A stretch of DNA of 37,232 bases from Oligoflexus sp. (GCA_041736305.1 JBGSTX010000238.1:1-37232), one strand, 5' to 3'; shown: positions 1-37,232, counted from the stretch's first letter. Numbers and translations are program-made. The notes: a model not told the origin generated them from the sequence alone.

Positions 1-876
1 ATTCCTCATCTTCTGATGCCAGTCATTACCGAACCTCTCAAAGCTTCCCTAGCTCTCAAGTGGGCTTGTCACGAGATGGACCGCCGTTACCAGCTTATGG
101 AATCGGCGATGGTCAGGCACATCGGTGGTTTCAATCATTACTGGGAAAACGCTAGTGCCGCGACGCGCGAAGATATCAAGAATCGCTTTGGTGACATCGC
201 TGGAAAACTCCCCTATATCGTGATTGTTATAGATGAGCTAGCCGACCTGATGCTCATGGCTTCTAAAGATGTGGAATCGTCTATCCAGCGCCTGGCGCAG
301 AAAGCTCGTGCAAGCGGGATCCACCTGGTACTGGCCACGCAACGCCCATCGGTTGATGTGATCACCGGGGTGATCAAAGCCAATCTTCCCTGCCGAACTG
401 CTTTCAAGGTCTTCTCGCGCATCGACAGCCGGACTATTCTCGACAGTATGGGGGCCGAGCGCCTCTTAGGAAAGGGCGACATGCTCTTTCTCCGTCCTGG
501 TTCCAGCAAGCTAGAGCGTATCCAAGGTGCTTTTCTTGGTGATGAGGAAGTCGTCGCTATGGTCGAGCATCTCAAGCAAAGCTCGGCTGTCCACTATGAT
601 GCCAGTGCAATGGAATGGATCGATGAAGAGTTTCAAAAGCAAGCTGGCCCTGGCACCGAAGGCGCTGGGGAGGATCCTGCCCAGACCGATCCTAAGTGGA
701 ATGAAGCGATTGGAATCGCTCAACGCCAAGGAGCTATCAGTGCCTCTTATCTTCAGCGCATGCTAAAAATAGGCTACAACCGCGCCGCCCGGATCGTCGA
801 GGCGATGGAAGCTCAAGGGCTCGTAGCCCGCGCTGACGGGGCAAAGCCTAGGGCCTGGATTGGACCGAATCTTTAG
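1..876 (+). CDS. ftsK: DNA translocase FtsK, C-terminal part (5' truncated by the window edge)
   Basis: The frame is open from base 1 (IPHLLMPVITEP). It has Walker B 'IVIVIDELADLM', the motif 'QKARASGIHLVLATQRPSVDVITGVIKAN', 'GAERLLGKGDML', and a gamma winged-helix 'SASYLQRMLKIGYNRAARIVEAME'. Confidence 0.97.
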   Translation: MPHLLMPVITEPLKASLALKWACHEMDRRYQLMESAMVRHIGGFNHYWENASAATREDIKNRFGDIAGKLPYIVIVIDELADLMLMASKDVESSIQRLAQKARASGIHLVLATQRPSVDVITGVIKANLPCRTAFKVFSRIDSRTILDSMGAERLLGKGDMLFLRPGSSKLERIQGAFLGDEEVVAMVEHLKQSSAVHYDASAMEWIDEEFQKQAGPGTEGAGEDPAQTDPKWNEAIGIAQRQGAISASYLQRMLKIGYNRAARIVEAMEAQGLVARADGAKPRAWIGPNL

Positions 877-1678
877 CACTAAGAAGCGGAGCTGCTGAGA
901 TCCTCTCGATTTCGACCAGCTTCGCATACTTAATATAGGCATAAAGACTTGAAATCAGTGCGTAGGTGTAGCCTGGGTAACCATCCAAAAAACCGAGACG
1001 CAGAAAATATCGCCCAAAAAATTCCAACCATGGCCGCAAAATGTGCCCGACGAAAGGCACCTTGCGCCCTTCGCGCGCATGCTTTTCGGCAATAGCAGTG
1101 GTGTAACGATTGAAGCGCTGGAAGTAGTCGCTAAGGTCGCGATAGCTATAATGCCACAGGGTCCCGACCTTGAGGGTGGCGGTCTCACTGCCGCTTGCTA
1201 CGACCAACTCTTCATGTATGCTGCCTTGATAACGCGCAAAGCCTCTCTTAAAAAAGCGTAGGGGCTTATCCTCAGTCTTACCGTAGTACATCCTTCGGCC
1301 CATAAAAACTAAGCGTCGTCGCAGCCGAAAAGCAGCAATTGACAGAGGCTTATCCTGGATAAGGCGTAAAATCTCGGCGCGCAGATCGACATCTAGCTCC
1401 TCATCTGCGTCGACGGCTAGTACCCACTGCCTATTTGCGTAGCTTAAAGCGGTATTTTTTTGGTCGGCGAAATTGGTGAAAGGCTTCTGATAAACTCGCG
1501 CTCCATATCTCAGAGCGATTGCCGCAGTTGCATCTGTGCTCTCCGAATCGACGAGGATAAGTTCGATTCCAGAAGGCAGGCTTTTGAGACAACGTTCGAG
1601 GTTCGCCTCTTCATTGTAGGCGATTATAACTACGGACAGATCGAGTTCGTCTCTTCCTAACATGACGTCCTGTCTCAA
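848..1678 (-). CDS. Glycosyltransferase family 2 (WaaE/KdtX-like beta-1,4-glucosyltransferase); alternative start at ATG 1663
   Basis: Motifs 'SVVIIAYNEEANLERCL', 'VDSESTDAT', 'WVLAVDADE', 'IHE', 'HYSY' and 'LRLGFLDG' are typical of LPS-core GT2 enzymes. Confidence 0.88.
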   Translation of the reverse strand: MRQDVMLGRDELDLSVVIIAYNEEANLERCLKSLPSGIELILVDSESTDATAAIALRYGARVYQKPFTNFADQKNTALSYANRQWVLAVDADEELDVDLRAEILRLIQDKPLSIAAFRLRRRLVFMGRRMYYGKTEDKPLRFFKRGFARYQGSIHEELVVASGSETATLKVGTLWHYSYRDLSDYFQRFNRYTTAIAEKHAREGRKVPFVGHILRPWLEFFGRYFLRLGFLDGYPGYTYALISSLYAYIKYAKLVEIERISAAPLLSAKDSVQSRP

Positions 1679-1800
1679 GATCGCACAGACCGCTAGAAAT
1701 TATATTCCAGCGGTCGTGGTCTGCAAATCTTGATTTAAGCTTAAAGAAGAGAATAGTTCAGCAAAGATTTTGGGCATTTCTCGGAAGGAACTTTTTCGGT

Positions 1801-2220
1801 TCAGAAAGGTGCTGAAGTAGCTGTCCAGTAGTCCTGATTCTCATTCACTCGGAGGAGCACGGGGTAACCCGCCATAGCCCCTTCATTCGCTTGAGACTTC
1901 GTGAGAGCGACGATAGTCGAGGTTTTTGACTGCTTTATGACTCGACCGACTGCCACTATATAGTTTGACTGATTCTTGATTTCAATAGAGTCGCCAACCG
2001 AACCAATGGGAGGGGTAACTGTGCAGTAGACGCGTTTACTGGCATCTTCTTTAGAGCCTTCGACTATAAAGCGGCTTTCTTTGAGTTTACGGCAGGCCTT
2101 AACGGCAGCTGCAAAAGATACCTGGGAAAGGAGGATCGAGGAGAGAGCTAATGCAATGCCAGTACTGGTCAGCCAGAGAGCGATTCGTTTCCACAGCAAC
2201 ATTCTAATCTCCAAGTTCAA
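1801..2220 (-). CDS. Hypothetical secreted protein (likely start ATG 2202)
   Basis: Signal-peptide-like N-terminus ending 'VSFA', followed by a small beta-rich domain. It fills an otherwise empty gap. Confidence 0.7.
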   Translation of the reverse strand: MNLEIRMLLWKRIALWLTSTGIALALSSILLSQVSFAAAVKACRKLKESRFIVEGSKEDASKRVYCTVTPPIGSVGDSIEIKNQSNYIVAVGRVIKQSKTSTIVALTKSQANEGAMAGYPVLLRVNENQDYWTATSAPF

Positions 2221-2414
2221 ACATCGAAATCAATGAGCTGAGATGGCCTAAGCTCTAGCCGCAAGATATGCCAGTTCACCAGCCCCATGTGAACTCTTCT
2301 TGCTTGAAACTTCTGCACCCTAGATTTGTCTGTATTCGATATAGACAGCTGTCTGAAAAGGTCACAGTCTGGGCTCGAAAAGCTTCTCCATCAATCTTGC
2401 GAGGCTATTTTTGT

Positions 2415-4466
2415 ATGAATCGATTATCTCAAGAGATTTCACCATATCTGCTCCAGCACCAGCACAACCCCGTCGATTGGTTTCCCTGGGGAACAGAGGC
2501 CTTAGAAAAGGCTCGGCAGGAAGATAAACCCATATTCCTATCGATTGGCTATGCCACCTGCCACTGGTGTCATGTCATGGAGGGAGATTCCTTTGAAAAA
2601 GAGGAAGTCGCAGCCCTTCTCAACAAGGATTATGTTGCGATTAAAGTCGACCGCGAAGAACGCCCTGACATAGACGCGATTTATATGAAAGCCGTACAGG
2701 CCATGAATCAGCGCGGCGGTTGGCCTCTGTCGGTAATGCTCACCCCTGACGGTAAACCTTTCTGGGGCGGCACCTTTTTTCCTCGAGCCCAATTCAAAGA
2801 TATATTGGGGCAGGTCGCCAAGCTTTGGCAGGTGAGGCGCGCGGATATCAACGATAACGCCTTTGAACTCAGCTCCCACCTCGCACAGCTCAGTCTCCGG
2901 ACCGGCACGGCAGAGAAGTTAGATACCCGAGCCCTGGAACTATTCACTAAGCAAGAGCTCTCATCTTTTGACCAAGAATGGGGTGGATTTGGCGGTGCTC
3001 CGAAGTTTCCCCCTTCTATGGCTCTGCTGGCGCTTATGCGGCAGTGGAAACGGAAGCCCGATCCCAAAGTTCTCGAAGCTGTCGTCGGAACGCTCGATGG
3101 CATGGCGCGAGGGGGGATGCGGGATCACGTCGGTGGGGGATTTCATCGCTATTCTGTCGACGAAACTTGGCTGGTACCCCACTTTGAAAAGATGCTCTAT
3201 GACAACGCACTCTTAACACTGGCCTACTGCGAAGCCTATCAGATCACTAAAAACGAAGACTATAGAGAAGTTGTTACAAGCACTCTCGATTATGTGCTCC
3301 GAGACCTGCAAAGTCCTGAAGGAGGATTTTATGCGGCCGAAGATGCTGACAGCGAAAAGACCGAAGGTAAATTCTACGTCTGGCAGATGAGTGAACTCCG
3401 CGAAAAGCTCACTCCCAAAGACTTAGAGACGGCTCAAAAATTCTTTGAACTGAAAGAGAAGGGCAATTTTGCTGTCGATCGGCGGGTCGAGGAACTCGAA
3501 GCTGCTGCAGGACTGAAAGCTGTCCACGCTGCAAATATTCTGCATCATCAAAAAGCCAAGCTCTTGCCTTCTCGGCGAGACCCGGCATACCGAGGACTAC
3601 TTGAGACGCTCATGAAAATCCGAGCGGAACGAGTTCGTCCCGGCCTCGATGACAAGATTTTATGCGCTTGGAACGGCCTTATGATTGCCGCTCTCAGCAA
3701 GGCCTACCAAGTCTTTGGTGAACCTCGCTTTCTGGAAGCTGCAGCGAGAGCCGCCGGCTTTATTTTAGAGAAGCTGCGCACTGACGGGAAGCTCTTGCGC
3801 GCCTACCGGGCTGGAGAAGCGCGACATGCTGCGTATCTTGAAGACTACGGCAGCCTCATTTTCGGTCTCATTGAACTCTATCAGGCCAGCTTTGAAGCTC
3901 GCTGGCTCGAAACAGCACTCGATCTTCAACACATGCAGGATTCCCTCTTTTGGGATGAAAAGGACAGTGCCTACTTTGAAACGGACGGACGCGATGCCAC
4001 TCTGATCATGCGATCGAAGGAATGGAGCGATAACGCCTGCCCAAGTGGGAATAGTTTGAGTGCTCTCAATCTCTTAAAGCTGAGCGCGCTGAGCGGAAAT
4101 CTCTACTGGGCTGAAAAAGGCGAACGTCTCTTGAGGCGAGGAGCAGGCATGTTTGAAAAACATCCGGCCGCTTTGCCTATGATGCTGACGGCGCTCGACT
4201 ATGCCTTGAGTCCACGTGCCGAACTCATTATTCGAACTGAGAACCCTAAAGCGTTTAAATGGCCCGAGCTCTGTCCTGATTTTCAGCCCCATACCGTCTT
4301 TCTAAAAGCTGAACGACAGCTGCTTTCCGTCTGTCCTAGCCTGAAGGGCAAGACCGAGGCAGCAGATCCCAGCTATTTTGTCTGTGAGAAAGGTGCTTGC
4401 CAGAGACCCGTTTCCAATCATATGGAAGCTTTGCAAGAACTTCGCTCGATCGGTGCAGATAACTGA
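2415..4466 (+). CDS. Thioredoxin-domain protein, YyaL/SSP411 (SPATA20) family
   Basis: '[22 protein letters not shown]', '[13 protein letters not shown]', '[11 protein letters not shown]', 'GGWPL', '[12 protein letters not shown]'. A GAGG ribosome-binding site at 2401 favours ATG 2415 over the ORF-track start at 2268. Confidence 0.93.
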
Positions 4467-4487
4467 CTCAAACTGAGGGGACTACTC

Positions 4488-5003
4488 GTGATCACCCATA
4501 GATCGGCAGCTCAGTGGATTGAAGACCTTCACCTCAAACCTCATCCAGAAGGCGGACACTATCGAGAAATCTATCGTTCGGCGGGACAGATCGGTCAGGA
4601 TTTTCTGCCAGAAGGAATGGAAGGAAACCGAAATTACGCCACGTCCATTTACTATCTGCTCGAAGCTGGTGATGTTTCGCTTTTTCATCGCATAAAAAGT
4701 GACGAGCTTTGGTTTTTTCACAGTGGCGCCCCGCTCGAAATCGTGGTGCTGAACAAAGATGGAACGATCGATACCCATATTCTGGGTCTCGATGTCGAAG
4801 TTGGTCAACAGCCCCAATTGACCGTTCCAGCGGGCCTCTGGTTTGGGGCTAGGTTGCCACCCCATTTTGCGTCTTACGGACTCGTCTCCTGCGTGGTTTC
4901 TCCAGGCTTTGACTTTGAGGATTTCCAGCTTGCGACGCCCGAAGATATTGAGAAATGGCCAGCAATGCGCCGTTGCCCGGATCTTTGCCCGCCTCTGCAT
5001 TGA
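4488..5003 (+). CDS. Cupin domain protein (DUF985/Cupin_5)
   Basis: 'LKPHPEGGHYRE', 'TSIYYLL', 'FHRIKSDELW', 'SCVVSPGFDFEDF'. Confidence 0.92.
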   Translation: MITHRSAAQWIEDLHLKPHPEGGHYREIYRSAGQIGQDFLPEGMEGNRNYATSIYYLLEAGDVSLFHRIKSDELWFFHSGAPLEIVVLNKDGTIDTHILGLDVEVGQQPQLTVPAGLWFGARLPPHFASYGLVSCVVSPGFDFEDFQLATPEDIEKWPAMRRCPDLCPPLH

Positions 5004-5092
5004 TTGGAAAAGTGACTCTGCCTTCTGGACAATTTAATAGCTCTCCAGTAGGCTCCAGCGCATCGTATTCAGCATAACGAAGGGCCCTAGCG

Positions 5093-6202
5093 ATGGACGA
5101 TATCTTGAAAAAAACACCCCTCCATGCCATGCACAAAAAGCGTGGGGCGCGTATGGTTCCCTTCGGCGGCTGGGATATGCCTGTTCAATACGAGGGAGTG
5201 ATTGCTGAGCACAAGCAAGTCCGCCAAGATTGCGGCGTATTTGATGTCAGTCACATGGGCGAGATTTTTGTGAAAGGTCCCGAGGCTGCGAAGCTGCTTC
5301 AACACCTCAGCATCAACGATATCGATCGCCTGCAAGTTGGGAACGGCCAGTATACGGCGATGCTCACAGATCAAGGCGGCTTCGTCGACGATCTGATCAT
5401 CTATCGGCTAGCTAAGGAAGAGTTTCTTATCTGCGTGAACGCTTCCAATATCGAAAAAGATTATCAGTGGATCCTCTCGCAAAAAGCCGCGTTTCAGGCT
5501 GAAGTTCGCAACGAGTCGGAGCGCTGGAGTCAGCTGGCTATTCAAGGGCCACGCAGTCCCGAAGCCATCAAAACTTTATTGGATCCCCAAGATCAAGCCC
5601 GCGTCGCCGTGCTCGGCTACACTGAGATCGCAAAAGTCACTTGCTTCGGCAAGGAAGTCTACGCGGCACGCACGGGTTATACCGGAGAGTGGGGCTACGA
5701 ATTTTATATTCCGAACGAAATAGCTGAAAAATGTTTTGAGACTTTGCTCGAAAACAGTTCGGCTAAACCCATAGGCCTCGGTGCTCGCGACACCTTGCGG
5801 CTTGAAGCTGGTTATCTTCTCTATGGCAACGACATGGATGAGAGCGTGACTCCCATTGAAGCCGGAATTTCCTGGGCCGTGCGCTTTGAGAAAGGCTCTT
5901 TCAAAGGTAAAGCGGTCTTGGAAGCTCAGAAAAACGCTGAAGTTCCGGCGCGGAAAATGGTCAGTTTTCTGATGGAAGAGCAGGGTATCGCTCGGCATGG
6001 AATGGACGTCTACGTCGGGGATCGAAAGGTCGGTCAGGTGACCAGTGGCTCTTTTCTTCCGAGCCTTGAAGCAGCGGGTGGCATGGCCTTGATCGAGAAG
6101 GATTCAGCCAAGCTTGGCGATATCGTGAGCATCGATATTCGCGGTAAAAGAAAACTTGCGAAGCTCGTTAAAAGACCCCTATATTCGCCGAAGGTTAAGT
6201 GA
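5093..6202 (+). CDS. gcvT: Glycine cleavage system aminomethyltransferase T
   Basis: 'FGGWDMPVQY', 'FDVSHMGE', 'RTGYTGE', 'GLGARDTLRLEAG'; lies upstream of gcvH and gcvP. Confidence 0.97.
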   Translation: MDDILKKTPLHAMHKKRGARMVPFGGWDMPVQYEGVIAEHKQVRQDCGVFDVSHMGEIFVKGPEAAKLLQHLSINDIDRLQVGNGQYTAMLTDQGGFVDDLIIYRLAKEEFLICVNASNIEKDYQWILSQKAAFQAEVRNESERWSQLAIQGPRSPEAIKTLLDPQDQARVAVLGYTEIAKVTCFGKEVYAARTGYTGEWGYEFYIPNEIAEKCFETLLENSSAKPIGLGARDTLRLEAGYLLYGNDMDESVTPIEAGISWAVRFEKGSFKGKAVLEAQKNAEVPARKMVSFLMEEQGIARHGMDVYVGDRKVGQVTSGSFLPSLEAAGGMALIEKDSAKLGDIVSIDIRGKRKLAKLVKRPLYSPKVK

Positions 6203-6239
6203 GAATCGATAGCTCGTTTCCCCTTATTTTTTGAGGTTA

Positions 6240-6620
6240 ATGATGACTTTTCCCAAAGATTTGAAATACACCCGTGAGCATGAATGGGTCCGCAATGAAG
6301 GCGGCACCGTGACTGTCGGTATTACAGCCTACGCGCTAGAACAGCTCGGAGATGTTGTGCACCTGGATCTGCCGAAGGTCGGTGAAACGTATAAAGCCGG
6401 TTCTACTTTTGGCACCATCGAATCAACCAAAACAGTTTCTGATCTCTATATGCCCCACTCAGGCAAAGTCATGGCGGTTAATTCACCGATCGCAAGCAAG
6501 CTAGAAGCTCTGGTTGATGACCCCTACAAGAACGGTTGGCTGGTTAAAATACAAGTCGACAAAGAAGATGGCGAAACAATTTCAGCTGATGAATATCAAA
6601 AATTTATCGCTGAAGATTGA
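6240..6620 (+). CDS. gcvH: Glycine cleavage system H protein (start ATG 6240 or 6243)
   Basis: 'LKYTREHEW', 'GITAYALEQLGDVV', lipoyl-lysine motif 'IESTKTVSDLY', 'DPYKNGW'; GAGG upstream. Confidence 0.96.
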   Translation: MMTFPKDLKYTREHEWVRNEGGTVTVGITAYALEQLGDVVHLDLPKVGETYKAGSTFGTIESTKTVSDLYMPHSGKVMAVNSPIASKLEALVDDPYKNGWLVKIQVDKEDGETISADEYQKFIAED

Positions 6621-6811
6621 TCTAGGCAAAAATGACGCTTTGCAGCCCTGCAAGGCTGCTCTCCGCTAGCTGACTCTTCTAGATTTTTATCAGTTTCAGC
6701 CACTTAGCCCTGCATCCCCCCCTTCAGAGTAAGTGGCCAGAATTGTTTGATTTTATTCCGCGCTTGAGATAGATTACTCATGTTTGACAACTATTAAGGT
6801 GGTAGGTTTCC

Positions 6812-9685
6812 ATGTCTAGAGTTTGGGATAAAGCCAATTCTTCGCAGCGGTTCGCTGCTCGCCATATAGGCCCTTCTGATTCCGACGTATCCGCGATGCT
6901 CGGCACGCTTGGCTATAAAAATATCGATGAGCTGACCGGTACAGCCTTGCCAAAGTCTATCCAGGATTCATCACCACTGGACCTGCCACCCGCTCTGTCC
7001 GAACATGAGGCCTTGGCTGAACTCAAGCGCATCATGAGTCAGAACCAAGTCTACCGCTCCTATCTCGGACTGGGTTATAGCGATTGCATCACGCCAGCTG
7101 TCGTCCAAAGGAATATTCTCGAAAACCCAGCTTGGTACACGCAGTACACGCCTTATCAGGCAGAGATCGCCCAGGGACGCCTTGAGGCGCTTTTAAATTA
7201 TCAAACTATGGTCAGTGAACTCTGCGGTCTGCCCGTGGCCAATGCATCACTGCTCGACGAAGGTACAGCCGCGGCTGAGGCGATGGCCATGAGTCGAGAG
7301 GTCGCCGGGTCTGAAGGCCTGACTTATTTGATAGCAGCCAATTGCCATCCACAGACTATCGAAGTGGTGAAAACACGTGCCGAGGCTTTAGGCCTCAAGA
7401 TTAAGCTGCTTGACCCTGCTCGGCCCACCTTCGATAAAGCAGAAAGCTTTGGTCTCTTGCTCCAGTATCCGGCCACCGATGGCTCAATCAGCGATTTGCG
7501 CGGTCTGATTCAAAAAGCTAAGGACCAGGGTCTAGTTGTGACTCTAGCCACCGATCTTTTGGCCCTTTGCGTTTTAACTCCTCCTGGTGAGCTGGGAGCA
7601 GATATAGCCGTAGGGAATTCACAGCGCTTCGGTGTGCCCTTAGGTTATGGCGGGCCCCATGCAGGATTTTTTGCGACGAAAGAAGAGCATAAGCGCCGCA
7701 TCCCTGGCCGCATCGTTGGGGTCTCTAAAGACGCCCAGGGTCGCCCGGCTTATAGGCTCGCGTTACAAACGCGCGAACAACATATTCGCCGCGATAAAGC
7801 GACGAGCAATATCTGTACCGCTCAGGTTCTGCTAGCGATCATGGCTTCGATGTATGCAGTCTATCACGGACCTGCAGGGCTGAAGGATATCGCTGAGCGC
7901 ACTCATGCTCTCACGCAAATTCTCGGCGCGGGTTTGAAGAAACTAGGATTCCAGCTTCTCTCCGAGATGTACTTCGATACCCTTTCCATCAAACTTGACA
8001 AGACGCGCGCCGATGAAATCTATCGCCGTGCCTTGGGCCAACGCATCAACCTGCGTCGCACCAATGACGAAATCCTGGGAATTTCTCTGGACGAAAAATC
8101 AACGGTCAGCGAAATCGAGGCTTTGCTCAAAGTTTTTGCCGGCAAGGAAAACTCTCCTTCAGCGAAGGAACTGGCGGGCCAGGTTGTCGAGCTCATTCCC
8201 GAGAATCTCAAGCGCAGCTCGGAATTCCTTACTCATCCGGTCTTCCACAGCTATCATTCTGAAACCGAAATGATGCGCTACATCAGGAAGCTTGAGTCGC
8301 GCGATCTCTCGCTCACACGCTCTATGATTCCCCTCGGATCATGCACCATGAAACTCAATGCTGCCGTCGAACTCATGCCTATTACCTGGCCTGAGGTCAA
8401 CGGTCTGCATCCCTTTGCGCCGCTGGATCAGGTGCAAGGCTATCAGGAGCTGTTTCGCACTCTCGAAAATTATCTTTCGGTCTGCACAGGCTTTGACGCT
8501 ATTTCACTCCAGCCAAACTCCGGGGCTCAAGGCGAGTACGCTGGCCTGCTGGTAATCAAAAAATATCATGAAGACCGCGGCCAAGCCCATCGCCAGGTTT
8601 GTCTTATCCCAAGCTCAGCACACGGCACCAACCCAGCTAGTGCAGTCATGGCTGGCATGCAAGTCGTCGTCGTGAAGTGCGATGAAGAAGGCAATATTGA
8701 CCTTAGCGATTTGAAAGAAAAGGCTAAGATTCATGCGGATCGACTCTCGGCCCTCATGGTTACCTATCCTTCGACCCACGGGGTTTTCGAAGAAGATATG
8801 GTGCAGATCTGCGAGATTATCCATGGCCATGGCGGACAGGTCTACATGGATGGGGCTAATCTCAATGCTCAGATTGGGCTCTGTCGACCAGGGAAATTTG
8901 GTCCTGACGTTTGCCACATGAACCTGCATAAGACCTTCTGTATCCCACACGGCGGCGGCGGTCCCGGCGTTGGACCGATTGGCGTTAAGAGCCATCTGGC
9001 GAAGTATTTGCCAAACCATCCCCTGGTGAAAATGGGTGGTAGCGCGGGAGTAGGGCCTATATCCGCAGCACCTTGGGGCAGTGCCAGCATTCTGCCTATT
9101 TCCTGGATGTATGTCCGCATGATGGGTGCCGAAGGCCTCAAAAAAGCTACGCAGGTAGCTATTTTGAATGCCAACTATATGGCAAAGCGCTTGATGGCAG
9201 ATTTTCCCGTGGTCTATCGTGGTCGCTCCGGACTGGTCGCCCATGAGTGCATTATCGATCTCAAAGAAGTTAAGAAAACTGCGGATATCACCGTTGATGA
9301 TATCGCGAAGCGATTGATTGATTATGGCTATCATGCACCAACCGTTTCATGGCCCGTGCCCAATAGTATGATGATCGAGCCCACCGAATCTGAATCAAAG
9401 GCGGAGCTAGATCGCTTCTGTGAAGTGATGATCAGCATTCGTCAGGAGATTCGTGCTATCGAAAAAGGCGAAGCTGCGAAAGAGAGCAATGTTCTCAAAA
9501 ACGCTCCTCATACCGCAGCAGTCCTGACGGAAGCCTGGGATAAGCCTTACGATAGGGCGCAAGCTGCTTTTCCACAGGCATGGATCAAAGAAAACAAGTT
9601 CTGGCCATACGTGGGTAGAATCGACAATGCTTTTGGCGATAGGAACCTGGTTTGCACCTGTCCGGATATATCTGAATACGCCTGA
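6812..9685 (+). CDS. gcvP: Glycine dehydrogenase (decarboxylating), single-chain P protein
   Basis: 957 aa; '[14 protein letters not shown]', '[19 protein letters not shown]', '[10 protein letters not shown]', PLP-lysine motif '[16 protein letters not shown]'. Confidence 0.98.
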
Positions 9686-9698
9686 TCAAGGCTAAGGA

Positions 9699-9726
9699 CT
9701 TGTCTCCTGCTTTCGGAGGAGACGAG
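9699..9726. terminator. Hairpin between the convergent gcvP and MBL-hydrolase genes, possible terminator
   Basis: 10-bp stem CTTGTCTCCT (9699-9708) / AGGAGACGAG (9717-9726) with one G-T pair. There is no clear U-tract. Confidence 0.4.
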
Positions 9727-9731
9727 CCTGG

Positions 9732-10823
9732 CTACTCAGACTCTCTACCTTCGAACGAGTGAAGGAGGGTCTGTCCCTCGGCTAAAACTGAAAAATCGTC
9801 ATAATGGACATCGCTACTGCTTTCGATCGCTTTATGGAGATCGACGAGGGGCTGCTCGATGCTCTCATCGGTCAGCTGAAAAGTCCCGAAGTGGATCCCG
9901 AGCGATTTTTTCGAACCGAGATCTTTATGGGCCAAGACAGCCTCTGCGGGATTCATATGATAATCTTTCATAAACCACCGCGGCTCGTAAGCGCCTATCG
10001 GCAAGAAAGCTAGATCCATCGGACCTAAGCGCTCCTCAATAGCTTTAAAATGTGGACCGTAGCCGGTATCACCCCCAAAATAGATGTGATGCCCCCGGTA
10101 GATGATGGTATAGCTACCCCAAAGACTCTCGTAACGATCGTTTAACCAGCGACCTGACCAATGCCGCGCAGGAGTGAAGACGATCTTAAGTTCATCGTTA
10201 ATCTTCCGCTCCTGCCACCAATCCATTTCCTCGATCCGATCGACTCCAAATGAATTGAGATAGGCCTTGTCGCCCAGAGGGATCAGTATGAGCGGTTGAT
10301 CGCGTTCTTTGAGTCGAGCCAAAGTCGCTTCATCCATGTGATCGTAGTGATTATGACTAATGATCACTGCATCTATTTTGGGCAGATCTTCCCAAGCAAT
10401 CCCGGGCTCACGGACCCGTTTATGTCCGACCCATTGGAAAGGACTGGGGCGCTCAGACCAGATGGGATCGGTGAGGATATTGTAACCCTTAAACTGCAGC
10501 AGCATCGTTGCATGGTTAACGAAGGTCACCGCTACTGAATTCTCGTCCAATTCTTTCCTAAGATCGGGACGGGCGATGTTCACGAGAGACTCTGGCCACT
10601 CTTTTCGATCGCCGAAAAATTGCCAACGGAGAACATCGCTGAAAGACTTTTTATTATCACCCTCGGGATTGAAAAACTTCTGACCATCAAAATGATCGGA
10701 TTTCGGGCCTTCATAGCTCGACGAGGTACAAGAAATCAGCAGGAATATTCCGCTAAAGTAGCCAGCTACGCGAGCACAGGGGGAGTACAGCAGAAAGTAG
10801 GGGATCCGGGATTGGGTTTTCAA
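9732..10823 (-). CDS. MBL-fold metallo-hydrolase (RomA/NAPE-PLD-like), possibly a lipoprotein
   Basis: 'HATMLL', 'LTDPIWSER', zinc motif 'SHNHYDHMD', 'PARHWSGR', 'GGDTGY', 'PIGAYEPRWFM', 'IHFGTF'; lipobox-like 'LLISC'. Start placed at TTG 10823 (GAAGG upstream) because the track start at 10976 overlaps rapZ. Confidence 0.85.
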   Translation of the reverse strand: MKTQSRIPYFLLYSPCARVAGYFSGIFLLISCTSSSYEGPKSDHFDGQKFFNPEGDNKKSFSDVLRWQFFGDRKEWPESLVNIARPDLRKELDENSVAVTFVNHATMLLQFKGYNILTDPIWSERPSPFQWVGHKRVREPGIAWEDLPKIDAVIISHNHYDHMDEATLARLKERDQPLILIPLGDKAYLNSFGVDRIEEMDWWQERKINDELKIVFTPARHWSGRWLNDRYESLWGSYTIIYRGHHIYFGGDTGYGPHFKAIEERLGPMDLAFLPIGAYEPRWFMKDYHMNPAEAVLAHKDLGSKKSLGIHFGTFQLTDESIEQPLVDLHKAIESSSDVHYDDFSVLAEGQTLLHSFEGRESE

Positions 10824-10860
10824 TTCGAACCTTCGTGGCAGGATGATTAAACAGAGAATA

Positions 10861-11754
10861 CTAGTCGCCCGTATCAATGTCTCGATGGGATACGCTGATC
10901 GCCACATGAGGAATTTTGCAGGCTCCGAGTTCCATCGCCAATTTCTCGGCAATAGCCACGCTGCGGTGCTTGCCACCTGTGCAGCCGATGCCGATACGGA
11001 AGTAATGCTTTCCCTCTTTGAAGTACTCGGGAAAAAGAAATTTGTGCAAGTCGACTAGCTTGCTCAGGAAGGGAAGGGTGAGCTCGTCTTTAAAAACATA
11101 GCCAGCCACGGCGGGATCGAGACCCGTCTTCTCTTTGAGAGCAGCTTCAAAATGCGGATTACGCAGAAATCTGACATCAAAAATTGAGTCCGCAGGTTTA
11201 AGAAGGCCATGCTTAAAACCAAAACTCACGACCGTTACGTGAAGAAGCCGTCCTATATTTTCGCCTGAATATCGCTCTTCTATTTTCCGTGCGAGACCGT
11301 GTGGCGACCAGGATCCAGTATCAAAAGCTACATCGGCTAGGTCTTCGATAGGCTTGAGAGCTACTGTCTCGCGGCGTATAGCTGCGATCAGCTCACCCCC
11401 GTCGTCGAGCATGGGATGCTTTCGTCGAGTTGTGATGTAGCGTTCGGCTAATTGATCGTCTGAGGCGCTTAGAAAAAGGACGTCAACCTGAAGACGAGCC
11501 TTTAAACGTTCCCGAAAACCAGGGAAATCGCTTAGAAAACGTCTGTCTCTGGCATCCATTCCAAAAGCGTAGCGTCGGGGGGACCAAGGACTTTTCAGAA
11601 GGTGATCGACCGCAGCTTCGACGAGTTCGAAGGGGAGGTTGTCTATGCAATAAAAGGATAAGTCTTCCAGCGCTTTGATGGCCGTCGACTTCCCTGCCCC
11701 CGACAGTCCGGTGACTATGACCAAGAGCGGAGAGTCGCTAGAGTTTACAAGCAT
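10861..11754 (-). CDS. rapZ: RNase adapter RapZ/YvcJ family nucleotide-binding protein
   Basis: Walker A 'GLSGAGKS', 'YCIDNLP', 'TRRKHP', 'SFGFKHG', 'DVRFLRNP', 'GCTGGKHRSV'. Confidence 0.95.
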   Translation of the reverse strand: MLVNSSDSPLLVIVTGLSGAGKSTAIKALEDLSFYCIDNLPFELVEAAVDHLLKSPWSPRRYAFGMDARDRRFLSDFPGFRERLKARLQVDVLFLSASDDQLAERYITTRRKHPMLDDGGELIAAIRRETVALKPIEDLADVAFDTGSWSPHGLARKIEERYSGENIGRLLHVTVVSFGFKHGLLKPADSIFDVRFLRNPHFEAALKEKTGLDPAVAGYVFKDELTLPFLSKLVDLHKFLFPEYFKEGKHYFRIGIGCTGGKHRSVAIAEKLAMELGACKIPHVAISVSHRDIDTGD

Positions 11755-11778
11755 GGCTCGATATCCTCACCGCATCGC

Positions 11779-13239
11779 TTAGAAATATTTCTTCCGTTTA
11801 CTCGATGGCAAGATGCCTAGCTGCTCTCTGTACTTGGCCACGGTGCGGCGCGCCAACTGAATCCCGCGCTCTTCGAGAATCTCAACGATCTTTTGATCGG
11901 CCAGAGGATGCTTGACGTCTTCTTTGCCTATGATATCAGAAATTATTTTCTTTACCGAAGCGCTCGCTAGAGAATCGCCAGACGACATGGAAACTGAGCT
12001 ATTGAAAAAGTACTTCAGCTCGAAATTTCCTTGCGGGGTGTGAACGTATTTGTTGCTCGTCACCCGGCTTATCGTCGATTCGTGCATGCCGATATCATCG
12101 GCGATGTCGCGTAGAACCATGGGTTTGAGATGCTCTACACCCCTCTCAAAGAAGTCTTTTTGCCTTTCGACCAGCTTTTCAGTAACTCGCAAGATAGTCT
12201 TCTGCCGCTGTTGGATCGATTTTATGAGCCAATGGGCCGACTTCAGTTTATCCTGCAGATAGTCTTTATTGCCACCAGCAACTTTATTTGCCATTTTTTC
12301 GTACATCTTCGAAACCCGAAGATGAGGTAGACCCTCATCGTTCAAAGTCACGACCCATTCTCCCGCAACCTTGAAAACATAGACATCTGGCACTACGTAG
12401 TGGGCTTCAAGGCCACCGAATTGCCGACCCGGGATTGGCTCCAGCTCGGCGATAATCTGTACGTTTTCAATGATGGTTTCGAGCGGCAGCTTCATGACTT
12501 TAGCTATCTGCTGGAAATTCCTCGTTTCGAGTTCAAAAAGATGGTTTTCGATAATTTTTTCGACTATGCCGTTCTTCAGGCGCCCAGCGCGGAGTTGGAT
12601 ATTGAGACACTCTTTCAGATTACGCGCGCCGATTCCACTAGGGTCGAGATGCTGGACCACATCGAGCATATCTTCAACCAGCTCCAACTCGACTTTTTCG
12701 GCCTCTGCAATCTCTTCTACGCTTGATTGGAAGTAGCCGCGATCGTCAATATTTCCAATGATCAGTATCGCCAGACGCATTTCGCTTTCGTTAAGTTCCA
12801 TCTCTCCGATTTGCGCATGAAGATATTCTTGTAACGTTCCTGTGCGAGCCACGTTTTCATGACTCGGAAATTCGTCGTCCCCCTCGCGGCGCGTACTCGC
12901 GCTAGGAGCGGTGTTGAAATCTTGGATGCGGTTAAAGGCTTCCCAATCCATATCGGCAGGCTTATCGTCGCCTATCGACTCTACTATGTTCGCAGCCTCG
13001 CTCATCCGCTCGCTGACAACCTGCTCTTCGGTTCGTTCTCGTTCACGCTCAGTGAGAATGCGCTCTTCGCTCGATTCCGAAACTCCCTCTTCGAGGACGG
13101 GATTCTCCGCGATCTGCTGGGTGACAAACTCTTCGAGTTCAAGACGCGAGAGTTGCAGCAGCTTGATAGCCTGCTGCAATTGCGGCGTCATGAGCAGCTG
13201 TTGGCTTAATTTGAGCGACTGTTTGAGGTCCAATGCCAT
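11779..13239 (-). CDS. rpoN: RNA polymerase sigma-54 factor
   Basis: Region I 'QQLLMTPQLQQAIKLLQL', 'HESTISRVT', and the RpoN box 'ARRTVAKYRE'. Confidence 0.98.
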   Translation of the reverse strand: MALDLKQSLKLSQQLLMTPQLQQAIKLLQLSRLELEEFVTQQIAENPVLEEGVSESSEERILTERERERTEEQVVSERMSEAANIVESIGDDKPADMDWEAFNRIQDFNTAPSASTRREGDDEFPSHENVARTGTLQEYLHAQIGEMELNESEMRLAILIIGNIDDRGYFQSSVEEIAEAEKVELELVEDMLDVVQHLDPSGIGARNLKECLNIQLRAGRLKNGIVEKIIENHLFELETRNFQQIAKVMKLPLETIIENVQIIAELEPIPGRQFGGLEAHYVVPDVYVFKVAGEWVVTLNDEGLPHLRVSKMYEKMANKVAGGNKDYLQDKLKSAHWLIKSIQQRQKTILRVTEKLVERQKDFFERGVEHLKPMVLRDIADDIGMHESTISRVTSNKYVHTPQGNFELKYFFNSSVSMSSGDSLASASVKKIISDIIGKEDVKHPLADQKIVEILEERGIQLARRTVAKYREQLGILPSSKRKKYF

Positions 13240-13288
13240 ACCTTCTCACCTGCGGTTTCAAGCCAGAGGCCTGATTCCTTGATTCCGA

Positions 13289-14026
13289 CTACATTCTAAA
13301 GTTTTCTCCCAGATAGACGCTACGCACCGTCGGATTTTGCGCGATATCAACTGGGTTTCCATGGGCAATGATCTGTCCGCTAGTAAGGATGTAAGCTCGA
13401 TCACAGCTTCCGAGAGTCTCGCGAACATTATGATCTGTGATCAGGACTCCCAATCCATCCTCGTCTCTTAGCTTTTCGATAATTTTTTGGATTTCTTGAA
13501 CGGTAACTGGATCGATGCCTGCAAATGGCTCATCCAAAAGCAGGAATTTCGGTTTAATTATCAACGCTCTAGCTATTTCTACGCGACGGCGCTCGCCGCC
13601 CGAAAGTGACGCGCCAAGGGACTTCGCAATATGGGTGATTTGAAACTTGCTGAGCAATTGCTCAATGAAATCCTTACGCTCATGTACAGGAGTCTTGACC
13701 ACCTCCATAATCGCCCGGAGGTTCTCCTCAACGGTGAGCTTACGGAAGATGGACATATTTTGTGGAAGGTAGCTGATGCCAAGCCGAGCCCGCATATGCA
13801 TCGGGATCTCTGAAATATCCTGACCGCCAAGTAATACTTGACCTTCATTGGGGAAAAGGAGCCCAACTACCATATAGAAACTCGTAGTCTTTCCCGCTCC
13901 GTTCGGCCCTAGAAGCCCGACTACTTCACCTTGGCGAACATAGAATGAGACGGATTTCACCACTTCGCGAGTCTTAAAAAACTTCCGCAGTTCGCGTGCT
14001 TCGAGAGTTATAATTTCTTCGGTCAT
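13289..14026 (-). CDS. lptB: LPS export ABC transporter ATP-binding protein
   Basis: 'GLLGPNGAGKTTSFYM', 'LSGGERRRVEIARAL', 'LLDEPFAGIDP', 'ITDHNVRETL'; directly upstream of rpoN. Confidence 0.97.
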   Translation of the reverse strand: MTEEIITLEARELRKFFKTREVVKSVSFYVRQGEVVGLLGPNGAGKTTSFYMVVGLLFPNEGQVLLGGQDISEIPMHMRARLGISYLPQNMSIFRKLTVEENLRAIMEVVKTPVHERKDFIEQLLSKFQITHIAKSLGASLSGGERRRVEIARALIIKPKFLLLDEPFAGIDPVTVQEIQKIIEKLRDEDGLGVLITDHNVRETLGSCDRAYILTSGQIIAHGNPVDIAQNPTVRSVYLGENFRM

Positions 14027-14838
14027 TTTTCGGCCCTTTCAGGCCGAACAACGCCCTGAACACGATCGACCTTTACCATGCCGGTGACGATTTCATAGAT
14101 GATGCGATCGCCCTTGACGAGATGCCCATCACGCAGGAGACGAGCGTTGCCCTCTAGAGTAACCAACTGCTGTTCATTCTCGAAAAGTGCACGATCTCCC
14201 TGTGCTGAGATTCTTTCCGCCGGATCCTTCGAAGAGCGGACGAGGCTGACCTTGCCCATCATCTCAGCTTCGCTTACACCACCCGACTGCTTGCTCATGC
14301 GGAGATTAGCCTCGTTGGCTTGAATTTTGATATCGTCTTGCGTGATCACTACGTTCTTCTGAAGATTAACGAATGAACCATTCTGCGAATAGGTGGAGGT
14401 TCCTTCGCTGGATAGATAAACAGGTATTTTCTTTCTAGCTTCCCGCTCAGCTTTAGTTCCGGCTGGATTTGATTTGGTATTTGAAGGTCCAGTCTCGCTC
14501 GCTTTATTAGAGCTGCTTTCAGCTTTCACGGGAACAGGCACTTTGTCTACCACCGAAGGGGTTTTGCCCTGGGGTGCCTTAGGAGATAAGGGAGGCGTGT
14601 CACCGGTCTTTACTCCGCTATCGCTCTCGGTCGCCTCGGAATTTTCACTGGTGGTTTCTTCCGAATTTTTGCTCTTTTTCTTCGGCATATCCAGCTCATT
14701 TATATCGTCGATAATATCGGCCCTTAGCCCCTGGCTCGACAGGCTGGAGAAGCACATTAAAAGTAGGATACTGAAAACCCTTAAAGCTCGACTATTTTTT
14801 TGGATCGCTACCAAGCAACTTTCCCTCCAGAGGGCCAA
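14023..14838 (-). CDS. lptA: LptA/OstA-family periplasmic LPS transport protein (start uncertain)
   Basis: Signal peptide, a long low-complexity linker, then an OstA-like domain ('NVVITQDDIKIQA', 'VTLEGNARL', 'GDRIIY'); lies between lptC and lptB. Confidence 0.82.
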   Translation of the reverse strand: MALWRESCLVAIQKNSRALRVFSILLLMCFSSLSSQGLRADIIDDINELDMPKKKSKNSEETTSENSEATESDSGVKTGDTPPLSPKAPQGKTPSVVDKVPVPVKAESSSNKASETGPSNTKSNPAGTKAEREARKKIPVYLSSEGTSTYSQNGSFVNLQKNVVITQDDIKIQANEANLRMSKQSGGVSEAEMMGKVSLVRSSKDPAERISAQGDRALFENEQQLVTLEGNARLLRDGHLVKGDRIIYEIVTGMVKVDRVQGVVRPERAEK

Positions 14839-15382
14839 ACACCTTTAAATCTCGGGTTTTGGTGTGATAATCAAAGCCCCGACTTCCCAACATATCGATT
14901 TGAGGCCCTAAAATGCGGACCGGCACATCAGAGTGTAAGCGTTCCTGGGCGGCCAGATACTTGGCGTATTCAGTATAGAGAATACTGTCATCATAGCCAA
15001 TTCGGACCTGATCTTTGATTTCAAAGGTCTGCATTTGGGCTGATTTCATAAGGTCCACGAGGCCTTTGGAACCAAAGCGTACAGTCGCCAACTCCGCATG
15101 GATAAAATCTTTGTGCGGCGAATCGAGCTTTTGGCCCTGGATTTTACCCTTAATCTGAAGCGTGTCAGGGTCGACAAAAATGCCGGAATTGGCGCTCAAC
15201 GTCGACCGCATCTTATGCCGCTCGTAGTCGTAGACTGTGAACTCTTCCAAGTAGATACGCGGTTCACTGGCTTTTGCCGGATCTCTATCTTTAATAGGCA
15301 CGTCTGGCTTACGCTGAGAAAAAACATAAAACGCCGCACCGACCATAAGGAGAAAAAGTCCGACTATGATGTTCTTGCCCAT
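14792..15382 (-). CDS. lptC: LPS export periplasmic protein LptC-like
   Basis: N-terminal transmembrane helix, then beta-jellyroll-like sequence ('LYTEYAKY', 'LHSDVPVRI', 'GFDY'); synteny with lptAB. Confidence 0.75.
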   Translation of the reverse strand: MGKNIIVGLFLLMVGAAFYVFSQRKPDVPIKDRDPAKASEPRIYLEEFTVYDYERHKMRSTLSANSGIFVDPDTLQIKGKIQGQKLDSPHKDFIHAELATVRFGSKGLVDLMKSAQMQTFEIKDQVRIGYDDSILYTEYAKYLAAQERLHSDVPVRILGPQIDMLGSRGFDYHTKTRDLKVFGPLEGKLLGSDPKK

Positions 15383-15546
15383 ACATAGCTCCAAGCGCCT
15401 GTCTGATGCGCCTTTTGTAGTCTACCACAGGCAGCGATCAGGTCTGAAGCCGGACTTGCAAGGAAAAGACCAAAGTCGAAAAGTCTTTGGCGCTTTTTAG
15501 TGAGCTCCGAAAAAAAGGTCTCAGAGCTGGAAAGAGGTAGGTTATT

Positions 15547-18140
<2,594 letters not shown>

Positions 18141-18351
18141 TCATTATTGCAATGTTTCCGGATGGTTACACCTGGGAACGTGAAAAGCCTGGTAGACGGG
18201 ATTGTATCCTACCGAAGGGCCTTTGCCTGGTCAAGGAGCTTTCAAGATTGCGTTTTATGGGCGCGACTAAGCAGTGGGCTACTAGTCAGGAACGAAAGAT
18301 GCTAAAATGGGACTGTAGTTCCATCTATCTTTACCTAGAGCGAGTTCGAGC

Positions 18352-19551
18352 GTGAAGACTTTTCTCGTCTTGGCACATTTTGTATTCGTAGCGGCCCTTA
18401 GCGGCTGTAAAATTATGCCCTCGAACATGCGGACTTCGTCTCAAGATAAAGATGCTTCAGATCTTATGGACGAAAGTTCTATCCAGTTCGTGCGAACAGG
18501 GACCGGCACCACTGGCGAGCTTAGCTTTCGCCTTCTGAATAAGCACTCCTGTCGAATCGAATACTGGGCGGACGATCCTACTGGCCAACCTTCCCCAAAC
18601 TCTCCCATGTCTAGAGATTGTCCCGACTCTGATACTCTTATTGTAAAAATGCCTATTGCCAACATAACTTCGGGAATTTCGCTGAGTTTTCGCATCTATG
18701 TTTGGCCAAAAGCCCTGACTTTTACCAGCAAAGTTGCTGTCGAATGGAAAGAGGCGAAAGACCTCACCAAAGTCCAGTCCGGTTTCCTAGTTGTAGCCCG
18801 TTTTATGAATCCGCGGCAGGCAAGTGAAATTTACACCTATCAGTTTCCTAGCACGATTTCTCTCGATGAAGTGCAAAAAACGATCATGGCGGGTATGGCG
18901 AGTACCGCGGCTTGCACGGAAACTGAGGCCGAGCCCGAGATGAGTTACCCTCGCTTTAAATCACAGAATGATAAATCCAACAGGCCTATGCACGGTCTCA
19001 GTCAGGTTTTTAGTGATGGTTTCGCTAGAGCTTCGGCCACGGCTCACCCTTTCTTTAACACGCGTCTGACCCAGTTCTTTGAGGCTATAGATAAGCAGCA
19101 AACCTGGCGGTGGGGATTCAACTGGGAAGGTCAAAATTATACTTTCGAAACCTTTGCCCCTGGCTATATGAATGGAGTCACCTTCCTCGCAAACGATACT
19201 TCGGTGCCTATCAAGGGCGATGGACTGACTTCTGCAATGAGCATCCTCGATGCAGGAAGCCGACCATTTGTGATCAAAGCTACACCTATCGTGACATCCG
19301 ACCTCGCTGCTTTTAAAATGACGGTTAAGTCGTCGGATGCTTCGAAAACTCTTTTGCGCTGCAACTTTCCACGAGCGACCAACGATCTATCCATCCCTGC
19401 GAACTTTTATGAGCGCCTCGGCGCAGGTGAATATATCGTTACTTTGGTTTTGGAAAGTAGCCAAATTCACTTTAAAGATGGTGCGGCATATCCACCCTGG
19501 TTGATTACCTCTCAGGACTGGGTTCATTTTAAGATCAACAAGCGACTATGA
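18352..19551 (+). CDS. Hypothetical lipoprotein
   Basis: Lipobox 'ALSGC' after a hydrophobic signal; 399 aa, beta-rich. Its stop overlaps the next start (ATGA). Confidence 0.8.
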   Translation: MKTFLVLAHFVFVAALSGCKIMPSNMRTSSQDKDASDLMDESSIQFVRTGTGTTGELSFRLLNKHSCRIEYWADDPTGQPSPNSPMSRDCPDSDTLIVKMPIANITSGISLSFRIYVWPKALTFTSKVAVEWKEAKDLTKVQSGFLVVARFMNPRQASEIYTYQFPSTISLDEVQKTIMAGMASTAACTETEAEPEMSYPRFKSQNDKSNRPMHGLSQVFSDGFARASATAHPFFNTRLTQFFEAIDKQQTWRWGFNWEGQNYTFETFAPGYMNGVTFLANDTSVPIKGDGLTSAMSILDAGSRPFVIKATPIVTSDLAAFKMTVKSSDASKTLLRCNFPRATNDLSIPANFYERLGAGEYIVTLVLESSQIHFKDGAAYPPWLITSQDWVHFKINKRL

Positions 19552-20633
19552 GGTCTTTAGTGCTTAAATCGATTATCGTTTTAGCAGCCACTCTAGGCGC
19601 AGCTTTCGAGGCCCGTGCTGCAACGATCACGAAGCTAATTCCAGCCAAAAAGTTCGTGGCCATCGATATGGGTACCGAAGCAGGTGTCGATAAAAAAAGC
19701 AAAATATGCTTTTACGAAGGTACGACGAAGGTGGGGTGCGGAAGTATCAAGTCGGTTGGGCCAAAGACAAGTACCGTACGCATAAAAAATGCGAAACTTT
19801 TTCCCAAACTCAAAGTAGGACTCGAGGCACGGATTGAGACCGCAGTGCCTGCTCTTGCGGGTGGTGCCATGGCTGTTCCTACTCCTCAAGGTGAAGTAAG
19901 TAGTACCGAACCTTTTATAACTCCTGCTATATTTTATGGGTTCCCGATTATCAATCCCATTAACTACTCAAACCTTGTTTATGAAACACCACTCGGAGAA
20001 AATGCCTCCAGCATGTGGACGGCTGATAGCCGTGTCCAGTCCAATTCTGCTGCGATGGAACTTGGTTTTGCCATTGGCTCCATGTCTCTCAACCTCGGCG
20101 CGCGGGGGCGCTTTTATTTCCCTAAAATCATTACCTCCGACTACGACGATGCTGACCAGGACGGTAAGCTTTACTACGAACAGTTTGCCGAGACGGTTGC
20201 GACTGGCTCTGCGTTTGGCGCTTACGCTGACTTCTACTATCTCAACTACCGCTGGACTTTAGTTGGCTTAAAAATAGGCAATGGCTTAGACTTTGATAGT
20301 TCAAAAGTCGAATTTACTTCAACCCAAAAAGATGAATTCAATGTCGATCAAACCAATCAAATTTATCGAGCCTCGTCAACTCTAACAGCTATATCTCTGC
20401 GGACCAGTGTGATGCTTGATTTCAAATTTGGAGTCTTTGGGCTCCGTTTTGGAAGCATCCTCTTTGTACCGCTCAGTCAAAGTCCAAGTTTTAAGATGGC
20501 TGCTGATGATTCTCCCGATGCGTTCACGAAATTTCTTATTGACAAGAAACCTGAAGAAGATCTGGAGAAGGCGCTTGACCATAGTGCGAAATTCGCGGCC
20601 GAACTATATGTAGGGGCGAATCTCAATTTTTGA
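19548..20633 (+). CDS. Hypothetical outer-membrane protein: small N-terminal beta domain plus C-terminal beta-barrel
   Basis: Sec signal ending 'ARA'; amphipathic aromatic-rich strands; C-terminal beta-signal-like 'YVGANLNF'. Confidence 0.72.
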   Translation: MRSLVLKSIIVLAATLGAAFEARAATITKLIPAKKFVAIDMGTEAGVDKKSKICFYEGTTKVGCGSIKSVGPKTSTVRIKNAKLFPKLKVGLEARIETAVPALAGGAMAVPTPQGEVSSTEPFITPAIFYGFPIINPINYSNLVYETPLGENASSMWTADSRVQSNSAAMELGFAIGSMSLNLGARGRFYFPKIITSDYDDADQDGKLYYEQFAETVATGSAFGAYADFYYLNYRWTLVGLKIGNGLDFDSSKVEFTSTQKDEFNVDQTNQIYRASSTLTAISLRTSVMLDFKFGVFGLRFGSILFVPLSQSPSFKMAADDSPDAFTKFLIDKKPEEDLEKALDHSAKFAAELYVGANLNF

Positions 20634-21762
20634 AAAGGCGCAGGGAGTCGAAAGAAGGAAATTGCCGTTCTACTCCGGAATCGTCAAGGATATTGCTAAG
20701 ATCTTGAGCGCAAATGTCGGCTAGCTGCAGAGCACTTTTATAGAAACCAGTCATAAGATAAAGCCTATTTCGCCAGGGTTCCGCCGGAAGAGTGCCAACG
20801 GCTGGCATGCGATCAGCAAATCTGAGACGTGCACCCACTCGGCTTTTTGCATTCTCCAGCCAGGGTTTCAGATTCCATCCGAGCTGAGATTCAATTGTTC
20901 CCATCAGCAGGTCTCGATCCTCTTTCAGGCCTTCTTCACTTATGCCAATTCCCTTCCATGAGCTCGAACCAATGAATACGTCTTGGCCAGACCAGGTGCC
21001 GCTGAATGTTTGACGAACAGCGCTCAGAGGCTTATCGCTCCTTTTTGTGATGCGCAGAGCCAGAGTTTGACCTCCGATCGTAAACATTTTAGGTAGAGCG
21101 ATGCCTGAAGACTGCAGGAGGCTGCCGGTTCCGGCACCACTTGCCAGAATCACCCGATCGAATGATTCATCCCAGCCGTTTCCAAACACTGAAATTGTGC
21201 CGCTTGAGCTGAATTTTAATATTTTTATCTCTTGCTCAAGAAAACGGGCTCCATTTTGGAGCAGGAACTCTTCAAGCGCTACGAGAGTCTGAGCGACATT
21301 GAACCACCCATCCTGAGGGTAGAAGAGATAACCAAGAGGTGATTTTGTGGCAAATGGAAAAGGAGATGCGATGCTCTTAAGGTTTTTTGTTCCATGACAG
21401 CCCCAAAACCGATGACGGTAGATCCGCGAAGCTACCTTGGAAAAATCTTCGCTATCCCAGTATGGTTCAAAAATTCCGCTGAAATCCCTGTCTATCCTTC
21501 TGTTGCTGACGCGCTCAATCTCATCCAGCCACGTTTGCACGTGCGCTAGACTCTTCAATTTAGCAGCGAAAAGCGGAGACTCAAAAAAAATGAGGCCTTT
21601 ATTTGCCACGACTCCTTGCGCGCAGTGAGAGGCGCAAGAATTTTCTGTGGAACTTCGGATAAGAGTCGGTTTATAGCCTTTTTGAACAAGGCGAAAGGCA
21701 AGGGCGAGTCCTGCGATACCAGTTCCTACGATAGCTATTCTAGCTTCAGCTGGAGATGACAT
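20623..21762 (-). CDS. FAD-dependent oxidoreductase, DAO family (MnmC oxidase-domain or ThiO-like)
   Basis: Rossmann motif 'IAIVGTGIAG', 'VILASGAG', 'GGQTL', 'GARLRFADRMPAVG'; start ATG 21762. Confidence 0.85.
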   Translation of the reverse strand: MSSPAEARIAIVGTGIAGLALAFRLVQKGYKPTLIRSSTENSCASHCAQGVVANKGLIFFESPLFAAKLKSLAHVQTWLDEIERVSNRRIDRDFSGIFEPYWDSEDFSKVASRIYRHRFWGCHGTKNLKSIASPFPFATKSPLGYLFYPQDGWFNVAQTLVALEEFLLQNGARFLEQEIKILKFSSSGTISVFGNGWDESFDRVILASGAGTGSLLQSSGIALPKMFTIGGQTLALRITKRSDKPLSAVRQTFSGTWSGQDVFIGSSSWKGIGISEEGLKEDRDLLMGTIESQLGWNLKPWLENAKSRVGARLRFADRMPAVGTLPAEPWRNRLYLMTGFYKSALQLADICAQDLSNILDDSGVERQFPSFDSLRLFKN

Positions 21763-22804
21763 CGAGGTACCCAAATACTTTGCGTCTAAGTTCTGTCATG
21801 TACGGATTGACGCGACCGCTGATCACTCGATTGCTTAAGAATATTGCGTAACGCAAAGTCGGCAAATGCAGCCAGAAGGCAGTCCCCGTAAATCCCAGAT
21901 GTCCCATGCCCTGAGCTTTGGCAAAGCTAGCGGCGCTCCCACCTTGGCCGCCGCGTCTAAGCCCAAGTAGGCCTTCATGATGGGTGGTTAAACGCTGCTC
22001 TTCATTTGCTTCTAGATACGTACGCCCCATAGGATGCTTCCAGAGACAGTGAAGGTAATAGGCAAGGTCGAAGCCGCTAGCAAAAAGTCCCGCATGACCG
22101 GCAACACCTCCCAGCGAGGCACAGTTTTCATCATGAACTTCGCCTTGGAGCAGGCGTCCTCGTAGCGGACAAAACGCTGAGGCAATATAGGTCGAAGCTG
22201 CAGCGTTGAGGGCAGTAGGGTAAGCAAAACCATCTTTCGCTAGAAACCCAATGTCCAGCTTCCACTGCTCAAGCTGAGTCGAGAGATCGGTCTTAGCGAT
22301 CTTCTCCAATCCTAGGCCTAAGAGGATATAGCCCAAGTCCGAGTAGAGATCCTGCTTTCCTTCGGGCGGAGGAATTCGAGCGAAAACCTCTGCAATTCTC
22401 CGCTCTCGCTCTTCGAAAGAAAGTTCGAATTTTGGTCCCCCGAGCCGGCCCATCCAAAAATTCCACCAAGCTCTTAAACCCGCATAGTGTCCCAGAAGCT
22501 CAGCTAAGGGTAGATTGGAGACGCTGCTGTCCCAAGTCTCATTCCCCAAGAGGTAGGCTAGGGGAGTAAGCACAGACTTATTGTGCGTCTTCAGGAGTTG
22601 CCAGGTGAGCGGCCCTGTAACCAAGGCCTTCGTGAGGCTAGCGAGATCAAAGATCACGGCTGTGCTCTCTACATCTCGCTTATAGCTAGCTTCAAAAACT
22701 GGTTCGGGGCTATTCAAGAAGCCAGCAGCAACGTAGCTATGGGTGAAAAGTCCATTAGCGACTTCGGCCTTCAAAAGACTTTCAAGCGCCGCGCGAGAAC
22801 TCAT
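21746..22804 (-). CDS. Serine hydrolase, beta-lactamase/class C-like family
   Basis: SxxK in 'FDLASLTK', 'YSDLGYILLG', 'GEVHDEN', 'GHAGLF', 'GHLGFTGT', 'LSNRV'. Confidence 0.88.
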   Translation of the reverse strand: MSSRAALESLLKAEVANGLFTHSYVAAGFLNSPEPVFEASYKRDVESTAVIFDLASLTKALVTGPLTWQLLKTHNKSVLTPLAYLLGNETWDSSVSNLPLAELLGHYAGLRAWWNFWMGRLGGPKFELSFEERERRIAEVFARIPPPEGKQDLYSDLGYILLGLGLEKIAKTDLSTQLEQWKLDIGFLAKDGFAYPTALNAAASTYIASAFCPLRGRLLQGEVHDENCASLGGVAGHAGLFASGFDLAYYLHCLWKHPMGRTYLEANEEQRLTTHHEGLLGLRRGGQGGSAASFAKAQGMGHLGFTGTAFWLHLPTLRYAIFLSNRVISGRVNPYMTELRRKVFGYLDVISS

Positions 22805-24257
22805 CGATGGCTTCCTTAAGATACTGATTGGCGAGTCCTGGGTTGAATCGCCCCTGAGAAAGCTTCATGATCTGGCCGACTAAGAATCCGAGAACTTTCT
22901 CTTTCCCGGAAAGGTAGAGAGCCACCTGATCCCGGTTTTCATCTATGACCTGCCTTACGATAGTCCGAATAGCAGCTCCGTCACTTATTTGAACGAGACC
23001 CTGTGCCTTTATAATGCTTTCTGCACTGGTCCCTGATTCTGCCATAGTCTCGAAAACGCCTTTGGCGATCTTTCCTGATATGGTTCCCTCTCCAAGATAG
23101 CGGAGGAGACTCGCGAAATTTTCGGCATCGATACTAGGCTTGTCCCAGGTCCAATGCCGTGCATTGTGCTCTCGGAGATACTCACTAAGGATCCAGTTGG
23201 CTACGATTTTTGGGGATACCTTCGCATCGACTTTCTCTAAAATCGCTTCGAAAAACGCCGCCAGCTCCTTCTCGTCGGTCAGTTGCCGCGCGTCGTCCTC
23301 ACTTAGGCCATAAGCAGTTTGGAAGCGAATTTGCTTCTGCTCTGGCAGCTCAGGGATCTTGGCTTTGATAGCCTTAAGACGCGCGCTATCAATCGAGACC
23401 AGCCCTAGATCGGGTTCGGGAAAATAGCGATAATCATGAGAATCTTCTTTGCTTCTCATAACCTGGGTCCGTCCGCTAGCGGTATCGAAGAGAAGAGTTA
23501 CCTGCTTGACCTTTTCGCCCGAATCAAGCAAGTCAGCCTGACGAAAAATTTCATAGGTGATCGCACGCTCGACGCTCTTAAATGAATTTAAGTTCTTAAT
23601 TTCAGTGCGAGTTCCTAGCTTTTTATCGCCGCGACGTCGGATAGAAACGTTTGCATCGCAACGAATAGACCCTTCTTCCATATTGCCGTCGCTGATATCG
23701 AGATAGCGGACTATAGCCCTCAGTTTTCTCAGATATTCATGTGCTTCCTGCGGGCCTTCTATGGTCGGAGCCGAAACTATTTCCAATAGAGGAATACCGG
23801 CTCGATTGAGATCAACGTAACTTGCATTATCGCCATGCACGTTCTTGCCAGCATCTTCTTCCATATGAATGCGTTCGATGAGTATCGAGCGGCCGCTATC
23901 AAGCTGGAGGCGTCCATTTTCACAGTAAGGGAGATCATACTGAGTAATCTGATAACCCTTAGGAAGATCGGGATAGAAATACTGCTTACGAGCAAAAACA
24001 CTTTTCTCGCGAATCTTGGCCTCTACCGCTATCGCCATGAGCACAGCGTAGTCGACCGCTTGGCGATTCAAGACGGGAAGCACGCCGGGAAGTCCTAGAC
24101 AGACGGGGCAGGTATTCTGATTTGGGGCTGCTCCGAACTGGGTTTTACAAGAACAGAAGAGTTTACTCTCCGTTTTGAGCTGACAGTGGACCTCGAGACC
24201 AATGACGGGCTCATATCGCTCAAGCAGGCTTTTATAACCGGATGCGCCGTCTTTCAT
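22782..24257 (-). CDS. gatB: Asp/Glu-tRNA amidotransferase subunit B
   Basis: 'VIGLEVHCQL', 'YFYPDLPKGYQITQ', 'DLNRAGIPLLEIVS', 'DYRYFPEPDL'. Confidence 0.98.
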   Translation of the reverse strand: MKDGASGYKSLLERYEPVIGLEVHCQLKTESKLFCSCKTQFGAAPNQNTCPVCLGLPGVLPVLNRQAVDYAVLMAIAVEAKIREKSVFARKQYFYPDLPKGYQITQYDLPYCENGRLQLDSGRSILIERIHMEEDAGKNVHGDNASYVDLNRAGIPLLEIVSAPTIEGPQEAHEYLRKLRAIVRYLDISDGNMEEGSIRCDANVSIRRRGDKKLGTRTEIKNLNSFKSVERAITYEIFRQADLLDSGEKVKQVTLLFDTASGRTQVMRSKEDSHDYRYFPEPDLGLVSIDSARLKAIKAKIPELPEQKQIRFQTAYGLSEDDARQLTDEKELAAFFEAILEKVDAKVSPKIVANWILSEYLREHNARHWTWDKPSIDAENFASLLRYLGEGTISGKIAKGVFETMAESGTSAESIIKAQGLVQISDGAAIRTIVRQVIDENRDQVALYLSGKEKVLGFLVGQIMKLSQGRFNPGLANQYLKEAIDEFSRGA

Positions 24258-25750
24258 GCGAATATCCCCCGCGGCTGAAGATCAGGGCGTTCTTGTTCCT
24301 CGTATTGGAGAGCCGAACGAAGCAAAATATTTTCATCGAACATGGGCGCCATCAGCTGCAGGCCGATCGGCAATCCCTGGCTATCACATCCGATCGGATG
24401 AGAGAGCGCCGGTAAACCAGCTAAATTTGCCACTATAGTATAAACATCGCTGAGATACATAGAGAGCGAGTCTTGGGTTTTCTGCTCGAGCCGAAAGGCT
24501 GTGGTCGGGGCTGTAGGACTGGCGATGAGATGAACGCCACCCTTAAAAACGGATTCGAGTTCCTGCCGAATAGCTGCGCGAATCCTTCCGGCCTTGCCGT
24601 AGAAGGACTCGTAATAGCCTGCGGACAAGACATAGGTTCCAAGCATAATCCGCTGCTTAACTTCTTTTCCAAAGCCTTCGCTGCGGGATCGCGTGTACAT
24701 TTCTTTCAAACTTAGGTTGGGGTCTTGAGTTCTTACCCCATAGCGCACCCCATCAAAGCGGGCGAGGTTAGCCGATGCTTCCGCCGTTGCGAGGATATAA
24801 TAAGTGGGAATCGCGAGCTTGAGCAGAGGTAAACTGACGTCAACTATAGTTGCTCCCCGGCTCTTATAGACTTCTAAAGCTCTCTGGAAAGCTGCATGAA
24901 CCTCTGGATTCAGCCCATCTCCCAGATACTCCCTAACTGTAGCTATCTTAATGCCCTTAAGATCTTGAGGCTCTGCGCTCAGTCTCTCTAGCGATGATTC
25001 AGCACTTAGATTATGAGAAGTTGAATCCAGTGGATCGGGTCCTGCTATGACATCGTAAACCAGTGCTAGGTCTCTGATACTGCGAGCAAGCGGACCAATC
25101 TGATCGAATGAAGATCCGTAGGCTACTAAACCATAGCGGCTTACGCGACCATAAGTCGGCTTCAGGCCGTAAATGCCGCAAAAACTCGCCGGCTGGCGAA
25201 TTGATCCTCCAGTATCGGACCCTAGAGCCACAGGCACCAGGCCAGCACTGACAGCGGCAGCAGCACCGCCCGACGAGCCCCCGGCCACATACTCTTTATT
25301 CCAGGGGTTTCTAACCGGCCCGTAGGCCGAATTTTCATTGGACGAACCCATTCCAAATTCGTCCATATTCGTGCGCCCGCAGAGGAGTGCTCCGGCTGCT
25401 TTAAGCCGAGTTATGACCGTAGCATCATAGGCAGCCCGATGGTTGGAGAGAAAACGGGATCCACAGCTGGCAATCTCGCCGGCCACCATGATGTTGTCTT
25501 TGATGAGAAAAGGAACTCCTGCCAAAGGCAGGTTTTTTTTAGATCTGAGCGAGCTTTCTAGGGTCTTTATCTGCTCTTTTAAAGAGTCACTTACCTCGGC
25601 TCTATTCCAGTGAACCTGGGTATTGAGCACTTTATGTCCTGCATCGATAGACTCGAGAGCTGCGTTGGCCATATCCTCGAGTCTCAGCTGGCCTTCATTT
25701 ACGGCCCTACTTATCTCTAAGGCTGAACGACTCGAAGCTTCCCGTATCAC
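24254..25750 (-). CDS. gatA: Asp/Glu-tRNA amidotransferase subunit A
   Basis: Amidase signature 'GGSSGGAAAAV', 'GSDTGGSIRQPA', 'NLARFDGVRYG', 'EVKQRIMLGTY'. Confidence 0.97.
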   Translation of the reverse strand: MIREASSRSALEISRAVNEGQLRLEDMANAALESIDAGHKVLNTQVHWNRAEVSDSLKEQIKTLESSLRSKKNLPLAGVPFLIKDNIMVAGEIASCGSRFLSNHRAAYDATVITRLKAAGALLCGRTNMDEFGMGSSNENSAYGPVRNPWNKEYVAGGSSGGAAAAVSAGLVPVALGSDTGGSIRQPASFCGIYGLKPTYGRVSRYGLVAYGSSFDQIGPLARSIRDLALVYDVIAGPDPLDSTSHNLSAESSLERLSAEPQDLKGIKIATVREYLGDGLNPEVHAAFQRALEVYKSRGATIVDVSLPLLKLAIPTYYILATAEASANLARFDGVRYGVRTQDPNLSLKEMYTRSRSEGFGKEVKQRIMLGTYVLSAGYYESFYGKAGRIRAAIRQELESVFKGGVHLIASPTAPTTAFRLEQKTQDSLSMYLSDVYTIVANLAGLPALSHPIGCDSQGLPIGLQLMAPMFDENILLRSALQYEEQERPDLQPRGIFA

Positions 25751-25777
25751 TTCTAACTCCTTCTGTGCTTGGCTCCG

Positions 25778-26071
25778 CTACTCAATGATCCGAGGCACCT
25801 GAAAGGCTGTTCCTACCACCCTGGGAGCCGTTTGCAAAACCCTATCTATGACAGCAGAATCGACCGCATGATCCTCGCGTTCGGGGCTTGCCGGATTTTC
25901 TAGCTCGGCCCGCCAGTCGCTGGGGAGACTGAGTTCGACGCTCTGCAACTGCCCCATATAATCGAGGATTGAAGCCAACTGATTTTGATAATAAGCCAGC
26001 TCTTCAGCGCTCAATTCGAGATGAGCCAGCTGCGCGATCTTGCGAACGGTTTCTGCTTCTATCTGCGACAC
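25778..26071 (-). CDS. gatC: Asp/Glu-tRNA amidotransferase subunit C
   Basis: 'VRKIAQLAHL', 'RED', 'FQVPRII'; directly upstream of gatA. Confidence 0.93.
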   Translation of the reverse strand: MSQIEAETVRKIAQLAHLELSAEELAYYQNQLASILDYMGQLQSVELSLPSDWRAELENPASPEREDHAVDSAVIDRVLQTAPRVVGTAFQVPRIIE

Positions 26072-28512
26072 TAGATCTCTTCTCCTTCGATCATCTGAAT
26101 TTTGGCCAGACTGATGATCTTCTCACCAGGCTCCATATTCATGAGTCGAACCCCTTGAGTAAGACGACCGATGAGTCCGACCTCTGCAACAGTAAAGCGC
26201 ATAACTTTACCCGCAGATGTCATCACCATCAGGTGATCGTCATCGGCTACCTGCATAATGCCTACCACAGGTCCGTTGCGTTCGGTGACTTTAATGGTAT
26301 AGATACCTTTGCCTGCCCGGGTTTGAATTCGGTACTCTTCAATCGGAGTCCTCTTTCCGTAGCCATTTTCGCAGACAGAGAGAATCGCATCTTTATTATT
26401 CACGACTTCGAGGCCAATAACCTCGTCGGTTTCCTCGGAAAACTTGATGCCTGTGACTCCCCGTGCCGAGCGCCCCATGGGCCTGGTTTCCTTCTCGTCG
26501 AAGCGAATAGCCTTTCCAAGTTTGGTCGCGAGTAGAATGTGATCTTCCCCGCTAGTAATCTTACAGTCGACTAAAGTATCGCCCTCATCCAACTTGAGCC
26601 CAATGATCCCGGTAGTCCGCAGATTGGCAAAAGCCATGAGATCGGTCTTCTTGATATAGCCCTTGGCGGTCGAGCATATAACGTAGAGACCTTCTCTGAA
26701 CTCCTTAACAGGAAGGACGGACACAACTTTCTCGTTCTTATCGAGCTTGATGAGGTTGGCAAAGTGATTGCCGCGCCCCGCTAGAGCTACCTCAGGCAGG
26801 CGATAGACTTTCAGCTCGTAAACACGGCCAACGTTAGTGAAGCACATGATGGACTGATGATTCGAACTGATAAAGAGATCGCGTACGACATCGTCGGTTT
26901 TGGTTTTCATTCCCGACCGCCCCTTGCCCCCACGCTTTTGGGCTCGAATTTCGTCGAGAGGAGTCCGCTTGATATAGCCGGCATGAGTCACCGTCACGGC
27001 TACTTCTTCGTCAGCAACGAGACTTTCCATGGTCAGTTCATCAGCATCGCTACCGATGATTTCCGTCCGGCGAACATCGCTGAACTGCTCCCGCGTTTCG
27101 GCAAGCTCGCCCTTGATGATTTCTACAACGCGGGACGGGGTATTGAGGATGTGTTTGAGGTCTGCAATTACTGCCATGACATCTTGGTATTCACTCAAAA
27201 TCTTGTCGCGTTCCAGACCTGTAAGTCTAGCTAGGCGCATATCCAAGATAGCCTTAGCTTGAATGTCGCTTAGCTTGAAACGCTCGACCAGACCTGCGTG
27301 GGCCGTCTCAGCATCGTCTGCACTCCGGATGAGTTGAACCACTTCATCCATGAATTCGACAGCTATTTTGAGACCTTCTAAGATATGAGCGCGCTCTTCT
27401 GCTCGCCGAAGTTCAAAAGCTGTCCTTCTGAGGATAACTTCTTTCCGGTGCTGGAAGAATTGCTCAAGAATTTCCTTGAGATTCAGAGTTCGCGGAATTC
27501 CGTTAACGAGGGCTACTGCATTAACTCCGAAGCTGCTTTGGAGGGGCGTAAGCTTGAAGAGATTATTGAGAACGATCTCTCCCATCTCGCCTTTGCGCAA
27601 TTCGACGACTACTCGGATGTCTTCCTGGGCGGATTCGTCGCGTAGATCGCTTATGCCTTCAAGCCGCTTCTCATTAACCAGCTCAGCAATTTTTTCGATG
27701 AGCTTGGCTTTGTTGACCTGATAAGGCAACTCGGTAACAATAATTCGCTGTCGGCCCCCGCTCATGTCTTCGACATGGGCTCGAGCACGCATGTTGATGG
27801 CACCGCGGCCTGTAAGGTAAGCCTGCCGAATCCCTACCCGCCCGTAAATCAACCCGGCTGTGGGGAAGTCGGGTCCCTGAACAAATTCCATCAAACCTTC
27901 GATAGAAATATCAGGATTTTCGATGAGAGCCAGCAGGGCATCAATGACTTCCCCAAGATTTTGCGGGGGTATATTCGTTGCCATACCAACGGCGATTCCA
28001 CTTGCACCGTTGACGAGCAGACTGGGGAATCGAGCCGGCAAAACTAGAGGTTCTACTTCTTTATTATCGTAGTTCGGCCCAAAGTCTACGGTCTCTTTTT
28101 CGATGTCATTGAGCAGTAATTCGGTCAATTTTTGAAGTCTGACCTCGGTATAGCGCATCGCAGCTGGCGAATCACCATCTACCGACCCGAAGTTCCCTTG
28201 ACCGTCTACCAATGGATAGCGCATAGAAAATTCTTGGGCCATGCGAACAAGCGCATCATAAACTGCGGAATCACCGTGCGGGTGAAAGCGACCTATAACC
28301 TCCCCGACGATACGCGCTGATTTCAAGTAGGGGCGGCCATAGTAGTTCTTGAGCAAATGCATCGCGTAGAGAATACGACGATGCACTGGCTTCAAACCAT
28401 CCCGAACATCGGGGAGAGCTCGCGAGACGATCACGCTCATCGAATAATCGAGGAACGATGATTTCAATTCGTCTTCAATATGAATCGCTAGGACGTTACT
28501 GGTCTGATCCAT
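26071..28512 (-). CDS. gyrA: DNA gyrase subunit A
   Basis: '[16 protein letters not shown]', 'HPHGDSAVY', catalytic 'AAMRYTE'. The GyrA-box 'QKRGGKG' identifies gyrase rather than ParC. Confidence 0.98.
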
Positions 28513-28524
28513 TGGTCACCTAAC

Positions 28525-31083
<2,559 letters not shown>

Positions 31084-32202
31084 TTAGCTTTCTTTGATGG
31101 GAACCAAAACGTGCATCGAATGACAGCTGGTGGGTTCGGTAAATGGCACCAGAACGACAGGATCTTCATCCGATCCGAAGTTGATCGTTACCTCATCACT
31201 TGACATAGTCGAAAAGACGTCTGTAAGGAATTTGCCATTGATGGCTAGCTCGCGCTCTCCTTGGCAGTAGTCTGCCAAAGCGATACTTTCCTGTCCTTCA
31301 GAGCTCCCTATCGTTCTCGATCTAAGGGTAAGCGAGTAATCTGAAAAGCACAACTGCAAAGCTCGCGTCTTGTCGGACGCAAGGAGCACGCGTTTGGCGA
31401 CATTTTGTAGGTACGGGCGTTGGACCTTAACAGCACTCAAATCGCTCTTGGGCAAGACACCATAATAATTCGGATAACGCACTGCCGAGAGGCGTACGAA
31501 AAGGTGATAGCCCGGAACCCTTGCCTCCAAAGTCGTTTGATCGGCTGAGACAGCGAGTAAAACTTCACTGAATCCCTCAGAACTCATGCGATGCAGTTCT
31601 TGTAGCGCTCGCTTCGAAAGACAGACGCCATTTTTCAAAAAGTCGGGAGGCATTTCGATCTCCACCTCGGCGTAAGACAGACGATAACCGTCCGTCCCTA
31701 CCAAGCGAAGATTCTGTTCGCGAGGTCGATGGAGAAAAGCCACCGACCCATAGTTTCGAGGCGAATCTGGCACAACGCAGAATTGAACCTGTTCAATCAT
31801 GTAAGCGAGCTTGTCAGACGGGAGTATTGCCTCGAGGGCTGCCTCGAGCACGGGAGGCGCCTGCCACACTCTTTCGTCGACGCGAGGCAGCTTCATGATG
31901 AACTCACGCTTCTCGCCGGCCACGACCACAACCTGGCTTTCCTCAGCCCTAATCTCAACGCTGCCCTCAGGTAGTTCGCGTACTACATCTGAAAACAGTT
32001 TTGCAGGAACAAAAACCGTCCCTGGAGAAATGACTTCGCAGTCGAGTTTGCTATAGATGGCGATTACACGATCTGCAGCCGAAAGGTGAAGTTGGCCCTC
32101 GGATGCTTGGAAGCCAATATGAGCGAGATTCCGCTCTGACAGGGTTCCTTGTGATCGCGTAGTTGCCATGCTTAATTGGCTTTTGTCGATTCTCACTTTC
32201 AT
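31084..32202 (-). CDS. dnaN: DNA polymerase III beta sliding clamp (divergent)
   Basis: 372 aa between dnaA and gyrB; 'VPAKLFSDVVRELP', 'VGTDGYRLS', 'YPNY', 'INGKFL', C-terminal 'VLVPI'. Confidence 0.93.
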   Translation of the reverse strand: MKVRIDKSQLSMATTRSQGTLSERNLAHIGFQASEGQLHLSAADRVIAIYSKLDCEVISPGTVFVPAKLFSDVVRELPEGSVEIRAEESQVVVVAGEKREFIMKLPRVDERVWQAPPVLEAALEAILPSDKLAYMIEQVQFCVVPDSPRNYGSVAFLHRPREQNLRLVGTDGYRLSYAEVEIEMPPDFLKNGVCLSKRALQELHRMSSEGFSEVLLAVSADQTTLEARVPGYHLFVRLSAVRYPNYYGVLPKSDLSAVKVQRPYLQNVAKRVLLASDKTRALQLCFSDYSLTLRSRTIGSSEGQESIALADYCQGERELAINGKFLTDVFSTMSSDEVTINFGSDEDPVVLVPFTEPTSCHSMHVLVPIKES

Positions 32203-32227
32203 CGCGTTCCGGCTCCTGAGGCACTAC

Positions 32228-32299
32228 TTCTTTCTTAAGAGATTTATTTAATCTTCTTTTAAACAGTAGTAGTAGGGGAAGGCCCCTAACTGTGGATAA
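32228..32299 (+). promoter_or_regulatory. DNA unwinding element with DnaA-trios (basal unwinding system)
   Basis: In order: AT-rich tract, CAG-TAG-TAG-TAG (32264-32275), GC-rich GGGAAGGCCCC, DnaA box 32291-32299. This matches the order described for the Bacillus subtilis unwinding module. Confidence 0.75.
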
Positions 32300-32304
32300 C
32301 TCTG

Positions 32305-32317
32305 TAACTACCTGTTA
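32305..32317 (-). promoter_or_regulatory. IHF-like binding site within oriC
   Basis: The minus strand reads TAACAGGTAGTTA, one mismatch to WATCARNNNNTTR. It follows the DUE-proximal DnaA box directly, as in E. coli oriC. Confidence 0.5.
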
Positions 32318-32487
32318 TTTTTGAGATTTTGGAGATAACCATCTGTGGATAAGCCTGTGGATCGCTTGTGGATAAGTTGTGGATAACTTCTGATATGATT
32401 TTTCGGACCCAAGTTATCCCCAGCTTATCCACAAGCGATCCACAGGCTTATCCACAGGTTTATCCACAAGATCATAATGGCTTCTCT

Positions 32488-33972
32488 TTAAGAAAATTGG
32501 TCTATTTTACGCTCTAATGCTTCGAGCTGCGAACGAAGTTCTAAGTCTTTTTTACGATCTTTTTCGATCTTTTTGACCGCGTGCATCACCGTCGTATGGT
32601 CCTTGCCACCGAAGTAAGTCCCTATCTCTGGAAACGACGACTTCGTCTTGACGCGGGATAAAAACATAGCTATCTGGCGTGGTACCGATTGAACTCGTTG
32701 CCGATTCTTCGACTTGAGGTCGGAAACTTTGAGTTTGAAGTGCTCGGCCACTATTTTCTGGATTGCCTCTATAGAGATAGTGCTTTCATTTTTGTCGACG
32801 AGGATGTCCTGCAGTATTTCTGCTGCCAATTGGGTGTTGATCGGCCGTCCCTGGAGAGCGGCAAAAGCTATCACGCGACGCAGTGCCCCCTCGAGGACGC
32901 GAATGTTTCCCTTTGCATGGGCCGCAATATAGGAAGCGACATCGGGATGGAGCATTATGCCTTGTTTTTCCGCCTTATTCATAAGGATGGCCACACGATG
33001 CTCGATATCGGGTGCCTGAATATCGGCGATAAGCCCCCACTGAAAGCGGTTGCGGAGACGATCTTCGATGTCTGGAATATCCTGCGGAAAGATATCGGAT
33101 GTGACAACGATCTGCTTTTTAGCTTCATAAAGCGCGTTAAACGTATGGAAAAATTCTTCCTGCGTACGTTCTTTGCCAGATATAAATTGAATATCGTCGA
33201 CGAGTAAGACATCACAATTGCGGTATTTTCGCCGAAAATCCCACATCTTGTTAAAGCGAAGGCAATAGATCATTTCGTTCATAAATCGTTCGCTGGTGAT
33301 GTACGTGATCACCGCGTTGGACTTAGCTTTCAAGACTTTATTGCCGACAGCGTGGAGAAGGTGAGTCTTACCTAAGCCGGTACCACCGTAAAGGAAAAGT
33401 GGGTTGTAAGTCTGTCCTGGTGCGTCTGCGACTGCCAAGCACGAGGCGTGGGCAAACTGATTACTGGGGCCGTTGACGAAACTCTCGAATGTATATTCGA
33501 CGTTAAGTTGTGACTGGAGCGTCAAGGCTCGCGCTACAGTATTAGACCCTTCTTTATATTCTTCAGCATAGTCCGCATCCGATCCAACAAAGATGGGTGC
33601 AGCTGGAGGCGTAATGTCTGCTAGAGCATCAAAGTCAAGATGCTCTAAGGTTTCCGAGTCTGTGGTTTCAGCGCCTTCAATTTCAAATCGAAACAAAACA
33701 GGCAGCCCTAGAGTCGCTTTGCAAAAGTCGAGCTGATCCATAAAGCTGCCGATTACTTTTTGATAAGCGGCCATATCTGGAAACGTAATGATAATCTCTG
33801 ACTCGGAAACAGCCTTTGATTTGAGAGGCTCTATCCATTTTATGAAGTCATTGCTCTCGAGCATCTGTCGCAGCGTGTCTTTGATACGGATCCAGCTGTC
33901 TAGGCCGCCTGCATCTAGTCCCGGCGCTTGAGCTTTGTCGTCGTGACCGTGAGATGGAAAGAGAGTTTGCAT
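32488..33972 (-). CDS. dnaA: Chromosomal replication initiator DnaA (ATG 33972 likely; ORF open to 34056)
   Basis: 'YTFESFVNGPSNQFA', 'YNPLFLYGGTGLGKTHL', 'LLVDDIQF', 'TQEEFFHTFN', 'PRQIAM', 'GGKDHTTVMHA'. Confidence 0.98.
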   Translation of the reverse strand: MQTLFPSHGHDDKAQAPGLDAGGLDSWIRIKDTLRQMLESNDFIKWIEPLKSKAVSESEIIITFPDMAAYQKVIGSFMDQLDFCKATLGLPVLFRFEIEGAETTDSETLEHLDFDALADITPPAAPIFVGSDADYAEEYKEGSNTVARALTLQSQLNVEYTFESFVNGPSNQFAHASCLAVADAPGQTYNPLFLYGGTGLGKTHLLHAVGNKVLKAKSNAVITYITSERFMNEMIYCLRFNKMWDFRRKYRNCDVLLVDDIQFISGKERTQEEFFHTFNALYEAKKQIVVTSDIFPQDIPDIEDRLRNRFQWGLIADIQAPDIEHRVAILMNKAEKQGIMLHPDVASYIAAHAKGNIRVLEGALRRVIAFAALQGRPINTQLAAEILQDILVDKNESTISIEAIQKIVAEHFKLKVSDLKSKNRQRVQSVPRQIAMFLSRVKTKSSFPEIGTYFGGKDHTTVMHAVKKIEKDRKKDLELRSQLEALERKIDQFS

Positions 33973-34106
33973 GAGATGGGGACCCTGGCCTTCTGTTGCT
34001 TCAGAATTTTGTCTCTGAAGGGACGTATTGACTGACAGAATGAGGAAAAGTATCACAGCCTCGAACGCCTGATCAAGTTGAAAGGCATTGATCTTTTTAT
34101 CTTTAT

Positions 34107-34142
34107 TATCAGTAAGTTAAATTATTAATGGGCTGTGGATAA
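34107..34142. promoter_or_regulatory. IHF consensus site and perfect DnaA box in the dnaA/atp divergent promoter region
   Basis: TATCAGTAAGTTA (34107-34119) fits WATCARNNNNTTR and has an upstream T-rich tract. TGTGGATAA is at 34134-34142. Confidence 0.6.
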
Positions 34143-34252
34143 GCCCTGGAAGAGGCTGTGTCGCAGAGTCAAAATTGTAGGATTCTATCTTAGTTCAGAA
34201 CCTGTTAGGTCTGACATTGTGAGATGTCATTCGAGGGAGAGAGGTACAAACG

Positions 34253-34522
34253 TTGAAGAATTTTCAAAACTTTGGTTTGGTGATGGCTGCAAATTTCGAA
34301 ACCATCGTCTACATGGGCCTGGCCTGGTTTTTTGCAGGATACTTAAACACGAATTACCCACAGGATTATGACTGGGCAAAAGTAACATATGTTTTGGGCT
34401 TGATTCTCATCGCACGCTCTTGGTATGTCGTCTTCCGCGTTTTGATCCGCTCTCAGCAAAAGCTAAGTCATGAAGCCCAGGCCACTGAAGGTCGTTTGAA
34501 AGATAAAACTGATGCAAGATAA
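34253..34522 (+). CDS. AtpZ/AtpI-family small membrane protein
   Basis: Two transmembrane segments with 'GLAWFFAGYLN'; GAGAGG upstream of TTG; first gene of the atpB-atpE block. Confidence 0.7.
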   Translation: MKNFQNFGLVMAANFETIVYMGLAWFFAGYLNTNYPQDYDWAKVTYVLGLILIARSWYVVFRVLIRSQQKLSHEAQATEGRLKDKTDAR

Positions 34523-34895
34523 GTTTGGACTCATTGTTCTCGGTCTCGTTGGGATTATTCTCTTCCTCTTGGCGTATTCATTCCTCGCTCCGCTAGATGC
34601 TGTCGCAGTTGGTGCTGGATACTTACTTTTTTCTGGCAACTACGTCCTCATTGCCAGCGTAATGGGGCGCCTGCTCATCTACAGCAGTGGCAAGAATTCC
34701 CGTACGGCCCTTACTTTGATCAGCGGTTTGAAGTTTTTTGGCCTTTTTGGGCTCCTCTACTTTCTGCTCGTTACCTGCGATCTCTCTGGGCTCTATCTAG
34801 CCTTCGGCGCATTGATATCTCTCTTAGTTTTGAGCGCTGTCCTCTATGTGGGCTATCTGCGTACGCTCGATCCTTCCGAAGCGCCTCGAGTCTAA
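34512..34895 (+). CDS. atpI: ATP synthase protein I-like four-TM membrane protein
   Basis: 127 aa, four hydrophobic segments, 'SGNY' and 'LKF' motifs; directly upstream of atpB. Confidence 0.7.
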   Translation: MQDKFGLIVLGLVGIILFLLAYSFLAPLDAVAVGAGYLLFSGNYVLIASVMGRLLIYSSGKNSRTALTLISGLKFFGLFGLLYFLLVTCDLSGLYLAFGALISLLVLSAVLYVGYLRTLDPSEAPRV

Positions 34896-34989
34896 GGCGG
34901 CTTTGCATTTTAGACTGTTCAACAGACTCGAAATCATATAGTAAAGACATCCATTTCTATATGCGTCGGGAAGAAAGGATTGTCTCCGT

Positions 34990-35787
34990 ATGGATAAGAA
35001 GACTTTTAAAATTCTCGTCCCTTTGATGATCCTGGGCTGGAGTGCCTCTGCATGGGCTGCCGGTGGCGGAGCGCCCATCATCAGCTACTACGAGATCCTC
35101 CTTCACGGTTTGGGCTTAGATCATCATCAAATCGAAGAGTGGAAGCCGGTCATAGGCGCACTCATGACTTTGCTCTTAACCTTGCTAATCGGGCTGTCAT
35201 ACAAGAAGTCTGTTCAAAAAGCAGGCAGTGATGTGAGTCCAGTTGGGCGATTCAGTCTACGTGGTGTAGTCGAGATGGTTCTCGAATTCGTGCAAGGTAT
35301 AGGCACCAATATTCTCGGGGAAGAAAAGGTAAAACCTTTTTTACCGACCTTGTTTGGTTTATTTCTCTTCATTTTCATCAGTAACCTTCAAGGCCTTGTA
35401 CCTGGCTTCACGCCTGCAACTGACAGTATCAACACCAATTTAGTCCTTGGGCTTTTCATATTTCTTGTTTTCAATGCAGCTGGCATTCGAGAGCACGGCT
35501 TGCTTGGCTATTTGCGTACCTTTGCAGGTCCGCTTCTCGTTATGATGCCGATTATATTTCTCATCGAAAGCGTAGGCATGTTGGCAAGGCCACTTTCGTT
35601 AGCTTTACGTCTTTATGGCAACATCTTTGGTGATCACCTTGTTCTTTCGGTGTTTACTGACCTGACGAAGCTTGTGTTGCCTTCATTGCTAATGTTTTTC
35701 GGACTGCTTGTAGCCTGTCTGCAAAGCTTCGTGTTCACACTGCTGAGCAGCATCTATATTCTCATGGCGATTTCCCATGATCATTAA
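34990..35787 (+). CDS. atpB: F0 ATP synthase subunit a
   Basis: 'FIFISNLQGLVPG', essential arginine in 'ARPLSLALRLYGNIFGDH', 'LQSFVFTLL'. Confidence 0.96.
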   Translation: MDKKTFKILVPLMILGWSASAWAAGGGAPIISYYEILLHGLGLDHHQIEEWKPVIGALMTLLLTLLIGLSYKKSVQKAGSDVSPVGRFSLRGVVEMVLEFVQGIGTNILGEEKVKPFLPTLFGLFLFIFISNLQGLVPGFTPATDSINTNLVLGLFIFLVFNAAGIREHGLLGYLRTFAGPLLVMMPIIFLIESVGMLARPLSLALRLYGNIFGDHLVLSVFTDLTKLVLPSLLMFFGLLVACLQSFVFTLLSSIYILMAISHDH

Positions 35788-35816
35788 CGTTTCCATTTTT
35801 TGTATGCGGGGTACCT

Positions 35817-36140
35817 ATGAAGCGTAAGTATTTTAATTTTGTGGCTATTTTGAGTGGCATCCTCGTCAGCTCGCTCGCCATGGCTCAAGAAGGTGCAGCC
35901 AGCGGTTCAATGTCAGGTTCCGGCCTCATCGCTGTGGGCGCTGCTTTGGCGATTGGATTGGCTGCTCTTGGTGGTACGCTTGCTCAGGGTCGTGCCGCAG
36001 ACGCCGCACTTTCTGGTATTGCTCGTAACCCTACATCGGCTGATCGCGTGTTCACGCCAATGATCATCGCCCTTGCTCTGATCGAATTCCAAGCCATCAT
36101 GGGCTTTATCGTAGCGTTCCTTCTCTACGGAAAAGTCTGA
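35817..36140 (+). CDS. atpE: F0 ATP synthase subunit c with N-terminal signal-peptide-like extension
   Basis: Two TM helices, loop 'IARNP', conserved glutamate in 'ALIE'; follows atpB. Confidence 0.95.
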   Translation: MKRKYFNFVAILSGILVSSLAMAQEGAASGSMSGSGLIAVGAALAIGLAALGGTLAQGRAADAALSGIARNPTSADRVFTPMIIALALIEFQAIMGFIVAFLLYGKV

Positions 36141-36550
36141 GTTATATTGGTATACATAGTCTTCCTAGCAGATGAGTGTTCCACGTGGAACACTCAAGCC
36201 CTTCCTTGAGTACACCCCGCCAAATACCTTTATCTATTTTTGATGTTCCACGTGGAACATTTGAAAGACCAGTCACTATTTTCATGATTAAAAACTATAT
36301 GTTCCACGTGGAACATAGTGTCCGTTCGCGACCCGGCTGTGCGCCTCTCGAGATGTTCCACGTGGAACATTCGATCGCTTTTCTGTTGAACCGAAGTATC
36401 TATGTTCCACGTGGAACATTTTTATGAGTTTTGAACAAAATACTGCCTCGTGTTCCACGTGGAACATCATCTTTCCTGCCAAACAAGACATTTTTTATTA
36501 TTTAGGACAAAAACCAGGCGAATGTTCCACGTGGAACATCTCAACGGCAT

Positions 36551-36735
36551 ATTTCGACTAAAAAACGTCTTTTTCGACCAAATTTTGTGTTTTTCTTAGT
36601 TTTTGAGCAAATTTCACTCGAAAATAGAGAAAAAGCGTAGAAAAAGTCTGAAAATGGACATTTTCGATGAATTAAGACCGAAAAAGATGAATTTTGTTCG
36701 TCTAGAAGTGAAAATGGCAGAAAACTAGGCTTTTT
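36551..36735. other. Phased A/T-tract (predicted intrinsically curved) DNA with ~10-bp period
   Basis: A- or T-runs of 4-6 nt sit at the same register in 18 of 19 consecutive 10-bp blocks from 36551 to 36731. Only the block at 36701 lacks one. Confidence 0.8.
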
Positions 36736-36904
36736 GAGGGGAGCAATAGCGAGGAAATGTTCCACGTGGAACATTAGTTCGGTTTTTTCTGATTCTAAGA
36801 GTCGAAAAAACGCAAAATTAGCGAGTTTTTGCTGTATCGACACTGAAAGGTGTTTTTCCACCGAGATATGTTCCACGTGGAACATGTGGTTTTGATCATT
36901 TCTT

Positions 36905-37232
36905 CAATGTTCCACGTGGAACATCGGAGTCCACCTCTTCTGGCAATGTTCCACGTGGAACATCGGAGCCCAACCTTTGGCAATGTTCCACGTGGAACAT
37001 CAGGGCCCGACCTCTTTGGCAATGTTCCACGTGGAACATCCGGGCCCGACCTCTTTGGCAATGTTCCACGTGGAACATCCGGGCCCGACCTCTTTGGCAA
37101 TGTTCCACGTGGAACATCAGAGCCCGACCTCTTCTAGCAATGTTCCACGTGGAACATCGGATCCCGACCCTTTGGCAATGTTCCACGTGGAACATTGGAG
37201 TCTACCTCTTCTGGCAATGTTCCACGTGGAAC
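36905..37232 (+). repeat. ~39-bp tandem repeat (37-40 bp units), one parS per unit
   Basis: Consensus approximately CAATGTTCCACGTGGAACATCNGGGCCCGACCTCTTTGG; at least 8 full units, continuing past the window end. Confidence 0.93.

Follow-up and report, generated by a model that had tools for sequence, protein, structure and literature searches.

We analyzed a stretch of 37,232 nucleotides, hereafter the window, which is the entire contig C114 of the Oligoflexus-like genome G000 (5.02 Mb in 392 contigs, 51% GC, 92.7% complete). Pfam scans identified gyrA, gyrB, dnaN and dnaA on one strand and a small ORF followed by atpB and atpE on the other (Table 1). According to these assignments, atpE is the gene upstream of an array of parS sites. 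The parS site is the 16-bp palindrome TGTTCCACGTGGAACA, of which the window contains 17 perfect copies from position 36177 to the contig end, with 0 expected in shuffles. The whole genome has 22 perfect copies, and the only ones outside the window are five copies in opposite orientation at the end of contig C192, where the right parS cluster carries on (L005 about 9740–9947) and is followed after ~70 bp by parB. The encoded ParB contains the domains ParB_N, HTH_ParB and ParB_C (Pfam PF02195, PF17762 and PF23552, respectively). With 22 identical, perfect parS sites in less than 1.3 kb of assembled DNA, G000 has a very dense centromere; the 39-bp tandem repeat of the array breaks the assembly, and 22 is the number of assembled copies only. 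The parS arrays of relatives have 5–16 sites in tandem repeats of 39–49 bp.

On C192, parB is followed by atpF', atpF, atpH, atpA, atpG, atpD and atpC (Pfam; L005 1–9679). With atpB and atpE before the array and atpF' to atpC after parB, the parS array and parB hence sit within the ATP synthase operon. The same order, with parA–parB inside the atp operon, was found in relatives from other families (G020, G039). Unlike in these relatives, no parA lies between array and parB in G000 (C192 about 50979–51046). The best genome-wide match to a relative's ParA was only 32% identical, in a genome that is 92.7% complete, and parA was either lost or is unassembled. The closest named relatives of the G000 ParB come from Oligoflexus and Oligoflexaceae records with 69–77% identity. 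GTDB representatives share at most 72% ParB identity with G000, which is hence without a close relative among them.

The parS array of G000 is origin-proximal, i.e., dnaA and seven perfect DnaA boxes are found 4 kb off. The boxes were identified with TTATCCACA, which we take to be the DnaA box consensus, and their cluster in the dnaA–dnaN gap is likely the oriC of G000, 4 kb from the A/T ladder described below. As no DnaA box was found within the array, we rejected the ladder as an origin or unwinding element.

Table 1 Features of the window around the parS array of G000. Gene assignments are from Pfam scans.
Feature	Position	Strand	Remarks
gyrA, gyrB		minus	
dnaN	31084–32202	minus	
DnaA boxes, 7 perfect and 1 near-perfect TTATCCACA	32291–32468	4 per strand	in 285-bp dnaA–dnaN gap
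dnaA	32488–34056	minus	
One further DnaA box	34134		upstream of dnaA
Small ORF		plus	
atpB	34990–35787	plus	
atpE	35817–36140	plus	
Left parS cluster, 7 perfect TGTTCCACGTGGAACA	36177–36538		spacing 48–72 bp
Left extension of phasing, across parS site 7	36467–36522		normalised power 7.5
Core ladder, full spacer between parS sites 7 and 8	36539–36757		219 bp, GC 32%
19 ten-bp rows of A/T tracts within core ladder	36551–36740		period 10.04 bp
parS site 8	36758–36773		immediately 3' of ladder
Second, shorter phased spacer, parS sites 8 to 9	36774–36868		normalised power 8.9
Right parS cluster, 9 perfect and one truncated by contig end	36869–37232		39-bp tandem repeat from 36905

The spacer between parS sites 7 and 8 contains a ladder of A/T tracts in helical register. 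A preliminary description of this DNA had noted such a ladder at 36551–36735, and it proved real: 18 of the 19 ten-bp rows open with four A/T bases, with the block at 36701 as the one miss. Row positions 1–4 are A/T in 75 of 76 cells, and positions 6–10 are 32–58% A/T. One row (ATTAAG) includes a TpA step. Tracts are present in both A and T orientation, mixed along the ladder.

Fourier analysis of AA/TT dinucleotides over 36551–36735 gave a peak at period 10.0 with a power of 9.9, which none of 1000 dinucleotide-preserving shuffles matched (shuffle maxima: mean 1.5, standard deviation 0.43). The outcome was the same over 36419–36735 and 36400–36860. The fine estimate of the period was 10.04 bp with a half-maximum range of 9.81–10.29. 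In the genome control, the ladder had a power of 8.97 compared with 2.93 for the runner-up among 247,688 windows of 185 bp, and in a variance-normalised scan of 496,558 windows it reached 38.1 compared with 16.7 at the runner-up locus. The anticipated AA/TT peak near 10.0 thus exceeds both shuffled and genomic controls. Moreover, the mean AA/TT spectrum of G000 has a weak maximum near 11.2 bp; the ladder period hence differs from that of bulk DNA, as had been stated with regard to a genomic period of ~11 bp. The ladder is single-copy in G000, and a mobile element was therefore ruled out.

At the non-tract positions, pairwise identity between ladder units in G000 was 28.4%, compared with 27.3% expected from composition, and TRF found no tandem repeat within the ladder. 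In G000, the ladder is hence a structural signal rather than a sequence repeat, as first proposed, and its units share no sequence (0.284 versus 0.273 expected), unlike the direct repeats of an iteron-type centromere. The accompanying claim that the ladder is not a tandem duplication stands for G000 but fails in relatives, where perfect 10- and 20-bp repeats occupy the same place.

The phasing continues beyond the core ladder. To its left, the extension across parS site 7 is in phase with the core (290 versus 288 degrees at period 10.0), and the segment 36419–36450 is weakly phased with a normalised power of 3.4. The flanking register reported earlier is thus coherent in the former segment and weak in the latter. 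To the right, the W–W dinucleotide periodicity of the second spacer was matched by one of 1000 shuffles, and this spacer is shifted in phase compared with the core, unless the period is set to about 10.2.

We predicted the shape of the ladder with two wedge models, one based on a 16-step table and one that uses only an AA/TT wedge at 10.5 bp per turn; the wedge parameters of both were assumed. Among 495,139 windows of 185 bp in G000, both models predict the strongest curvature for the ladder. Predicted ratios of end-to-end to contour length were 0.531 and 0.546, compared with 0.540 and 0.642 for the next loci, respectively. The first model predicts about 20 degrees per turn and about 359 degrees in total, close to the full 360 degrees, with negative torsion, i.e., a left-handed path. 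For the ladder sequence this model has a helical repeat of 10.5 bp, and since the ladder period of 10.04 bp is shorter, the modelled torsion is left-handed. The models hence agree with the strong curvature and the left-handed superhelix put forward in the preliminary description; whether the path is in fact left-handed would be set by the true helical repeat of DNA this rich in A-tracts. In its A/T runs, their in-phase repetition and a predicted static curvature, the ladder resembles phased A-tract DNA of the kinetoplast type. Other windows of G000 that the models predict to be strongly curved are located at C390 about 9841, C107 about 5191, C29 about 3411 and C69 about 9041; their predicted end-to-end ratios are 0.54–0.64 and they are without a strong 10-bp ladder.

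We also rejected an RNA gene and a coding function. Rfam searches at E-values up to 1 returned only chance miRNA and snoRNA matches far under the gathering scores, and the sole ORF across the ladder (36541–36885, minus strand, 114 amino acids) extends into parS sites and gave no match in Pfam.

To place the ladder in its class, we scored 37 parB-anchored loci with one variance-normalised 10-bp measure and a threshold of 20; with less than 1.1 kb of DNA upstream of parB, L087, L089 and L112 at least could not show a ladder. Seven of the 37 loci reached the threshold, each at most 644 bp from parS, i.e., G033 (59.1), G030 (45.3), G000 (39.7 in this scoring), G020 (34.8), G039 (32.2), G022 (24.3) and G036 (20.4, at a contig start). 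The remaining 30 loci had powers of 6–17, near the background elsewhere in the same loci. An outgroup of other phyla, with 73 parB loci and 868 kb of DNA, yielded no score of 20 or more.

In addition, we used a location-blind search for ten W4 tracts at 10-bp spacing with 0 mismatches in 131 genomes of the phylum, followed by re-scoring. With three mismatches allowed, the W4N6 pattern yields mostly plain A+T-rich DNA, and exact matching followed by re-scoring was needed to make use of it. The pattern matched in 51 of the 131 genomes, mostly in plain A+T-rich DNA. Among the 30 loci listed, 12 re-scored at 20 or above, and ten of these 12 have parS at most 702 bp away. This search added ladders in G062, G066 and G073. 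Taken together, the parB-anchored set and the blind-search loci listed contain a strong ladder at parS in ten genomes from six families, where related genomes are non-independent samples.

The ten ladders resemble each other in dimension. Their lengths are alike across lineages, roughly 100–250 bp, and nine have periods of 9.95–10.25, the tenth being G039 with 9.55. The G020 ladder, with about 19 rows of which one is missing, is much like that of G000. Six ladders have parS on both sides; within the DNA examined, the other four (G020, G022, G073, G036) are found at the edge of the parS cluster and not between sites. In G039 (L172 6060–6330), the ladder lies downstream of parB, past its terminator, and is followed by the one-mismatch parS ATGTTCCACGTAGAACAT, with two more parS sites between parA and parB. 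Weaker signals of 15–17 adjoin parS in G024, G037, G038, G055 and G003.

Two of the 12 re-scored blind-search loci are strong ladders away from parS (G037, G046), the one in G046 being located in a stretch of 26% GC. In G037, contig C243 contains a perfect 10-bp A-tract minisatellite of 12 copies (AAAGAGATGA; L141 1492–1611) not near parS, flanked on one side by the reverse transcriptase/maturase gene of a group II intron and on the other by a chemoreceptor gene.

The ladder was missing or weak in most same-genus relatives, and we hence conclude that it is not an obligatory part of the centromere; with 30 of 37 parB loci under the threshold, the element appears dispensable or replaceable. Instead, the parS array of most species in the genus contains a spacer of 0.8–1.6 kb that is non-coding and A+T-rich. 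This ORF-poor spacer is found in L116 (2425–3691) and equivalently in L117, L119, L120, L121, L009 and L158, with a GC content of 0.38–0.45, and TTCGAA-like words recur in the L116 spacer. Welch spectra of the same-genus spacers had their maximum at 10.0–10.4 bp in four of seven loci, i.e., G003 (3.9), G001 (3.6), G010 and G007 (2.1 each), compared with about 1.1–1.2 in controls; no such maximum was found in G002, G008 and L009, an O. tunisiensis record. Un-normalised power had indicated weak ladders in most relatives, and we discarded these because they fell to background after variance normalisation. The raw power was inflated since the spacers are A+T-rich.

The ladder sequences themselves turn over. 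The ladders of G000 and G020 do not align (best blastn E-value 0.087). In four other genomes TRF found perfect tandem repeats, i.e., a 20-bp unit with 12.6 copies in G033 (AAAACCACTTTTTTCCTGCA) and with 6.4 copies in G062 of the same genus (GAAAAAAAAGGCTAATTAGC), and a 10-bp unit with 10 copies in G030 (TTTTGCTGCT) and with at least 13.7 copies in G036 (GCAATTTTCA). These units are mutually unrelated and differ even within the one genus of G033 and G062. At most weak, short partial repeats were found in G020, G022, G066, G073, G039, G055 and G003. Perfect 10- and 20-bp repeats at the same place in relatives suggest that new ladders probably arise when A-tract units of one or two helical turns undergo slippage; their sequences seem to decay later while the phasing stays. 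The lack of residual unit similarity, the A/T occupancy of 75 of 76 tract cells and the mixed orientation of tracts are unlike neutral decay of one unit. At the level of sequence, phasing is what recurs at the parS clusters of relatives (7 of 37 parB loci, with unrelated sequences), and not the sequence; this was the check proposed in the preliminary description.

Ladders at the same place, with a one-turn period, with unrelated sequences, with interchangeable A and T tracts and with only the phasing kept argue for selection on DNA geometry. We assign a probability of roughly 45% to the reading that the ladder is intrinsically curved DNA under shape selection and an accessory part of the centromere, i.e., an architectural bend that aids the folding of ParB arms. 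The ladder would then be a protein-independent bend inside or at the edge of a parS cluster, with a predicted deflection of roughly 20 degrees per turn that adds up to about a full circle with a slight left-handed twist. In supercoiled DNA it might be placed at the apex of a plectoneme or loop, and the array would be folded back on itself. This would bring the ParB-loaded arms side by side (in G000, 7 parS sites on one arm and 15 or more on the other). ParB–ParB bridging may be favoured in consequence, as may a more compact partition complex and perhaps the loading of SMC. We infer that the ladder could loop the two parS clusters together, as suggested in the preliminary description. By analogy, its proposed job would be that of the IHF-induced bend in P1 parS. 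Four of the ten ladders stand at a cluster edge, a poor fit to a simple hairpin-apex picture.

Bacterial chromosomal centromeres are usually described as parS and ParB, and the ladder is a candidate for a further feature. A more far-reaching reading, which we regard as possible but doubtful, is that the class has a third, shape-encoded centromere component besides parS and ParB. This would be a curved module of ~100–250 bp that serves as fold point and is rebuilt by slippage, with only its geometry inherited. The fold point would correspond to a loop or plectoneme apex and perhaps also to an SMC entry point. The ladder is sharply defined and easily mutated: moving its tracts out of register is possible at constant base composition, and the question whether DNA shape organises the partition complex becomes directly testable. 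With the same place and period and unrelated sequences, the ladders also provide a clear case for selection acting on DNA geometry.

The main rival to an architectural bend is a protein that recognises DNA by its curvature or by narrow minor grooves, from the HU/IHF family or clade-specific, and that docks on or wraps the ladder and gates ParB loading or spreading, for example depending on the growth phase. We regard this as rather unlikely. DNA wrapped left-handedly on proteins has a period shorter than the free-DNA repeat, which also applies to ladder periods of 10.0–10.25 bp. The similar ladder lengths of roughly 100–250 bp across lineages are likewise consistent with a bound protein, and G000 has four HU/IHF-family genes, as most bacteria do. 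In Bdellovibrio bacteriovorus, native parS flanks are reported to block ParB foci via a proposed host factor (PMC10547168), but this organism belongs to another class. The bacterial histone suggested in the preliminary description is without basis in G000, since the histone-fold families PF00808 and PF09123 had no match in this 92.7%-complete genome and were found in archaeal controls. Nor does the ladder contain an IHF consensus. WATCAANNNNTTR, which we take to be that consensus, matches once in the window, at 6594, and not within 36100–37232, and we therefore rejected an IHF-bent parS of the P1 type. Moreover, Pfam scans of the ORFs around the locus gave no linked candidate gene for a binding protein. 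A protein that recognises the ladder independently of its sequence would be conceivable.

The ladder might also be a functionless by-product of replication slippage in a duplication-prone region, with A-tracts phased by chance. The adjoining parS sites are themselves 39–49 bp tandem repeats, in several relatives the ladder consists of young tandem repeats with perfect units of 10 or 20 bp, a similar 10-bp minisatellite is found away from parS in G037, and many relatives are without a ladder. However, at least four unrelated units across six families are all 10 or 20 bp long and all contain A/T tracts. Unit similarity in G000, and by eye also in G020, is at background with the tracts still in register, and in G000 A and T orientations are mixed. 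The ladder is single-copy with no other such locus in 5 Mb of G000, and ten of the 12 re-scored blind-search ladders (30 loci listed) adjoin parS, which takes up less than 0.1% of a genome. We hence consider an origin as mere by-product improbable.

It is well known that bacterial promoters can have curved DNA upstream; to our knowledge, such bends carry far fewer tracts than the 19 found here. A transcriptional role could take two forms. As upstream curved DNA, the ladder might activate the promoter of parAB or parB, or it might insulate the highly expressed atpBE unit from the genes downstream. Either would agree with ladders always located in the non-coding atpE–parA/parB gap (in G039, the parB–atpF' gap) and with plectonemes localising upstream of promoters (PMC6301789). 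A transcriptional role is slightly more improbable still than a mere by-product, because the tract number is so high, the next start codon is far and variable (about 350–700 bp in G020, G033 and G030; in G000 more than 800 bp, a distance that includes 15 or more parS sites), and promoter-like hexamer pairs, of which 34000–37232 contains 2 with 3.8 expected, are lacking in and beside the ladder (36539–36868). Both a transcriptional role and a neutral by-product are thus less likely than the architectural and the protein-binding readings.

Among known systems, B. bacteriovorus belongs to the same phylum-level group as G000. There, 242–330 bp of native DNA around parS block ParB foci in attack phase (Kaljevic et al. 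2023, PMC10547168). Because the block is seen only in Bdellovibrio, the authors proposed that a factor of the host acts on the DNA flanking parS (PMC10547168). Short native DNA next to parS hence controls the building of ParB complexes in that species; about 250–330 bp of flank decide on ParB assembly, with the responsible cis feature left unnamed in the available part of that report (PMC10547168). Unlike G000, B. bacteriovorus has two parS sites, and the same part of the report mentions neither phasing nor curvature.

An architectural role of curvature has a physical precedent, as intrinsic curvature is reported to pin plectoneme tips (Kim et al. 2018, PMC6301789). As proposed for the ladder, sequence-encoded curvature alone positions supercoiled loops in that work, which in its available sections concerns promoters and synthetic sequences and draws no link to parS or centromeres. 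The suggested origin of ladders has a counterpart in the PATCs of Caenorhabditis elegans, 10-bp periodic A/T clusters from Helitron minisatellites (bioRxiv 10.64898/2026.08.08.743475). According to the available portion of this preprint, the minisatellites were remodelled to the helical repeat and became curved and topologically responsive, with a mechanical action that needs no protein motif (bioRxiv 10.64898/2026.08.08.743475). This suggests a shared route from tandem repeat to degenerate phased ladder. In contrast to the single-copy ladder at a bacterial centromere, PATCs are described as eukaryotic, dispersed, transposon-linked and related to chromatin silencing.

The yeast centromere element CDEII is a phased, bent core of about 80 bp with more than 85% A+T that wraps a histone-variant nucleosome. 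The likeness to CDEII drawn at the outset is loose and holds insofar as the ladder is an A+T-rich, phased and, by prediction, bent core between protein-binding sites of a centromere. It does not extend to composition, length or protein partner, as the ladder has 68% A+T and not more than 85%, is 190 bp long, and no histone-fold gene was found in G000.

Two plasmid centromeres are also comparable in architecture. In P1 parS, IHF at a consensus site bends the DNA between the arms of ParB sites. R1 parC with ParR and P1 parS with IHF are both reported to fold into U shapes (PMC2241845). The sharp bend of P1 parS between two sets of ParB sites joins both arms, which is the job proposed for the ladder. 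Unlike P1 parS, the ladder is without an IHF consensus, and its bend would reside in the DNA itself and extend over about 190 bp. R1 parC resembles the ladder locus, with its predicted bend, in being curved centromere DNA with repeats phased at about one helical turn (PMC2241845). It is described as folding back on itself in the segregation complex, whereas folding of the ladder is what we infer. In parC, however, ParR binds sequence-specific iterons of 11 bp, and the plasmid system is of type II, with an actin-like motor. In contrast, the ladder units of G000 have no common sequence, the flanking sites are those of a ParB CTPase-family protein, and the locus is chromosomal; the ladders of G033, G062, G030 and G036 do have perfect direct repeats, but with unrelated units. 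None of the openly available main texts listed in our literature searches describes phased A-tracts as a module of a parS array on a chromosome. Curved centromere DNA is already known from plasmids and yeast, and what appears to be new is such a module in chromosomal parS arrays.
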